A stretch of 64,000 nucleotides of DNA, taken from positions 45,032-109,031 of the forward strand of contig VBEC01000019.1 in NCBI GenBank assembly GCA_005883615.1, read 5' to 3'. The stretch is from Chloroflexota bacterium (lineage in GTDB: Bacteria > Chloroflexota > Limnocylindria > Limnocylindrales > CSP1-4). Under the pieces are notes generated by a model that saw nothing but the letters and a program-made list of their open reading frames with translations, ran no database searches and was not told where the DNA came from. Positions 1-64,000 of this stretch are shown piece after piece. The position numbers and the translations under genes were made by a program. Positions within the stretch are counted from its first letter, which is position 1; the number at the start of each line of letters is the position of its first letter.

Positions 1-125
1 GGGTTCTGGCGGTCGAACAGAGTCGAAAATGCGGTCACCATCACTCGCCTGCCCGCGCCTGATACGGAGTAAGACGAGCCTCCGGCGTCGGCCGCCGTCG
101 GGCCTCCGGGTCTAAGCCATCCCCG

Positions 126-731
126 CTAATGCACGTACTCCGGGCGCCCAAGAGGCCGATACGTCTGGATGGTTAAGCCCCCGGAAGTGGTCCGCGAGCT
201 GACCAGATCGAGCGCGGTGTCCGGACCGGTATCGGGGAACAGCCGTGTGCCTTGGCCGAGGATGACGGGATAGATGAGCAGGTCGAACTGGTCGACCAGG
301 CCATTGGCGAGGAGCCATCGGACGAGGACACCGCTGCCGGGCACCAGCAAATCGCCGTCTTGCTGCGCCTTCAGATCACGGACGGCCGCGGCGACGTCGC
401 CGGTCAAGACACTCGTGCCCGCCCACTCCGGGTCGGTGAGGCTGGTCGATGCCACGTACTTGGGCCGGCTGTTCAGGGCGACGCCGATCGGCATCTTGGC
501 CATGTCGATCATCGCTCCCCAGGAGCGCGCGAAGATCTCGTACGTCCGCCGGCCGAAGAGGAACGCGGCCGCACCACCGTAGACCTGGTCGAGATAGTCT
601 CCGGTTTCCGTATCGACAAGTGGTGGCGCCCATCCGCCGCGGTCGAAACCGCCGCGGCGATCTTCGTCAGGTCCGCCCAACCCCTGCATCACGCCGTCCA
701 CCGAGACATTGGTCGTAATTGTCAACCTCAT
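126..731 (-). CDS. dihydrofolate reductase family protein (RibD C-terminal domain)
   Basis: 201-aa ORF starting MRLTITTNVSVDGVMQG with GRRTYE and PGSGVL motifs typical of RibD_C/DHFR-like proteins. It is a paralog of the genes at 1720 and 2574. Confidence 0.85.
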   Translation of the reverse strand: MRLTITTNVSVDGVMQGLGGPDEDRRGGFDRGGWAPPLVDTETGDYLDQVYGGAAAFLFGRRTYEIFARSWGAMIDMAKMPIGVALNSRPKYVASTSLTDPEWAGTSVLTGDVAAAVRDLKAQQDGDLLVPGSGVLVRWLLANGLVDQFDLLIYPVILGQGTRLFPDTGPDTALDLVSSRTTSGGLTIQTYRPLGRPEYVH

Positions 732-800
732 GGTTGTTCCTCTCCACTTCGTTGAGCCGGCCCGGTGGCCGAGACGATCGTTGCCTTTAGCTGTTAATCT

Positions 801-818
801 TACAACCATATGGTTGTA
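801..818. promoter_or_regulatory. perfect 18-bp palindrome TACAACCATATGGTTGTA overlapping the ArsR start codon; candidate ArsR/SmtB operator in the divergent promoter
   Basis: Exact inverted repeat read directly in the sequence. It sits between the divergent starts at 731 and 810 and includes the ATG at 810. Confidence 0.5.
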
Positions 819-1166
819 GCTCGCATCGCCGGACCGGAGGACCATGCCGATCGCGTCTTTCGGGCGTTGGGGCACCCCACCCGTCGAGACATCGTCCGCC
901 GGGCGATGAACGGGACGCTGTCGGTCTCCGGGTTGGCCCGCCTGTATCCGATGAGCACGACTGCCGTGCAGAAGCACGTGGCGGTCCTCGAGGAGGCCGG
1001 ACTCGTTCACCTGACGCGGCGCGGCCGTCAACAGCTCGTCCAGACCGAGATCGACACCATCGCCGAGGCGCACGCAATGCTCGCGGAGTTCGAGCGGCTG
1101 TGGCGCGGTCGACTCGACCGCATCGGCGACGTGCTCGCCGAACCAGCAGGAGGAGACCGGCCATGA
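810..1166 (+). CDS. ArsR/SmtB family transcriptional regulator
   Basis: 118 aa with the LGHPTRRDIV motif and a winged-HTH segment typical of ArsR-family metalloregulators. Confidence 0.9.
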   Translation: MVVARIAGPEDHADRVFRALGHPTRRDIVRRAMNGTLSVSGLARLYPMSTTAVQKHVAVLEEAGLVHLTRRGRQQLVQTEIDTIAEAHAMLAEFERLWRGRLDRIGDVLAEPAGGDRP

Positions 1167-1648
1167 CGGTGATCGCTGTGGACCGCGATCCGGTCGCGTT
1201 GACGCTCACGATCGTGGCTGAGTTCGATGCACGGGCGGAGCGGGTCTGGCAGGTGTGGGCCGACCCCCGCCAGCTGGAACGATGGTGGGGACCGCCGACC
1301 TATCCCGCCACCGTGGTCGACCACGATCTGACCGCCGGCGGCCGGGTCACCTACTACATGACCGGGCCGGACGGCGAAAAGCTCCACGGGTGGTGGCAGA
1401 TCATCTCGGTCGACCCACCCCGCTCGCTCGAGTTCGAGGACGGGTGCGGCCCGCCGAACGAGGAGCTACCGACCTATTCCGTCGGGGTTCGGCTCATCGA
1501 GACGCCCGAGAAGACCACGATGACGCTCACCTGCCGGTTCGCGTCCATCGCGGATATGGAGCAGCTGCTCGCCACGGGCAAGGAAGAGGGGATGAGGCTG
1601 GCCGTCGGACAGATCGACGGCATCCTTGCCACCGCTATCGGGTCCTGA
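1163..1648 (+). CDS. SRPBCC/AHSA1 (activator of Hsp90 ATPase homolog) domain protein
   Basis: Start MTVIAVD overlaps the ArsR stop by 4 nt. The RVWQVWADPRQLERWWGP signature of AHSA1-like proteins is present. ArsR-AHSA1 is a common gene pair. Confidence 0.8.
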   Translation: MTVIAVDRDPVALTLTIVAEFDARAERVWQVWADPRQLERWWGPPTYPATVVDHDLTAGGRVTYYMTGPDGEKLHGWWQIISVDPPRSLEFEDGCGPPNEELPTYSVGVRLIETPEKTTMTLTCRFASIADMEQLLATGKEEGMRLAVGQIDGILATAIGS

Positions 1649-1719
1649 TAGCGAGCCGGTCGCGCGACGTTCGGGACCGCCAGCTCAGGGCGCAGTGCAG
1701 CGAGAAGGGAACATCGACC

Positions 1720-2325
1720 ATGAAACTGACGACCACCACGCAGGTCTCGGTTGACGGAGTGATGCAGGGGCCCGGCGCACCAGTGGCCGGGGTAGCCGAG
1801 CGCGGCGCATTCGAGCGCGACGGCTGGGCCCACTTCGACACCGAAGCCGGGACGGTCATGGACGAGATCTACCAGCGCGCCGACGCGTTCCTGTTCGGGC
1901 GGCGGACCTACGAGATGTTCGCCGCCTCGTGGGGAGCGTGGCCAGATCCGGGCGACAGCCCGATCTGGACGGCGTTGCATACGAAGCCCAAGTATGTAGC
2001 GTCGACAACCCTCACCGAACCGCGCTGGGCGAACACGACCGTTCTCTCCGGTGACGTTGCTGCGGCCGTCGCCGAGCTGAAAGCCAGGCCGGGAGGCGAG
2101 CTGCAGGTGCACGGCAGCGGCGCCCTGTTCCCGTGGCTGCTCGACAACGAGCTCGCCGATGAGATGACCCTGTTCACCTTCCCCGTGGTCGTCGGCCAGG
2201 GCACGCGGCTATTCCCTGACACCGGCCGGGACAGGGCGCTCGAACTGGTCGACTCGCGGGCCACCCCGAGCGGTGTGACGATCCAGGTCTACCGGCCCGC
2301 CGGCCGCCCGCAGTATGCGACCTGA
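1720..2325 (+). CDS. dihydrofolate reductase family protein (RibD C-terminal domain)
   Basis: 201 aa starting MKLTTTTQVSVDGVMQG, colinear with the gene at 126-731. The longer ORF upstream is out-of-frame overlap with the AHSA1 gene. Confidence 0.85.
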   Translation: MKLTTTTQVSVDGVMQGPGAPVAGVAERGAFERDGWAHFDTEAGTVMDEIYQRADAFLFGRRTYEMFAASWGAWPDPGDSPIWTALHTKPKYVASTTLTEPRWANTTVLSGDVAAAVAELKARPGGELQVHGSGALFPWLLDNELADEMTLFTFPVVVGQGTRLFPDTGRDRALELVDSRATPSGVTIQVYRPAGRPQYAT

Positions 2326-2573
2326 CGTATGTGCCGGAGTTACTGAGAGTTGGCGATGGATGGGGAGGAATCAAGACCTGCGTATCGGCGTGCCACGCGC
2401 TTCTTTCCCCGCCGTGTCGCTGACCACGCTGATCTTCGCCAGCGTCTTGGCGTGATCAAGCCCTGGGCCGCATCCGAGGGCGGCCGGGCTCCACACGTTG
2501 AATGGCGATTAGCTTCGTCGTCGTTCCCAGTCTGTCTCTTCAAATCCGATCAACAGCACTAGAGGAGAACGTC

Positions 2574-3152
2574 ATGACCGCTACCTACACCTTCGACGTC
2601 TTCACCAGCCTCGACGGCTTCGGCGCCGCCGGCGGCAACTGGACCGGATACTGGGGCAAGCAAGGCCCCGAACTCCTCGACCACCGCCTCGCCTTGTACG
2701 GCGAAGAGCAGCGGATGGTCTTCGGGGCCAACACGTATCGGCTATTCGCGCAAATGATCGCCTCGAGCACCGAGGCGTCCGATGTGCGCGACCCATGGGT
2801 CACCCGGATGAGGAGCCTGCCGGCAACGGTGGTGTCGACCACGCTGCAAGGACCGCTCGACTGGCCGGACGCGACCATCGTGAGCGGTGACGCCGTCGAC
2901 GTCGTCGCCCGGCTCAAGGAGGAGTCCGTCGTGCCGTTGCGCTCGCACGGCAGCCTGTCGATGAACCGGGCGCTGATGGCCGCCGGTTTGGTCGACCGCG
3001 TCCAGGTAACGCTCTTCCCGGTGATCACCGGCCAGACCGGAGCGGACCCGATCTTCCAGGGTGCGGCCGACTTCGACCTCGAGCTGATCGAGACCCGGAC
3101 GCTCGACGGCCACACCCAAGAGCTCATCTATCGGCCCACCCTGCATGTCTGA
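2574..3152 (+). CDS. dihydrofolate reductase family protein (RibD C-terminal domain), third paralog
   Basis: Starts MTATYTFDVFTSLDGFGA and carries GANTYRLF and LRSHGSLSMNRAL motifs. It is the same fold family as the two upstream paralogs. Confidence 0.8.
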   Translation: MTATYTFDVFTSLDGFGAAGGNWTGYWGKQGPELLDHRLALYGEEQRMVFGANTYRLFAQMIASSTEASDVRDPWVTRMRSLPATVVSTTLQGPLDWPDATIVSGDAVDVVARLKEESVVPLRSHGSLSMNRALMAAGLVDRVQVTLFPVITGQTGADPIFQGAADFDLELIETRTLDGHTQELIYRPTLHV

Positions 3153-3320
3153 GCCCATACGTGCGCCCACACCCTCAAGCCGCGGTACCTGACCCGGAAG
3201 TTGCCTCTGACCGACATGCCGACCGGTCTCATGACAGCGCTGCAACGCGACTTGCTGATCGCCTCCTCGGTCGCCTCGGCGGTCGATGTAGACAACCCTC
3301 GCAATCCGCCCTTCATATCG

Positions 3321-4265
3321 TCACGATCGCTCGACCTGCACGACGACTTTGCCGCGGCGGCGTGCTGTCCGCCCGAATTCGTAGGCAGCCGCGGCGTCTT
3401 CAAGGGGGAACACTTCCGCCACCTCGACGCGTAGCCTGCCGTCATCCACGAGCCGGGCGAGCTCGATGAGCTGCGAGCGCTCGGGCTCGACGATGAAGAA
3501 TTCAGCGCTCAGGTCGCGCCCTTCCGGCAGCGTCACCGCAGGCGGGCCAGCGAGGCTGATCAAGCTGCCACCATCGTTCAGCACGCCAAGCGATGCCTCG
3601 GCGGTCCTCCCTCCGATGGGGTCGAGCACCACGTCGACGTCGCTGACGACCTCCTCGAACGGAGTGGCCTTGTAGTCGATCACCACATCAGCACCGAGGG
3701 AGCGCACGTACTCGATGTCCCCGGCGGAGGCAGTCGCCGTTACGCGAGCGCCGAGCGCCTTCGCGATCTGGACGGCGAAGGCGCCGACCCCGCCGGCTCC
3801 TCCATGCACGAGCACGTGGTTCCCGGGATGGACGTGCGCCTGCTCGGTGAACGCCTGCCAGGCCGTCAACGCCGACAATGGCAACGCCGCCGTCCGACTG
3901 TGATCGAGTGTGACGGGCTTCGGCGCCAGATCACGAGCCCGCACCGCTACGTAGTCCGCCGCCGCCCCGTCGTGATCGAACGGGACCAGTCCATAGACCT
4001 CCTCGCCGGCGACGACGTGGGTGACGCCGGGTCCCAGCTCTTCGACGACGCCCGAGACCTCGTGGGATGGGATCGTCGGGGTACGGTCGTGACCCTGGCG
4101 GTCGACCCATGTCTCGCTCCACTCCAGCTCCGTAGGTGTGATTCCTGCCGCGTGGACCCGGATCAACGCCTCGCCGGCTTGCGGCTCCGGCTTCGGGACA
4201 TCCTCGAGCTGCAGCTGTTCGGCTCCGCCGCGAGCATGCGCCCGCACGGCACGCATGGTTGTCAT
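3321..4265 (-). CDS. NADPH:quinone reductase / zinc-binding alcohol dehydrogenase (MDR) family oxidoreductase
   Basis: Starts MTTMRAVRAHARGGAEQLQLEDVP and has a GGAGGVG Rossmann motif, as in the Qor/MDR family. Confidence 0.85.
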   Translation of the reverse strand: MTTMRAVRAHARGGAEQLQLEDVPKPEPQAGEALIRVHAAGITPTELEWSETWVDRQGHDRTPTIPSHEVSGVVEELGPGVTHVVAGEEVYGLVPFDHDGAAADYVAVRARDLAPKPVTLDHSRTAALPLSALTAWQAFTEQAHVHPGNHVLVHGGAGGVGAFAVQIAKALGARVTATASAGDIEYVRSLGADVVIDYKATPFEEVVSDVDVVLDPIGGRTAEASLGVLNDGGSLISLAGPPAVTLPEGRDLSAEFFIVEPERSQLIELARLVDDGRLRVEVAEVFPLEDAAAAYEFGRTARRRGKVVVQVERS

Positions 4266-4507
4266 CGACACACCCCTTCCCATCCGAGTCGATCATGCGG
4301 CTCGCGCCTTGACGCCGTCCACCGGCCTCACCAATGGACGCGTCCGCTTCGTCAGGCGATTGCGATTGGTCGACACGTCACTTGGAAGTCGGCGAGCGTG
4401 AGTCGGCAGTCGCTGCCAGCCGTGGTCAAGTCGTCTGGCAGCGCCATGTACCGTGATCTCCACGGGAGCGGGTCCACCCCGGTTGTCGGCTCCAAGATCG
4501 GCCGCAG

Positions 4508-5488
4508 GTGACAGCCATGCTACGGATGAAGGCCGCCGGCATCGACGCATTCGGCGGCGAGGTGCAGCTGCTCGAACTCGCCGCACCACCACCGCCCGCC
4601 CCGGACGAGGTCGTGATCTCGGTACGCGCAGCCGGGGTCGGGAACTGGGACGAGATCGTCCGGGTCGGCGGCTGGGACGTCGGACGTCGGCCGCCGCTGG
4701 CCCTTGGGGTTGAAGCAGCTGGGGTCGTTGCCGCGGTCGGCGAGGACGTGACGAGCTTCGCACCGGGCGACGAGGTGCTCACCCATCCACTGCCGCTGCG
4801 ACACCAGGGCGCGTGGGCGGAGCGGCTCGTCGCTCCGGCCGCGCTCGTCGCGCGGAAGCCGGCCCCCGTCCCTTGGGCGGCGGCGGCCGCCTTCGCGGTG
4901 CCGGCACTCACCGCCGACCAGGCGCTTACCGAGGCCGCCCCTGTCCGGCCAGGGGAATGGCTTCTCGTCCACGGCGCCGGCGGCGTCACCGGAGAGCTCG
5001 CCGTCCAGCTCGCGGTCGCGCGGGGCGCGACTGTCGTCGCGACGGCGGGCCCCTCGAGCGCGGCGCGCATTCGCGGCGACGGGGCACATGCCGTATTCGA
5101 CTATCACGATCCCGAGTGGCCGACCCTCGTGCGAAATGCAACTCCAGGTGGACGTGGAGTTGACGCCGTAGTGAATGCGGCCCGCGGCGGGGCGGTGACC
5201 GCGCTGCAGACTGTCGCCGACGGCGGCCATCTGGCGACGATCACTGGCGATCCGCCGTCACCCGAACGAGGAGTCACGGTCGCGAACATCTACGTCCGCG
5301 CCGACGGTGCTCGGCTCGCCGCCCTGGTGGCGGCACTCGCGGATGGGCTGTTGTCGCTCCACGTGGGAGCGACATTCGCGCTCGCAGACGCGGCCACGGC
5401 GCTCCAGGCCGCCGTCACCGGCCGCGCCGCCGGCGCGACCGTCCTTACGCTCGAAGGGATCTCAAGCGACGCGGCGGACCACAAGTAA
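4508..5488 (+). CDS. quinone oxidoreductase-like MDR family protein
   Basis: AGIDAFGGEVQLLE N-terminus and HGAGGVTGELAVQLA nucleotide-binding motif. An alternative start lies at MKAAG (4526). Confidence 0.8.
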   Translation: MTAMLRMKAAGIDAFGGEVQLLELAAPPPPAPDEVVISVRAAGVGNWDEIVRVGGWDVGRRPPLALGVEAAGVVAAVGEDVTSFAPGDEVLTHPLPLRHQGAWAERLVAPAALVARKPAPVPWAAAAAFAVPALTADQALTEAAPVRPGEWLLVHGAGGVTGELAVQLAVARGATVVATAGPSSAARIRGDGAHAVFDYHDPEWPTLVRNATPGGRGVDAVVNAARGGAVTALQTVADGGHLATITGDPPSPERGVTVANIYVRADGARLAALVAALADGLLSLHVGATFALADAATALQAAVTGRAAGATVLTLEGISSDAADHK

Positions 5489-5922
5489 GGCGAATGCGCC
5501 GCGAGACACACTCGCTCCGCGAGGCGGCTGCTTCGGCGTACAGCGGGAGGCGACAGGCGTCGATGTACGACGCGCTCGCTGGCCCGAGATTCTCCATCTG
5601 ATTGCAATCAGCGCCCGATACGGAATCTGGCGCACCAAGCTCGGCGGGGGAGTATGCGCCCGACAGGATCCGAGCGCGCCATACCAATCGATCCGCGCGG
5701 GTCGACTCGTCGAGAGTCCCCGCGTATGACGGCTCGTCGGTGGCCCGGAGGTTTGACCGACGAAATCCGCCTCGGCTCTCGGAGGTGTTCCCTGCTTGTT
5801 ATCGCGCCGACGATAAGGCTGATAGTTACGTCCGACGACGCACCGGCGCAGGACTCGTCCGAGCCCCTCCTGGAGACCGGGACTGGACCCTTATCCGGAC
5901 CACTATGGATCCTGTTTCTTGT

Positions 5923-5975
5923 GTCTCATGCGTCTCTTGGATGTACCCGGTGAACGTGGCTGAGACGCATGAGAC
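5923..5975. promoter_or_regulatory. stem-loop: perfect 14-bp inverted repeat GTCTCATGCGTCTC / GAGACGCATGAGAC with a 25-nt loop, in the lower-GC leader upstream of the Rph-like gene
   Basis: Read directly in the sequence. It lies in a 690-bp noncoding region whose GC is visibly below the window average. Confidence 0.4.
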
Positions 5976-5988
5976 GGTTTACCCGGAG

Positions 5989-6006
5989 TCCGGTATGCGG
6001 TACCAA
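5989..6006. repeat. 18-bp direct repeat TCCGGTATGCGGTACCAA (copy 1)
   Basis: An exact second copy is at 9584-9601. The two copies bracket the Rph-like gene and the ABM-like gene. Confidence 0.6.
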
Positions 6007-6178
6007 ATTCCTTCGTTTACGTTCCGCCGGGTCGAGATGCGATCCGCCTGAACCCTTATCGTCGACCATCGCGTCGATGCCGGTGGGTCCATATCTCATG
6101 GACCATCACATCGATGGGATCGGATGTGCAAGGCACTTCGCCAGTCGTCGCTGAGTCCGGTTGACCTAGGCTTCACGG

Positions 6179-8713
6179 ATGGCCGACCAGCTGGTGCTCT
6201 CGCTCGAGGAGATCCGAGCAGCCGACGCGGCGATCGCGGGCGGTAAGGGCGCCAACCTCGGGGAGCTCATCGCAGCGGGATTCTCCGTGCCGCTCGGCTT
6301 CATCCTGACCACGGCCGCGTACGGAGTCGCCGCGAGGTCGGCGAGGGTCGATCCATCCGATCCGACGTCCGCCGCGGACCGACTCCGCGCCGGAGACGTG
6401 CCACGGGCGGTGGCGACCGCAGCCCTCGATGCCTACCGATCGATGGGCGGTGGGAAGGTCGCGGTGAGGTCGTCCGCGACGGCCGAGGATCTGCCGGGGG
6501 CGAGCTTCGCCGGACAGCAGGACACGTTCCTGAACGTGGAGGGCGACCAGTCGCTCATCGATGCCATCCGCCGGTGCTGGGCGTCACTCTGGAACGAACG
6601 GGCAGTCGCTTACCGTCGCGAACGCGGGCTCGACGATCAAAGCGTGGCGCTCGCGGTCGTCGTTCAGCGGATGGTTGACGCCGCCGCGGCGGGCGTCATG
6701 TTCACTGCCCACCCGATCAACGGCAGGCGGGGGACGGCCGTCATCGATGCCGCGCCCGGCCTGGGCGACGCCGTCGTCTCCGGTGCGGTCGATCCCGACC
6801 ACAACGTCGTCGACGTGTCAGCTGGCCAGATCACGGAGCGTGTGGTCAGACATGAGCGACCCGTGATGAGCGATGCACTTATCGTGGAGCTCGCCGAAAT
6901 CGGACGCCGCATCGAGCGCCGACTCGGTGGTCCGCAGGACGTCGAGTTCGCGGTGGATGGCGACGAGCGACTGTGGATCGTCCAGGCGCGCCCGATCACA
7001 AACTTGTATCCGCTGCCTGACGAGGTCCCGTCGGACACGCGGGTGTACTTCTCGATCAGCGTCGCGCAGGGGTATTTCGCGCCGATCACCCCGATGGGGA
7101 TGGAGGCGTTCCTCGCGATCGGCCGGCGCGTAGGCGCGACGTTCGCAGACGATCGGACCGGTTCCACGATCGCACGGTCACCAGTGGTGGTCGCGGGCGA
7201 GCGTCCCTTCGTCGACGTCACGGCCGTGCTGCGGGACCCGGTCGGACGCGACTTCCTCGAGCGGCTGAGCGCCATCGGCGAGGCGCGGAGCTCGGTCGTG
7301 TTCCGGAAGCTCAGCACCGACCCTCGTTTTGCAGCTCGTCGTGGCCGACGGGCCGGCTCGGTGCGGCGCATCCTGCCTGTCATCCTGCGATCGCGCATTC
7401 CCGTCCGTGCGCTGCGGTTATGGGTGTCGCCCGATCGATCGCGTGCGCGGCTGATCCGCGATATCGAGCAGGGGACACGCATCGACATCCCTGCCGGCGC
7501 GACCGCCTCCGAGCGCCTCGATGCGGTCGAGGAGTTCATGCGGGTCACGCTGCCGTTCGTCTTTCCGCGCTTGCTCCCCGTCGTCGTTGCCGGCATGGTG
7601 TCGCACGTGGCGGTTGGCCGGTTGCTCGGTCGTCGAGCCGGTCCCGAGGAGCTCATGGCCCTCAGTCGTGGGCTGCCGCACAACCCCACCACCAAGATGG
7701 ACCTGGCGCTCTGGGAACTGACGAGACACATTCGCTCGGACGCCGGGTCCCGCGAAGTCCTCGCGAGCCGGACGGCCGCGGAGCTCGCCGAGGCCTATCA
7801 GGCGGGGCAGCTCCCGCCGGTCGTGCAGACCAGCCTATCCGCGTTCCTCGACCGCTACGGCTTCCGATCCGTGGGCGAGATCGACTTGGGGGTGGCCCGC
7901 TGGTCTGAGGACCCCACGCATCTCCTGGGTGTGATCTCGAATTATCTCCTGCTTGCCGACGATGCCCTCGCACCGGACGCGCACTTCCGGCGCGGTGCGC
8001 GCGAAGCCGAGGCGACCGCCACGGCGTTGCTTAGTCGGGTCCGTGGACCGCGGCGCCTGCTTCTGAGATTTCTGTTAAGCCGGGCGCGTGCTCTGATGGG
8101 ATCGCGCGAGCTGCCGAAGTACATGTTGATCCGGAACGTGTTCACGCCCATCCGGGCGATGCTGCGACCGGTGGGTGCCGAGCTCGCCGCGACCGGGCGC
8201 GTGACCGTACCCGAGGACATCTACTTCCTCACCCTCGCGGAGGCCCGCGGGGCGATCGCCGGCGCTGACATGCGCGAGACCGTCGCGGCACATCGCGCGG
8301 AGTACGGCCGCGAGATCGCGCGTCGTCACGTCCCACGTGTGCTCCTGTCCGACGGCACCGACGCGGAGGTCGCGCTTGTCGAGCCGGTGGAGGGGGGCTT
8401 GCGCGGATCTCCGGCTTCACCGGGGTTGGTGACGGGCAAGGCCAGGGTCATCCGCTCGCCGCAGGGCGCTCACCTCGAGCCCGGGGAGATCCTCGTCGCC
8501 TCATCGACCGATCCCGGCTGGATGCCGCTCTTCCTCACCGCTGGCGGGCTAGTGATGGAGATGGGCGGCATGATGTCCCATGGCGCCGTGGTCGCCCGGG
8601 AGTACGGGATCCCCGCAGTCGTGGGTGTCGCCGGCGCGACCGAGCGGATCATGACCGGCGACTCGCTCACGGTCGACGGCACCGCCGGCGTCGTGTCGAT
8701 GGCCGCGACCTGA
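6179..8713 (+). CDS. PEP-utilizing enzyme with rifampicin phosphotransferase (Rph)-like architecture; often annotated phosphoenolpyruvate synthase
   Basis: 844 aa. The N-terminus (VGGKGANLGEL, VPLGFILTTAAY) is an ATP-grasp/PPDK_N domain. The mobile phospho-His domain (GGMMSHGAVVAREYGIPAVVGV) sits at the extreme C-terminus, and there is no C-terminal PEP-binding TIM barrel. This domain order is that of Rph rather than of true PEP synthase. Confidence 0.85.
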   Translation: MADQLVLSLEEIRAADAAIAGGKGANLGELIAAGFSVPLGFILTTAAYGVAARSARVDPSDPTSAADRLRAGDVPRAVATAALDAYRSMGGGKVAVRSSATAEDLPGASFAGQQDTFLNVEGDQSLIDAIRRCWASLWNERAVAYRRERGLDDQSVALAVVVQRMVDAAAAGVMFTAHPINGRRGTAVIDAAPGLGDAVVSGAVDPDHNVVDVSAGQITERVVRHERPVMSDALIVELAEIGRRIERRLGGPQDVEFAVDGDERLWIVQARPITNLYPLPDEVPSDTRVYFSISVAQGYFAPITPMGMEAFLAIGRRVGATFADDRTGSTIARSPVVVAGERPFVDVTAVLRDPVGRDFLERLSAIGEARSSVVFRKLSTDPRFAARRGRRAGSVRRILPVILRSRIPVRALRLWVSPDRSRARLIRDIEQGTRIDIPAGATASERLDAVEEFMRVTLPFVFPRLLPVVVAGMVSHVAVGRLLGRRAGPEELMALSRGLPHNPTTKMDLALWELTRHIRSDAGSREVLASRTAAELAEAYQAGQLPPVVQTSLSAFLDRYGFRSVGEIDLGVARWSEDPTHLLGVISNYLLLADDALAPDAHFRRGAREAEATATALLSRVRGPRRLLLRFLLSRARALMGSRELPKYMLIRNVFTPIRAMLRPVGAELAATGRVTVPEDIYFLTLAEARGAIAGADMRETVAAHRAEYGREIARRHVPRVLLSDGTDAEVALVEPVEGGLRGSPASPGLVTGKARVIRSPQGAHLEPGEILVASSTDPGWMPLFLTAGGLVMEMGGMMSHGAVVAREYGIPAVVGVAGATERIMTGDSLTVDGTAGVVSMAAT

Positions 8714-8989
8714 CCGATTGGACCATCGACAGAGCGATGGGCATGCGCTCCACCTCACTGTGGCCGGAGTGTCCATCGCCTCGCGCCCCTCCGAGCATCC
8801 CCGCGCCGTTCATGAACTCACGTTCCAGACGGCAACTGCCTCTCGGCTGTCGCGGAGACTCAACGGGACTGCACCGTGGATGGCGACACTACCACTTGGT
8901 TCCGCGTTGATTGGCTCAGCGAGCTCCGGCCATTGTCCTCGCTCGTGGGTCCGATCAATTTCCCGATCTTCGGGGAAGGAGGCAGAGCG

Positions 8990-9397
8990 ATGACCGAGCC
9001 GGTGGTCTACATCAGCACGTGGAAGATCAAGGAGGGCAAGTTTGACGCCTACGCGCGCTTCCACGAGCGCCTCGCGAATACCGTCTGGGACCTCGAGCCG
9101 CGGGTCGCGGCATTTCTGGCGTTCGCCAACGACGACGGCACCGAGGTGACTGGCATCCATGTCTTTTCGGACGCCGATGCGCTCGATCGGCACGTGGGCG
9201 TCCTCGCCGAACGGATGGGTGTCCTGGCTGAAGACATGGGCGTTGTTACGGACCTGCTCGGACCCGGCCACATCGACGTCTATGGCACGCGACCCGAACA
9301 GGCGCTGGCGATGGACCGGCCACTTGAAGACTCCGGGCTGCCGTTCACGGTCAAGACGCGGTTCGTCGGTGGCTTCACACGCGGACGAGACGAGTGA
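8990..9397 (+). CDS. hypothetical protein, possibly a dimeric alpha/beta-barrel (ABM-like) protein
   Basis: A strong SD (GGAAGGAGG) lies 7 nt upstream of the ATG. The YISTWKIKEGKFDAY pattern resembles the ABM/Dabb fold. Function is unknown. Confidence 0.55.
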   Translation: MTEPVVYISTWKIKEGKFDAYARFHERLANTVWDLEPRVAAFLAFANDDGTEVTGIHVFSDADALDRHVGVLAERMGVLAEDMGVVTDLLGPGHIDVYGTRPEQALAMDRPLEDSGLPFTVKTRFVGGFTRGRDE

Positions 9398-9583
9398 CGG
9401 CGATGTTCGCCTCCGAGTCCGGTGATGGCTACGAGGCGCTGACGAGGTTCACCGACGGCAACCCCGGAGTGCCATTTCGCGGACGCCGATGCTATCGGAG
9501 CCTCCGAACCGAAGGCGCTGAGATTGGGATCAGGCCCGTCCCAGAATGAACGCGGTGGGCAGCAAGACCCGATTGGATGAGCA

Positions 9584-9601
9584 TCCGGTATGCGGTACCA
9601 A
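9584..9601. repeat. 18-bp direct repeat TCCGGTATGCGGTACCAA (copy 2)
   Basis: Exact match to 5989-6006. It lies in the 475-bp intergenic region before the amidohydrolase gene. Confidence 0.6.
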
Positions 9602-9873
9602 CCTCGCGCCTCCGAGGACCGCGTCGAGATGGGCCATCGCCTGGGTCTGGAGGGTGGGCAGGGCGTGGCTGTAGCGATCGCTGTGCGCCCGTGAAGCGAC
9701 GCCTCGGACTCCGAGTGTGGCGGTCCGATGGACCGATTTCGGGGCAGCCGATCGTTCCCGAAACGTTGCCACGTCAACCTACCCGCTAGCATGGGCTCGG
9801 CCATGCGGAGGAGCATTTCGATCCGGCGCGAAACGTCCATGAGCGCCCGCTGCCGACTTTTTCCGGGCGACCG

Positions 9874-11097
9874 ATGATGCCGCTGATCCTCGCCAACGCT
9901 CAGGTCGTTCACGGTGACCCGACCGTGGCACCCCGCCTCACCGACATCCTCTTGAGAGATGGACGCATTGCCGCGGTCGGCGAACGGCGCACGTTCGATG
10001 CCACCGATGCGGAGGTGCTGGACTTGACTGGGCGGGCTCTCCTGCCCGGTCTTATCGATCTGCACGTTCACCTGTGCCTGACAGGGGCGCCGCGCTCGGA
10101 TGAGCTGTACCGGACCGAGGCGCCTGAGCGGCTCATCGCACGGATGGTGGGCCTGGCCCAACGCCACCTTCATGCCGGCGTGACCACGATCAGGGATTTG
10201 GGGGGCCCCGAGCCCGGCATCTTCGTCGTCCGCGACGCCATCGCCGACGGGCTCGTCGAAGGTCCGCGCGTTCTCGCGGCCGGGCTGGTTGTGACGACAA
10301 CGGACGGTCACGGAAGCTGGATCGGCGCCATCGCCGACGACCTGGCGGGTATCCAGGTCGCGGTGAACGGTCGGATCGACTCGGGCGCCGACGCGATCAA
10401 GATCATTTCGACAGGCGGCGTCCACACTCGGACCTCAGACCTCATGACCGTTCAGTACTCGGAGGAAGAACTGCGCGCAGGCGTCCACGCGGCCCACGCT
10501 CGCGGGCGAACGGTGGCCACGCATGCATCGAATCCGCGGGGGATGCAGAACGCCATCCGTGCCGGCGTGGACACCATCGAGCATGGCGTTTTCCTCGACG
10601 ACGAGACGGCTGATCTCATGGCCCGTCGCGGCACGACGTTCGTCCCGACTCTCGTCGCGACCCAGCTCTTCGAACCGCGGGCCGATCATCCCGAGATCCC
10701 GGACTACGTTCGGGAGAAGGCGGCCGTCACGGTCCCGGCGCACCGCGACAATTTCCCCCGCGCAGTGCACGCGGGCGTCACCATCGCGGCCGGAACTGAC
10801 GCGGGCAGCACCTTCGTGGATCACGGGCTGGTCGCGCTGGAACTCGAAGCGCTGACTCGCTTCGGTCTCAGTCCGCTGGAAGCGATTGCGGCGGGCACAC
10901 GCAACGCGGCTCGCGTGATCGGCCTCGACGACGAGATCGGCACGGTCGACGTCGGCAAGGCGGCGGACCTCCTGGTCGTCGACGGAGATCCCACCGAGAG
11001 AATTGCGAATCTGCGCAACGTCGGTCTGGTGGTGCGATCGGGTCGAGTCGTGCATTCGCGCTGGTCGGACGTGGCCGTCGGCGCTAGGTCGACTTGA
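9874..11097 (+). CDS. amidohydrolase family metal-dependent hydrolase (imidazolonepropionase/prolidase-like)
   Basis: LPGLIDLHVHL metal-binding motif, DLGGP and GTDAG motifs, and a C-terminal LLVVDGDP. A paralog is at 59678. Confidence 0.85.
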   Translation: MMPLILANAQVVHGDPTVAPRLTDILLRDGRIAAVGERRTFDATDAEVLDLTGRALLPGLIDLHVHLCLTGAPRSDELYRTEAPERLIARMVGLAQRHLHAGVTTIRDLGGPEPGIFVVRDAIADGLVEGPRVLAAGLVVTTTDGHGSWIGAIADDLAGIQVAVNGRIDSGADAIKIISTGGVHTRTSDLMTVQYSEEELRAGVHAAHARGRTVATHASNPRGMQNAIRAGVDTIEHGVFLDDETADLMARRGTTFVPTLVATQLFEPRADHPEIPDYVREKAAVTVPAHRDNFPRAVHAGVTIAAGTDAGSTFVDHGLVALELEALTRFGLSPLEAIAAGTRNAARVIGLDDEIGTVDVGKAADLLVVDGDPTERIANLRNVGLVVRSGRVVHSRWSDVAVGARST

Positions 11098-11115
11098 TCA
11101 GCGATTGCCGCCTGG

Positions 11116-11859
11116 CTACGACTCGATGCCCTCGGACAGGTAGTCGAGTTCGATTCGCGCGAAGCCCTCGGTGAAGCTCTCCTCCAGGACAAAGGCATCA
11201 CCCACGCCTCTCGGCTCGAGGGCAGTGAGATCCGATAGGGGCGACGGCTCGAAATGCACCGCGCCGCGCCCGCGATACGCCCAGTGAACGATCAGGTCGG
11301 AGGTTGCGGGCCCGGCGTCGATCAACTGCTTGATCGCGGGACCGGGCCGATCGGCACGCGGGATGATCTTCAGCCGCCAGGAGGGGCTCAGGTCTGGCAC
11401 CTCATCGGCTGCGACGGGCTGCTCGGCGGTGGCGCTGATGCTCAACACGGGGATACCGGCCATGGTGGCACGGGTGAGCATCGTCCCCTCGCCATATCGA
11501 ACGTCGAGAGTGCTGAAGATTTTCGGAGTGCCATAGATCTCGCGCCCGGCGGCGATGCCTCGCGGGCCATCATGCCAAACGTGCGAGCAGTACCAGCCGG
11601 GCCGTCCGTCGAGCATGCAGTGCACCTCGACGACCGCCTCGTTGAACGCGCCATAGGCCGTGCTGAATGGAACCGTCAGTCCGATCGCGACGCAACGTCC
11701 TCCCGGACCCGGCTGGAGCGGGTCCGGGAGGAGGCTGGCTACAGCGGCGGGGTCGGCCTCGAAGAAGACGTACTGCGACCGGACCTGGCGGTAATACGCC
11801 GGGAGCGGCGGGTAAAACGGGCTGCCGAAGGGGATCGTCCATCCCTCGTCGGAAGGCAA
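11116..11859 (-). CDS. acetoacetate decarboxylase (ADC) family protein
   Basis: FGSPFYPPLPAYYRQ ... LPDPLQP motifs place it in the ADC-like fold family. The 529-aa ORF is too long for this family. A start at ATG 11988 would overlap the divergent gene at 11974, so I prefer the TTG at 11859. The start remains uncertain. Confidence 0.7.
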   Translation of the reverse strand: MPSDEGWTIPFGSPFYPPLPAYYRQVRSQYVFFEADPAAVASLLPDPLQPGPGGRCVAIGLTVPFSTAYGAFNEAVVEVHCMLDGRPGWYCSHVWHDGPRGIAAGREIYGTPKIFSTLDVRYGEGTMLTRATMAGIPVLSISATAEQPVAADEVPDLSPSWRLKIIPRADRPGPAIKQLIDAGPATSDLIVHWAYRGRGAVHFEPSPLSDLTALEPRGVGDAFVLEESFTEGFARIELDYLSEGIES

Positions 11860-11973
11860 ACCCAGGCGCTGTTCCTCCTCGGCAGGTGGGCGAGCCGGAA
11901 CCGGCTCTGCAGTGCTCAATTGTATGAGGCCCAGAAATGAACTTGACCCAGGCCAGCGAAAAGTGAGGAGCAA

Positions 11974-12879
11974 ATGACGGGATGGCATTGCGCGCTCGAG
12001 CTCGGGAGCGATCGGGCCGTCGCCGGAGGCAGTCGCGACGCCCTGGTTTCTGCGATCGAGCATGCCTCGGATCTGCGCGTCTACACCGAGTTCTTCTTCG
12101 AGGAGCACATCGCTCCTGGCGGCGACGGAATCCCGGAACATGATGGCCTGATTCGCGAGGTCATCGACTTTCGCGAGACGATGGTCGTCAACGGCACGCT
12201 TGCGGCTGGGATCACGACGCTCCGCCAACCGCTCGAGCCGCCGTTCGGGTTCAACGGAACGCAGCCCAAGATGTCGTATTTCCTCTACCAGTCCGACGGG
12301 CGGCAGGCCTGCGCGAACCTCCTCCTCGACCAGCGTGGAGCGAGCGGGCGGCCGGGAAAGCGATCCAGCATCCCGACGCCGCCCGACATGCCGAAGATGA
12401 GCCGCGAGGTCGTGTTCGACCAGGGCACCAACGGCCCTTCGAGAAATTTCGTCTATGACATGGAGGTCTACCGATTCTTCGTCCGTGACGACTGGGAGGA
12501 GGTATTCGCAGCCGACGTCGACGGTCGCCCGACGCTCGGCTCGATCGACGCGATCGAGGACGCCCAACTTGCCGGCCGCGAGATCAAGATCGCTATTCGC
12601 GACCTGTGCTCGGACCTCGGTCGCGGACCGTCGCACGAGGTCTTCTCGTCGCTCGGATCCGGATTTTTCCACGCTGGAATGCGGCTCTACGACGCCCTGA
12701 CTCACCCCATCCTCAGGGTCGCCCCGGCAGCTCCACTCGAATACCGGTCATTCGGCTGGGACGTCGCGTGGGTTCACGTCAGGACCGATGGCGCAGCGGT
12801 CATGCGAATTCTCGATCCCTACACCAGGCGGTTCAGCGATCGTCCGGCTCGCTTCGCGTTCCGCTGGTTCGCGCGTTGA
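11974..12879 (+). CDS. hypothetical protein
   Basis: 301 aa. An SD (GTGAGGAG) lies 5 nt before the ATG. The amino-acid composition is balanced, unlike the antisense ORF. I recognise no family. Confidence 0.6.
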   Translation: MTGWHCALELGSDRAVAGGSRDALVSAIEHASDLRVYTEFFFEEHIAPGGDGIPEHDGLIREVIDFRETMVVNGTLAAGITTLRQPLEPPFGFNGTQPKMSYFLYQSDGRQACANLLLDQRGASGRPGKRSSIPTPPDMPKMSREVVFDQGTNGPSRNFVYDMEVYRFFVRDDWEEVFAADVDGRPTLGSIDAIEDAQLAGREIKIAIRDLCSDLGRGPSHEVFSSLGSGFFHAGMRLYDALTHPILRVAPAAPLEYRSFGWDVAWVHVRTDGAAVMRILDPYTRRFSDRPARFAFRWFAR

Positions 12880-12967
12880 CCTGGCTCGACGATCGCCGTT
12901 TGGCCGGGGGTTCGTAACATCCGCCGTGGCTACGCCTCCGCCGACACGACGGCTGGCCTTTCGCGAG

Positions 12968-13429
12968 ATGACGCTCGCCGACATCGACGACCTCGCCCTG
13001 CTTCTTGGTGATCCCGACGTACTCTGGGTCTATCCGCACCCCTACACCCGCGACGAGGCGCGCGGCTGGATCGAGTGGAACGTTGGGCTATACCGCGAGC
13101 TGGGCTTCGGTCTCTGGTACCTCACCCTGCGGGACACGGGAGAGTTCGTCGGCGAATGCGGACTAACCCCACAGCAGGTCGAGGGGGCGACCGAGATCGA
13201 GGTCGGCTATCACGTCCGCCCGAAGTTCTGGGGCCTGGGCTTCGCCACGGAGGCCGCGCGCGCCTGTCGTTCGTTCGCGCGGGAGGTCGCCGGGCTCCAT
13301 CGCCTCGTGGCGCTCATCGATCCGCGGAACGTCGCCTCGCAACGCGTCGCCGCAAAGATCGGGCTCGCGTTCGAGCGCGAGGCCTCCGTGCCCGGCAAGG
13401 TGCTGCGTGTCTACTCCTCGGATCTCTGA
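12968..13429 (+). CDS. GNAT family N-acetyltransferase (RimJ/RimL-like)
   Basis: Starts MTLADIDDLALL and has the GNAT motif A core (RPKFWGLGFATEAARA). Confidence 0.8.
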   Translation: MTLADIDDLALLLGDPDVLWVYPHPYTRDEARGWIEWNVGLYRELGFGLWYLTLRDTGEFVGECGLTPQQVEGATEIEVGYHVRPKFWGLGFATEAARACRSFAREVAGLHRLVALIDPRNVASQRVAAKIGLAFEREASVPGKVLRVYSSDL

Positions 13430-13459
13430 GGCCGACCGGAGGGACGCTGCCGCGCTGGA

Positions 13460-13933
13460 TCAGCCGTGCCGTGGCGCCTGCCGGTTCCCGGACGGGAAGA
13501 CAGCGACGTCCGCATCAGGCGTCGGCTCGTCGACGAAATCCCATGCCCGCGTCGTGCCGGGCTCGAGGCGGACGACGAGTCCGGGTCCGACCCGGTCTGC
13601 GTAGGCGTTTCCGTTCTTTGAACCCAGGTAGCGGATGGACAATCGCCGGCTGACTCCGGTGCGATCGAACTCGCTGATGCGGGCAATGCCGCGCACTTCG
13701 AACCCGCGCCCGGGCCAGCTGTGATCGAAGACCACGATCGTCGCTCGCGGATCGCGGGCAAGATGCCTGGCCTTGACGTCGCCGGAGGGCACGCCGACGT
13801 TGAAACCGCCGTCGCGCCACTCGTGCCAGACGGGGGAGAGGAGCACGCTGCCGTCCGGCCAGTGCGTGGCAAGCACGGCGCAATATGGTCGCTCCAGCAG
13901 ATCACCGAGCTCGTCGATGGTTCGGCGTGTCAC
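13460..13933 (-). CDS. PPOX-class (pyridoxamine 5'-phosphate oxidase-like) probable F420-dependent enzyme
   Basis: 157 aa with AVLATHWPDGSVLLSPVWHEW, the typical PPOX/TIGR03618 N-terminal pattern. Confidence 0.85.
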   Translation of the reverse strand: MTRRTIDELGDLLERPYCAVLATHWPDGSVLLSPVWHEWRDGGFNVGVPSGDVKARHLARDPRATIVVFDHSWPGRGFEVRGIARISEFDRTGVSRRLSIRYLGSKNGNAYADRVGPGLVVRLEPGTTRAWDFVDEPTPDADVAVFPSGNRQAPRHG

Positions 13934-13988
13934 GTGTGGATCGTGGCCCCGGCCGGCCGCCTGACGTCCTGGCCCGGGTCAGGGCCCG

Positions 13989-14873
13989 TCACGCCTCGCC
14001 AACGGCCGGGTTGCGCAGCACTCCCAGGCGCTCGATCTCGCCCTCCACCACGTCGCCGGGCTTGAGCATGATCTCGTCGCCCACGCCATGCGGCATGCCC
14101 GTCGTGATGATGTCGCCTGCCCGCAACGTCATCAGCCGCGAGGCGAATGAAATCAGCTCGTCCCAGGCGATGTTGACGTTCCTGGTCGACCCATCCACGC
14201 GAACCTCGCCTGAGACTCGGCTGACGATGCGAACGTCCGAGAGGTCGCCCGCCTCGTCCTTGGTCACGATCGCCGGCCCAAGGATCGCGAAGCCGTCCAG
14301 CCACTTGCCGTTGAGCCAGTCGATGAACCCGTCCATTTCCTTGTCGCGCCGACCGGGGGGCGGCACTGCGAGCTCGCGGCCCGAGACGTCGTTGCAAATA
14401 GTGAAGCCAATCACGTGGTCCATCGCCTGATCGCGCGGGATGTCCTTGCCGTCCTCTCCGATGACGATCGCGACCTCAATCTCGTCGACCACACCGGGCG
14501 AGATTCGCCAGATCGTGATCGGATCGCCCGGTCCCTTGATGTCGTCCGTCCTCTTGGCGAAGAGGAGAGGGAGCGCGTCTCGCCCGAGTCGTTCAGCGCC
14601 CTCGCTCGCGTAGTAGCCACCGGCAACCGCGATCAGCTTGCCGGGGTTGGCGATGGGGGAGAGAAGCCGCACGGTAGTCTCCGGCAGTGCGGGTCCCTTG
14701 CGACCCGCAGCGGCCACCTCGTCGACGACCTGCCGTCCTTGCGCCAGGAACGCCCGCATGTCGCCGCCGGCCGCCCGGCCTCCCGATGTCGCCTCGAGGT
14801 CGTAGACCTGGCCGTTCTCGAGCAGCCCCAGGCGGGGGCTATCCTGGGGCGTCTGATATCGAACGAGCTGCAT
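13989..14873 (-). CDS. fumarylacetoacetate hydrolase (FAH) family protein
   Basis: Contains the HVIGFTICNDVSGRE and ITTGMPHGVG signature blocks of FAH/2-keto-4-pentenoate hydratase-like enzymes. Confidence 0.9.
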   Translation of the reverse strand: MQLVRYQTPQDSPRLGLLENGQVYDLEATSGGRAAGGDMRAFLAQGRQVVDEVAAAGRKGPALPETTVRLLSPIANPGKLIAVAGGYYASEGAERLGRDALPLLFAKRTDDIKGPGDPITIWRISPGVVDEIEVAIVIGEDGKDIPRDQAMDHVIGFTICNDVSGRELAVPPPGRRDKEMDGFIDWLNGKWLDGFAILGPAIVTKDEAGDLSDVRIVSRVSGEVRVDGSTRNVNIAWDELISFASRLMTLRAGDIITTGMPHGVGDEIMLKPGDVVEGEIERLGVLRNPAVGEA

Positions 14874-14942
14874 TGCCGTCTTCTCCTGATTCTTCCCCTG
14901 ATCGTAGACGATCAGCGAGGCGCCGAACGAACGGTATGACGT

Positions 14943-16058
14943 TCAGGAACCGGGCAGGTCCAGCAGCCGTGCCGCCGTCCCGCCCATGATCGCGCCGAGC
15001 TGCTCCGTCGAGAGGAACCCGGTGTAGCGCTCGATGTACTGGCGCGACTGGCGATAGGTGCAAAACCGGTTCTGGAAGGGCATATCGGTACCCCACATCA
15101 GCCGGTCGGCACCGATGTGCTCGACCATCGCGTCGAGGACGGGCAGGCACTGGCGATATGGGTAATCGAAGATGTCACCCACCCGCACCGGGAAGCTCAC
15201 CTCCATGTGGATTCCGCAGTCCTTGAACGGGTCCCACATCTCGTCGGTCAGCTCGAACCGGCGACGGCCCCCGTCGAGGAACGCTCGCCACGGAAACCCG
15301 TGGGTGACGCTGACGCGGGTTTCGGGGTAGCGCTGCGACCACGCCTGCAACGTTCGCAGCTCATTGACGAATCCCGCGCGTTCGTCGGCCCAGCCGGGCG
15401 TCGCTCCCAGCGTGAAGAATATCGGGACCTTCAGTTGCACAACCGCGTCCCAGAAGGGTCGCCACGTCGGTTCGTCGAAGCTGGAGCAGCGGGCCAGCCG
15501 GTAGGCGTACTCGGGAATGATCTTGATGGCATGAAGGCCCTTCACCAGGATTGCATCGGTCACCTCGGCGATAACCGCGTCGGGTTCCGTCGGGATGCGC
15601 CACTCGTCGACCTCGGCCATCGACCGGAGCCGATCGGGAAAAGCCCGCACGCATGCCGCGAAGAAGTCGTTGTCCTTGTCGAGCGCCTGGTCGACGTGCA
15701 TCAGTGCCCAGTCGACGCCTGCGTAGTCCATCTCGGCGATGCAAGCACCCGGGCCGAACTCGAGCGTGTTGGGCGGAAGGTAGACCTTGGTGTGCTCCTC
15801 GCCGTCGACCGTCCAGACCAGTCGATTGGTGATCCGGTCCACCCGAAAATCCCGGTCCCGGGCGGGTCGAAATGGATCTTCGGGCGTCGGGTCGAGAAGC
15901 AGGCGGGAGTCCGCGGGCGCCCGATCGCGCGTCCGAAATGCCGGTTGGTGATGGAGTGCGTAGGCCCATTGCCAGTACCCCAGGTGCTCTGCGGCCGAAG
16001 CGTGCCCGGCCACCGCATCAGGTGCCCGGAAGCAGTACACGTGGGAGTCGATGATCAT
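14943..16058 (-). CDS. amidohydrolase-2 (PF04909) family TIM-barrel hydrolase (sugar lactonase/ACMSD-like)
   Basis: Starts MIIDSHVY and ends with MWGTDMPF, both typical of amidohydrolase_2. The upstream 29 codons of the ORF look like an overextension. Confidence 0.85.
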   Translation of the reverse strand: MIIDSHVYCFRAPDAVAGHASAAEHLGYWQWAYALHHQPAFRTRDRAPADSRLLLDPTPEDPFRPARDRDFRVDRITNRLVWTVDGEEHTKVYLPPNTLEFGPGACIAEMDYAGVDWALMHVDQALDKDNDFFAACVRAFPDRLRSMAEVDEWRIPTEPDAVIAEVTDAILVKGLHAIKIIPEYAYRLARCSSFDEPTWRPFWDAVVQLKVPIFFTLGATPGWADERAGFVNELRTLQAWSQRYPETRVSVTHGFPWRAFLDGGRRRFELTDEMWDPFKDCGIHMEVSFPVRVGDIFDYPYRQCLPVLDAMVEHIGADRLMWGTDMPFQNRFCTYRQSRQYIERYTGFLSTEQLGAIMGGTAARLLDLPGS

Positions 16059-16077
16059 TCCTGCCTCAGTCGGCCTT

Positions 16078-17106
16078 TCACCCGCCGCCCAATTCCATGC
16101 GCAAGATGCGAAGACCTTGTCGCGTGCCGCCGAACGAAAGGGCATCCGCGAGACGGACCACCTCGCGGAAGCCGGTTGCTTCGAGCAGCTCGCGCTTCTG
16201 AGTATCGTCGTCGCCGAGCTGGGCGATCAACCAGCGCCAGCCGCGCTCGCTGCCCTCCTGGACCATCCTCGCCAGCAGGAGTCCAGCGTGATCGACGAAC
16301 GCCGGGTGCACGAAGATGTCGATCTCGGCGCCCAGCGGCTCCCGTTCATTGCCGCGCGGCTCCATCGGACCCGATCCGACGAGCGCACCTTCGGCGTTGG
16401 CCATCGCGAACCACGCGCCAGCGCGCGTCGCCACCCAGGTGTGTTTCACAAGCGAGTTGCAGCGATCGTGGGTGACACGGCCGGCCGAGTACAGGCCCTG
16501 GGGCGAGGCGACCGACAACCACTGACTCGGGGCAGAGTAGAGCGCGACAAGCCGGGGCGTGTCGCCGGGATGGACCAACCTGATCGAAAGCTGGCCGGGT
16601 CGAAACCACTGTTCGTCGAACATTTCGTCGGGCGGGCGCTCCCTCCGCATCAGGCCCCGCGGAAAGGATAGAAACCCCAGGCGCTCGTAGATGCGGCGTG
16701 CGACCGGGTTTTCGCTGGCCAGGAAGATGACCCGCCCGCCCGCGTCGTCGAAACGGTCGAGCAGCGCCTGGCACACACGACCGGCCATGCCGCGACCGCG
16801 CCAGGCCGGGTCCGTGTAGACCTCGCCCAGGGTACCGATCCGCGGATCGTCATGCGGTGTCATCGTCCAGGCCGCGCTGACGATCGCGCCGTCCCGCTCG
16901 GCCCAGCCGAACGCGTGCCGGGCCACCTCCTCGTACATGCCCTTTGCGGCTGCGGTCACGAAAAGGTCGGGTTTCTCTTCGGCGCCGAACACGCCCTCGA
17001 GAAACCAGGTGAGTCGCGGCCCGACATCGGGCGGTAGGGGACACCCCGAGCGGTAGATCGTCGCCCGCTCCCCGGATTCCATCTGGGCCACTCCGACATA
17101 CTCCAT
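16078..17106 (-). CDS. GNAT family N-acetyltransferase with tandem GNAT domains
   Basis: Two acetyltransferase-like halves, each with a motif like RGRGMAGRVCQALLD. Confidence 0.75.
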   Translation of the reverse strand: MEYVGVAQMESGERATIYRSGCPLPPDVGPRLTWFLEGVFGAEEKPDLFVTAAAKGMYEEVARHAFGWAERDGAIVSAAWTMTPHDDPRIGTLGEVYTDPAWRGRGMAGRVCQALLDRFDDAGGRVIFLASENPVARRIYERLGFLSFPRGLMRRERPPDEMFDEQWFRPGQLSIRLVHPGDTPRLVALYSAPSQWLSVASPQGLYSAGRVTHDRCNSLVKHTWVATRAGAWFAMANAEGALVGSGPMEPRGNEREPLGAEIDIFVHPAFVDHAGLLLARMVQEGSERGWRWLIAQLGDDDTQKRELLEATGFREVVRLADALSFGGTRQGLRILRMELGGG

Positions 17107-17151
17107 CAGCTCTCCAGGGCCACGTTCCTGTGGGGCATGTGGGCCTCCTGA

Positions 17152-18042
17152 TCAGGCGCAATCGGGGTGGCGTTCCTGCAAGGTGCGTTTCGTTCGTGCG
17201 TACTCTGCGTCGCTGACGGTTCGATATGGCGACAACATCCTGAGGGGAAAGTCGTCCAACCCGCCGAGCTTCGCGATGACCTTGTCGTAGGCGCCGTCAA
17301 CCCGGCGATCGACGAACAGCGGGTCGAACAGGTCACGGTTGAGGTCGGCGAACCAGGCGCCAATGCTGGCGGCCTCCGCGTAGCGACCCGCGCTTGCGGC
17401 TTGCAACAGCGCCCAGGACCGTTTCGGGGCGAGGAGGCCATAGGTTCCGAGCAATGCGCACGCACCGTACAAGGAGCCGTGCGCGATGGTCTGTTCCGTC
17501 AGGAAGTGCATCAGCTCAGGGGCCTCACGAACGACGCCGGAAACCAGGAGGAGGTCACTCGTCATCGTCTTGGCCGCCACGAGGTTGGGCACGGCCTCGA
17601 TGATGGGCCGGTACTCGGTTCCGGTCAGCACTCTGCCCGACCGAGCCGTGTTGTAGTGCATGAAACGAGCATCGGGAAACGCGCCGCAGACCTCCCCGAA
17701 AAAGCGCAATGCCTCGGCGTCGGTCACCGGCGACCAGGCAGGAAGGGAGATCTGGAACTCCCGGAAGCCAAGGTCGTATGCGACTCGTAATCGCTCCAGG
17801 ACGTTGGCAGTCGACAGCCCGATAACCCCGACCATCGGCGTAGCCGCCGAACCCACCGTCTCGTCCCGGAAGACCTCGATCACACTGCGGAACCGCGCCC
17901 CGTCGACGGCGTAGCCCTCGCCGGCCGTCCCAAAGACGTAGAGGTGGTCGAAACCCATGCCCGCTGCGTGACGAATCGCTCGTCGGAAGATCTGCTCCGC
18001 CAACCGCTCCCGGCGGTCCCACGGGCAGACAATGCTGACCAT
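17152..18042 (-). CDS. dihydrodipicolinate synthase (DHDPS/DapA/NanA) family lyase or dehydratase
   Basis: GTAGEGYAV and VIGLS motifs. I infer a start at MVSIVCPWD. It is a paralog of the gene at 51126-52076. Confidence 0.8.
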   Translation of the reverse strand: MVSIVCPWDRRERLAEQIFRRAIRHAAGMGFDHLYVFGTAGEGYAVDGARFRSVIEVFRDETVGSAATPMVGVIGLSTANVLERLRVAYDLGFREFQISLPAWSPVTDAEALRFFGEVCGAFPDARFMHYNTARSGRVLTGTEYRPIIEAVPNLVAAKTMTSDLLLVSGVVREAPELMHFLTEQTIAHGSLYGACALLGTYGLLAPKRSWALLQAASAGRYAEAASIGAWFADLNRDLFDPLFVDRRVDGAYDKVIAKLGGLDDFPLRMLSPYRTVSDAEYARTKRTLQERHPDCA

Positions 18043-18092
18043 GACCGTGCTCGGGTAGCGGGCCACCGATGCTCCTGGCTGGGGGTTCTGGC

Positions 18093-19040
18093 TCAGACGG
18101 ACGCCGTCGCCTGATCGACGAGGGGGGCGACGTCGCCGATCAGGCGGTCGATCGTCTCCTGATCGAAGGGCCAGGCGAGCTGGGGCAGAAAGGATTGCAC
18201 GCCGAGTGCGCGGAAGCCGATCAGCGCCTCGGCGACCTGCTCCGGTGAAGCGGCCCACGTGACGTCCCAGACCGATTCATTCCATTTGTGCACGGCCCGC
18301 AGGTGCTCGAATGCCTTCCGCGCCTCACCCGGATTCGAGCGGATGATGAGCTTGCAGCCGACCATCCGCTCCACCTCGGAAGGGTCCCGATCCAACGCCG
18401 CGCAGTGGACTCTGAAGACCTCGTCCTTTCGCCGCCAGAAGTCGAGTCCGTCGACCGGGACGAAGATCTGCCAGATGTCGGCGAACCGAGCCGCCACTCG
18501 GAGTCCCTTCTGCTCGCCCTGCGCCCCGATCAGGATCGGCAGTGGCCGGCGCTGTGGCAGCGGGGCGTGATGAACGCCTTGGAACCGGTACGTCGGGCCG
18601 TCTTGCGAGACGGTTTCGCCGGCAAGGATTCCCCGAATGATGGTGAGTGCTTCCTCGAGCCAGTCGAGGCGCACGCCCGTCGGCGCCCAGGGCAGGCCGT
18701 GAGCCACTGCCTCCAACTCGACGTTGCCGGCTCCCAGGCCGAAGATTGATCGCCCATTGCTGATGTGGTCGACCGTCGTCGCCATCTTCGCCACGACGCC
18801 GGGGTTCCGGAACGTATTGTTGCCGACCGTAAGACCTAGCGAGATGCGGGTGGTCGCCTGGGCCCACGCGGCAAGGGTGGTCCAGCCCTCGAAGAAGCCC
18901 TGGTAGGGGTCGCCACCTGTCGAATACAGGTGATCGTGTCCGAAGAGGTAGTCGTAGCCCAGTACCTCCAGGCGTCGCGCTGTGGCGAGGACCTCCACCC
19001 ACGGCGAGCCATACGTGAGGACCTGGAAGCCGTACTTCAT
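18093..19040 (-). CDS. LLM-class (luciferase-like) flavin/F420-dependent oxidoreductase
   Basis: Starts MKYGFQV; the LGYDYLFGHDHL and LGLGAGN motifs are present. Confidence 0.8.
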   Translation of the reverse strand: MKYGFQVLTYGSPWVEVLATARRLEVLGYDYLFGHDHLYSTGGDPYQGFFEGWTTLAAWAQATTRISLGLTVGNNTFRNPGVVAKMATTVDHISNGRSIFGLGAGNVELEAVAHGLPWAPTGVRLDWLEEALTIIRGILAGETVSQDGPTYRFQGVHHAPLPQRRPLPILIGAQGEQKGLRVAARFADIWQIFVPVDGLDFWRRKDEVFRVHCAALDRDPSEVERMVGCKLIIRSNPGEARKAFEHLRAVHKWNESVWDVTWAASPEQVAEALIGFRALGVQSFLPQLAWPFDQETIDRLIGDVAPLVDQATASV

Positions 19041-19180
19041 CGGTGGCGCAATCGTCCCTCCCGCGAGGTACTCAGGCCCGGCATGACGGGACGCGCGCGC
19101 GGGCGTCATGATCGCAGGGTACCCGCCCGGCGTTGCAGGGCCCCGCGTTTCCATGCATCGAGCGCCCCGGCTCGACCTCG

Positions 19181-20491
19181 ATGCGGCTGGCGGGGGTGGC
19201 CGGGTACGATGGGAGCCCACCGGTCGCCCGTCAACGTGGCCCGGGAGGGACTTCCGTGCGTCTCCGGTTCTCGATCTCCCGGCCCCCGGGGTTGCACTCG
19301 ACCCTCGCCTCGTTTCGAGTCCCGGGATATCCGGCATTCTGGGCCAGCAGCGCTGCAAGCGCGGTGGGCTGGTCGGCCAGCCTCGTGGCGATTGGCTGGA
19401 TCGCCCTGCAGGTGTCGAACTCGCCGTTCGCCGTCGGTGCCACGTTCGCCGCTCGCCTCGCGCCGGCGCTCCTGTTCGGCATCCCGTTTGGCGCATTGGG
19501 CGACCGTTTCAACCGGCGGGCGATGCTCGTGGCGGTCAACGTCCTTGGGACCGCATGCCTGCTGGGACTTGCTGCGGTTGCTCTGGCCGGGCGCCTCGGT
19601 CTCACGGAGATCATCGTCGCCAGCCTGCTGCTCGGGATGGTCGACACGCTTCGTGGAACAACAGCCCAATCGTATGCCTACGATCTGGCGGGCAACGAAG
19701 GCGCAACCAACGCGATCGCCCTCTCGAACCTCGGTGCCCAGCTCGTCGGAGCCGCCGGCGGCGCGATCGGCGGCCTCGTTCTGGACCGCCTCGGCTCGCC
19801 TGCCGCCTTTTCGGTGGCGGCTGCCGGATCTGCCATGGCGGCTTCGGTGCTGGCTGGTGCGGGTCGCGATCGGCTGGAGAGGGGCGGAGGCACTCGACTT
19901 GTGCCTGGAGGGCAAAGGTCGATGACCCTTATCCTTCGGAACCGCCCGGTGGCTTTGATCGCCCTCGCGGTCATCTTCGGAGAAGTCCTTGGCTTCTCGA
20001 GTCTGACTCTCTACCCGACCTTCGCGCGTGACATTCTGCGGGTGGACGCTACAGGCCTTGGGACGATGTCAGCCGCGCGAGCGCTTGGGGGAGTCTGCGG
20101 CGGCCTGCTCCTGGCCGCGAGCGGATTGCGCGATCGAGGCGGTGTGCTCCTGCTCGGGGCGACCGGTGTGTTCGGTCTCGGCATCCTCGGGTTCGCTCTC
20201 AGCGACATCTTCCTGGTGTCGCTTGGATTCCTCCTGATTATCGGTGCCGCAGGCTCCGCCCTCGACACACTCGGCCAGTCACTCATCCAACGCAACGTAG
20301 AGGACCGGGAGCGAGGCGCTGCGATGGGCGTCTGGTTCTTCGCCATCGGATTCGGGCCATTTGGCCACCTCGGGATGGGCGCTGCCGGCGCTGCCATCGG
20401 CGGGCCGGCAGCGCTGGCCGCCAGCGGCAGCCTGCTTCTCGCGGCGTGTCTCGGATTGGCGCGGATCACTGACCTCCGCCGTATTCGGTAG
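19181..20491 (+). CDS. MFS transporter
   Basis: About 12 predicted TM segments and an FGALGDRFNRR-type loop-2/3 motif. The start is uncertain; candidates are ATG 19181 or GTG 19257. Confidence 0.8.
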   Translation: MRLAGVAGYDGSPPVARQRGPGGTSVRLRFSISRPPGLHSTLASFRVPGYPAFWASSAASAVGWSASLVAIGWIALQVSNSPFAVGATFAARLAPALLFGIPFGALGDRFNRRAMLVAVNVLGTACLLGLAAVALAGRLGLTEIIVASLLLGMVDTLRGTTAQSYAYDLAGNEGATNAIALSNLGAQLVGAAGGAIGGLVLDRLGSPAAFSVAAAGSAMAASVLAGAGRDRLERGGGTRLVPGGQRSMTLILRNRPVALIALAVIFGEVLGFSSLTLYPTFARDILRVDATGLGTMSAARALGGVCGGLLLAASGLRDRGGVLLLGATGVFGLGILGFALSDIFLVSLGFLLIIGAAGSALDTLGQSLIQRNVEDRERGAAMGVWFFAIGFGPFGHLGMGAAGAAIGGPAALAASGSLLLAACLGLARITDLRRIR

Positions 20492-20592
20492 CGCTACCGT
20501 TGAGGTCATGCGGCCTCAGATCTCGGAGGCGAACTGCACGGGTCGCGAGATCGTGCTCCGTCGTCACGTTGACCCGCCCAAGTGGCGCTTGT

Positions 20593-20608
20593 ACATTGTC
20601 GACAATGT
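20593..20608. promoter_or_regulatory. 16-bp perfect palindrome ACATTGTCGACAATGT (operator-like; member of a recurring ATTGTCGACAAT motif family)
   Basis: Read directly in the sequence. It lies in the intergenic region between the MFS gene and the PPOX gene. Confidence 0.55.
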
Positions 20609-20689
20609 CGGCTGGCAAGGAGCGGCCATGGTTCGAGGGTGCCCTCGCCAATGGCAGCCTGCGGCGCCACCCGGACTGGCGGTCGCCCG

Positions 20690-21652
20690 ATGAACGCTGA
20701 TGGTCCGCCGCTCGTGCCCCGGAATGGCGACGACGGTGCAACGGTGGCTGATCCGTCGCCCGCCAAGGACATCGCCAGCCCCAGGCGAATGTTCCTGCGC
20801 AAGATGACAGCGGATGCGGTCCGCGCTGGTGGGCGCCTGGCCGGCTCAGCACGAATCATTCGACAGTCCGCAGCAGCCGCCGGCGAAACCTTGCTCCGCG
20901 AGCTCGAGCAGGTGCCGACGACGCCCCAGGAGCCCATCACCACCACCGGCGGGCCGGCCCTGCTCGAGTCCAGCGCCCCGGTCGGGGCGGATGCCCTGGA
21001 CGGGTTTGGTGCCTCGGTCGGGTTGGGTGCCCCGGTCGACCGTGCTCCGGGCATTAGTGCTCCGCGCGAGCCCATCAGTCCGACCGAGCCCATCAGTCCG
21101 ACCGAGCCCATCAGTCCGGCCGAGCCCGCCGACGACCCATCGCCACAGGACCTCCATGCAACTCGATCGCCGCAGTCAACGTTTCCGCCTCTCACACCAG
21201 CCCAGGTGGCCCTGCTCGAGAGCCGCAATCCGGTGGTTCTCGCGACGATCCAATCCGGCCGCGCCCCGCAACTGACCGCGAGCCCATTCCACTGGGATGG
21301 CCGAGTCTTCCGCATCAGTGCCCTGGACTGGACGGCGCGAACCCAGAACATCCAGATCGATCCGCGCGTGAGCCTGCTGATCGCCGATCCCTTCGGCGGA
21401 CTGTCGCTGTCGGTGACTGGTAGTGCGGCCGTCGCTGCCGGCCCATCGGCAAGGGACGACACGCTGCCGATCCTCCGGAAATACGCCGCCGATGAGTCCG
21501 AGGTCGCGTCCAGATGGGCGGAATTGAACGCCGACGAGGACCGGCTGGTCATCGTTGTGGTGCCCGAACGCATGCTCTGGCGGTTCGACGAACCGGCCTG
21601 GCGTTCGAGGGACACATCCGAGCCGCAAGGAGTTGATGGTGCCCAAGCCTAG
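20690..21652 (+). CDS. PPOX-class F420-dependent-like protein with a long Pro-rich N-terminal extension
   Basis: The C-terminal ~140 aa (NPVVLATIQSGRAPQLTASPFHWDGRVF ...) form a PPOX fold. The N-terminal ~170 aa are low-complexity and include (EPISPT)x3. The start is uncertain; a short form could start near 21200. Confidence 0.6.
   Translation: MNADGPPLVPRNGDDGATVADPSPAKDIASPRRMFLRKMTADAVRAGGRLAGSARIIRQSAAAAGETLLRELEQVPTTPQEPITTTGGPALLESSAPVGADALDGFGASVGLGAPVDRAPGISAPREPISPTEPISPTEPISPAEPADDPSPQDLHATRSPQSTFPPLTPAQVALLESRNPVVLATIQSGRAPQLTASPFHWDGRVFRISALDWTARTQNIQIDPRVSLLIADPFGGLSLSVTGSAAVAAGPSARDDTLPILRKYAADESEVASRWAELNADEDRLVIVVVPERMLWRFDEPAWRSRDTSEPQGVDGAQA
21068..21121. repeat. perfect 18-bp x3 tandem repeat GAGCCCATCAGTCCG(A/G)CC, encoding (EPISPT)2-EPISPA
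   Basis: Read directly in the sequence; it lies within coding sequence. Confidence 0.8.
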
Positions 21653-22049
21653 CCCGGAGCGGCAGGCCGAATTCCTGAAGACCATGCCCAACGCGGTTCT
21701 GGCAACGAACCGCTTGCGAGGCGGGCCGCAAGTCACTCCGAACTGGTACCTCTGGACCGGCGAGTCATTCCTTATCAGTACCGCGGCGTGGACGGCGAAA
21801 GTCAGGAACGTCTTGCGCGACCCCAACGTGAGCCTGTGCATTGACGATCCGGTGAGCGGCGACTACGTCGCGATCTACGGTCACGCCTCCGTGATCGACG
21901 GCGCGGCGGCTCAAGGTCCGACCCTGGAGCTCATTCGCAAATATCGCGCCGAGCCCGACGTCATCCCGCATTGGGACCGGATCAACGCCGATAATGACCG
22001 AGTCATCATCGCGGTCGATCCAGAACGGGTCCTCTGGCGGGACCACTGA
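21636..22049 (+). CDS. PPOX-class F420-dependent enzyme (TIGR03618-like)
   Basis: Starts MVPKPSPERQAEFLKTMPNAVLATNRLRGGPQVTPNWY. An SD (AAGGAG) is present, and the gene overlaps the upstream PPOX gene by 17 nt. Confidence 0.8.
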   Translation: MVPKPSPERQAEFLKTMPNAVLATNRLRGGPQVTPNWYLWTGESFLISTAAWTAKVRNVLRDPNVSLCIDDPVSGDYVAIYGHASVIDGAAAQGPTLELIRKYRAEPDVIPHWDRINADNDRVIIAVDPERVLWRDH

Positions 22050-22094
22050 TCAGGCCGTGGGCCGCGGTGCCACGGCGAGTTGGAGACAGGGCGG

Positions 22095-22718
22095 CTACTC
22101 CTCCGCCGCCCCGTCTCCGCTCTCTCCGGAGACCGGCCTGACACGGACCTCCGACAGGGCGACGTGGGCCGAACTCAGTGGCCGACCGAGCTTGGATACC
22201 CAGACGTCGTCAGGAAACGGTTCCCCGACCACGGGCCGGCCGTCAACGGTCATCGACGCCCGATGGGCTTCCACGAAGAGCGCCCAGATGTCTTCATCGG
22301 CCCGGAGGTCCGGCGCCGGGGCCATCATCCAGAACGGCGCGCTGGGCTCGATCCATCGAGCTTCCACCGTGTGCGCCTGCCAGCTGATCGCAAATCCAAA
22401 CCCGCTTGGACCGACATGGTGGCGCGTGAAGAGCGCCTCCACGGACGGCCCTCGGAGGTCGACCTCCGTGTGGCCCATGCGCGCCAGGCGCTCCTTCATC
22501 CGCGCGGCGACCTCGGGGGCGTCGGTCACGACCACGTTCAGGGAGGCCGCCGGATCATCGACCCGCAGGAATGCCACTTGGCCGGCACCCAGCGTCGCGC
22601 TGTAGGTGATGGCGTACAGGGACAGGAACGCTGACCGGCGGCCCGTGTCGTCTCGAAGCGTGATGACGAAGTGATCCCAGCCGTGAAGGACGGCTCCTGG
22701 ATGGATCGCCGCCGGCAT
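22095..22718 (-). CDS. hypothetical protein (possibly a VOC/glyoxalase-like fold)
   Basis: Its ATG at 22716-22718 is separated from the aminotransferase stop by one nucleotide, so the two are coupled. I could not assign a family confidently. Confidence 0.55.
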   Translation of the reverse strand: MPAAIHPGAVLHGWDHFVITLRDDTGRRSAFLSLYAITYSATLGAGQVAFLRVDDPAASLNVVVTDAPEVAARMKERLARMGHTEVDLRGPSVEALFTRHHVGPSGFGFAISWQAHTVEARWIEPSAPFWMMAPAPDLRADEDIWALFVEAHRASMTVDGRPVVGEPFPDDVWVSKLGRPLSSAHVALSEVRVRPVSGESGDGAAEE

Positions 22719-22719
22719 C

Positions 22720-24087
22720 TTAGAGGTCGAGCTCGCGGTCCAGCCGCGCGAAGGCGTCCGCGAGCCGTGCGCCCATCTCCACAATATGGGACGGCTGGAA
22801 CGTCAGGGGCGGATAGAGGCTGATGATGTCCCCGGCCGGGCGCCCACCGGGACCCTCGGCCATTCCCGTCCCGGGATAGGTCACGATGCCGGCCTGCAGC
22901 CCTGCCTCGCGGGCCTTTGCTGCGACCCGGGCCTCAGGTGGGAAGGGCCGGCGAGTCTCTCGATCCTCGACGAATTCGATCCCCGCCATGAAGCCGAGTG
23001 TCCGGACGTCGCCGACGAAGGGGAATCTCCTCAAAGGTTCGAGCGCGGCCGCGAAGCCCGGGCCGAGCTCGGCCACATGCTCGGTCAGTCGCTCGCGTTC
23101 CCACACGTCAACGACGGCGAGACCGGCGGCGGCAGACACTGGGTTGCCGCCGAAGGTGAAGATGTGCTCGAACGCGGCGCCCTGCTCCTCGAACGCGGCC
23201 CGGATTGGCGCCCGGATCGCGACGGCGCCGAGCGGCGCGTAGCCCCCGCTCATTCCCTTGCCCATGACCAGAAGGTCGGGGACCACCCCCCAGTGGTCGA
23301 CGGCGAAGTCCCGGCCGGTACGACCGAAGCCGGTGACGACCTCGTCGGCAATAAGCAAAACGCCGTGACGGTCGCAGATCTCGCGGATCATCGGCCAGTA
23401 CTCATCCACCGGCCAAATGGCGCCACCAACCGAGGCCACGACGGGCTCGGCGATGAACGCCGCGACCCGCTCCGGGCCGGCGGCACGGATGGCGGCGTCG
23501 AGCTCGGTCGCGCACGTGATGCCGCAGCTCGGATAGGTCAGTCCCCACGGACATCGGTAGCAGTAGCTCGGCGGGATGTGGGGCGTGTCCAGCAACAGGG
23601 GCTCGTAAACGCGCCGCCTGAGCTTGCTTCCGCCCACGGACAGCGTTCCCAGGGTGGCTCCGTGGTAGCTGGTCCAACGAGAGATGATGACCTGCCGCTC
23701 CGGAGCGCCCCTGATCACGTGATATTGGCGGGCGAGCTTGAGGGCCACCTCCACCGCTTCGGATCCACCCGACGTGAAATGCACCCAATCGAGGTCGCCC
23801 GGGGTCAGGGTGCCAATTCGCTCGGCAAGCCGGATGGCCGGCGCGTTCGAGAAGATGTTGCCGACCGCGTAGGGAAGTCGTGCCGCTTGTTCGGCCATTG
23901 CGTCGACGACCTCGCGTCGTCCGTAGCCGATCGTGGCAACCCCGATCCCGGCGATTGCATCGAGGTAGCGACGGCCCTCGGCATCCCAGACGTAAACGCC
24001 TTCGGCCCGGTCCAGCACTGGGTATTCCCGCGAAGGGTCGAGTGTGAAGAGGTGGCCTCGGGCTGCCCGTCTATTCGGCCCGGTCAT
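22720..24087 (-). CDS. class III (omega) aminotransferase
   Basis: LIADEVVTGFGRTG and the PLP-lysine region MGKGMSGGYAPLGA are present. I take the start at MTGPNRR. Confidence 0.9.
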   Translation of the reverse strand: MTGPNRRAARGHLFTLDPSREYPVLDRAEGVYVWDAEGRRYLDAIAGIGVATIGYGRREVVDAMAEQAARLPYAVGNIFSNAPAIRLAERIGTLTPGDLDWVHFTSGGSEAVEVALKLARQYHVIRGAPERQVIISRWTSYHGATLGTLSVGGSKLRRRVYEPLLLDTPHIPPSYCYRCPWGLTYPSCGITCATELDAAIRAAGPERVAAFIAEPVVASVGGAIWPVDEYWPMIREICDRHGVLLIADEVVTGFGRTGRDFAVDHWGVVPDLLVMGKGMSGGYAPLGAVAIRAPIRAAFEEQGAAFEHIFTFGGNPVSAAAGLAVVDVWERERLTEHVAELGPGFAAALEPLRRFPFVGDVRTLGFMAGIEFVEDRETRRPFPPEARVAAKAREAGLQAGIVTYPGTGMAEGPGGRPAGDIISLYPPLTFQPSHIVEMGARLADAFARLDRELDL

Positions 24088-24156
24088 CGATCGATCATTC
24101 CATCTCGATTGTCGAGAGTGCGGCAAGCGGGTGTCAACGCACCGCCAGGCTGCACG

Positions 24157-25218
24157 CTACTGGAATGGCAGAGGTACGGCCTGGCCGGTGGCCGCCGATC
24201 GGTCCGCAGCCATGACCATCTCGACCGCTGCGCGACCGTCGGCGCCTGTAACTGCGGGCGCTCGACCCGTTTCGATCGCCTGTGCGAAATCCTGGACCTG
24301 GGCCGAGAAGGCCTCCAACCGGTTCGGATCGAGATAGTCGCGCAGGAAGTCGAAGGGCGGCTGTTTCGCCACGACCTCCCAACCGCCCGCGCGTGCGAGC
24401 CTGACCTCGCCGTAGAGGTCGCAATCGATCATTCCGCGCGAACCCACCACCATTACTCCGTCGGCGGGCTCGAGCCCTGGTTCCGGTAGCTCGTACGTCA
24501 TCAGCACTTGTGCGAGCGCGCCGCTGGCGAACTCGTACGACACCACTGCCGTAAGGTCGGCCGGGGGCGCCTCACCGAACGTGTGATAACGGGCAAACGC
24601 AAGGACCGCCTCGCTCCCCGTGAACCAGCGCAGGATGTCGCTGGCATGGACCCCCCAGTCGAGGAACTGGGAGCCCTCCGCCGGGTCGAGCGCCCAGGGC
24701 TTGGCCGGGACGATAACCCGGCCCGCCTCGTCGAGGACGTCGTGCAGCAGGAACGACGTCCATGAACCACGAGATTGGATCAACCGGACGTCTCCGATCG
24801 CCCCATCGTCGATCAGGCGCTTGGCGGCACGGGGCGCGATGCGGAACCGCAGCACCTTGTTGACCGCGAGTTGGACGCCCGCGGATCGACATGCATCGAT
24901 CATGGCGTCGCAGCCCGAGATCGAGACCGACATTGGTTTCTCGGTATAGACGTGTTTGCCGGCTGCCGCGGCCGCCAGGGCCTGGGCCAGGTGCGCAGCG
25001 TGGGGCGAGGTCAGGATTACGGCATCGATATCGGGGCGGCCGAGGAGCCTCTCGACCGACGACTCGGCGTCCATCGCGAATTCGGCGGCGACCGAAGGTG
25101 CTCGGCGACCTCCGGCGATGGCGACCAATCGGCCATCGGCCACCTGGCCGATCGAAAGTCCGGCCGCATAGGTGCGTCCCATGTAGCCCGATCCGATGAT
25201 CCCAAATCCGACCGTCAC
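24157..25218 (-). CDS. Gfo/Idh/MocA family oxidoreductase
   Basis: GFGIIGSGYMG Rossmann motif and EKPMSVS motif. A GTG start is inferred at 25218 because there is no in-frame ATG. Confidence 0.85.
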   Translation of the reverse strand: MTVGFGIIGSGYMGRTYAAGLSIGQVADGRLVAIAGGRRAPSVAAEFAMDAESSVERLLGRPDIDAVILTSPHAAHLAQALAAAAAGKHVYTEKPMSVSISGCDAMIDACRSAGVQLAVNKVLRFRIAPRAAKRLIDDGAIGDVRLIQSRGSWTSFLLHDVLDEAGRVIVPAKPWALDPAEGSQFLDWGVHASDILRWFTGSEAVLAFARYHTFGEAPPADLTAVVSYEFASGALAQVLMTYELPEPGLEPADGVMVVGSRGMIDCDLYGEVRLARAGGWEVVAKQPPFDFLRDYLDPNRLEAFSAQVQDFAQAIETGRAPAVTGADGRAAVEMVMAADRSAATGQAVPLPFQ

Positions 25219-25328
25219 GGCATGACCTCGAGCGATGCGACATGTAGCGCTGACTCGCGCCAATGAGGCGAGCCATCTCGTTTCGTCGACAATAGGATGG
25301 CGACTGGACTCTTGTAGGGCGTGGTGAG

Positions 25329-26342
25329 ATGAGCGAAGGGCTCCGGATCGGGATCGTGGGGGCTGGCGGAATCGCCCGGGCCCGCCACGTCCCCGGCTTT
25401 CGGGCAATTCAGGACGTTGAGCTGGCCGGCGTCGTCAATCGGAGCGCGGAGTCCACCGCGGCCGCCGCGCGGGAGCTCAGCATCGCGCAGGCCTATCCCG
25501 ACTGGCGGGCCCTGGTCGCCGATCCGGCGATCGATGCAGTCCTGGTGGCCACCTGGCCGTACCTCCACGCACCGATCACTCTCGCGGCACTCGCTGCCGG
25601 CAAGCATGTCCTGACCCAGGCGCGTATGGCGATGAACGCCGACGAGGCGCGGTCGATGCTGCGCGCCAGCCTCGAACGGCCAGACCTGACTGCGATGGTC
25701 GTGCCCTCGCCGCTGAGCTTCTGGTGCGATGCGACCGTCGCGCGCCTGCTGGCGGACGGCGCCCTTGGCGAGCTCCGCCGAGTCGCGGTCGCCTGGGACA
25801 CGAGCGGCGAAGCGGAATCCTGGCGGCTGCAGCGGCGCTGGAGCGGCAACAATGTCATGGCCCTCGGGATCGTGTACGAATCGGTCGCCCGCTGGCTTGG
25901 TCACGCGGTCGCGGTGGCCGCGGTCGGTCGAATTCGCGATCCCGTTCGCCGGGTACCGGAGGGACACGTCGCTGCCGACGTGCCGGACAGCCTGGCCCTC
26001 CTCGTGGAATTTCCCGGTGGAGTCGACGCGACGTGGACGATGACCACCAACCTTGCTATGCCAGACGGCAATACCGTGCGCTTGATCGGCACGGCAGGCA
26101 GCCTGCTCGTCGACCTCGTCGGTCAAAGGCTGGAGCTCGTGCCCGCAGGCAGGACACCCGAGCCGATTTCCATCCCGGCTCACGAAGCTGCCGACTGGCG
26201 GGTGGAGGCGGAGTTCGTCGGGGCGATCCGCGGCGAAGAACAGGTCCGCTTCACCGACTTCGAAACCGGCTTTCGGTACATGGCATTCACGGACGCCGTG
26301 CACGCGTCCATCGCCGCGGGGTGCCGCGTGACCATTTCCTGA
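25329..26342 (+). CDS. Gfo/Idh/MocA family oxidoreductase
   Basis: Starts MSEGLRIGIVGAGGIA. It is divergent from the MocA gene at 24157. Confidence 0.9.
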   Translation: MSEGLRIGIVGAGGIARARHVPGFRAIQDVELAGVVNRSAESTAAAARELSIAQAYPDWRALVADPAIDAVLVATWPYLHAPITLAALAAGKHVLTQARMAMNADEARSMLRASLERPDLTAMVVPSPLSFWCDATVARLLADGALGELRRVAVAWDTSGEAESWRLQRRWSGNNVMALGIVYESVARWLGHAVAVAAVGRIRDPVRRVPEGHVAADVPDSLALLVEFPGGVDATWTMTTNLAMPDGNTVRLIGTAGSLLVDLVGQRLELVPAGRTPEPISIPAHEAADWRVEAEFVGAIRGEEQVRFTDFETGFRYMAFTDAVHASIAAGCRVTIS

Positions 26343-26449
26343 TCTCGCTTGCAACCGCCAAGGTCGTCACGGATGCGAGGACATCGAGCGCTCGAACGAG
26401 CAGACTTCCTGGAAACCAAGACGGTCATACATCTCGCGGCCCATCGTGG

Positions 26450-27625
26450 TCACTCGCCGGCTTCGCGCCTGGACATCGAGTCCGCGTGGGCACGGACGAA
26501 GGCCTCGTCGACATCCACGCCAAGACCAGGACCGCTCGGAATCGTCAGCCAGCCGTCCGCGGGAGCGAACGCATCCACGAGCAGCCGCTCGCGCCACGGG
26601 TTCTCGTCGACGCCAAACTCGAGCAGCGGGACCAGGCTGGCCGGCGAGGCCGTGGGATCGGGCGTGACGGCCAGGACCTGGAGGGCGGCGGCGATGCCGA
26701 TCGCCGAATTCGAGGTGTGCGGCATGCTGGCAATGCCGTAGATCCGCGCCAGGGCACCGACGAACACAGCCTCCCCGACACCACCGACGATCACCGGCTC
26801 GGGCTGGACCAGGTCGACCGCCCTGCGTGCCAGGAACTCGGCGGCTGCCGGCCGACTCATGAGCACCTCGCCACCCGAGAGCGTGATCTCGAGGGCTTCG
26901 GCAAGACGCTCGTACGCGGCGTAGCCACCCCATTGATTCAAGGGCTCCTCGAACCACAGGAACCCGAGATCTCCCAGGATCTTGCCCATCCGCACAGCCC
27001 CACCGAAGGTGTAGCCGGCGTTTCCGTCCGCCGCCAGATCCAGGCTCGACGAAAGGTCCCGGCGCAACCTCTCGAGGAGCGCCTTCTCCCTGGCGATCGG
27101 ATACCGCCCGATCCGCAGCTTCATGACGCCGAAGCCCGCCTCGACCACGGCGTTGGCCTCACGCGGCCAGGTCAGCTCCGGATCCTCTCCCTCCACATAC
27201 CCGCCTGACGCGGCATAAAGCTTCACGCGGTCGCGGACCGACCCGCCGTACAGGGTGGCGACCGAAACTCCCAGCTGACGGGCACGGAGGTCGTCCAGCG
27301 CGATGGCCAGCGCGGATCGCGCGTATGGGCCACCCCCAGCCCAGCGGACCTCCGCCTGGGTTCGCAGTATGTCGCCGGCTGGCCTGCCGAGCACGATGGG
27401 CGCAAGGTCTCGCAGGGTCTCGACAATGCCGGGTACGAGGTAACTCTCCCCCCATCCAACGACGCCGTCTCGGTCGGTCAGTTTGACCAGCACGTATTCG
27501 TGGCCGGAGGCCCACGCAATCGACGGTCCGCGACGCGGGCGGATGGGATGGCGAAGCGTAAACGTCTCGAGCCTGACCACAGATCGAGCGCTCGTGGGCG
27601 CCCGCAGCCGAACGTCAGTAGCCAC
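26450..27625 (-). CDS. mandelate racemase/muconate lactonizing enzyme (enolase superfamily) family dehydratase
   Basis: LVKLTDRDGVVGWGES capping-domain motif and a barrel carrying KLRIG, LAADGNAGYT and FEEP metal ligands. Confidence 0.9.
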   Translation of the reverse strand: MATDVRLRAPTSARSVVRLETFTLRHPIRPRRGPSIAWASGHEYVLVKLTDRDGVVGWGESYLVPGIVETLRDLAPIVLGRPAGDILRTQAEVRWAGGGPYARSALAIALDDLRARQLGVSVATLYGGSVRDRVKLYAASGGYVEGEDPELTWPREANAVVEAGFGVMKLRIGRYPIAREKALLERLRRDLSSSLDLAADGNAGYTFGGAVRMGKILGDLGFLWFEEPLNQWGGYAAYERLAEALEITLSGGEVLMSRPAAAEFLARRAVDLVQPEPVIVGGVGEAVFVGALARIYGIASMPHTSNSAIGIAAALQVLAVTPDPTASPASLVPLLEFGVDENPWRERLLVDAFAPADGWLTIPSGPGLGVDVDEAFVRAHADSMSRREAGE

Positions 27626-28652
27626 GCACGGGATCGACGACGTTGATCAATGGCCGGCCGTTCGTGAACCGTCGCAGATTCTCCGCAACGAGGTCGCGCA
27701 GGGCAGTCCCCGCCTCGGAGCCCGACACGTGGGGTGTGAGGATCGCGCCGGGCGCGTTCCAGAGAGGGCTGTCCGGGGGAAGGGGCTCCTCGTCGAATAC
27801 GTCCAGCACCGCCCCCCCCAGGCGATGTTGGGTGAGCGCCTCGAGCAGCGCGGTCTGCTCGATCACCGGTCCGCGACCGGTATTGATGATCCACGCGTCC
27901 GCCCGGAGAGCGGCGAGCACTTGCCGGTCGACCAACCCGCGTGATTCGGGCGTAAGGGGAACGGTCACGGCCACGAAGTCGGCCTCGGCCGCGGTCTCAT
28001 GCAGGCGGTCCAGGCCCACGATCTTCTCGGGAATGGAACCATCGGGGTCGCCCGTCCCGGGCGCGCGGAATGAATCGTCGACCCGCTTCTCGGGGCGGGC
28101 CGTCACCGCAAGGACCCGCATCCCGAAAGCCGCGGCAAGGCGTGCAATTTCCCGCCCTATGCCGCCATACCCGAGAATGACCAGCGTGGTCCCCCGGACG
28201 GGCCGGCCGGTGAACCGGTTCTCATCCTCGGGCCAACGGCGGTCTCGCTGCAATTCACGCCGGGCGTCTACCTGCTCGGTAACGCGCAGGATCGCGCCCA
28301 TGACGTACTGCCCGATGGCGGGCGCATAGACCCCCCGCGCGTTCGTCAAGGTCACTGCCCGCGGCCACTGTCCTGAACCGAGCAGGTGTTCAACGCCTGC
28401 GGACAGGACCTGCTGCCAGCGCAGGTCAGGCGCCTTTCGCGGGTCGCTCGGGCGGTGCTGCGCGATCAGCCCGACCACCCCCGGCCCGACAGCGTCGTCG
28501 ACCGCTTGCTGGTCCATGCCGGGGGCGAGCCAGAGCTCAAAGCCGGCATCGACGGTGTCCCGAAGCACGTCGATGTCGTGCCGGTCGAAGCGGAAGGCGA
28601 GGGCGATCTGCCCACCGCGGGTCGCCGGCTCAGACTGGGCTCGCGCGGTCAC
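27615..28652 (-). CDS. D-isomer-specific 2-hydroxyacid dehydrogenase family protein
   Basis: GYGGIGREIARLAAAFGM NAD-binding motif and catalytic-region residues R, E and H. The GTG start overlaps the MocA stop in the pattern GTGA. Confidence 0.8.
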   Translation of the reverse strand: MTARAQSEPATRGGQIALAFRFDRHDIDVLRDTVDAGFELWLAPGMDQQAVDDAVGPGVVGLIAQHRPSDPRKAPDLRWQQVLSAGVEHLLGSGQWPRAVTLTNARGVYAPAIGQYVMGAILRVTEQVDARRELQRDRRWPEDENRFTGRPVRGTTLVILGYGGIGREIARLAAAFGMRVLAVTARPEKRVDDSFRAPGTGDPDGSIPEKIVGLDRLHETAAEADFVAVTVPLTPESRGLVDRQVLAALRADAWIINTGRGPVIEQTALLEALTQHRLGGAVLDVFDEEPLPPDSPLWNAPGAILTPHVSGSEAGTALRDLVAENLRRFTNGRPLINVVDPVRGY

Positions 28653-29701
28653 GCCGGGCCGGGCGAGAGCGGGAAGGTCACGACTCGATGCTCCGCGGCC
28701 GATGTCGACGCGGCCTGGGCCATCTCGATGGCTGCCCTGCCGTCGACCCCGGTGATGCGCGGCGGACGGCCGCCGCGAAGGTCGTCGACGAAGCCCTGGA
28801 CTTGCCGGGCAGTGTTCGCAACTCGACGGGGATCGCGAGGCTTGAACTCCGGAATTGTCCAACTTGGGAGCTCCCAGACCCGCACGTCGCGCTTGCCCGT
28901 CACCAGCTCCACGCGGTCGAGGTCCCAGAAGATCGAGCCCTCGGAGCCGACGACCAGGTACTGGTTGTTCCGCCCGGTCCCAAGGCCGGACGGGGGGACC
29001 TCGTAGCACAGCAGGATCTGGGCGACGACGCCATTGGAGAGGCGGAACTGCACGCAGGCGGTCGGCCCCTCGAGCGGCAGGCCCGTGAAGTTCTCGTAGT
29101 CGGAGTAGACCCTCACCGCCTCAGCGCCCGTGAACCAGCGAATGGCATCGCAGCAGTGAGAGCCCCAGTCCAGAAAGGCGTCGCCCTCGCCCGGGAGGTA
29201 TGACCAGTGGTTGCCGGGATCGATACCCAGGCCCGGGATGACGCTCATCGGCCGCAGGTAGCGGATCTCGCCGATGAGGCCCTGGTCGACGTACTCCTTC
29301 GCCCGCATCGACATCTCCATGTGGCGGGTCTGCTTGGCGATGGTGAGCTGGACGCCAGCAGCCCGGCTGGCGTCGATGATCAGGTCGCACTCGGCGACAT
29401 TGAGCGCCATCGGCTTTTCCAGATAGACGTGCTTGCCAGCCGTGGCTGCCGCGAGTGCCAAGGGCAGATGCGTCGAGTGCGGCGTGGCAATGATCGCGAC
29501 GTCGACGTCGGGTCGATCGAGCAGGGCTCCGACCGAGGGCGCCGCAGGCACTCCGAACTCGCCGGCCAGCGCGTCGGCTCGTGACCCGAGTGCGATCGCG
29601 ACAAGCCGCCCGCCAGTCACCTGGGTCGTCAGCGCATCGCCGTAGACCCTGGCCATGTTGCCGGACCCAAGGATCCCAAATCCGACGTCGTCGCCAGTCA
29701 T
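28649..29701 (-). CDS. Gfo/Idh/MocA family oxidoreductase
   Basis: Starts MTGDDVGFGILGSGNMA and has an EKPMALN motif. Confidence 0.9.
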   Translation of the reverse strand: MTGDDVGFGILGSGNMARVYGDALTTQVTGGRLVAIALGSRADALAGEFGVPAAPSVGALLDRPDVDVAIIATPHSTHLPLALAAATAGKHVYLEKPMALNVAECDLIIDASRAAGVQLTIAKQTRHMEMSMRAKEYVDQGLIGEIRYLRPMSVIPGLGIDPGNHWSYLPGEGDAFLDWGSHCCDAIRWFTGAEAVRVYSDYENFTGLPLEGPTACVQFRLSNGVVAQILLCYEVPPSGLGTGRNNQYLVVGSEGSIFWDLDRVELVTGKRDVRVWELPSWTIPEFKPRDPRRVANTARQVQGFVDDLRGGRPPRITGVDGRAAIEMAQAASTSAAEHRVVTFPLSPGPA

Positions 29702-29711
29702 CGCGTCCTCG

Positions 29712-30941
29712 TCATGCGTACTCGATGTTCCCGGGTCGGAAGGGATATGCGGCGATGGTCTCGGGCAGGAGTGTCACACCGAGGCCCGGTGCGGTTGGCG
29801 CCTCGAGCATCCCGTCGACGAGCCGGGGCGGGTCGATGAGCAGCTCCTCGCGGATGTTGTTGGGTGCCAGAGCGTACTCGACGTACCTGGCATTTGGGCT
29901 GGCGAATGCGACGTGGAGGTTGGCCATGAACCCGGGCCCGACTGCCCCCCCGGTGTGCACGATCAGGCCTGCATGGTGCTCCTCGGCCATCGCGGCCACA
30001 CGACGGCAGGGTCCCACCCCGCCGACATGGGTGGCATCAGGCTGCACATAGTCGAGGGCGCCCATCTGCAACCACTGGGCGAACTCCGCCTCACCTGTGA
30101 GGCACTCTCCGCCGGCGATCGGGACACGAGTCAGCCTCCGAAGCTCGGCGTATCCAGCCGGGTCGTCATAGCGCAGCGGCTCCTCGTAGAAGAGGAGATC
30201 GAATTCCTCGATCGCGCGCGCCAGGTCGAGGGCCGTGCGGCGAGACCATGGCTCGCGCACCTGCACCGCGTGGCCGTCGATCGCCAACTCGACTCCTTGC
30301 CCGAGGGTCGCGCGCAGCCCCGCGAACTTGGCTCGTTCGTCCTCTATTCGGTCACCCGTCGTGCCGGCATGCCACGTGCCATACGGCGGCGGGACGTTCC
30401 CGGTCCACAGCCCTCCCGGCCGATCGGTGAAACCGGTACCGAGCTTGAGAGCTCGAAAGCCCAAGCCGATGTAGAGCTGCGCCTGCTCCACGGTTTTTTC
30501 GACTGGCCAGGTTCCGGTACCACCCGACGCGTACAGGGGGAGCCGGGCGTGGGCCGCTCCGCCCAGCAGCGCATGGACCGGTTTACTGGCCGCCTTGCCG
30601 GCGAGGTCCCAGAGTGCCATCTCGACTCCCGACAGCACCGAGACCGCCAGCCCGACGCGGCCCCACCATAGCGAGCGCTGGTACAGCTCATCGTAGACTC
30701 GTTCGGGCTGGAGGGGGTCCAGCCGCAGGTCCACCAGCAAGCTGCGGTAGTAGTCGACCAGGGGCGGCACGACCTCCGGGCAGAAGTAGCCCATCACCGT
30801 CTCGCCGAGTCCGTCGAGCCCTTCATCCGTCTCGACCCGGATCAGGGCTGCGGTGCGCACGAACTCGGTTCCCTGCACCCAGAACGGATCGCCGGTCCAG
30901 GGCGCGGTGATCAGGATGGTCTTGAGGTCAGTGACCTTCAT
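29712..30941 (-). CDS. enolase superfamily (MR/MLE, D-galactonate/rhamnonate dehydratase-like) enzyme
   Basis: Starts MKVTDLKTILITAP and has ALWDLAGKA, AIDGH and FYEEP motifs. Confidence 0.9.
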   Translation of the reverse strand: MKVTDLKTILITAPWTGDPFWVQGTEFVRTAALIRVETDEGLDGLGETVMGYFCPEVVPPLVDYYRSLLVDLRLDPLQPERVYDELYQRSLWWGRVGLAVSVLSGVEMALWDLAGKAASKPVHALLGGAAHARLPLYASGGTGTWPVEKTVEQAQLYIGLGFRALKLGTGFTDRPGGLWTGNVPPPYGTWHAGTTGDRIEDERAKFAGLRATLGQGVELAIDGHAVQVREPWSRRTALDLARAIEEFDLLFYEEPLRYDDPAGYAELRRLTRVPIAGGECLTGEAEFAQWLQMGALDYVQPDATHVGGVGPCRRVAAMAEEHHAGLIVHTGGAVGPGFMANLHVAFASPNARYVEYALAPNNIREELLIDPPRLVDGMLEAPTAPGLGVTLLPETIAAYPFRPGNIEYA

Positions 30942-30975
30942 ATCGTCAAGCGGACAGCGAGTCCGGCCGCTCGTG

Positions 30976-32016
30976 TCATGCGGGCGGGCGGATCACGATA
31001 TCGCGTGGTGTCGCGCTGGTGGCCGCCACCCCACAGAGTGCCGCATCCTCGGCCAGCTCTGCGGCGATCGAGCGGAGGACCCGCCGGACGCCTGCCGTCC
31101 CGCCGAGCGCCAGGCCCCACATCACCGGGCGACCCACCGTGACCGCGCGTGCCCCCAGTGCAAGCGCGGTCAGGGCGTCCGAGCCGCTTCGGATCCCGCC
31201 ATCGAGATAGATCTCAGCCGACTCACCGACCGCGGCCACGATCTCCGGCAGGGCATCGATCGTCGCGACCGCCCGGTGGAGCTGACGGCCGCCATGGTTT
31301 GAAACGATGATGCCGCGCGCCCCACTGTTGACCGCTCTTCTGGCATCGTCGGGGTGGAGGATGCCCTTTGGAACGATCGGTAGCGTGGTCCTGGCCGCCA
31401 GCCACTCGAGATAGGACCATGTGTTGCCCGCATCGAGGCCTGGCGACTCCTCGAAGTGGCCGAAGCTGAGGCCCGCAGGAAGCCGGAAACCCGCCCGAGG
31501 CGGCGTGTGAGCGACCCCGATCGGCGTGTTCACGAGGGGCACGATCGCGCGGCATCCTGCCGCTTCCGCCCGCTCCACGACCCGGGCCAGGGCGTCGCGA
31601 TTATCCCAGTTGTAGAGCTGGAACCACAGTGTCGCGTCCGGCGCGGCGCTGCGAATCTCCTCGACCGAGGTCGTCGCATTCACGGCGACGATCAAGGCCG
31701 CTCCCACTTCGGCGACCGCACGCGCCGTTGCAATCTCACCTTCTTCGTCCACCACCCGCTGGAGGGCCAACGGAGCAACCAGCAGCGGGACCTCGAGCGG
31801 AGTACCGAGCAGGGTGACCGCAGTGGATACAGTAGAAACGTCTTCCAGCACGTGCGGCCTCATGCGCCACCGGCGGAAGGCAGCAACGTTGTCAATCGCC
31901 GATTGTTCGTCTCCGGCTCCCGATCGGATCCATTCGTAGACCGGGGTTTCGAGGACGAGCCGGGCGACGTCGCCGAAGCTGTCGAGCGGGATCCTATCCA
32001 GCAGCCGGTCGCTCAC
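30976..32016 (-). CDS. FMN-dependent alpha-hydroxy acid oxidase/dehydrogenase (glycolate oxidase / L-lactate oxidase family)
   Basis: WFQLY, VSNHGGRQL and DGGIRSGSD motifs are present. Confidence 0.9.
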   Translation of the reverse strand: MSDRLLDRIPLDSFGDVARLVLETPVYEWIRSGAGDEQSAIDNVAAFRRWRMRPHVLEDVSTVSTAVTLLGTPLEVPLLVAPLALQRVVDEEGEIATARAVAEVGAALIVAVNATTSVEEIRSAAPDATLWFQLYNWDNRDALARVVERAEAAGCRAIVPLVNTPIGVAHTPPRAGFRLPAGLSFGHFEESPGLDAGNTWSYLEWLAARTTLPIVPKGILHPDDARRAVNSGARGIIVSNHGGRQLHRAVATIDALPEIVAAVGESAEIYLDGGIRSGSDALTALALGARAVTVGRPVMWGLALGGTAGVRRVLRSIAAELAEDAALCGVAATSATPRDIVIRPPA

Positions 32017-32141
32017 GACGACATGACCCGAGCGGTCACAATTTCCTCCCCAGAACGCTCAACTGCGAGCGCGACTGGATACTCCTGGCACCCTTCAGCG
32101 GAGTGTAGACAATCCTTTGCTGGCCACACCCCCATGGCTGG

Positions 32142-34148
32142 CTAGCCAAAGCCGGAAGCCTGGTCGCTCCGGTCGGCGGCCAGGTGGCGATCCAGCCACG
32201 TGTCGATGATCGACCTGCGGGCGGCGCGCCGGCTGGGGCGGCCGAAGAGATTCACCAGGTGGCCTTCGCCCGGGATACGCACTTGGCGAACGTCCCGACC
32301 AAGGCTTCGAAGGGCGCCGAACAGTTCATCGCTCTGGCTGGTTGGGCAGTTCTGATCAAGCTCGGCGTGCAGGATGAGGAGAGGCGTTCGGATGCGATCG
32401 ACATACCGGATGGGTGACCGCGTGAGGTAGGCCTGCGGACGGTTCCAGGGCGTCCCGCCGAGCTCCGAGCGCCAGAAGGCCGGCCCGCTCGGGCCAGCGT
32501 ACGCGGCTACGAGGTCGCTGAGGCTGTTCTCGGTCACGGCGACCCGAAAGCGGTTCGTGTGGGCAACGGCCCAGTTCGTCATGTAGCCGCCGTAGCTCTC
32601 GCCCATGATCGCCAGTCGGCTCGGATCGACGCTGGCGGTGGCGATTGCCGACTCGACGAGGCCCATGAGGTCACGGTAGTCGCCGCCGCCCCAGTCGCCG
32701 CGAATGGAGGTCGCGAATGCGGCGCCGTAGCCCTGGCTGCCGCGGGGATTGCCGGTCAACACCGCGTAGCCCCGGGCCGCGACGCGCTGCACCTCCAAGG
32801 CGAAGCGTTCTCCAACCGGGTAGTGAGGCCCGCCATGCACCTCCACGATGAGGGGCACGGGCCCATCGGCCCCGGGGGGCCCGGGTGGCAGCGTGAGCCA
32901 GCCCGACACTTCAAATCCGTCGGGGGACTGGTGCCGGATCGATCGTGGGAGGCTGAGGTCCAAGTCACGCATCCAGCTCTGGTTGACGCGGCTCAGCGCG
33001 CGTTCGTCCATCCCGTCGCCGCGAACGACCGCCACCTCGCCGGGATCGAGCGGCGTGGAGGCGACGAATGCAACGACGTCGGCGGCTCGGGCGACGGCGA
33101 ATGCGAGGCATGCCCGTTGCCCGTCAACTACGCGTCGCCGGCCACCATCGCGCCCGAATGCGTCCACGCCGCTGACGCCTCCGTCGGCGTAGGCGACAAG
33201 GATGGAGCGCCCATCGGCCGACCAGGCGAGATCGGGCGTGCCGAAACCGCGCTCGTCCTCGCCACGAACAACCAGCCCCAGGCTTCTGTCGATGTCGCTG
33301 ATGCGTTCGGCAGGGCCACCGCGAGCATTCACCACCCAAAGCTCGACGTTCTCGCCCTGCGCGTCGGCATGGCGATGGCCAAGGAAGGCGATCTCGGAGC
33401 CGTCCGGCGACCACGCGAGTGCTCGGATCGGTCCGGCCTCCGTAACGAGTCGCCGCCGGCCCGAGCCATCGGGGCGAACGATCCACAGGCCAGTTCGAGT
33501 GCTCCATTCCCGGTCCTGGCGGTGGCTCGACAGGAAGGCGATGAAGTCGCCGCGCGGCGACCACGTGGCGGCCCACTCCTCCCAGGGCTCCTGCGTCAGG
33601 CACGTCGCGGGCCCGCCTCGCAACGGCTGAACCCAGACGCGCGTCCCGGCGGGTCTTGGCCGAACTCCGACAGCGTCGACGCGGTAGCCCATCGATTGAA
33701 TCTCGTACGGTCGATCGTTGCCGGGTGGCGAATCGGGCTGCAGGACGACGGCAACCAGGCGCTCTCCGTCGGGCGCCCACTCGACAGAGCGAACGACGCC
33801 CGTAACCCTCGCGGGAGCGCGAGCAGCGCCAGCATCCACATCGAGGACTCTGCTCGTCGTCTGATCGCCACGGGTCGAGACGACAGCGAGCCGCCGTCCG
33901 TCAGGCGCCCATCGAGGTGCTCGATCGGCGACGCCCATCGAGGTAAGACAGCCCCCCCGGCTTCCGTCGATCTCCCGCCAGTGGACCTCGTAGGCCATTC
34001 GATCGGCCTCAGGGTCGAGGTACGAGACCTCGAAGGCTATACGTCGTCCATCGGGCGACAGGTCGGGGTCTCCGACCCAACGAATCCGGTACCAGTCGTC
34101 GGCTCCGACGACCCGACCTCGCTCCTGCATCGATCGCGTTCCAGTCAA
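32142..34148 (-). CDS. S9 family peptidase (prolyl oligopeptidase / acylaminoacyl-peptidase-like) with an N-terminal beta-propeller
   Basis: Catalytic GESYGGYMT, a Ser-Asp-His triad segment, and no signal peptide. The start overlaps the ADH stop in an ATGA pattern. Confidence 0.9.
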   Translation of the reverse strand: MTGTRSMQERGRVVGADDWYRIRWVGDPDLSPDGRRIAFEVSYLDPEADRMAYEVHWREIDGSRGGCLTSMGVADRAPRWAPDGRRLAVVSTRGDQTTSRVLDVDAGAARAPARVTGVVRSVEWAPDGERLVAVVLQPDSPPGNDRPYEIQSMGYRVDAVGVRPRPAGTRVWVQPLRGGPATCLTQEPWEEWAATWSPRGDFIAFLSSHRQDREWSTRTGLWIVRPDGSGRRRLVTEAGPIRALAWSPDGSEIAFLGHRHADAQGENVELWVVNARGGPAERISDIDRSLGLVVRGEDERGFGTPDLAWSADGRSILVAYADGGVSGVDAFGRDGGRRRVVDGQRACLAFAVARAADVVAFVASTPLDPGEVAVVRGDGMDERALSRVNQSWMRDLDLSLPRSIRHQSPDGFEVSGWLTLPPGPPGADGPVPLIVEVHGGPHYPVGERFALEVQRVAARGYAVLTGNPRGSQGYGAAFATSIRGDWGGGDYRDLMGLVESAIATASVDPSRLAIMGESYGGYMTNWAVAHTNRFRVAVTENSLSDLVAAYAGPSGPAFWRSELGGTPWNRPQAYLTRSPIRYVDRIRTPLLILHAELDQNCPTSQSDELFGALRSLGRDVRQVRIPGEGHLVNLFGRPSRRAARRSIIDTWLDRHLAADRSDQASGFG

Positions 34149-35254
34149 GAGGCGTCGTACGCCAGAACGACGGTCGGTGGTCGATCCTCTGCCTGCAGCA
34201 GGTCGTAGGCCTCGGGGGCCCGATCGAACGGGACCGTCACCGGCGAAAGTGGCGCCACCTTCACCTTGCCTTCATCGAGCAAGCGCAGGAACGCGGCCTG
34301 GTTGCGGTTCTCGGTCCAGCGCACCCAGCCGATGGGGTAGTCACTGTTGCCTTCCTCGTACACCGGGTCATAGCGGCCCGGCCCGTAGGCACGGACCGGC
34401 CGGATAGTCACCTCGTTCTCGAACATGCGCTGGCGGTCGATCTGCCAGCCGAACTGACCCAGTGCGACGACATTTCCCCTCTGCCGGCAGAGATCGAACG
34501 AAAGGTTGAGGGGTTCTTCCGATTCAGTCTGGACCGCGAGGATCACCGAATCGGCTCCGAACCCGTCGGTGGCCCCCCGGACGATTTCCAGCGGGTTATT
34601 GCGGCGAGGATCGTGGACATCAGGGATTCCGAGCTCCCGCGCAAGTTGCAACCGTCGCCCATCGAGATCGAAGCCAATGACCCGGAGGCCCGCGGCCCCT
34701 GCGATCTGCCCGGCAAGCAGCCCGAGGAGGCCAAGGCCATAGATCACGACGGTCTCGCCGAACTGGCAGCGGGTCTCGCGCACGGAGGCCATTCCGATCG
34801 CCCCAAGCGTCACGAAGGCGGCGTCCCGCAGGGGGACCTGATCTGGAACCCGGACTGTCAGGTTGCGCGGGACCGCGACTCGCTCGGCGTGATGAGCACA
34901 CTGACTGCCGGAGCACGCCACGGCGTCGCCCGGCGACAGGTCGAGCACGTCGGCGCCTACTGCCAGCACGCGCCCGGCGAGACTGTAGCCAATCGAGAAG
35001 TGACCCGGCAGGACAGGCCGCGGCAGGGGTCCCCGTCGAACGCCAGCGTTTCGGATCTTGGGCCAGTGCGGAGGGTCGCCCGGATACTCGCTCGCGGTGA
35101 ATGTGGGGTCGCCGGAGCCTTCGATGAAGTACCGTTCCGTTCCGGCGCTGATGGCCGAGAAATGGGTCTGGACGAGGACGTCACCGGCGCGCAGCTCGGG
35201 CTCCGGCACGTCGCGTACCACCGCCCGCCCGCCCGCCGCGAGGACGCGCTTCAT
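34145..35254 (-). CDS. zinc-binding alcohol dehydrogenase (MDR) family protein
   Basis: An N-terminal GroES-like domain with the Cys/His zinc ligands, and a GLGLLGLLAGQ Rossmann motif. Confidence 0.85.
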   Translation of the reverse strand: MKRVLAAGGRAVVRDVPEPELRAGDVLVQTHFSAISAGTERYFIEGSGDPTFTASEYPGDPPHWPKIRNAGVRRGPLPRPVLPGHFSIGYSLAGRVLAVGADVLDLSPGDAVACSGSQCAHHAERVAVPRNLTVRVPDQVPLRDAAFVTLGAIGMASVRETRCQFGETVVIYGLGLLGLLAGQIAGAAGLRVIGFDLDGRRLQLARELGIPDVHDPRRNNPLEIVRGATDGFGADSVILAVQTESEEPLNLSFDLCRQRGNVVALGQFGWQIDRQRMFENEVTIRPVRAYGPGRYDPVYEEGNSDYPIGWVRWTENRNQAAFLRLLDEGKVKVAPLSPVTVPFDRAPEAYDLLQAEDRPPTVVLAYDAS

Positions 35255-35375
35255 GACCGCCGAGCTCGATTCCGGAGGATGCCGGCCAGGCCCGCCGAGG
35301 CGATCCCGACTTGCGGGTGGCCGCGTGCGCCGGACGCCGCTCGGGCAGCCGCCAGAGGCATCACCTCGACCCGTA

Positions 35376-36566
35376 TCAGGCCGTGACCGCGACGGGGTGT
35401 GCCGAGCTCGAAACCAACCCGCTATCTACCGCCCGCTGACGGATCTGCTGTTCGTCCGGCTCCACACCCAATCCTGGCCCGCTCGGGATCTCGAACCAGC
35501 CTTCGACCATCGATAGCGGCCGGGTCAACAGGTCGGTCCTGAACGGGTTCTCGGTGGTGTCGTATTCGAGCAGCGGGGCGAACGTCGAGAGGGACCTCGT
35601 CGGGTCGGGCAGCAGCGCAAGCACCTGGAGGGTCGCTGCGAGCATGATCGCACCGCCCCACATGTGGGGGACGCACCCGACACCGCGGAGCTGAGCGAGA
35701 TCGGCGATGAGCTGGGCCTCTCCAACGCCGCCGCAGATCGACACGTCCGGCTGGACGATGTCGAAGATCCCACGTTCGAAACAGGCCTGGGCTTCCCTCC
35801 GATCGGCGATGCCCTCCCCGCCGGCCAGGGCAATGTCGAGCGCATCGTGGATGCGCTCGTAGCCCGCGTAGCCGTCTTGAGGCGCTGGCTCCTCGAACCA
35901 GACGAAGCCGAGGCGTTCCAGCCCATGACCCATTTCTATTGCCTGCGGGAGCGTGTAGGCAGCGTTCCCGTCGGCCATCAGCTCGATGCCGGGCGGTAGC
36001 CGCGACATGGCTGTCTCGATGGCGGCAAGCTCGTGTCTGATCGGGTGGCGACCGACGCGCAGCTTGATGGCCCTAAAGCCCTCGGCGGCCAGCGATGGCA
36101 GGTCGCGCTGCCAGGTCAGCGTCGGGTCGACCTCGCGCTCGCCGGCGCCCTCGCCCTCGACCTCGTATCCGGCACTCGAGGCGTAAGCTCGAACCCGATT
36201 GCGGACCGGCCCGCCGTACAGCCCCGCCAGCGGCATCCCGAGCTGCCGCGCCCGCAGATCATCCAGCGCGATCGACATCGCGCTCGTCGCGAGATTGCTG
36301 CCCGAAGCCGCGGCCACGTCACGCCAGATCGAATTGGCCGCGAGTGGGTCTCGAGCGACCACCGTTTTCGCCGCACCTGCAATCGCGGCAGTAACGCCCG
36401 GTTCGAGGTAGGTCTCACCCCAGCCTGTGATTCCATCCGAGTCGGTGAGCTTGACGAGGACGCACTCCCGCCTTCGGTAGGTCCAGATCGACGGGCCGCG
36501 CGGCGCCGACATGGAATGGGTCAGGACGAACCACTCCGCCCGTTCGATGCGAGAGCCCCGGCTCAC
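35376..36566 (-). CDS. enolase superfamily (MR/MLE) family dehydratase
   Basis: LVKLTDSDGITGWGETY, KLRVG, LMADGNAAYT and FEEP motifs. The GTG start overlaps the ABC ATPase stop in the pattern GTGA. Confidence 0.85.
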   Translation of the reverse strand: MSRGSRIERAEWFVLTHSMSAPRGPSIWTYRRRECVLVKLTDSDGITGWGETYLEPGVTAAIAGAAKTVVARDPLAANSIWRDVAAASGSNLATSAMSIALDDLRARQLGMPLAGLYGGPVRNRVRAYASSAGYEVEGEGAGEREVDPTLTWQRDLPSLAAEGFRAIKLRVGRHPIRHELAAIETAMSRLPPGIELMADGNAAYTLPQAIEMGHGLERLGFVWFEEPAPQDGYAGYERIHDALDIALAGGEGIADRREAQACFERGIFDIVQPDVSICGGVGEAQLIADLAQLRGVGCVPHMWGGAIMLAATLQVLALLPDPTRSLSTFAPLLEYDTTENPFRTDLLTRPLSMVEGWFEIPSGPGLGVEPDEQQIRQRAVDSGLVSSSAHPVAVTA

Positions 36567-37741
36567 GCGTTGATCCGCTCGCCGGTCTCGAGTGCGAAGA
36601 GATGTGTCCGCCCGGCAACGATCTCGCCGGTGACCGGCTGGCCGATCTCGACCCCGAAGTCGGGGGCGGCCCGCGCGACGATGGTCGCCTCGCCGGCGAC
36701 CAGTTCGACGAACGTGTCGGAGCCGATCGGTTCCTTGAGCCCGACAGTCGCCGTGAAGCTGCGGCCCGAGCCGGTCCCGCCGTTCGGCGAGATGCGGACG
36801 TCCTCAGCACGGACGCCGAGGGCGACCTGCGTGCGATCGGTCTCGGCCAAGCGGAGCTCACCAGGCCGTCCGACCCGGACACGGATCGTGCCGTCGTCCG
36901 AGACGAACTGGACGGCGTCGGCGTCGGCCTCGAGTCGGCCGCGCACCAGGCTCATTTTCGGCTTGCCAACGAAGGTGGCGACGTACATGTTGCGTGGCCG
37001 GCCGTAGACCTCGGCCTGGCTCCCGTACTGGACGAGCTTGCCCTCGCTCATGACGGCGATGGCGTCGGACAGCGTCATCGCCTCCTCCTGGTCGTGGGTG
37101 ACGAACACGCTGGTCGTTCCGAGTTGCAGGTGGAGGTGCTTCACCTCCGTCCGCATCCGGCTGCGCAGCGCGGCGTCGAGGTTGCTGAACGGCTCGTCGA
37201 GCAGGAACACCAACGGCTGCTTTACGAGGGCTCGACCGAGCGCCACCCTCTGCTGCTGGCCGCCCGAGAGCTGACTCGGCTTCCGGCGGAGCAGGTGCGC
37301 GATGTCGAGCATCTCGGCGACGACTTTGACGCGCTGCTCGATCTCCTGCCTGGAGCGGCGCTGGAGCTTGAGGCTGAAGGCGATGTTGTCGAACGCCGTC
37401 ATGTGCGGGTAGAGGGCGTAATTCTGGAAGACCATCGCCATCCGTCGCTCGTTTGGCGGGACGCCGGTGATGTCCTGCTCCCCGAGATGCACGCTGCCCG
37501 TATCCGGCTGATCCAGACCGGCGATCAGGTTGAGCGTCGTGCTCTTGCCGCACCCGGAGGGCCCGAGCAGGGTCACGAACGAGCCAGCCGGGATCTCCAG
37601 GGTAAGCTCGTCGACGGCGCGGACCTTCCCGAAGTGGCGCCCAAGACGGTCGAGGCGGAGCGAGGCGCTGCTGATTATCGTCGCTCTCTCCAACGACGGG
37701 CTGGCGCACATGGCGAACGGCGGCGCCGGCAGCGTCGCCAC
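36563..37741 (-). CDS. ABC transporter ATP-binding protein (carbohydrate importer, MalK/UgpC-like)
   Basis: Walker A (GPSGCGKST), LSGGQQQRVALGRAL, Walker B (LLDEP), and a C-terminal TOBE-like domain. The start is either GTG 37741 or ATG 37711. Confidence 0.9.
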   Translation of the reverse strand: MATLPAPPFAMCASPSLERATIISSASLRLDRLGRHFGKVRAVDELTLEIPAGSFVTLLGPSGCGKSTTLNLIAGLDQPDTGSVHLGEQDITGVPPNERRMAMVFQNYALYPHMTAFDNIAFSLKLQRRSRQEIEQRVKVVAEMLDIAHLLRRKPSQLSGGQQQRVALGRALVKQPLVFLLDEPFSNLDAALRSRMRTEVKHLHLQLGTTSVFVTHDQEEAMTLSDAIAVMSEGKLVQYGSQAEVYGRPRNMYVATFVGKPKMSLVRGRLEADADAVQFVSDDGTIRVRVGRPGELRLAETDRTQVALGVRAEDVRISPNGGTGSGRSFTATVGLKEPIGSDTFVELVAGEATIVARAAPDFGVEIGQPVTGEIVAGRTHLFALETGERINA

Positions 37742-37755
37742 CCACCCCGGGTGGG

Positions 37756-37775
37756 GTAGATTGTCGACAATCTAC
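37756..37775. promoter_or_regulatory. 20-bp perfect palindrome GTAGATTGTCGACAATCTAC immediately upstream of the ABC ATPase gene; operator-like
   Basis: Read directly in the sequence. It is the best copy of the recurring ATTGTCGACAAT motif. Confidence 0.6.
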
Positions 37776-37940
37776 GACCGGCCCGATGCCGCGTCAAGGT
37801 TATGCCAGGCGACCGTCCAGTGGCAGTGCTCAGGGCTCCAGCTGTGGGACACCCTGCTGACCCACTGACCGGCACACCCGGGCATAGAAGACGGCGCCCA
37901 CGTCGCCGTGAGCGCCGTCCAATGCGCGAGGAACGGAGCG

Positions 37941-39386
37941 CTACGAGCTCAGGTACTTGATGATGATGTCCTGGCAGCCCTTGACCGCAGCGGCGTGGGC
38001 CTTGTCCGCCGCATACGTCCCGTCGATCATCTTGGCGATGACCTCGTTGAACACCGGGGTGGTGTCGTACGGGGTCGACCATGGGTTGGTCTGGCCCTTG
38101 TTCTGCAGCGTATAGACCGGCTGCAGCGGCTGCGCCTTGATGACGTCGGGGTCAGTCGAGAGGGACGTGCGCGCGACCGGATAGAGCACCAGCGCGCCCG
38201 TGCTGTCCTTCACCGTAGTCGCTGCCGCCTTGCCGATCTCCTTGCTGAACGTGGCCTTCGCCCAACTCCAGCAGGCGTTGGCATTCTTGGAGAACTTGCT
38301 GACGCCGAGGCCGTCGGGACCGCCCGTGGAGCCGGTGCTGCCTGAAGCGTAACCCGGCATCTGGCGGACGCCGTGCTTCGCCGAGAATTGGGCCATGTCG
38401 CCTGTCAGCACCGGGCTCTCGCTCTCCCGGATCGTCGCGACGTTGCCTTGACCGAAAAGCTTGTACGCGTCGTGCTCGTTCGTGATGTTCATGTACTTGG
38501 GATCCCAGAACCCGCTCTTGAATCCCTCTTCGATCAAAGAGAAGACCTGCTTGCCCATGTCGTTGTCGAACCCGACCTGGGTGAAGTCGGGGTTGAACAT
38601 CGGCTGGCCCGTGGAATTCCAGATGTACGTGAAGTAGAGCTGCGCGAACAGGATCGCCTGGGTCGCCAGCCACGGCTGGACGCACGGGATGATGCCCGCG
38701 GCCTTGAACTTCGGAGCGAGCTTGAAGAGCGCCGGATAGTTGTCCGGTGGATTCTCCGGATCCTCGCCTATCTTCTGGAACAGGCTCTTGTTCCAGCCCC
38801 ACACTGCCGGGCTGTCGTACAGGGGCAACGCGCGCAGCATGCCGTCGGGGGTGGTGAGATCCTTCTTGGAGTTGTCGAAGAAGTCGCTGAGATCGCCGAA
38901 CACGTCCTCCGTCACCGGCAGCAGGAGGCGCGCGCCGAACTTCGGGATGTAGCCGTAAGCAGCGGTTGTGTACATCATGTCCCAGGAGGAATCCTGGGTC
39001 GCGATGATGCCGGCCTGCTTGATCTGTTTCTGGGCGAAGTCGACGTTGTTCTCCTTCGCGTCGCCACCGGTCGCCGTCTTCCACGCGGCCGTCCCTGCGT
39101 CGAGCCACGGGATCATGTAGCCGCCGGTGAAGTTCTGGAGGGTGACGCCGGCCCAGCTCTCGGATGGGACGGGCGAGGGGCTTGCGGGCGCTGCGGACGC
39201 CGACGCGGCGGCCGAAGCGGCCGACGATGGCGACGAACTCGGCGACGCTGTCGAGGTCCCACAGGCCGCGAGGAACGCGGCGCCGCCCGCGAGCAAGGTT
39301 CCCCGAAGGACCTCACGCCGGGTCAGCGTGCGCTCGAGCAGCGACTGGCCCAAGTCGGCCTCAGACGAACGAATTACATCCGCCAT
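37941..39386 (-). CDS. ABC transporter substrate-binding protein (family 1 solute-binding lipoprotein with a Tat-like signal)
   Basis: TRREVLRGTLLAGGAAFLAAC twin-arginine/lipobox leader, followed by an S/A-rich linker and an SBP fold. Confidence 0.85.
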   Translation of the reverse strand: MADVIRSSEADLGQSLLERTLTRREVLRGTLLAGGAAFLAACGTSTASPSSSPSSAASAAASASAAPASPSPVPSESWAGVTLQNFTGGYMIPWLDAGTAAWKTATGGDAKENNVDFAQKQIKQAGIIATQDSSWDMMYTTAAYGYIPKFGARLLLPVTEDVFGDLSDFFDNSKKDLTTPDGMLRALPLYDSPAVWGWNKSLFQKIGEDPENPPDNYPALFKLAPKFKAAGIIPCVQPWLATQAILFAQLYFTYIWNSTGQPMFNPDFTQVGFDNDMGKQVFSLIEEGFKSGFWDPKYMNITNEHDAYKLFGQGNVATIRESESPVLTGDMAQFSAKHGVRQMPGYASGSTGSTGGPDGLGVSKFSKNANACWSWAKATFSKEIGKAAATTVKDSTGALVLYPVARTSLSTDPDVIKAQPLQPVYTLQNKGQTNPWSTPYDTTPVFNEVIAKMIDGTYAADKAHAAAVKGCQDIIIKYLSS

Positions 39387-39480
39387 GGCACCCCACTCCT
39401 CGAGCGTCGGGCCGGTCCAAGCCGCCCCGAGCGGCCCGTAGTATGACACGGCTCGAGAGAGGTGTTTCGCGTGTCACGGC

Positions 39481-40629
39481 TCATGATCCGCGTGCCGATT
39501 CGACGGCCCTGGCCATCGCCCGTAGCTCCGGCAACTTGCTCTCGGCCGGATTCTCGTCGAGGGCTTCGGCCACCTCCTGCAGGGGCCCCATCGACCCGAT
39601 CCTGACGGCTTCTCCCAGCCGCAGGCACTTGCGATGCGCGAAGTGCCGGCCGATCAGGCCCAGGCTGCCGTTCGGGGAGCAGCCGACACGGTCGGAACCG
39701 CGCCCTTCCTGGGCCGCCCAGGCCATTGCCCAGACGTGGACCTCCGTTTCATCCAACCTTTCGGTCCTGGCGTCTGCGCTCCCGACGATGATTCCGCGGG
39801 CGGGTGGAACCGCGTCCAGGAACCGCCAGGCGGACGGCCCTGCGAGCACATCCACCAGGTAGCTCCGGTAGGGCAGCGCGATCAAGTCTTCGTAACCGGC
39901 CGGATCGATCTGGCCCCCCCACAGGCCGAGCGAAAGATGCGGCCCATCGTCGCTTTCGAGTCCCGCGAACAGCCGTTCATTCGCGGCGCGGAACGCCCGG
40001 AACTCGGCGATGTCCTCGCCGATTTGCAGGGTGATCGGTTCGTCGATTTCGACCATTGGGCACCCGGCCGCCGCCAGGGCCAGGATCTCCAGGTTGAGCG
40101 CTTCGCCCAGCTGCACGGCGAGGTCGGCACGACCTTTCGGGTCGGTTTCGGCGAGTGCCGCAAGGCTGTACGGGCCGACCATGGTCTGCTTGACGGGGAG
40201 ATCTGTCTGGCCGGCGGCGAATTGCCAGTCGCGGACTGTGACGGGACGCGTCCACAGGACCGTATCCTGGGCGATGGGACGGGTAGCAGGCTCCCCGTCG
40301 GGCAAGGTCGTGTGGTCGCCCGCCGCGAGACCCTCGAGGCCGCGGATCCAGGGAATGATTCGATCGTGCGCTCGCACGCCACCTTCACCCACGATCCCCA
40401 ACTCCACGACGGCCATCTCGCCCAGGATCTCGCGAACGAACTCGTCCGCGACGGCGCGAAATCCGTCCGCGTCGAGGTCGCCTTCGAGGAGTCTCCGTTC
40501 GGCGTCGCCCAGGAGATCGGGCTGGGCGGGGAGGGGTTTTCGTGAGTAACCGCCGGCAAACGTGGCAAACAAGCGAACCTCCCGGGCGCGACGTGCGGTT
40601 CGATCTCGATCAACCTCGATCGCGGTCAC
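39481..40629 (-). CDS. cobalamin-independent methionine synthase (MetE C-terminal domain / UroD-like) family protein
   Basis: MVEIDEPITLQ and a C-terminal CSPNGSLGL region align with the MetE catalytic-domain pattern (IQIDEPA ... DCGLKTR). The gene is embedded between transporter genes, and its start is uncertain. Confidence 0.7.
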   Translation of the reverse strand: MTAIEVDRDRTARRAREVRLFATFAGGYSRKPLPAQPDLLGDAERRLLEGDLDADGFRAVADEFVREILGEMAVVELGIVGEGGVRAHDRIIPWIRGLEGLAAGDHTTLPDGEPATRPIAQDTVLWTRPVTVRDWQFAAGQTDLPVKQTMVGPYSLAALAETDPKGRADLAVQLGEALNLEILALAAAGCPMVEIDEPITLQIGEDIAEFRAFRAANERLFAGLESDDGPHLSLGLWGGQIDPAGYEDLIALPYRSYLVDVLAGPSAWRFLDAVPPARGIIVGSADARTERLDETEVHVWAMAWAAQEGRGSDRVGCSPNGSLGLIGRHFAHRKCLRLGEAVRIGSMGPLQEVAEALDENPAESKLPELRAMARAVESARGS

Positions 40630-40714
40630 GCGCCAATCTCGTCCACCGGACGCCAGGTCGTGGGCCTTGGGGCCCGCGCGATGACGGCCACCGCGCGACG
40701 CCCGCGGCTCGTGT

Positions 40715-42634
40715 CTACCCCTTGACCAGCCCCTCGGTGAGGCCGGTGATGATGCGGCGATGGAACAGCAAGACGAGGACCAGGCACGGAATAACCGCAA
40801 CGATCCCCCCGGCGGCCAGGAGGTCCGGCGGCGGTGATTCGTTGAGCCGGAACGGGAAGCTCGTGATGACCGTGACCAGTCGCGTGATCGTGACGGCATT
40901 GCGGTTGCCGAGGATCACCGCGAACAGGAACTCGTTCCACGTGCCGATGAGGATCAGGATGGCTGCGGCGGCGATGCCCGGCCGGGCCGCAGGAACGGTG
41001 ACCCGGAATAACGTCCCCAGCCGCGAGCACCCATCGATCCGGGCCGCCCGCTCGAGGGCGATCGGCACCTCCGAGAAGAAATTGCGGAGCAGCCACGTGA
41101 CCAGGGGCAGCCAGAACGCGACGTTAACGATGACGAGCGCGGCGACCGTGTCCGTAAGGCCGAGGATCTGGAAGATCTTCAACACCGGGATCGCCATGAC
41201 GATCGCCGGGACCATCTGCATGAAGATGAGGATCGACAGGACGATGCGCTTGCCTGGCAGCTGGAACCGCGCCAGCGCGTACGCAGCTGGAGACGCCAGC
41301 ACGATGACGAACAGGGTTGTCAGTACGGCGTTCAGAAGGCTTACCACGAGGGAGCCTTGCCAGTGAACGTCCTGAATGATGCGGGTGTAACCGTCCAGCC
41401 ACAGGCTGGTGACCGACAGGTGCGGCGGCATATGCGACAGGGCCTCGTCGGTCTGCAGGCTCGTCACGATGATCCAGATGATCGGCGCGACAAAATAGAA
41501 CAGCAGCAGTCCGGCGCCGACCCCGAACAACACCCGACCCGCGCGCGGTGAAACCCTGATGAGCGACCGTCGCGGCCGCTCATCAGCCTCTGAGCGCGAT
41601 CGCGGCTCGGCGAGTGCCCTCGGGACGCCGGTCAGCCGCAGGGAGGTTTGCATGGCTGACGCCGCCAACTCGGAGTCCTCATCGATTGCCGGAGCGCGGT
41701 CGCGGCGCCGCCGGACCTGGACCAGCAGGAAGAGGAGGCTGAACAGCACGATGAGGCCAAACAGGACCACTGTCACCGTGGAGGCGTAGCCGAAGCTCAA
41801 GTTCTGGAACGCAAGCTCGAAGATCGCGTAAATCAGGACGTAGGTCGACCGTCCCGGCCCGCCGTTGGTGAGCGTGTACAACAGGTCGAAGACCTGCAGG
41901 CCAATGATCACTTGGAGAATGCCGACGATGATCAGGGTGGGCCGGATCGCGGGCAGCGTGATGAACCGGAACGATTCCCAGGACGTCGCGCCGTCCATCT
42001 TTGCCGCCCGATACAAGGTGCCCGGGATGGTCTTCAGCGCCGCCAGTAGCAGCACCGCCAGGAGCGGGACGCCCCGCCATGCCTGAGCGATGATCGCGAT
42101 CGTCACGGCCTGGCCCGTGTTCTGGAGCCAGTTGACAGGGTCCTGGATCAGGCCGAAGCCGATCAGGATCCCGTTCGCGATCCCGAAATGCGTATCGAAA
42201 ATGATGCGCCAGAAGATGCCGGCCACGACCGAGGCGATGGCCCACGGGAGGAGTACCGCCATGAAGAAGATGCTCGATCCGCGGAACCCGCGATTGAGGA
42301 CCAGGGCGGTGACCAAGGCCAGGGGCAGGGTGACGGCCGTGGTCAGTGCGGCAAGGACCACCGTCCGGGGGATGGCGTCGAGGATCTCCTGGTCGTGGGG
42401 CAGCCTCGTCAGGTAGTTGTTCAGGCCGACGAAGCGCACGAACTCGTCCTTGGCGAGCTCGATCCGGAACAGGCTGAGGCCGAAGACGCTCAGGATCGGC
42501 GGCGCGACGATGGCCGCCAGGAGGAGCAGGCCGGGGATCGAAACGAGCAGCGCGAACTTGCGTTCGCTGAGCCGGTCAAGTCGCCGGGAGATTCGGCCCG
42601 CACCTCGACCGATCGTCGCGGCCCCTGCGGCCAT
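40715..42634 (-). CDS. fused ABC transporter permease (MalF/UgpA-like TMD followed by MalG/UgpE-like TMD in one ORF)
   Basis: Two EAA-loop motifs (AAKMDGATSWESFRFITLP and ERAARIDGCSRLGTLFRVTVP) are separated by a charged linker, with no stop codon between them. An alternative TTG start is at 42673. Confidence 0.8.
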   Translation of the reverse strand: MAAGAATIGRGAGRISRRLDRLSERKFALLVSIPGLLLLAAIVAPPILSVFGLSLFRIELAKDEFVRFVGLNNYLTRLPHDQEILDAIPRTVVLAALTTAVTLPLALVTALVLNRGFRGSSIFFMAVLLPWAIASVVAGIFWRIIFDTHFGIANGILIGFGLIQDPVNWLQNTGQAVTIAIIAQAWRGVPLLAVLLLAALKTIPGTLYRAAKMDGATSWESFRFITLPAIRPTLIIVGILQVIIGLQVFDLLYTLTNGGPGRSTYVLIYAIFELAFQNLSFGYASTVTVVLFGLIVLFSLLFLLVQVRRRRDRAPAIDEDSELAASAMQTSLRLTGVPRALAEPRSRSEADERPRRSLIRVSPRAGRVLFGVGAGLLLFYFVAPIIWIIVTSLQTDEALSHMPPHLSVTSLWLDGYTRIIQDVHWQGSLVVSLLNAVLTTLFVIVLASPAAYALARFQLPGKRIVLSILIFMQMVPAIVMAIPVLKIFQILGLTDTVAALVIVNVAFWLPLVTWLLRNFFSEVPIALERAARIDGCSRLGTLFRVTVPAARPGIAAAAILILIGTWNEFLFAVILGNRNAVTITRLVTVITSFPFRLNESPPPDLLAAGGIVAVIPCLVLVLLFHRRIITGLTEGLVKG

Positions 42635-42901
42635 GAAGGATCCGCTGCCTCCTCCGAATGGGGTCGTCGGCAATCATCATCGGGCCGGTAGGACGTGTCA
42701 AACCGATCACGCGCAGTCCAGAGGCATGCCTCTCGCTGCAAGGCCTCCTGTGCCCTGTCTCGTGGCGTTCGGCCAGACGGGCACGGCCGCTCGCCAGATG
42801 GGGTAGTGGGCTCATGGGGCACCCGCGAGGCGATTTGACCGCGGGGTATCCTGACGCGGCGGTCTGGCTCCATGAGAGCCTGCGGCGGAGGGCGATGCTC
42901 C

Positions 42902-45112
42902 ATGGTGGCAAGGGTCGGGGACCCGACGCAGGGTCGCTCGGTCACGGTCCGCGTCGATACGTTCGGTGTCGGACCCGCGGCGTACGTTTTCGCTGTCACT
43001 CTCGCCGTACAGTCGTTCCACATGCTGGAGCATGTGGTTCAGGTGCTCCAGGCATTCGTCTTCCATATCCTGCCGGCCCACGGCATCCTGGGCTCGATCT
43101 TTGACCTGGAATGGGTGCATTTCTTCTACAACACGGACCTGTACCTGTTCCTCATCCTGGGCGCCGTGGTGCTCGTCCTGGAGCGACGCCCACGACCGCG
43201 GGCAGGCTGGCGTTGGCTCGGCGCGAGCCTGGCATTCCAGACCTACCACGAGATCGAGCACATCGTGAAGATCGCCCAGCACATCTCCACCGGGATCGAC
43301 CCTGCGCCGGGCATCCTGGGCCACTTCATAAACCTCATCTGGCTCCACTTCACGTTCAACCTGATCATCACGTCACTCGTGGCGATCGCCTTCGTCAAGC
43401 TCGGCCTCCACCACGAGATCGCGCCCGTCGCCCGGCTCGCCGCGCGACGAGTCCTGAGGCCACGCGTGCTGCTGCCGACGTCGGCCGTCCTGGCGGCGGG
43501 CCTCGTCGCTGCCGTCGCCGTCACCGCGAAGCCGCCCCCGACACGAGGCCCCAACCTTGGCTGCGCAGATGTCGCCGCGACGTCCGGTCTCAATTTCTCG
43601 GGCGAGTACGGACCTGTCTTCCCGGCCCTCGACGCGATGGGCGCGATGATGCAGCGCGACATGGGCAATGGTGCCGCAGTCGGCGACTACAACGGCGACG
43701 GCTACCTCGATGTCGTGCTGCTCGGCCAGGCCGGACGGCACACCAAGCTGTACCGGAACGATCCGGGCGTGGGCAACGGCCGGCATTTCAGCGACGTCAC
43801 GAATGCGGCCGGCTTGGGTGCGGTGACCTCCAACGCCCGGGTCGCCCAGTTCCTCGACCTTACCGGCTCGGGCCGGCCCGATCTCGTTATCGCCGCGGAC
43901 TACATGCCCGGCGGTCCGGCCGGCCCTTCCCAGATCTTTCGCAACAACGGCGACGGCACCTTCACCGACGTCACCGCCGGTTCAGGCTTCGATCCGACCG
44001 GCTACATCGTGGGCGGCATGACGTTCGCCGATTACGACGGCAGTGGCCGAGCCAGCATCTGGCTGAGCTATTGGACCCAGGAGCTGGCCGGAGATCCAGG
44101 CCTCATGAGGATCCAAGGGGCGTTTCCCGGCCACAACCGCCTGTACGAAAACCTCGGCGACTATCACTTCAAGGACGTCACCGAGTCCCTCGGCATCAGC
44201 GAGTACCACGCCGACAGCTTTACGGCGGTGTTTGCCGACTTCACGGGCGACGGGTTGCCGGACATCTACCAGGCGAACGATCACCGCACCGACCGGTTCT
44301 ATCGAAACATGGGTGGCGGTCAGTTCCGCGACGACACCACGGCCGTCGGCCTGACCCGCGCGGGCAACAGCATGGGCGTGGCCACGACCGTAGGCTCCGG
44401 TGGTCGCCTCGACTTGTATGTGACGAACATCACGGATCCGGGCGGCACGTTCGGGACCAACCAGGGAAACACGTTCATGATGAGCAGCCAGGACGCCGGC
44501 GGAACCCTTCACTTCACGGACGAAGCCGCGTCACACGGCATCGTCGACACGGCGTGGGGCTGGGGCACGCAGTTTGTCGACATGAACGGCGACGGCGCGC
44601 CAGACATCTACGCCGTCCAGGGCATGCGCGAATTCGTGGGCAACGGAAGCGTCCACCTTGAGAACGCGACGTCCAGCCTCTTTCTCAACGATGGTTCCGG
44701 CCTGACATTCAAGCGATCCGATGCGCCGGGGTGCCAGGTTCCGGGCGACCAGCGCGCACTCGTCGTTTTCGACTTCAATCGGGACGGGTCGCCCGACCTG
44801 CTGATCAGCCAGGTAGCCGGCCCGCCGATTCTCCTCGAGAATCTCATCAGCGGCCGGAACTGGCTGACGGTCGCTGCGACCGGCCCGGCAGATGCCGGTA
44901 TCAACGCGCGCATCACCGTGACCGCGGGTGGTCGAAGCCAGACCCAGATCATCCTGGCGGGGGGCAGTTACCTCGCGGGCCCGCCGAGGGAGGCCTACTT
45001 CGGTCTGGGTGGGGCAAGCGCGGCCACTGTCAAGGTCGCCTGGGCGAATGGCGAGACGTCGGAGTACGTAAACGTCCCGGCGGGCCAGGTCCTGCAGGCG
45101 AAGCGACCTTGA
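42902..45112 (+). CDS. CRTAC1-family protein: an FG-GAP/VCBS repeats + ASPIC/UnbV domain fused to an N-terminal duplicated membrane domain
   Basis: Repeated D-x-[DN]-G-[DS]-G-x-x-D motifs and a C-terminal UnbV-like segment. The N-terminal ~200 aa contain two homologous TM hairpins with HMLEH/HEIEH and PAxGILG motifs. An SD lies before ATG 42902. Confidence 0.8.
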   Translation: MVARVGDPTQGRSVTVRVDTFGVGPAAYVFAVTLAVQSFHMLEHVVQVLQAFVFHILPAHGILGSIFDLEWVHFFYNTDLYLFLILGAVVLVLERRPRPRAGWRWLGASLAFQTYHEIEHIVKIAQHISTGIDPAPGILGHFINLIWLHFTFNLIITSLVAIAFVKLGLHHEIAPVARLAARRVLRPRVLLPTSAVLAAGLVAAVAVTAKPPPTRGPNLGCADVAATSGLNFSGEYGPVFPALDAMGAMMQRDMGNGAAVGDYNGDGYLDVVLLGQAGRHTKLYRNDPGVGNGRHFSDVTNAAGLGAVTSNARVAQFLDLTGSGRPDLVIAADYMPGGPAGPSQIFRNNGDGTFTDVTAGSGFDPTGYIVGGMTFADYDGSGRASIWLSYWTQELAGDPGLMRIQGAFPGHNRLYENLGDYHFKDVTESLGISEYHADSFTAVFADFTGDGLPDIYQANDHRTDRFYRNMGGGQFRDDTTAVGLTRAGNSMGVATTVGSGGRLDLYVTNITDPGGTFGTNQGNTFMMSSQDAGGTLHFTDEAASHGIVDTAWGWGTQFVDMNGDGAPDIYAVQGMREFVGNGSVHLENATSSLFLNDGSGLTFKRSDAPGCQVPGDQRALVVFDFNRDGSPDLLISQVAGPPILLENLISGRNWLTVAATGPADAGINARITVTAGGRSQTQIILAGGSYLAGPPREAYFGLGGASAATVKVAWANGETSEYVNVPAGQVLQAKRP

Positions 45113-45178
45113 TGCGGAGGTCTAGCGGCGCGCTGACCGGATCGTCCACGAGGGTGGGGTGACCACGGACCTCGGCGG

Positions 45179-46099
45179 GTGAGCCGCTCCTCATCTGTGA
45201 TCGTCGTCCACGGCGGGGCATTCGACATTCCGCGGGAGGAACGGGACGCCCATCGCGACGGCTGCCACGAAGCGATGGAAGCGGGCTGGACCGTGCTCGC
45301 GGCGGGCGGGAGCGCGCTCGACGCCGTGGAAGGGGCCCTCCGGCTAATGGAGGATTCCGGGATCTTTGGCGCAGGCCGCGGATCGAGCCTGAACGAGGAT
45401 GGAACGGTTGAACTTGATGCCGGCATCATGGACGGCACCGACCTGGCAGTCGGATCCGTGGCAGCGGTCCAGGGCGTCCCCCACCCCGTGACGCTCGCAC
45501 GGCGCGTGCTCGAGAGCGAGTTCGCGGTTGTCGTCGGTCACGGCGCCGCCCGGTTCGCCGAGCGTACGGGCGTCGAGCGCTGCGATTCGGCCGAGCTCAT
45601 CTCCGATCGCGAGCGCCGCCGCTGGGAGGAGCGCCGCAGCCAACCGGACCCGGACTGGGCGGTGACGATGTTCGGTGCGCGAGGTGGAGGTGACACCGTG
45701 GGAGCAGTCGCGCTCGACTTCCGGGGCAACGTCGCTGCCGCGACGTCCACCGGCGGCGCGCCCTTCAAGCCGAGCGGTCGAGTCGGCGACTCGCCGCTCA
45801 TCGGCGCCGGCCTCTACGCCGACAACGCAACGGGCGCCGTGTCGACAACCGGCCATGGCGAACGCATCATCCCCGTCGTGCTCGCGAAGACGGCGGCCGA
45901 CATGATGTCCGCGCTCCATCCGCAGGCCGCCGTCGAACGGGCGCTTGCGACACTGGGGCGGGTGGATGGGCTGGGTGGGCTGATAGCGGTCGACCGGCAT
46001 GGGCGTGTCGGCGTTGCGTGGAACACGCCAACGATGGCCTTCGCCCTCCGCTCGAGCGACGAGGCAAGCGGGCGCGTCGAGCGTTCCGGGCCTGCGTGA
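45179..46099 (+). CDS. isoaspartyl peptidase / L-asparaginase (Ntn-hydrolase)
   Basis: GDTVGAVALD nucleophile-Thr motif and a TTGHGE motif. Confidence 0.9.
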   Translation: MSRSSSVIVVHGGAFDIPREERDAHRDGCHEAMEAGWTVLAAGGSALDAVEGALRLMEDSGIFGAGRGSSLNEDGTVELDAGIMDGTDLAVGSVAAVQGVPHPVTLARRVLESEFAVVVGHGAARFAERTGVERCDSAELISDRERRRWEERRSQPDPDWAVTMFGARGGGDTVGAVALDFRGNVAAATSTGGAPFKPSGRVGDSPLIGAGLYADNATGAVSTTGHGERIIPVVLAKTAADMMSALHPQAAVERALATLGRVDGLGGLIAVDRHGRVGVAWNTPTMAFALRSSDEASGRVERSGPA

Positions 46100-47178
46100 C
46101 AAGCTCGGGACTTCACGGGACAGAGGTGCTGGGCGCCGGCATCGCTGGGAGTTCCGGGGACGAGATCCGTGCCGCTGCGACGCGATTGGCCGGCCGGATC
46201 CACCGGACGCCGGTCGTGCGCTCCCGGCTCCTGGACCAACGGGCCGGTCGGGAGGTCTTCGTCAAAGCCGAGGCGCTCCAGCGCGGAGGCTCGCACAAGG
46301 CTCGCGGCGCGTTGAACTGGTTCGCCGCAGCGGTCGAGCGCGGCGTACCTCGGGATCGTGAAGTTGTGACGGCGAGCTCCGGCAACCATGCCCAGGCGGT
46401 GGCCCTGGCCGGACGCGAGCACGGCGTTCCAGTGACCGTCGTGATGCCCGAGACGACCAATCCCCTCAAGGTCGAGGCCACCCGCGCCTATGGAGCGACA
46501 ATCGTCCAATCGGGAGTCGACTGGTCGAACCGCGACGAAGTCGCGGACCGCCTGGTCGCCGAGACCGGTGGCCTGCGGAACCACCCCGACGACAGCGACG
46601 AGCTCGCCGGCTTCGGGACGATCGCGCTCGAGATCTCGCAGCAGGTCGACGAGATCGACGCGATCGTCGTCCCGGTCAGCAGTGGGGCCGTCATCAGCGG
46701 CGTCGCCATCGGCATGCGCGCCTTCGCGCCAGGAGTGCGGGTGGTGGGGGTCGAGCCGGCACTCGCTGCCGACGCCCAGGCATCGCTCGCGTCCGGCCGC
46801 CTGGAACGGCTGTCGGCTCCCCCAGACACGATCGCCGACGGGGCCCGGGCGCTCTCGCTGACCGTCCGGACCTTTCCACTCGTGACACGCCTGGTCGACG
46901 AGATCGTCACGGTCTCGGAGGACGAGATCCTGGCCGCGACCTGGTGGTTGTGGACCCGCGCCAAATTGCTGGTCGAGCCGACCGGCGCCCTCGCGTTCGC
47001 TGCGGCGTGCTCGGCGATGCCGTGGGCCCGGCGGGTCGTCTGCGTTGCGACCGGGGGCAACGCCGACGTGGTCGATCTGGGCCGGCGCTTTGCTGAGGCC
47101 GGCCTCGAAGCCCGCCTGGCGACCGCTGCGTCAGCCGGTCCGCCTACTCGTTCGAAGGCCGCGTGGGAGGGCGCCTGA
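46096..47178 (+). CDS. PLP-dependent threonine/serine dehydratase (fold type II)
   Basis: GGSHKARGA PLP-lysine motif. The GTG start overlaps the asparaginase stop in the pattern GTGA. Confidence 0.8.
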   Translation: MTSSGLHGTEVLGAGIAGSSGDEIRAAATRLAGRIHRTPVVRSRLLDQRAGREVFVKAEALQRGGSHKARGALNWFAAAVERGVPRDREVVTASSGNHAQAVALAGREHGVPVTVVMPETTNPLKVEATRAYGATIVQSGVDWSNRDEVADRLVAETGGLRNHPDDSDELAGFGTIALEISQQVDEIDAIVVPVSSGAVISGVAIGMRAFAPGVRVVGVEPALAADAQASLASGRLERLSAPPDTIADGARALSLTVRTFPLVTRLVDEIVTVSEDEILAATWWLWTRAKLLVEPTGALAFAAACSAMPWARRVVCVATGGNADVVDLGRRFAEAGLEARLATAASAGPPTRSKAAWEGA

Positions 47179-48248
47179 TGGTCGCCCCTGCGCCTGCCCT
47201 GCTCCCTGACGCGCCGCTGGAAGTGCTCGACGCGCAGATGCTGTTCGCTGGACCGCCCGTCCGTCGTCGCTCGGCGCCTTCGGTGGCTCGTCTCGAATCG
47301 AGCGGCAGGCTGCTCCTCGTGTTCACGCAGGTCGCCGGGCCGCGCCGCGCGAGCGAGGGCGCGCTGATGCTGACGACCTCCGACGACGGCGGCGGCACCT
47401 GGGCCGAGGCGGCTCCGCTGTATGCCTACCCGGGCTGGTTCTGCATGTCGATCGGCGGCTTGGCCCGGATCGCCGACGACCTCGTGCGGCTCTTCCTGGG
47501 CCGAATCCAGTTCGACTTCTCGCTCGCCGGGACCGAGCCGATGACCGGCTGGCACGTTTCGTCGACGTTCACCACCGATGGCGGCTCGAGCTGGGCCTCG
47601 CCCGGCCCGGAGATTCGCCTGTTCCCCACGTGGACCGAGCTCTACGGAGCCAGCAATCCCCATCGCCTTTCCGATGGCAGCCTCCTGTGGGCCGTCTCGG
47701 GCACGCTCGACCGGGACGTGCGGTGGCAATCCGGGGTCTGCTGGAGCGACCCGCGCGGCGAGCATATCGGCGAGCCCACGCTCATCGCGGCGGCTTCCGA
47801 CCGCGATTACAGCGACACCGACCTCGTGCGCCTGGACGACGGCCGGTTCCTCGCGGTCGTACGCGAACACAAGACGCTCCAGAGCGTCCAGGCGTGGTCG
47901 GCCGACGAGGGTCGAACCTGGAGCAGGCTCGAGCCGACCCCCTTCATGGCCTCGAATCCAAAGCTGTTCCGGGTGCGCTCGGGCGCGGTGGTATGCGCGT
48001 ATCGCGACGAGGATCTCGACCGCCGCGGAGTCAGCTGCAGCATCACGGAGGACGGCGGCCGGAGCTGGCGGTTCATCGGCCAGCTCTACGCTGCGCCCCA
48101 GGAGAGCGAACACCGACCCGGCGACGTGTGCGGGTACCCAGATCTGATCGGCCTCGGCGGCGACCTGGTCGGAGCGGTCCTGCACACCTATCCTTCGGTC
48201 GACGGCGTCGAACTGCAATGGCTGCGGCTCCGCGATCGGAGCGCGTAG
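47178..48248 (+). CDS. BNR/Asp-box repeat beta-propeller protein (sialidase-like, intracellular)
   Basis: Four Asp-boxes (TTSDDGGGTW, TTDGGSSW, SADEGRTW, TEDGGRSW). There is no signal peptide, and the ATG overlaps the upstream stop (TGATG). Confidence 0.8.
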   Translation: MVAPAPALLPDAPLEVLDAQMLFAGPPVRRRSAPSVARLESSGRLLLVFTQVAGPRRASEGALMLTTSDDGGGTWAEAAPLYAYPGWFCMSIGGLARIADDLVRLFLGRIQFDFSLAGTEPMTGWHVSSTFTTDGGSSWASPGPEIRLFPTWTELYGASNPHRLSDGSLLWAVSGTLDRDVRWQSGVCWSDPRGEHIGEPTLIAAASDRDYSDTDLVRLDDGRFLAVVREHKTLQSVQAWSADEGRTWSRLEPTPFMASNPKLFRVRSGAVVCAYRDEDLDRRGVSCSITEDGGRSWRFIGQLYAAPQESEHRPGDVCGYPDLIGLGGDLVGAVLHTYPSVDGVELQWLRLRDRSA

Positions 48249-48317
48249 CTCGCCGTAAGCGGGCGTGCTCGCACTTGTCGTGAGAGCGATCAGCGCCGCG
48301 GTTCCGCCGTCGATTGA

Positions 48318-49178
48318 TTGCGCGGGCTCGGCCATGGTCGTAGCTGCATGAGCGCGGACCTGCCCGCCGGGATGGCCGACCCGTTCGAGGCGAACATCGC
48401 CTCGTTACTCGCCCACTACGGGGGAATCCCCGGCGGCGAGATCGCCGACACGCCCGCGGTTCGGGTCTCGACGACGAACCAGGCCTCTCGCACCCTCAAC
48501 GCGGCGTCGGTCGCGATCCTGCCGGCGGACAAGCAGTTCCTCATCCGGACGACGATCGCGGCCACGCTCGACTTCTTCGCGCGACGCGGGCAACCATGGC
48601 GCTGGATCGTCGGATCGACGAGTCAACCGGATGGGCTGGGCGACGAGCTCGTGGCGGCCGGGCTGGTCCTCGGGGCAGAGGTGCCCACGATGAGCCTGAG
48701 CCTCGATGGACGGCTGCCGGACCCGGATGGGCCGGCTGGTCTGGACGTTCGGGAGGTAGAGGAGGCGGCGTCGTTCGAAGCCTGGATCGAAGTGCAGCGA
48801 TCGGGCCTCGAATTTCCGCCTCGCGCGGCCGAGGCCTGGGAGGCCGTCCATCGCGCGCTGGGATGGAGCCGCGGGCTGCCGCTGCGGAACTACGTCGGTC
48901 TCATCGGCGACCGGCCCGTAGGAGCCGCTGCGCTGTACCTGGGTGGCGTGGCCGGAGGCGAGGACGTCGCCGGGATCTACAACGTGGCCACGATCCCGGA
49001 GGCTCGCGGCATGGGCATCGCCCGGGCGCTCACGCTGGCGGCGCTACGCGATGGTCAGGCAGCCGGCCGCCACGTCGCCTCGCTGGGTTCCTCGCCGATG
49101 GGACTGTCGGTCTACCATCGGCTTGGCTTCGTGGAAGTCGGCCGGTTGCGCTGGTACACCACCCCCGAATGGCGCTGA
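48318..49178 (+). CDS. GNAT family N-acetyltransferase
   Basis: The C-terminal half carries the acetyl-CoA binding motif (ARGMGIARALTLAAL). An alternative start is at 48348. Confidence 0.7.
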   Translation: MRGLGHGRSCMSADLPAGMADPFEANIASLLAHYGGIPGGEIADTPAVRVSTTNQASRTLNAASVAILPADKQFLIRTTIAATLDFFARRGQPWRWIVGSTSQPDGLGDELVAAGLVLGAEVPTMSLSLDGRLPDPDGPAGLDVREVEEAASFEAWIEVQRSGLEFPPRAAEAWEAVHRALGWSRGLPLRNYVGLIGDRPVGAAALYLGGVAGGEDVAGIYNVATIPEARGMGIARALTLAALRDGQAAGRHVASLGSSPMGLSVYHRLGFVEVGRLRWYTTPEWR

Positions 49179-49253
49179 GAGCGGCGACGACCCTGCTTTC
49201 ACAACAAAAGCCGGTGCGATAATCGCGGGGCAACGGTCGCCCAGGAGGTGCAG

Positions 49254-49982
49254 GTGGCGTCAGCCCGTCCGGCTTTCTCGCCTGCTCCCCGGCGGGTGCT
49301 TCGCCACGACGTTCTCGACAGCCTTCACGCTCGCATCCTGAACGGACAGTTGCCGCCGGGTACCAGGCTCCTCGAGGTGGGGCTCTCCCAACGACTGGGT
49401 GTGAGCCGCGGCCCCGTTCGAGAAGCGATCCGTCAGCTGGAGCAGCAGGGGCTGGTCGAGTTTTTCCCCCACCGTGGGGCAATCGTCGTCGGGGTAGCCG
49501 ACGACGAGGTCGGCCCGATCTACGACGTCCGAGCCGTGCTGGAAGCGAGAGCCTTCGCTCGAGCCGCGAGATCGGTGACGCCCGCCGACATCGCCGAGCT
49601 CAACGCCTTGATCGACGCGATGGTCCGGGCCCTCGACCGGCGCGACTACGGTTCGATCGTGGACCTCGATCTCGCATTCCACGGCCGAGTCGTCGCGCTG
49701 TCCGGCTTCCGGCTCCTCCGGCAGGTTTGGGCCAGCATCGACAGCCTCGTTCGGGGCCAGACCCGGCTCGACCTCGACAGCAGCACGACCCCGGACGAAC
49801 GCGATGCTCGTTTCCGGAAGCCCGCGCTTTCTCATCGGGAGCTGGTGGACGGGCTGAGCTCGGGGCGGCCTTCGCTCGCCGCGAATGCCGCCCGCCGGCA
49901 CATCCAGGACGCAAGCGGCCGCCTGCGCCGTGCCGGTCGCCAGGCGCCCCAACGCAGTGATAGGTCGCGGGTCAGCCGCTGA
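49254..49982 (+). CDS. GntR family transcriptional regulator (FadR/FCD subfamily)
   Basis: An N-terminal wHTH (LPPGTRLLEVGLSQRLGVSRGPVREAIRQLEQQGLV) with a C-terminal all-helical FCD-like domain. AGGAGG lies 5 nt before a GTG start. Confidence 0.85.
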   Translation: MASARPAFSPAPRRVLRHDVLDSLHARILNGQLPPGTRLLEVGLSQRLGVSRGPVREAIRQLEQQGLVEFFPHRGAIVVGVADDEVGPIYDVRAVLEARAFARAARSVTPADIAELNALIDAMVRALDRRDYGSIVDLDLAFHGRVVALSGFRLLRQVWASIDSLVRGQTRLDLDSSTTPDERDARFRKPALSHRELVDGLSSGRPSLAANAARRHIQDASGRLRRAGRQAPQRSDRSRVSR

Positions 49983-51078
49983 GGCGAAGTCGCGCGAAGC
50001 GAATGCCCTGACCGGATGGTTGGACGCACCAGAACGTCAGCAAGAGGTCTCCGTTCCGCAGCACGGCAAGCGCCGGTTCGCCGAATGCGAAGTCGCGCCA
50101 GGCGTCGTGATCGGCTGAATCGCCCGTCTGGAGCGGCGTATCGGCCCGCCAGGCCATCTCGTCTGCCAGCACGTTGAACGCTTCGTCGTCCGGCCGCGCC
50201 AGTGCAACGCGGACGCCGGCCGGCGACCGGACGCGCTGGTTATACGCGAAGGCCACGCGGCCGTCAGTTATAACGGCGAGGCTGCCCGCCTGGCCGCCGA
50301 TCCCGGTGGATCGGGTCGGCGTCCAGGTCCTGCCGCCATCGTGCGAGATCGCGTAGGCGTCTGGATAATCGCGCCCGGACCGCAGGTCCATATGCCACGC
50401 CTCGCCAAGCAACCTGCCGTCCAGGAGCTCGACAAGCCAGGATTCTGCTGCGCCGCTTTCGGGCTCATCGAAGTGCAACATCGTGCCGCTGCGCCACCTT
50501 CCGCCGCGGTCGTCGCTGGCCACCACCACGACGCGGTCGCGAGCGACGATCTGACCTCGCTCGAAGGTCGGATACGGGCAGTAGCAGGCCAGCCACCGGC
50601 CTGCGCGGGTCACGCACATGGGCCCGGCGGCCTCGGCGGCTTCGCGGCCGGCCATCGGAATGGGTGTTGGCTCCGACCAGGTCGTGCCACCGTCGATCGA
50701 CTCGGCCCACACAAGGCGGTTCGCCTTGAGGCCTTGGGTTTCCTCCGACCAGAACGACTCGCCCGGGTCGTCGATCGGAGTGGCCGTTCCGAACAGGAAC
50801 AGCGTGCCATCGGGCCCTCGGCTCAAGGAACAGAAGATCGATTCGCGACTGACCCGGTCAGGCCACACCACTCGCGGCTGCGTCCAGTTCCGGCCGCCGT
50901 CGTCTGATCCGGCCAGCACCGTGGTGAAGGCATTCACGCCCAGAGCAGGCTGGACCATGAAGCTGCACAGGAGGCGACCATCGGCTGTCACGACAGGGCG
51001 GGGTCCCGCAGCAACCGCCGTGGCGGTGCCCTGCTCACGGCGGGAGACGAACCCCTCGTCGACGACCTCGAGTCGCAC
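49972..51078 (-). CDS. BNR/Asp-box repeat beta-propeller protein (sialidase-like, intracellular)
   Basis: Asp-boxes SDDGGRNW, SIDGGTTW, SDDRGGRW and SHDGGRTW. It is a paralog of 47178 and 58529. Confidence 0.8.
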   Translation of the reverse strand: MRLEVVDEGFVSRREQGTATAVAAGPRPVVTADGRLLCSFMVQPALGVNAFTTVLAGSDDGGRNWTQPRVVWPDRVSRESIFCSLSRGPDGTLFLFGTATPIDDPGESFWSEETQGLKANRLVWAESIDGGTTWSEPTPIPMAGREAAEAAGPMCVTRAGRWLACYCPYPTFERGQIVARDRVVVVASDDRGGRWRSGTMLHFDEPESGAAESWLVELLDGRLLGEAWHMDLRSGRDYPDAYAISHDGGRTWTPTRSTGIGGQAGSLAVITDGRVAFAYNQRVRSPAGVRVALARPDDEAFNVLADEMAWRADTPLQTGDSADHDAWRDFAFGEPALAVLRNGDLLLTFWCVQPSGQGIRFARLRLSG

Positions 51079-51125
51079 GGCTCAGGACGATGCCCAGCGG
51101 GCTGCCTGAGCTCCCGCCGTGCTCG

Positions 51126-52076
51126 TCAACTGACCGGTGGCGTCCGGCCATCAAGCGCCGGCTGCGCGAGCCACTCCGCGTAGGACTCGAGCGCCTGGCG
51201 GCACGCTCGGTAATCGGCGTCGTCGAAACTCTGGTACGGCGGCAGGAGCCTGAGCGGGAAATCCTCGAGCATGCCCAGCTTGACGAGCATCTTGTCGAAC
51301 GCGCCGTCCATGTGCGGGCCTGGCCGCACGGGCTTCCACAGGTCTGTATTCAGACGTTGGAACTCAGTCTGGAGCTGGAACAGCCGCCCCACGTCTCGGC
51401 GTCGGCCAGCCCCGAAATACTCCCATGTCCGTTCCGGAGTCAGCTCGCCATACGACGATAGCAGCGAACACTCGCCGAACATCGAGCCATGAGCGAAATT
51501 CCCCTCGCCCATGAAGTGCTGCAATTCACCCGCTGTTCGAACCAGGTCTTCACCCGAATCAAGGCCGCCGCCCGTCGTCTTCGTCGCGACCAGGTTTGGG
51601 ACGACTTGGATGATGCGCGCGTAGTCCGCACCACGAAGCACGCGCTTGGTGCGCGGCAGGTTGTAATTGAGGAAGGCCGAGTCGGGGAAGGCGCCGCAGA
51701 CGTCGCCGAAGAAGCGCAGCAGCTCGTCGTCGTTCAGCGGGCCCCAGGACGGCAGGGAGATCTGGAAAGCGCGAAACCCCGCATCGTGGGCGATTCGCAG
51801 ACGCTCGACGATCGCCGGCGTCGAGAGTCCAATCACGCCGACCATGGCGCTGACGCCGGGCTGGGCGGTCGCCTCCCGGAAGACGCCTACGACACGCTCG
51901 AAGCGCGCGGTGTCGACGGCATATCCTTCGCCACCTGTCCCGAAGACGTAGACGTGGCGGAAGCCCGCGGCGAGGACGAGCCGAACTTCCTCTCGGAATA
52001 GCTCCTCGTTCATCGCGTACGATTCGTCCCACGGCACGGGGCAGGAGACGAGAACTGCCTGCGGATAGCGCGGCAT
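51126..52076 (-). CDS. DHDPS/DapA/NanA family lyase or dehydratase (paralog of 17152-18042)
   Basis: GTGGEGYAV and VIGLS motifs. I infer a start at MPRYPQAVLVSCPVPWD. Confidence 0.8.
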   Translation of the reverse strand: MPRYPQAVLVSCPVPWDESYAMNEELFREEVRLVLAAGFRHVYVFGTGGEGYAVDTARFERVVGVFREATAQPGVSAMVGVIGLSTPAIVERLRIAHDAGFRAFQISLPSWGPLNDDELLRFFGDVCGAFPDSAFLNYNLPRTKRVLRGADYARIIQVVPNLVATKTTGGGLDSGEDLVRTAGELQHFMGEGNFAHGSMFGECSLLSSYGELTPERTWEYFGAGRRRDVGRLFQLQTEFQRLNTDLWKPVRPGPHMDGAFDKMLVKLGMLEDFPLRLLPPYQSFDDADYRACRQALESYAEWLAQPALDGRTPPVS

Positions 52077-52180
52077 CAGCCGGAGGACATGGTCTGGGCG
52101 GGCATGATCACCTCGATCTGAAGCGGATTGCGCGACCGGTCGAGGTGCTGTCAGGCGCGCAGCCCGCACCGCTGCGCCGT

Positions 52181-52194
52181 GGATTGTAGACAAT
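52181..52194. promoter_or_regulatory. near-palindrome GATTGTAGACAATC (one central mismatch versus GATTGTCGACAATC) in the DapA-like/enolase divergent promoter
   Basis: Read directly in the sequence, 5 nt upstream of the enolase ATG. Confidence 0.45.
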
Positions 52195-52198
52195 CGAC

Positions 52199-53431
52199 AT
52201 GGCGCCGGACAAGGCCGAACTGGTCGCCCGCATCGCTCAGACGAGAAGGCGCCCGGTAGTGGCGACGAAGTCGCAGGGCTCCGCTGGCGCCAGCGTCACC
52301 GGCCCGGAGGCTTCCGCGAATGGCGCCGGCGACGAGATCGCCGCGATTGACGTCTTCGTGCTTCGCCATCGGCTGGCGCGGATTCGGATCTATGCCGTCG
52401 CGGCCCACTGGGATCGCGCGTCCGTCCTCGTCCGAGCGACCGATCGTGACGGTCGCGCCGGCTGGGGCGAGACGTATCTCGCGCCCGGAGTGGTCGCAAC
52501 CGTCCGGGACGTCGCGGCAGCCCTCATCGGGCGCCGACCGGTCGCCCGCGCGTTGTGGGCTGAGATGCGATGGGCGTCGTCCAATTCGTGGGCCATATCG
52601 GCGTTGTCCCTCGCGATCGACGACCTGCATGCCCGTCAGCGCGGCATCCCGTTGAGCGGTCTATACGGCGGTCCAGTGCGGGAGTCGGTGCCCGCGTACG
52701 CGTCGAGCACTGGCTACGTGGAAGACCGGCCCCTCGTTGACGCGTGGCTGGACGAGGCCGACGCGCTCTGGGCTGAAGGTTTCCGCGCGTTCAAGCTTCG
52801 GATCGGGCGCTGCCCGCCATCGGACGAGCTAGCGGCCATCGCCCGCCTGCGCTCCGAAAGGCCCGACCTCGAGGTGATGGCAGACGCCAACGCCGCCTAC
52901 ACGTTTTCGCAGGCGCTCGAGGTCGGCCGAGAGCTCGGCGGCCTGGGTCTTGGCTGGTTCGAGGAGCCCCTGCCCCAGACGGGCTATGCCGAGTACCCGC
53001 GGCTCGCCGCTGCCCTGGAGATCGACCTCGCGGGTGGCGAGCTGATCGAGACGCGGCGTCAGGCGGGCGAGTTGCTTGCGCTGCGCGCTTTCGACATCGT
53101 CCAGCCCGACGTCTCGATCTGCGGCGGCCTGGCTGAGGCGAGGTTCATCGCCGAGCTGGCGGCCATCGAGGGTATTCGCTGCGTACCCCATACATGCAAC
53201 GGGGCAATTGCCCTTGCTGCCACCCTGCAGCTGCTGTCTGTCCTGCCGCCCGACACACGGTCGCCGGCGTCGACCGAACCAGCCCTCGAATACGATGCCG
53301 GGGAGAACCCGCTGCGCACCGACCTGCTGACCACGCGGTTCGTCGTCCAGGACGGCCGAGTGGCGATCCCGGACGGGCCGGGTCTTGGCGTCGATGTCGA
53401 CCCCGCGGCCCTGGACCGCTATGCGGTCTGA
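52199..53431 (+). CDS. enolase superfamily (MR/MLE; glucarate/galactarate-type acid-sugar dehydratase-like) enzyme
   Basis: AIDVFVL, KLRIG, MADANAAYT, FEEP and DIVQPD motifs. Confidence 0.85.
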   Translation: MAPDKAELVARIAQTRRRPVVATKSQGSAGASVTGPEASANGAGDEIAAIDVFVLRHRLARIRIYAVAAHWDRASVLVRATDRDGRAGWGETYLAPGVVATVRDVAAALIGRRPVARALWAEMRWASSNSWAISALSLAIDDLHARQRGIPLSGLYGGPVRESVPAYASSTGYVEDRPLVDAWLDEADALWAEGFRAFKLRIGRCPPSDELAAIARLRSERPDLEVMADANAAYTFSQALEVGRELGGLGLGWFEEPLPQTGYAEYPRLAAALEIDLAGGELIETRRQAGELLALRAFDIVQPDVSICGGLAEARFIAELAAIEGIRCVPHTCNGAIALAATLQLLSVLPPDTRSPASTEPALEYDAGENPLRTDLLTTRFVVQDGRVAIPDGPGLGVDVDPAALDRYAV

Positions 53432-54408
53432 TCGACCGCCGTCGAGGGAATCCGACCCGAAGATTCGAGCATCTGGAGCACGATCTCCCCGGCCATTCTC
53501 CTGAGGTCCTCGCGCGCCTCCCGCGAGAGAGCCGCGATGTGCGGCGTCTGGATAACGTTGGGCAGTCCCGCGAGCGGGTCGGCGCCTTTGGCCGGCGGTT
53601 CTGGCGATCGGACGTCGAGCGCGGCCAATCCGACCCGACCCGAACCAAGCGCCTCGGCGAGGGCGGCCTCGTCGATGAGAGCGCCGCGCGCGACGTTGAC
53701 CAGGATCACTCCGGGCCGCAACTGCGCAAACTCATTCCAGCCCAGCAGCCCGCGTGATCCGTCATTCAGGGAGGCACACAGCACGAGCGCGTCGGCCTGA
53801 CCGAGGAGATCGGGCAACGGCACGAGCTCGATCTCAGGGTCCTCGGTCGAGCTGATGTACGGGTCGAATGCGATCGTCCGAAATCCGAACGCGCGAGCCT
53901 TGCGAGCGACCTTGCTACCGATCCGGCCAGCGCCGAGGATGCCGAGGGTCTGTCCACGCAATCGGCGGATGGATTCGTTCTCCGGCCTGCCAACGACGTC
54001 CCACTGACCAGAGGCGGCCAGCTCGGCGAAGGCTGTGAGTCGGCGCTCCGCGGCCAGCAGCAGCGCGAGCGCATGGTCGGAGACCTCCTCCGTGCAGTAG
54101 TCGGGCACGTTTCGAACCGGGATGCCGGCCACTGCCGCGGCCGCCCCATCGACCTTGTCCATGCCGATGCTGTAGCACAGAATTCCGATGCAGCGGCGAA
54201 GCGTCCGGATCGTGGGACCATCAAGAGGCCGGATGCCGGTTACGATGACGACATCCGCGTCGCGGATCTCCTGGCGCGTGGCCACGGGCCCCGACGGGAG
54301 CACCAATTCGACGCGCCGCGCCGCGAGGATGCCGGCCTCGACGTCGTATGACCATTCCTCAGGCGGGATCGGATCGAACACGACCACACGAACCGGTTCG
54401 CCCGGCAT
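53419..54408 (-). CDS. D-isomer-specific 2-hydroxyacid dehydrogenase family protein
   Basis: GILGAGRIGSKVARKA NAD motif. I take the start at MPGEPVRVVVF. Confidence 0.8.
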   Translation of the reverse strand: MPGEPVRVVVFDPIPPEEWSYDVEAGILAARRVELVLPSGPVATRQEIRDADVVIVTGIRPLDGPTIRTLRRCIGILCYSIGMDKVDGAAAAVAGIPVRNVPDYCTEEVSDHALALLLAAERRLTAFAELAASGQWDVVGRPENESIRRLRGQTLGILGAGRIGSKVARKARAFGFRTIAFDPYISSTEDPEIELVPLPDLLGQADALVLCASLNDGSRGLLGWNEFAQLRPGVILVNVARGALIDEAALAEALGSGRVGLAALDVRSPEPPAKGADPLAGLPNVIQTPHIAALSREAREDLRRMAGEIVLQMLESSGRIPSTAVDQTA

Positions 54409-54670
54409 GCCCGGGTGCCCCTGACTTCGAACCGCCGAGGTCACTCGCCCGCTGACCGGCTGCCGGCGGCCAACCCGTCGACCGAGTGAGTCGCGGTGGG
54501 CTCGGGTACGCCTGGGCGGCGCCGTTGGGCAGTCCGCCTGAAGCTCTTCGCCGGACTTAACGAAACTCCGCCCGGCATCACGGCCTTGGCGTGCGCGGCC
54601 GGATCGGTCGATCGTCGCAAAGTCCGCCTGACACGGTTGACGCACATGGCGCGCTGGGCCGGGCCACCGT

Positions 54671-54690
54671 GTACATTGTCGACAATCTAC
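54671..54690. promoter_or_regulatory. operator-like site GTACATTGTCGACAATCTAC (12-bp perfect palindromic core) upstream of the aldehyde dehydrogenase gene
   Basis: Read directly in the sequence. A half-site CTACATTGTCGAG follows at about 54793-54805. Confidence 0.55.
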
Positions 54691-54829
54691 GTTGCCCCCC
54701 ATCGAGCGTCAAGGCGCGTACTGACCACGAAACGTCCCCCGTGCCGTAACGCCACCAGGGGGCCGTACCCCGGCTCGGGAACTCGCGGGCTTCTACATTG
54801 TCGAGACGTTGTGCATGCGGAGGTGTCGA

Positions 54830-56301
<1,472 letters not shown>

Positions 56302-56311
<10 letters not shown>

Positions 56312-57441
56312 CGCCGGCGTCCGGCAATCCCGCCTTGAAGGGCGCCCCCCCAGACCCTCTGGCCGACATCCGCTCCTTGTTTTCGCCGGCTCCCGGATTG
56401 GTCTACCTCGATACGGCCACGTACGGTCTGCCACCCCGGCCCACGGTCGAGGCACTGCGGCGGTTCATTGCTGCCTGGTCCGACGGCACGGGCGACTGGA
56501 TCGCCGACTGGGACCAGCCGTCCGATCGCTGCCGCACGGACTTCGCAGACCTGATCGGAGCTCGCCCGGCCGACATCGCCGGGATCCCGGCTGCCTCCGT
56601 CGGCGTCGGCGTCGTCACGTCCGCCCTCCAGCCGGGCGACGAGATCGTGGTCCCCGAGGATGAGTTCACGTCAACGCTCTTTCCCCTGCTCGTCGCAAGC
56701 CGCCGGGGCTGCCGAATCCACGAAGTACCGTTCGAACGACTGGCAGATGAGGTGTCGCCCCACACCCGCCTGGTTGCAACCAGCCTCGTTCAGATGCAGA
56801 CCGGTCGGACCGCCGACCTGCGGGCCATCTGCGACGCCGCCGAACGGGTCGGTGCCAGCGTCCTGATCGACGCCACGCAGGGCATCCCATTCGTCGATGT
56901 CTCGAGCCTGATCGGCCGGATCGATTACATGGTCTGCGCTGCGTACAAGCATCTCCTGTGCCCGCGGGGCGTCGCCTTTCTCTACGTGCGTGAGGATCAT
57001 TGGGAGGAACTGGCGCCGCACAACGCGAACTGGCGATCGGCTGACTCGCCGTACGCGCGCTACTTCGGCGGTCCGCTCACGCTGGCAGCCGACGCGGCAC
57101 GGTTCGACGTGTCACGTGGCTGGATGGCCTGGGTCGGGGCGATCGAGTCGCTCCGCCTGCTGCTCGAGTGGCGATCCGAAGGGGCATTCGACGAGGTTCG
57201 CGCGCTGGCGCGGGCGCTCGGCGAGGGGCTCGGCGTCGATCCCCCCAATGCCTCGTTGGTCTGCGTCCCGATCGACGACGCCGAGGGTGTCCGCCAGGAA
57301 CTGGGCAGAGCCGGCGTAAAGGCTGCGGTACGCGGAACCGGAATTCGCTTCGCCGTCCACGTGTACAACTCCCCGGCGGACGTCGAGGCCGCCATCCGAG
57401 CGGTCGAGCCGTTCGTCCGACAGGGCGCCGCGCGCGCGTGA
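56302..57441 (+). CDS. class V aminotransferase-fold PLP-dependent enzyme
   Basis: The AAYKHLLCPRG PLP-lysine region is present, and the gene overlaps the ALDH gene by 10 nt. Confidence 0.85.
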
Positions 57442-58529
57442 CGACCGGGGCCCGCCCCGAGCGACCGGTAGCGAACGGCGGTCGCGTGCCCGTCCGTTTC
57501 GGCATCGTCGGATCCGGCTTCATGGCCCACACCTATGCCCAGTGCCTGGACCGCCACACCAGCAGCACGGACCTGGTCGCGATCGGCGGCGGGCGCCGCG
57601 CGCCGGGTCTGGCGGCCGAATACGGCGTCGACGCCGAGCCCAGCGTCGAAGGCCTCGTGTCGCGTCCGGACGTCGATGCCGTGATCATCGCCACGCCGCA
57701 CTCGCTCCACCTTCCGCACACGGTGGTGGCGGCGGCGGCAGGCAAGCATGTCTACGTCGAGAAGCCGATGGCACGCGACATCGACGAATGCGACCGGATG
57801 ATCGAGGCCTGCAGCAGGGCCGGCGTCCTGCTCACGGTCAACAAGGTCACCCGCTTCCGGGAGTCGCCGCGGACCGCGAAGCGACTCCTCGACGGCGGCG
57901 CCATCGGCCGCCTGCGAATGATCCGCGTCACCAGCTCCGTGACCGCCTACCTGCCCGACGAGCATGGCTGGGTGCACGATCCAGCCGAGGGCGGAGCCTG
58001 GCTCGACATGGGCGCGCACCTATGCGACGCCCTTCGTTGGTTCTCGGGCTCCGACGCGATGACGGTGTTCGGGCGGATCCGCGATTTCTCGGCGCCGCCG
58101 GATCTCGCCCGGAGCGCGATGGTTCAGGTCGAGATGGCGAATGGAGTGCTCGCCCAGCTGTGGGTCAGCTTCGAGGTGCCGCCGCCCGGCCTCGGATCGC
58201 AGAGCCAGTGGATCCTTGTGGGCTCGGACGGGATCATCGAGGCGGACGCCTATGGCCAGGTGCGCCTCGGTCGCGGCACGACATGGGAACCCGTCTACGA
58301 GATGCCCGCATTCGACCTCAACGCCGACGTGTACAGCCCTGTCCGGCTGGCGGCCTTCGCCGAGCAGGTCCAGGACTTCGCTGATGCGATTCGGGATCAC
58401 CGGTCGCCGGCGGTCGCCCCGGCCGACGCGCGCGCGGCGATCGAACTGGTCGCAGCCGCCCGCCTCTCGGACCAGACAGGTGCGGCAGTAAGGCTGCCCC
58501 TCGACACGACCCTGCACCGGAGCGCCTGA
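57438..58529 (+). CDS. Gfo/Idh/MocA family oxidoreductase
   Basis: FGIVGSGFMA and EKPMARD motifs. The GTG start overlaps the aminotransferase stop in the pattern GTGA. Confidence 0.85.
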   Translation: MTTGARPERPVANGGRVPVRFGIVGSGFMAHTYAQCLDRHTSSTDLVAIGGGRRAPGLAAEYGVDAEPSVEGLVSRPDVDAVIIATPHSLHLPHTVVAAAAGKHVYVEKPMARDIDECDRMIEACSRAGVLLTVNKVTRFRESPRTAKRLLDGGAIGRLRMIRVTSSVTAYLPDEHGWVHDPAEGGAWLDMGAHLCDALRWFSGSDAMTVFGRIRDFSAPPDLARSAMVQVEMANGVLAQLWVSFEVPPPGLGSQSQWILVGSDGIIEADAYGQVRLGRGTTWEPVYEMPAFDLNADVYSPVRLAAFAEQVQDFADAIRDHRSPAVAPADARAAIELVAAARLSDQTGAAVRLPLDTTLHRSA

Positions 58530-59656
58530 TGCGCATCGTCGGGCAGGGCATCCTGTCGGCCCCCGAAGCCGGAGGGCCGCGCGCCGTTGCAACCTTCCCG
58601 ACGATCACCCCGCTTGCGGACGGCTCGCTGCTCGCGTCGTATAGCATCGGATCGGGCAAGGACACAGCCGATCTCGATCTCGAGCTGCGACGATCGAGCG
58701 ACGGGGGATGGAGCTGGGGCGACCCGGTGCGCCCGTTCGAAACCTCGTTCGGGGGTCGGCGCGGGTCGCTCAAGGCGGGGCCGATCACCGCGCTGGGTGG
58801 CGAGCGCCTGATCGTCGCCGCCCTGTGGATCGACCGGGAAGCCTTCCCGGGCGCGCCCCTGTTCAACCCCGACACCGAAGGCTGCCTGCCGATGGCGATC
58901 CTGGTTGCGGACTCGGCCGATTCGGGGGCCAGCTGGTCGCCCTGGCGCGAGGTTCCGATGCCGGACGACGTAGGACCGCCGAGCCTGACGACCGCGCTGC
59001 TGCGGCTGCCAAGCGGCCGTCTTGCCCTGAGCGTTGAGTCGAACAAGCCCTACCTTGATCGCTCGAAGTGGTTCCAGCGCGTCGTCTACGCGTGGTCGAA
59101 CGACGACGGCCTCACCTGGACCGAACCCCGGACCGTGTGCGCCGACCCCACCGGGCGGATCGCCAACTGGGATCAGCGGACCGGAGTGACCAGGGAGGGT
59201 GATCTCGTTGCGTTTACGTGGACGTACGACTTCGAAGCGGTGGCCTACCGCAACATCACTCGCCGGATCTCGAGGGACGAAGGCGCGACGTGGTCCGACG
59301 CGGAAGATCTCGGCTTCGCCGACCAGGCATCACACCCCGCGATCCTGCCCGACGGACGCGTGGTCCTGGCGTGGGTCGACCGCTTCGCCAGCCGGTCAAT
59401 CCGGGCGCGTCTTTCCAAGCGTCCCGACGCCGCGTTCCAGCCGGAGACCGAGGTAACCATCTACCAGCATCCGGGCATTGGCGGGACCAGTCGGCAGACG
59501 ACCGGCGACATGCTCGCCGACATGGGCCTCTGGACGTTCGGCCTGCCCTACGCGGAGGCGCTCCCGGACGGCGGCGTCCTGGTCGTCTATTACGCGGGAC
59601 GGGAGGGATCGATGGGCATCCACTGGGCGAGGCTTGCGCTCGATAGCTCCGCCTGA
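58529..59656 (+). CDS. BNR/Asp-box repeat beta-propeller protein (sialidase-like, intracellular)
   Basis: Asp-boxes SSDGGWSW, SADSGASW, SNDDGLTW and SRDEGATW. The ATG overlaps the MocA stop (TGATG). Confidence 0.8.
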   Translation: MRIVGQGILSAPEAGGPRAVATFPTITPLADGSLLASYSIGSGKDTADLDLELRRSSDGGWSWGDPVRPFETSFGGRRGSLKAGPITALGGERLIVAALWIDREAFPGAPLFNPDTEGCLPMAILVADSADSGASWSPWREVPMPDDVGPPSLTTALLRLPSGRLALSVESNKPYLDRSKWFQRVVYAWSNDDGLTWTEPRTVCADPTGRIANWDQRTGVTREGDLVAFTWTYDFEAVAYRNITRRISRDEGATWSDAEDLGFADQASHPAILPDGRVVLAWVDRFASRSIRARLSKRPDAAFQPETEVTIYQHPGIGGTSRQTTGDMLADMGLWTFGLPYAEALPDGGVLVVYYAGREGSMGIHWARLALDSSA

Positions 59657-59677
59657 CACGTCCGGCCACGCACCAGC

Positions 59678-60907
59678 GTGAACGATCTCGAGCTCCGCGA
59701 CGTCCGCGTCATCGATGTCGCAGCCGGCCTGAGCGGAGATCCGGTGACCCTGCGTCTGGTCGACGGCCGGATCGGCAGAATCGATCCGTCGCCAGGCGCG
59801 CGCGCACGCGGCTTCGTGATGCCCGGCCTGATCGACACGCACGTCCACCTGTTCTTCGACGGAGGGCCCGACCCGGCTGGTAGCTATCTCCAGGCATCGG
59901 ATTCTGATCGCCTTGATGTTGCCCGGCGCGGCGCGGAGCGGGCCCTGGCCGCGGGGATCACCACTGCTCGCGACCTGGGCGGGCCGACGGCACCGGCGAT
60001 CGCCTTGGCGCGGCGGATCGATCTGGGCCAGCTTGCGGGCCCGCGACTTGTCGCGGCCGGATCACCAATCACGCGCCCGGGCGGGCACTGCCATTTCTTC
60101 GGAGGAGAGGTGGCAAATCCCGCCGAAGCGCGCCGGCTCGTCGATGCCCAGGCGGCGGCCGGCGCCGGGGTCGTCAAGGTGATGGTCTCAGGGGGTGGAC
60201 TCACGCCCGGAACGCGGCCGGACACCGTCGAGCTCCCGTCCGACGTGCTCGCCGCGGCGGTACAGGCAGGGCACGCCAATGGCCTGCCCGTCACGGCGCA
60301 TTGTCATGCCCGGGCGGCGATCGAAGCCGCACTCGAGGCGCGCGTCGACATGATCGAGCACGCGAGTTTCGTGGAGCCCGACGGTACAGTGTCGATTTCT
60401 AGCGAGCTGCTGGCCCGAATACGTGCCGACGGGGTCGTTGTCGGACCCACCGTCGCGGGCGCCCTCCGAACCGCCGCGCGTTATCGAGCTGCCGGTCGGC
60501 AGGCAGATCCGGACGGCAGGGCGACGATCGAACGGTTGGAGGCGCGAGCGCGCATCGCCCGCGCGCTCGGCGAGGCTGGCGTGACCGTCCTGGCCGGCAC
60601 CGACGCCGGGGTGACGAATACGCCGAGCGACGTGCTCGTCGAGGAGCTCGAGGCGTACCGCGCGGTCGGGTTCTCGACGGCCGAGGCGCTGCGCTCGGCG
60701 ACGCTGCATGCTGCGCGGGGGTTGCGCCTCGCGAATACCGGCGAGGTGCGTGCGGGCTGGGCCGCCGACCTTCTCCTGCTAGCCGCGGACCCGTTGCAGG
60801 ACGTCGCGGCCCTGCGCAAGCCGCTCGCCGTCATTCGCGCCGGCCGCGTCATGGCGGGTAGCGTCGGGCCGACGGACCCACACTCGGCCGGTTCGGCGAG
60901 CGCGTGA
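59678..60907 (+). CDS. amidohydrolase family metal-dependent hydrolase (paralog of 9874-11097)
   Basis: MPGLIDTHVHLF, DLGGP and GTDAG motifs, and ADLLLLAADP near the C-terminus. Confidence 0.85.
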   Translation: MNDLELRDVRVIDVAAGLSGDPVTLRLVDGRIGRIDPSPGARARGFVMPGLIDTHVHLFFDGGPDPAGSYLQASDSDRLDVARRGAERALAAGITTARDLGGPTAPAIALARRIDLGQLAGPRLVAAGSPITRPGGHCHFFGGEVANPAEARRLVDAQAAAGAGVVKVMVSGGGLTPGTRPDTVELPSDVLAAAVQAGHANGLPVTAHCHARAAIEAALEARVDMIEHASFVEPDGTVSISSELLARIRADGVVVGPTVAGALRTAARYRAAGRQADPDGRATIERLEARARIARALGEAGVTVLAGTDAGVTNTPSDVLVEELEAYRAVGFSTAEALRSATLHAARGLRLANTGEVRAGWAADLLLLAADPLQDVAALRKPLAVIRAGRVMAGSVGPTDPHSAGSASA

Positions 60908-60925
60908 TGCCCGACCGGCGCCGCT

Positions 60926-62125
60926 TCATGGGCCCGACGCAGGGGCAAGTGGAGTCTTCAGCCCCGACCCGGTGAGGGCGGCGAGCACTACATCGCTCGG
61001 CCGGATCAGCCCGTCCGCGACAAGCTGCTCGAGGCCCGCGGGAACCAGCGCAGAGGTCGGCTCGACGTATAGCCCCGAGCGAGCCAGGGCGTCCCGGGCG
61101 GCCACGAGAGTCGCGTCATCGACGCTGGTTATCGCGCCGCCGCTCTCGCGCACGGCGGTCAGGACTGCCGCACCGCGCGGCGGGTGGGCCACCAACGCCC
61201 CCTCCGCAAGACCGCCGAGCAACGTGACCCGGGCGGGCTCGCGCCCACCGGAGCGAAATGCGGTCGCCAGCGGTTCGCAGGCCGTGCTCTGCACGCCGTA
61301 AAGCCGCGGTGCCCGCGACGCCAGGCCCGCATCCCGGAGGGCCGCAAACCCTCGCCACGCCCCGAGCAGCAGCGTTCCTCCGCCAAGTGGCACGACCACG
61401 GCGTCAGGCACGGTTCGACCCAGCTGCTCCCAGGCCTCCCAGGCGAATGTCGCCGTCCCGGCGAGGAAGAGCGGGCTCCACAGATGACTGGCGTAGATGC
61501 CTCGACCGCCGGACGCGGCCTCCTGGGCGGAATCGGTGGCCGCCGAACGCGGCCCGGGAACCAGCACGACGTCGGCGCCGTAGGCGTGGAGCTGGCGCAC
61601 CTTTGCCGGTGAGGCCGACGATGGCACATGGACCTCGCAGGCAATCCCGGCCCGAGCGCAGTACGCCGCCAGCGAGGCACCCGCGTTGCCGGAGGAGTCG
61701 TCCACGACGCGATCGACACCTTGCTCCACCAGCCAGCCGACCAGCACCGCCGTGCCGCGATCCTTGAACGATCCGCTCGGGAGACCGCCCTCGACCTTCC
61801 AGACAACATCGACACCTGCCCACTGGCCGTGCGCAATCGGGGTCATCGCCTCGCCCAGTGAGACGGGCTTGGGCACCGGCAGCCAGCGCTCGTAGCGCCG
61901 GACGCCGGCCACAGCCAGGGGCGCCATCAACGGCCAGGCTACGGGCCCGATCGTGCCGGCCGGAAGCTCGAGCGGGCCGCCGCATTCCGGGCAGCGCCAT
62001 GTCGCCGGCTCGGCCCTCGGCGTGGCACCACAGGCCGGGCAATGGAAGCGATCGATCACCCGCGGCTCGACATTCGGTCGCCCGGTCAGAAGATCGATTC
62101 GCCGGGCGCCAGGTACTGGCGACAC
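60926..62125 (-). CDS. threonine synthase-like PLP enzyme with an N-terminal zinc-ribbon
   Basis: CPACG...CPECG zinc-ribbon and SGSFKDRG PLP-lysine motif. The start may be the GTG at about 62059 instead. Confidence 0.85.
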   Translation of the reverse strand: MSPVPGARRIDLLTGRPNVEPRVIDRFHCPACGATPRAEPATWRCPECGGPLELPAGTIGPVAWPLMAPLAVAGVRRYERWLPVPKPVSLGEAMTPIAHGQWAGVDVVWKVEGGLPSGSFKDRGTAVLVGWLVEQGVDRVVDDSSGNAGASLAAYCARAGIACEVHVPSSASPAKVRQLHAYGADVVLVPGPRSAATDSAQEAASGGRGIYASHLWSPLFLAGTATFAWEAWEQLGRTVPDAVVVPLGGGTLLLGAWRGFAALRDAGLASRAPRLYGVQSTACEPLATAFRSGGREPARVTLLGGLAEGALVAHPPRGAAVLTAVRESGGAITSVDDATLVAARDALARSGLYVEPTSALVPAGLEQLVADGLIRPSDVVLAALTGSGLKTPLAPASGP

Positions 62126-63270
62126 ACGGCTTCATCGAGCTCGATGCCCAGGCCCGGGGCGTCGGTCAGGGGAACGTGGCCGTCGCGGAACAGCGGGACG
62201 TCGCGGCGCACGACCCGGCCGATCCATTCAGCGTCGTAGAAGTGGTATTCAAGGCCACGGAAGTTCGGGCTGGCCGCAGCGACGTGGGCCGACGCGATGG
62301 TATTGAGCGCCGAACCGTTGTTATGAAGCGCGAGCGGTATCTGGTGGAGGTCGGCGTAGTCGGCAACCTTCCGGAGCTCGTGCAGTCCGCCGACCATCAG
62401 CGCATCAGGGTGCACGATGTCGACCGCCCCGCGATCGATGAACAGTCGGAACTGGTCGGCCACGAACTCTTCACCGGCGCAGATCGGGATCGGGCTGCGT
62501 TCCCGGACGCGGGCGAGGGCATCGGGATCGAGCATCGGGATGGGATCCTCGAACCAGGTCAGCGCCAGCGGCGCCAGGGCCTCGGCGAGGCGGATCGCGC
62601 TGTCGACATCGTAGCTCCAGTGGCCGTCGAGCGTGATCTCGACGTCCGGCCCGACCGTTTCGCGGATGATCGAAAGGCGTTCAAACGTCGTGCGGATCTG
62701 ATCATTACGGGCGGTCCGATTCCACGGATCGCGACTCAGTTCGGGAGCGATCCATTCCGCGTCGAACTTGAGGTCGCTGAAGCCTTCGGCCAGCACCCTT
62801 TCGGCGAGCGCCCGCCAGGCCGAGTCGTCCGCCGGGTCGGCCACTCCGCTGCGGTCGAGGTAGATCCGGATGTCCTCGCGAAAGGCACCCCCGAACAGGG
62901 TGTGGACCGGCACGCCGAGCGCCTTGCCGGCGAGATCGCAGAGCGCCATCTCGACCCCGCTGACGGCCCAAGCGATCGGTCCCGTCTGGGTCGCGGTCGG
63001 GCTCATCTGCGGGTCGAAGGGCGGCAGGCCGCCGTACAGCATGGCCCGAACGAATGGACGGATCGAGAGTGGGTCCCGACCGAGCAGCCACTCTCGACAG
63101 TAGGCGATGGCCTCCCGGTCGCCCATCATCCCAGGCGCCTCACCCAGTCCGTACACGCCCGCGTCGGTATCGACCCGGACGAACAGCAGCGCCCAGGTGC
63201 GCGCCGTACCACCCACGCCGTGTGGATCCGGTCCGGCAAGCCGCATCGTGCGGACGTCGGTCACCTTCAT
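62086..63270 (-). CDS. enolase superfamily (MR/MLE; D-mannonate/galactonate dehydratase-like) enzyme
   Basis: Starts MKVTDVRTMRL and has ALCDLAGKALG, TLDGH and FEDP motifs. A GGGGAGG SD lies before the ATG. Confidence 0.85.
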   Translation of the reverse strand: MKVTDVRTMRLAGPDPHGVGGTARTWALLFVRVDTDAGVYGLGEAPGMMGDREAIAYCREWLLGRDPLSIRPFVRAMLYGGLPPFDPQMSPTATQTGPIAWAVSGVEMALCDLAGKALGVPVHTLFGGAFREDIRIYLDRSGVADPADDSAWRALAERVLAEGFSDLKFDAEWIAPELSRDPWNRTARNDQIRTTFERLSIIRETVGPDVEITLDGHWSYDVDSAIRLAEALAPLALTWFEDPIPMLDPDALARVRERSPIPICAGEEFVADQFRLFIDRGAVDIVHPDALMVGGLHELRKVADYADLHQIPLALHNNGSALNTIASAHVAAASPNFRGLEYHFYDAEWIGRVVRRDVPLFRDGHVPLTDAPGLGIELDEAVCRQYLAPGESIF

Positions 63271-64000
63271 CCTGGCCTCCCCTCTGGCGCACGACGACCG
63301 GCCCCATGCGTCGTTTCTGCCTGACCTTCGAACAGTACGGCGGCGTTGGTCCAGAAGATTCGGTCGAGCTCCTCCGGTGGCAACTCCGCGTCCTGGTAGG
63401 TCCCTAGCACGAATGCTGGCTCGATCAGCGGAACATCGGTCCCGTAGAGGAGCCGCTCCGGTCCTGCAACGCGTGCAGCCGCTCGGACAGCGGGAAGGTC
63501 GGCAAAGCTGCTCGACATTTCCACGAAGACGCGCTCGCAGTCCGCAGCCACCTGGGCTCCGGCGGCTGTCGGCGTCCCGGGTCCGCCATGGGCGATGATG
63601 ATCGGGAGCATCGGGTGCGACCTGGCGATATCGCGCAGGGCAGCCTCCCAGTCCGGCCCGGCATTGTGGATCTTGACCGGTCGACCGAAGTCGCTGAGCA
63701 GCGTAAAGAGATCTCGCATCGCACGCGACGCCGTCGGGACGCCCGACCACTCGCTGTGAATCTTGACTCCGACGACCCCAGGGCGCTCGCCGAAGCGCCG
63801 GATCTGGTCGGCCGTCAGGTCGAGGTCGTTGGGGTCGGCGACGAGGTAACCCCGCTGGCCGCCGTCCAGACCGACCGCCTCGACCATGGCCGCGTTGCCC
63901 GCGGCCGGGTCGGCGAAGATGCCGATCGTCGATGACCCTGTCAAGGCGAGCGTTCCAACCTCGGTCAGCTCGGCGAGCAACCGCTCCGCGGCGACCGCCG
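63267..64000 (-). CDS. amidohydrolase-2 (PF04909) family hydrolase; the 5' end lies beyond the window edge
   Basis: IIAHGG and YGTDVPL motifs. The stop overlaps the enolase start (ATGA). The ORF runs off the window. Confidence 0.7.
   Translation of the reverse strand, partial: AVAAERLLAELTEVGTLALTGSSTIGIFADPAAGNAAMVEAVGLDGGQRGYLVADPNDLDLTADQIRRFGERPGVVGVKIHSEWSGVPTASRAMRDLFTLLSDFGRPVKIHNAGPDWEAALRDIARSHPMLPIIIAHGGPGTPTAAGAQVAADCERVFVEMSSSFADLPAVRAAARVAGPERLLYGTDVPLIEPAFVLGTYQDAELPPEELDRIFWTNAAVLFEGQAETTHGAGRRAPEGRPG

Follow-up and report, generated by a model that had tools for sequence, protein, structure and literature searches.

A single gene on the plus strand of the window, by which we mean the whole 64,000-nucleotide stretch of DNA analysed here, represents, as judged from sequence comparison, a genuine fusion, in frame, of two genes found side by side but separate in relatives. 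The encoded protein consists, in order, of an N-tail, a 4-TM domain rich in His and Glu residues, a linker TM, an FG-GAP propeller and a UnbV_ASPIC tail (Table 1). The 4-TM bundle is a member of a large and so far undescribed family. Our best explanation as a whole, in which the fusion is genuine and the bundle holds an intramembrane metal or cofactor site serving the surface partner, is held with slightly less than even confidence.

Table 1. Features of the fusion gene and of the divergent importer operon in the window.
Feature	Position	Strand	Evidence
Shine-Dalgarno-like GGAGG	42887..42891	+	10 nt before the ATG at 42902
Whole fusion gene, 736 aa + stop	42902..45112	+	ORF; Pfam; near-identical 736-aa database protein P0215; fused ORF in contig L058
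Repeat 1 (TM1 residues 25-53, outer GILG loop, TM2 residues 70-94)	42974..43183	+	AF2 helices; internal repeat, z=15
First H-x-x-E-H cluster (H40, E43, H44), in TM1	43019..43033	+	Conservation
Repeat 2 (TM3 residues 100-130, outer GILG loop, TM4 residues 145-166)	43199..43399	+	AF2 helices; internal repeat; conservation
Second H-x-x-E-H cluster (H116, E119, H120), in TM3; HEIEH in the window	43247..43261	+	Conservation
Basic cytoplasmic helix (residues 169-184) and linker TM5 (residues ~187-208); fusion junction	43406..43525	+	AF2 secondary structure
Extracytoplasmic FG-GAP/VCBS beta-propeller with DxDGDG-type loops	43547..44896	+	Pfam; likeness to L001; CRTAC1 9etn
UnbV_ASPIC C-terminal domain (residues 666-731)	44897..45094	+	Pfam PF07593, 2.2e-11
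Divergent ABC importer operon	36563..42673	-	Pfam
MalK-type ATPase	36563-37741	-	Pfam
Solute-binding protein	37941-39449	-	Pfam
Meth_synt_2-like gene	39481-40899	-	Pfam
Fused 2x BPD_transp_1 permease	40715-42673	-	Pfam

The single open reading frame of the fusion spans 42872-45112 on the plus strand. The ATG at 42902 is a better start than that at 42872, because the GGAGG lies 10 nt upstream of it, the N-termini of the homologs align there, and the database protein P0215 is 736 aa long; no Shine-Dalgarno-like site was read in the sequence before the upstream ATG. The same start had been chosen in the first-pass annotation. Further into the gene, at ~43451, there is an internal GAGG-GTG from which a separate propeller might be translated, whereas a single fused product would have 80 kDa. 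Searches of the window for tRNA genes and Rfam families gave zero matches.

The C-terminal module of about 520 aa is assigned to the CRTAC1/ASPIC-UnbV family by its FG-GAP_3 repeats with DxDGDG calcium loops, its UnbV_ASPIC tail and its similarity to human CRTAC1. The Pfam matches fell within residues ~255-731 and comprised six stretches of FG-GAP_3 (2e-33; 115.2 bits, cutoff 26.9), FG-GAP (44 bits, cutoff 22.1) and UnbV_ASPIC (2.2e-11; 43.9 bits, cutoff 23.4). The sole PDB match by sequence was human CRTAC1 (9etn_A, E 2.9e-10), over query residues 403-504 only. The predicted calcium loops, as read from the sequence, were GDYNGDGYLD, DFTGDGLPD, DMNGDGAPD and DFNRDGSPD. The propeller was 63% identical to a separate 555-aa propeller protein of locus L001, and its dN/dS was 0.14. 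Close homologs were named by their sources “CRTAC1 family protein” or, at JGI, “enediyne biosynthesis protein E4”. Typical members of the family have 540-590 aa and a simple signal anchor, whereas the window protein has the 4-TM His-rich front domain. The earlier description of a CRTAC1-like FG-GAP/UnbV module fused to a membrane domain was therefore borne out by Pfam and 9etn; both parts of the layout it had proposed were confirmed, and the fifth, linker TM (residues ~187-208) was missing from it. Nothing usable was found in the literature on the function of bacterial CRTAC1/UnbV proteins or on UnbU.

The N-terminal membrane domain consists of four TM helices that form two homologous helical hairpins of ~150 aa in total. 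Local alignment of one hairpin with the other scored 113, compared with 28 +/- 5.6 in 1000 shuffles (z=15), and the internal duplication that had been proposed was thus upheld. In the family signature, each of the two hairpin repeats combines Q-x-x-H-x-x-E-H-x-x-Q with a GILG loop and an H-F-x-x-N helix; all of these motifs are found in the window. The residues of repeat 1, namely Q37, H40, E43, H44, Q47, Q50, G61, G64, D68, E70, H73 and N77, were conserved at 92-100%; those of repeat 2 were Q113, H116, E119, H120, K123, Q126, G137, G140, H149 and N153. Among representatives drawn from the 50%-identity clusters, conservation in the first cluster was 100% for H40, 99.5% for E43 and 98.6% for H44 (206-213 representatives), and in the second cluster 100% for H116 and 99.5% for both E119 and H120. 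The H-x-x-E-H clusters, P-A-x-G-I-L-G turns and W/L-H-F-x-x-N motifs that had been described in both copies were present and conserved in 70 homologs and 214 representatives, and were almost invariant in orthologs and distant relatives alike, contrary to the possibility that they would not be conserved. Two details of that description had to be corrected. The conserved His residues number six (H40, H44, H73, H116, H120 and H149) instead of four, and together with the two Glu residues E43 and E119 all eight were present in 200 of 204 representatives. The reading of repeat 2 as HExxH failed, as E117 occurred in only 13 of 214 representatives (6%) and repeat 1 lacks a Glu at that place; it is H-x-x-E-H that is conserved, and an HExxH zincin was rejected. 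Across phyla and two domains of life, 6 His, 2-3 Glu, 2 Asn and 5 Gln residues were near-100% conserved. The dN/dS of the 4-TM core was 0.27 versus 0.53 in the linker, and the AF2 model of the membrane part was confident (pLDDT 89.5). From the conservation of the eight His and Glu residues, the dN/dS and the model, the 4-TM domain is functional.

The Lys and Arg residues were found only in the N-tail, the TM2-3 loop and the TM4-5 segment, and the inside-to-outside orientation of TM1 was consistent across all architectures. The predicted topology places the N-terminus and the two basic loops inside the cell and the two GILG loops and the propeller outside, with the linker TM5 carrying the chain outward to the propeller. 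In each helix, the conserved polar residues were shown to occupy a single face, from the outer membrane surface to the mid-plane; that the His and Glu residues converge was deduced from nothing but helix periodicity and depth. A simple count of depth placed the His residues on three tiers (H73/H149, H44/H120 and H40/H116), an arrangement that suits a “ladder” or relay no less well than it suits a single compact site.

With the window 4-TM domain as the query, founding members of the family were retrieved with E-values down to 2.3e-57, and a profile built from them identified at least 705 clusters at 50% identity (E<=1e-3). The members came from bacteria and archaea, including Chloroflexota, Armatimonadota, Actinomycetota, Thaumarchaeota and others, and every member found was from an uncultured organism. 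The membrane domain matched no family of Pfam, NCBIfam or the PDB, and none was found in the searchable literature. The only Pfam model with a signal for the window was DUF6008 (PF19471; 12.6 bits, E 0.097, cutoff 27). In 7 of 71 members (E<=0.1; best 24.8 bits, below the cutoff) TM2-TM4 aligned to positions ~104-210 of the 235 in this model, but all scores were sub-threshold and the model was matched only in part, so that membership was rejected. DUF2231 was a marginal match, and no useful literature was found on either domain. The NCBIfam model SemiSWEET (NF037967) scored 23 bits against a cutoff of 200 and was regarded as spurious, owing to compositional similarity of TM segments. No PDB relative was found by phmmer or, at E<=10, by the family profile, and Foldseek of the membrane domain returned generic helical bundles only (best E 0.57 for the PDB and 0.25 for BFVD). 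The N-terminus therefore stands outside the named families, in line with the first-pass annotation, which had not recognised it as one, and no known family claimed it.

The junction was examined against the split genes of locus L001, which encode proteins of 208 and 555 aa. One hydrophobic segment, the stop codon, a 15-bp spacer and the start codon of that arrangement are missing from the window, whose junction is ~35 codons shorter than the two-gene version. A single reading frame could also be produced by a sequencing or assembly error joining two genes, and it is true that the majority of the TM-domain homologs are stand-alone proteins, P0017 and P0021 (~185 aa) among them, and the majority of the propeller homologs have 540-590 aa. 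This explanation is hardly credible, however, and was rejected: shortening by ~35 codons is unlike a point indel, the identical junction was present in an independent contig of a near-identical strain (L058; 298/300 identical, with the substitutions elsewhere), and the ortholog P0228 (contig L144), 73% identical, has the junction of the window. The fusion proteins formed database clusters with 22 and 36 member sequences, the latter represented by P0228, and dN/dS indicated purifying selection on both halves. The same architecture was found in P0118, P0189, P0149 and P0278/282/283. The genes for the membrane domain and the propeller were adjacent but separate in L001-3, L139, L142, L009, L013, L017 and L050, and at such split loci both proteins bear their own membrane anchors. 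The 210-aa and 162-aa genes of the split loci were ruled out as obligatory partners since they are absent from the window.

In the family, fusion or adjacency to large extracytoplasmic beta-rich proteins occurs repeatedly, often in or beside ABC-transporter operons. A NosD-like beta-helix was the commonest fusion partner (28 representatives), and others included a BNR propeller, DUF2330, an RHS giant and, in P0124, a cupredoxin-like domain whose match was below the Pfam cutoff. The fusion gene of the window lies divergently to a transporter operon, as noted earlier, with the permease gene facing it on the minus strand. Genes of this importer operon are also found on the flanks of the split pair in L001 and, in part, in L142; in L062 the propeller gene comes immediately after the orthologous solute-binding protein gene. 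In 9-10 genomes, a beta-helix fusion is the last gene of an SBP-permease-permease operon, and the P0118 fusion comes after BPD_transp_1 x2 and ABC_tran. The window itself sits in a glycoconjugate/sugar-acid island, and sugar-acid catabolic genes (MR_MLE, Gfo/Idh/MocA and FMN_dh) occur in the neighborhoods. Copper and other metal-related genes were close to the domain in L006 and its sister contig L138 (Fur, NicO, YHS, cupredoxin, CDF and CopD) and in L037, where MerR is followed by a CopZ-like HMA fused to a CcdA-like membrane domain and, 18 bp on, by the TM gene, with one CopD-like ORF in addition. A general metal-gene neighborhood was rejected, as it was confined to these two independent lineages and did not recur in the other ~50 loci. 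Further contexts were heterogeneous: Dehalococcoidia had ABC exporters, L023/L008 had genes of glycan biosynthesis, and the genes around L004 and L144 were unrelated. A link to PEFG-CTERM sorting in Thaumarchaeota was dropped because it was seen in L018 only and was absent from L017.

The extreme diversity of the fusion partners and the frequent ABC-transporter neighbors would suit a passive anchor or docking module, which tethers surface proteins or docks onto ABC permeases and uses its polar residues for helix packing. The domain has been lost or has decayed in several propeller lineages (L059, L060, L061/62, P0292 and P0307), so the propeller has no strict need of it; in P0217, P0227 and P0255 a single TM anchor replaces it, and P0292 and P0307 retain a degenerate copy without His residues. 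We nevertheless consider a passive role quite unlikely. The near-100% conservation of His, Glu, Asn and Gln across phyla is not expected from packing alone, the split versions have an anchor on each protein, and stand-alone members without a nearby partner exist. With the split proteins self-anchored and the beta-helix-first fusions already carrying an N-terminal signal anchor, we infer that the bundle is more than an anchor.

The layout of the window protein resembles that of VKOR-thioredoxin fusions and membrane PQQ glucose dehydrogenase, in which a small polytopic bundle (a 4-TM bundle in VKOR, a 5-TM anchor in the dehydrogenase) is joined to an extracytoplasmic domain, the thioredoxin domain of VKOR following a linker TM. 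Like these, it would combine a small bundle, a linker TM and an outside domain with an active site of the bundle facing the outer leaflet, but there was no sequence or significant fold similarity. By this analogy, the bundle might bind haem b or a quinone and connect the membrane pool with the extracytoplasmic domain by passing electrons between them. The MR_MLE, Gfo/Idh/MocA and FMN_dh genes would suit extracellular sugar oxidation, quinone sites typically have clusters of His, Gln, Glu and Lys, and the non-significant Foldseek neighbors included Dcytb, STEAP, NarI and cytochrome oxidase subunit III (Dcytb and NarI at E 1.8-3.8 only). Such a relay is nonetheless improbable in our view. The His residues on the same helix are at i and i+4, unlike the spacing of ~13-14 in di-haem bundles such as cytochromes b561, NarI and Dcytb; no Cys, and hence no CxxC, was found in the 4-TM domain, which excludes VKOR/DsbB chemistry; Pfam gave no PQQ or haem family match, and no PQQ propeller signature in the window protein. 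Partners such as RHS and NosD-like beta-helices are not known as redox enzymes.

Alternatively, the bundle could be an intramembrane enzyme whose His/Glu/Asn cluster is a catalytic site that opens to the outer leaflet and may or may not depend on a metal. Its substrates would be lipid-linked or membrane-proximal, for example a glycolipid, a tethered peptide or a polyprenyl-linked glycan, and would be bound or presented by the variable extracytoplasmic domain. Intramembrane proteases of the CPBP/Rce1 type use Glu/His/Asn chemistry, which the H-x-x-x-N and the His-adjacent Glu of each repeat may recall. The partner folds (beta-helix, FG-GAP and BNR propellers, and Laminin_G) are typical of glycan binding or processing, the glycan-biosynthesis genes Bac_transf, DegT and Polysacc_synt_2 occur at some loci, and the island around the window gene would fit as well. 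However, neither the window nor the 71 members had a Pfam match to Rce1-like/CPBP or to a hydrolase family of any kind, even with the threshold at E<=0.1, and the CPBP order of EExxxR, FxxxH and HxxxN/D was not found, with only HxxxN shared. A 4-helix bundle leaves little space for a substrate channel, and six invariant His residues exceed the needs of such catalysis. An enzyme of this kind therefore appears unlikely.

Two further systems bear comparison. NosD and NosDFY are copper-delivery machinery, and the present family likewise has Beta_helix/NosD-type partners outside on a membrane module in ABC-transporter operons. The ABC genes here, however, are of the CUT1 type (SBP_bac_1 and BPD_transp_1), not NosFY; the NosD match in Pfam may reflect only a generic CASH beta-helix, and no nosZ or nosL was seen. 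In enediyne cassettes, a UnbV-type propeller is encoded beside a polytopic membrane protein (the UnbV-UnbU pairing), and in the present family, too, a propeller gene neighbors a polytopic membrane protein, although no enediyne PKS genes are found here. The L062 and L143 orthologs, which lack the membrane domain, are followed by a conserved ~541-aa partner with at least 8 TMs. This protein gave only a weak RnfD-like signal (E 0.0018) and is unrelated to the 4-TM His domain.

We return to an intramembrane metal or cofactor site, to which the conservation pattern, the helix-face geometry and the two independent metal-gene neighborhoods lend indirect support. In this explanation, the six His and two Glu residues would form an outward-open site for one or two transition-metal ions, with copper as the best guess, and N77, N153, E70, K/R123 and the Gln “ladder” would form its outer shell. 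Such a site would make the bundle a working partner of the surface domain, holding, delivering or redox-cycling the metal or cofactor at the membrane surface. At this locus of the window, the propeller and the bundle probably cooperate with the CUT1-type ABC importer encoded divergently and with the sugar-acid/glycoconjugate catabolic genes around them. More speculatively, and with considerable doubt on our part, the bundle may represent a new class of outward-facing intramembrane metal centre that metallates or redox-services surface beta-propeller and beta-helix proteins in cis or in trans, mostly in uncultured lineages. Possible forms of this centre are a binuclear 3-His-plus-Glu site and a His-ladder metal relay, and the lineages using it would be largely Chloroflexota, Actinomycetota and Thaumarchaeota.

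Widespread and under very strong constraint, the membrane domain nonetheless has no entry in Pfam, NCBIfam or the PDB and is absent from the searchable literature. Its repeated fusion or adjacency to propellers, beta-helices and other exported domains is “Rosetta-stone” evidence for a functional partnership, and this partnership offers a first handle on the enigmatic bacterial CRTAC1/UnbV proteins. Since the domain is small (~150 aa), it is directly testable by expression, metal analysis and structure determination, and the family merits a Pfam entry and experimental attention even if the domain proves to be something else. Were the His/Glu cluster to bind metal, both its architecture as an intramembrane metal site and the principle of supplying or controlling extracytoplasmic proteins from inside the membrane would be new.

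The C-terminal half of the 736-residue fusion protein was assigned to the CRTAC1/ASPIC-UnbV family, as Pfam detected six FG-GAP_3 repeats (2e-33), FG-GAP and UnbV_ASPIC, and every family feature testable in sequence was found. The sole solved sequence relative was human CRTAC1 (9etn, 2.9e-10). The two N-terminal hairpins were homologous, with a local alignment score of 113 against 28 ± 5.6 in 1000 shuffles (z=15). The internal duplication proposed in the first-pass annotation was thereby borne out, and together with the Pfam module its description of a CRTAC1-like propeller joined to a duplicated membrane domain was correct. The gene lay in a single open reading frame, in which the ATG at 42902 appeared the better-supported start than that at 42872, because GGAGG stood 10 nt upstream (the ATG at 42872 had none), homolog N-termini aligned to begin there, and the near-identical database protein P0215 had 736 residues. 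Just 5' of the linker TM helix (TM5), a GAGG was followed after 6 nt by GTG, the Val codon of RPRVLL, which could in principle let the propeller be translated separately.

Coordinates of the features described in the text (window nucleotides, residues from the Met at 42902, or positions in the compared loci)
Feature	Location	Coordinates	Strand
Catabolic island	window	26450-53431	
Solute-binding protein (SBP) gene	window	37941-39449	-
Meth_synt_2-like gene	window	39481-40899	-
Fused permease gene	window	40715-42673	-
Sigma-70-like promoter match	window	42673-42701	-
Open reading frame of the fusion	window	42872-45112	+
GAGG-GTG element	window	~43440-43455	
Predicted helices of the bundle	fusion protein	25-53, 70-94, 100-130, 145-166	
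Short helix	fusion protein	169-184	
TM5	fusion protein	187-208	
UnbV_ASPIC	fusion protein	666-731	
N-terminal bundle of the RHS protein	P0088	19-164	
PEFG-CTERM protein gene	L018	4647-6935	
Fused relative with frameshifted TM domain	L059	1-830	
~541-aa multi-TM protein gene	L062	3276-4295	
~541-aa multi-TM protein gene	L143	9723-11348	

The first-pass search gave 70 homologs for the N-terminal domain, each a stand-alone protein of 142-245 aa, and the fusion was compared with split loci. In L001, the contig of P0003, a gene for a 208-aa membrane protein was followed, 15 bp from stop codon to next start, by a 555-aa FG-GAP/UnbV gene whose propeller was 63% identical to that of the window; upstream, as in the window, lay divergently oriented genes for the fused permease, the SBP and Meth_synt_2. 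In L001 a fifth TM helix, then a stop codon, closed the first gene and the second opened with its own signal anchor, whereas the window had a single hydrophobic segment between bundle and propeller and was about 35 codons shorter. The window gene, which lacks these codons and one hydrophobic segment relative to L001, is therefore a clean in-frame gene fusion and not the product of an indel. The same junction was present in L058, from a different assembly, with 298 of 300 N-terminal positions identical and substitutions elsewhere, and P0228 (736 aa, 73% identical, from a cluster of 36 sequences) had all motifs and the same single linker TM. The architecture was also found in P0118, P0189, P0149 and P0278/282/283. 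Comparison of the window gene with that of P0228 (L144) gave dN/dS values of 0.27 in the 4-TM core, 0.14 in the propeller and 0.53 in the linker, all approximate since dS was about 1 and near saturation; both halves were under purifying selection. Unfused adjacent pairs were spread over several distant lineages, in Gemmatimonadales (L009), Armatimonadota (L013), Ardenticatenaceae (L050), L139 and L142, and in the thaumarchaeon L017 with the propeller gene first. Agreement of longest-contig figures in both match lists suggests, without proving, that eight further pairs share a contig.

No family was assigned to the N-terminal 220 aa by Pfam or NCBIfam. The window scored 12.6 bits with DUF6008 (cutoff 27), and a SemiSWEET match in NCBIfam was meaningless at 23 bits against a cutoff of 200, so the region fell in no well-known family. 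DUF6008 matched 7 of 71 members, all below cutoff (best 24.8 bits) and confined to TM2-TM4 at model positions ~104-210 of 235; a literature search gave no paper mentioning it. The defining features of DUF6008, zincins, CPBP proteases, VKOR/DsbB, di-haem cytochromes b and SemiSWEETs were each looked for and were absent, which placed the N-terminal half outside all of them. Foldseek returned only generic bundles in the PDB (best E 0.57) and no improvement in BFVD (best E 0.25), and none of the sequences in the PDB matched the family profile at E<=10. A profile of 71 sequences, searched against 1.84 billion representatives, matched 705 clusters made at 50% identity with E<=1e-3, of which 407 reached E<=1e-10; the bundle is thus a large, widespread, His-rich and so far undescribed family. 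Among species-representative genomes its hosts were only MAGs, apart from one Patescibacteria-group assembly without a MAG label, and comprised Chloroflexota (Dehalococcoidia/SAR202, Anaerolineae), Armatimonadota, Actinomycetota (Gaiellales, Thermoleophilia), Thaumarchaeota, Gemmatimonadales and one Patescibacteria member. Across 214 representatives, H40, H116 and H149 were conserved in 100%, E43, E119 and H120 in 99.5%, H73 in 99%, H44 in 98.6%, E70 and K/R123 in 98%, N77 and N153 in 97% and 95%, Q37, Q47, Q50, Q113 and Q126 in 92-97%, and the Gly of both GILG loops in 94-100%. The paired His/Glu motifs were thus kept across relatives, with the complete set of eight His/Glu residues in 200 of the 204 sequences covering those columns. 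The reading of the second motif as HExxH failed, as E117 occurred in only 13 of 214 representatives.

The AF2 model from the family alignment was confident (pLDDT 89.5, pTM 0.75). Lys and Arg were restricted to the N-tail, the loop between TM2 and TM3 (ERRPRPRAGWRW) and the segment joining TM4 to TM5 (ARLAARRVLRPR), and both GILG loops were free of them. Because of this distribution, the positive-inside rule predicts a cytoplasmic N-terminus and outside GILG loops, with TM5 taking the propeller outside. This topology was consistent with the signal anchor on separate propeller proteins and with fusions ordered as signal anchor, beta-helix, extra TM and bundle. Judged from helix periodicity on the alignment and AF2 helices, the conserved polar residues of each helix fell within one face of ~140 degrees (Q37/H40/E43/H44/Q47/Q50 in TM1, E70/H73/N77 in TM2, mirrored in repeat 2), reaching from the outer helix end to about the mid-plane, and the inner half was variable and hydrophobic. 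The fusion protein is laid out like VKOR-thioredoxin fusions and the PQQ glucose dehydrogenase of membranes, in which a linker TM connects a small bundle to a domain on the outside; a NosD-on-membrane arrangement is similar too. These resemblances are analogies and not homology.

Of the 59 family members with 260 aa or more, 28 combined the bundle with Beta_helix/NosD-type domains (24 beta-helix first, 4 bundle first) and three with FG-GAP/UnbV propellers. Other partners were a BNR/Sortilin-type propeller (P0198), a sub-cutoff cupredoxin-like domain (P0124), DUF2330 (P0089) and an Ig-like domain (P0196); two proteins had tandem bundles and several had ~300-aa extensions without a known domain. 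The 2753-aa P0088, with RHS-repeat, Laminin_G_3, TIG and Big_7 domains, is a toxin-like surface giant carrying the same membrane module.

In 51 genome loci, a propeller gene was adjacent in 4, and in 9-10 a beta-helix fusion closed an SBP_bac_1-BPD_transp_1-BPD_transp_1 operon. In about 14 Dehalococcoidia loci a stand-alone bundle gene lay immediately 5' of a heterodimeric ABC exporter; an ECF sigma factor was encoded close by, as were secreted subtilase/RCC1 proteins. This setting is a conserved yet different neighbourhood: in L022-L044 (Dehalococcoidia/SAR202) paired ABC_membrane+ABC_tran half-transporters follow the stand-alone bundle gene, and on its 5' side lie genes for an ECF sigma factor and a DUF5667 protein, together with divergent ones for secreted Peptidase_S8/RCC1/Cache proteins. 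The P0118 fusion gene followed two BPD_transp_1 genes, ABC_tran and ABC2_membrane. Metal genes surrounded the bundle gene in two independent lineages: L006/L138, counted as one because their CDFs were 87% identical (Fur, NicO, YHS, cupredoxin, divergent CDF, CopD), and L037, where a MerR-family regulator was followed by a CopZ-like HMA fused to a CcdA-like membrane domain and, 18 bp on, the bundle gene. The context was glycan biosynthesis in L023 and L008 and uninformative in L004 and L144. In the thaumarchaeal MAG L018, the gene directly 5' of the bundle gene encoded a 762-aa surface protein with a PEFG-CTERM sorting signal, which was not present in the other thaumarchaeal partner, the L017 propeller.

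The window island around the fusion gene, partly syntenic with L001 and L142, held a CUT1-like importer, four MR_MLE (enolase-superfamily) enzymes, FMN_dh, 2-Hacid_dh, Peptidase_S9, Asparaginase_2, PALP, two sialidase-like BNR_2 proteins, DHDPS (NanA-like family), ADH_zinc_N, a MalK-type ATPase, GNAT and a GntR/FCD regulator; this content suggests uptake and degradation of a sugar-acid or glycopeptide-type substrate. The SBP had zero Pfam matches at E<=1e-3 and was clearly orthologous to those of L001 (49% identity) and L062. Between it and the permease lay a Meth_synt_2-like gene (MetE C-terminal domain), a family also neighbouring the L001 and L142 genes; such a companion is unusual for a sugar-type importer, yet conserved. 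The 652-aa permease fused both subunits (two BPD_transp_1 domains). TTGACA-17-GATGAT, the sole sigma-70-like promoter match in the intergenic region, overlapped its listed TTG start, so the true start is probably further downstream.

The bundle-propeller pairing is not obligatory. L061, L062 and L143 had the propeller without a bundle, and L060 only a remnant of one. In L059, a 66-68% identical relative, the fused junction was kept; the TM domain was frameshifted over three reading frames, with a 6-aa duplication, altered motifs (YHELGH, WLHS) and loss of conserved residues, which means that the domain is decaying or else that the assembly is poor. Directly preceding its linker TM, a Met could act as a new start. 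P0292 and P0307 kept the TM scaffold and had lost most His/Glu, and these degenerate N-terminal copies of propeller fusions look like "inactivated" bundles serving only as anchors. In L062 and L143 the propeller gene was directly followed by one for a conserved protein of ~541 aa with 8 or more TMs (copies 75% identical) and only a weak RnfD-like signal (E 0.0018), which may be an alternative membrane partner of the propeller. Enediyne cassettes pair UnbV with UnbU, a pairing that this arrangement recalls by analogy.

For the bundle, we argue for a role beyond anchoring, because both proteins of split versions carry their own anchors, the polar set is near-invariant across phyla and two domains of life, and purifying selection acts on the core in the fused lineage. 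The bundle would form a polar core, open to the outside, whose lining consists of paired His in three tiers together with Glu, Asn and Gln; one or two metal ions, or another cofactor, would be bound there or relayed through it. We give such a metal or cofactor site slightly less than an even chance, and copper is our best guess for the metal because metal genes surround the bundle gene in two lineages, one fusion partner is cupredoxin-like and the ligand set is all His/Glu without Cys. For its partner the bundle could deliver metal, carry out redox chemistry or catalyse a reaction on a substrate close to the membrane. Both the observation and the interpretation of the first-pass annotation were supported and extended, and this natural fusion ties the enigmatic CRTAC1/UnbV propellers of bacteria functionally to a new, widespread family of His-rich membrane bundles.
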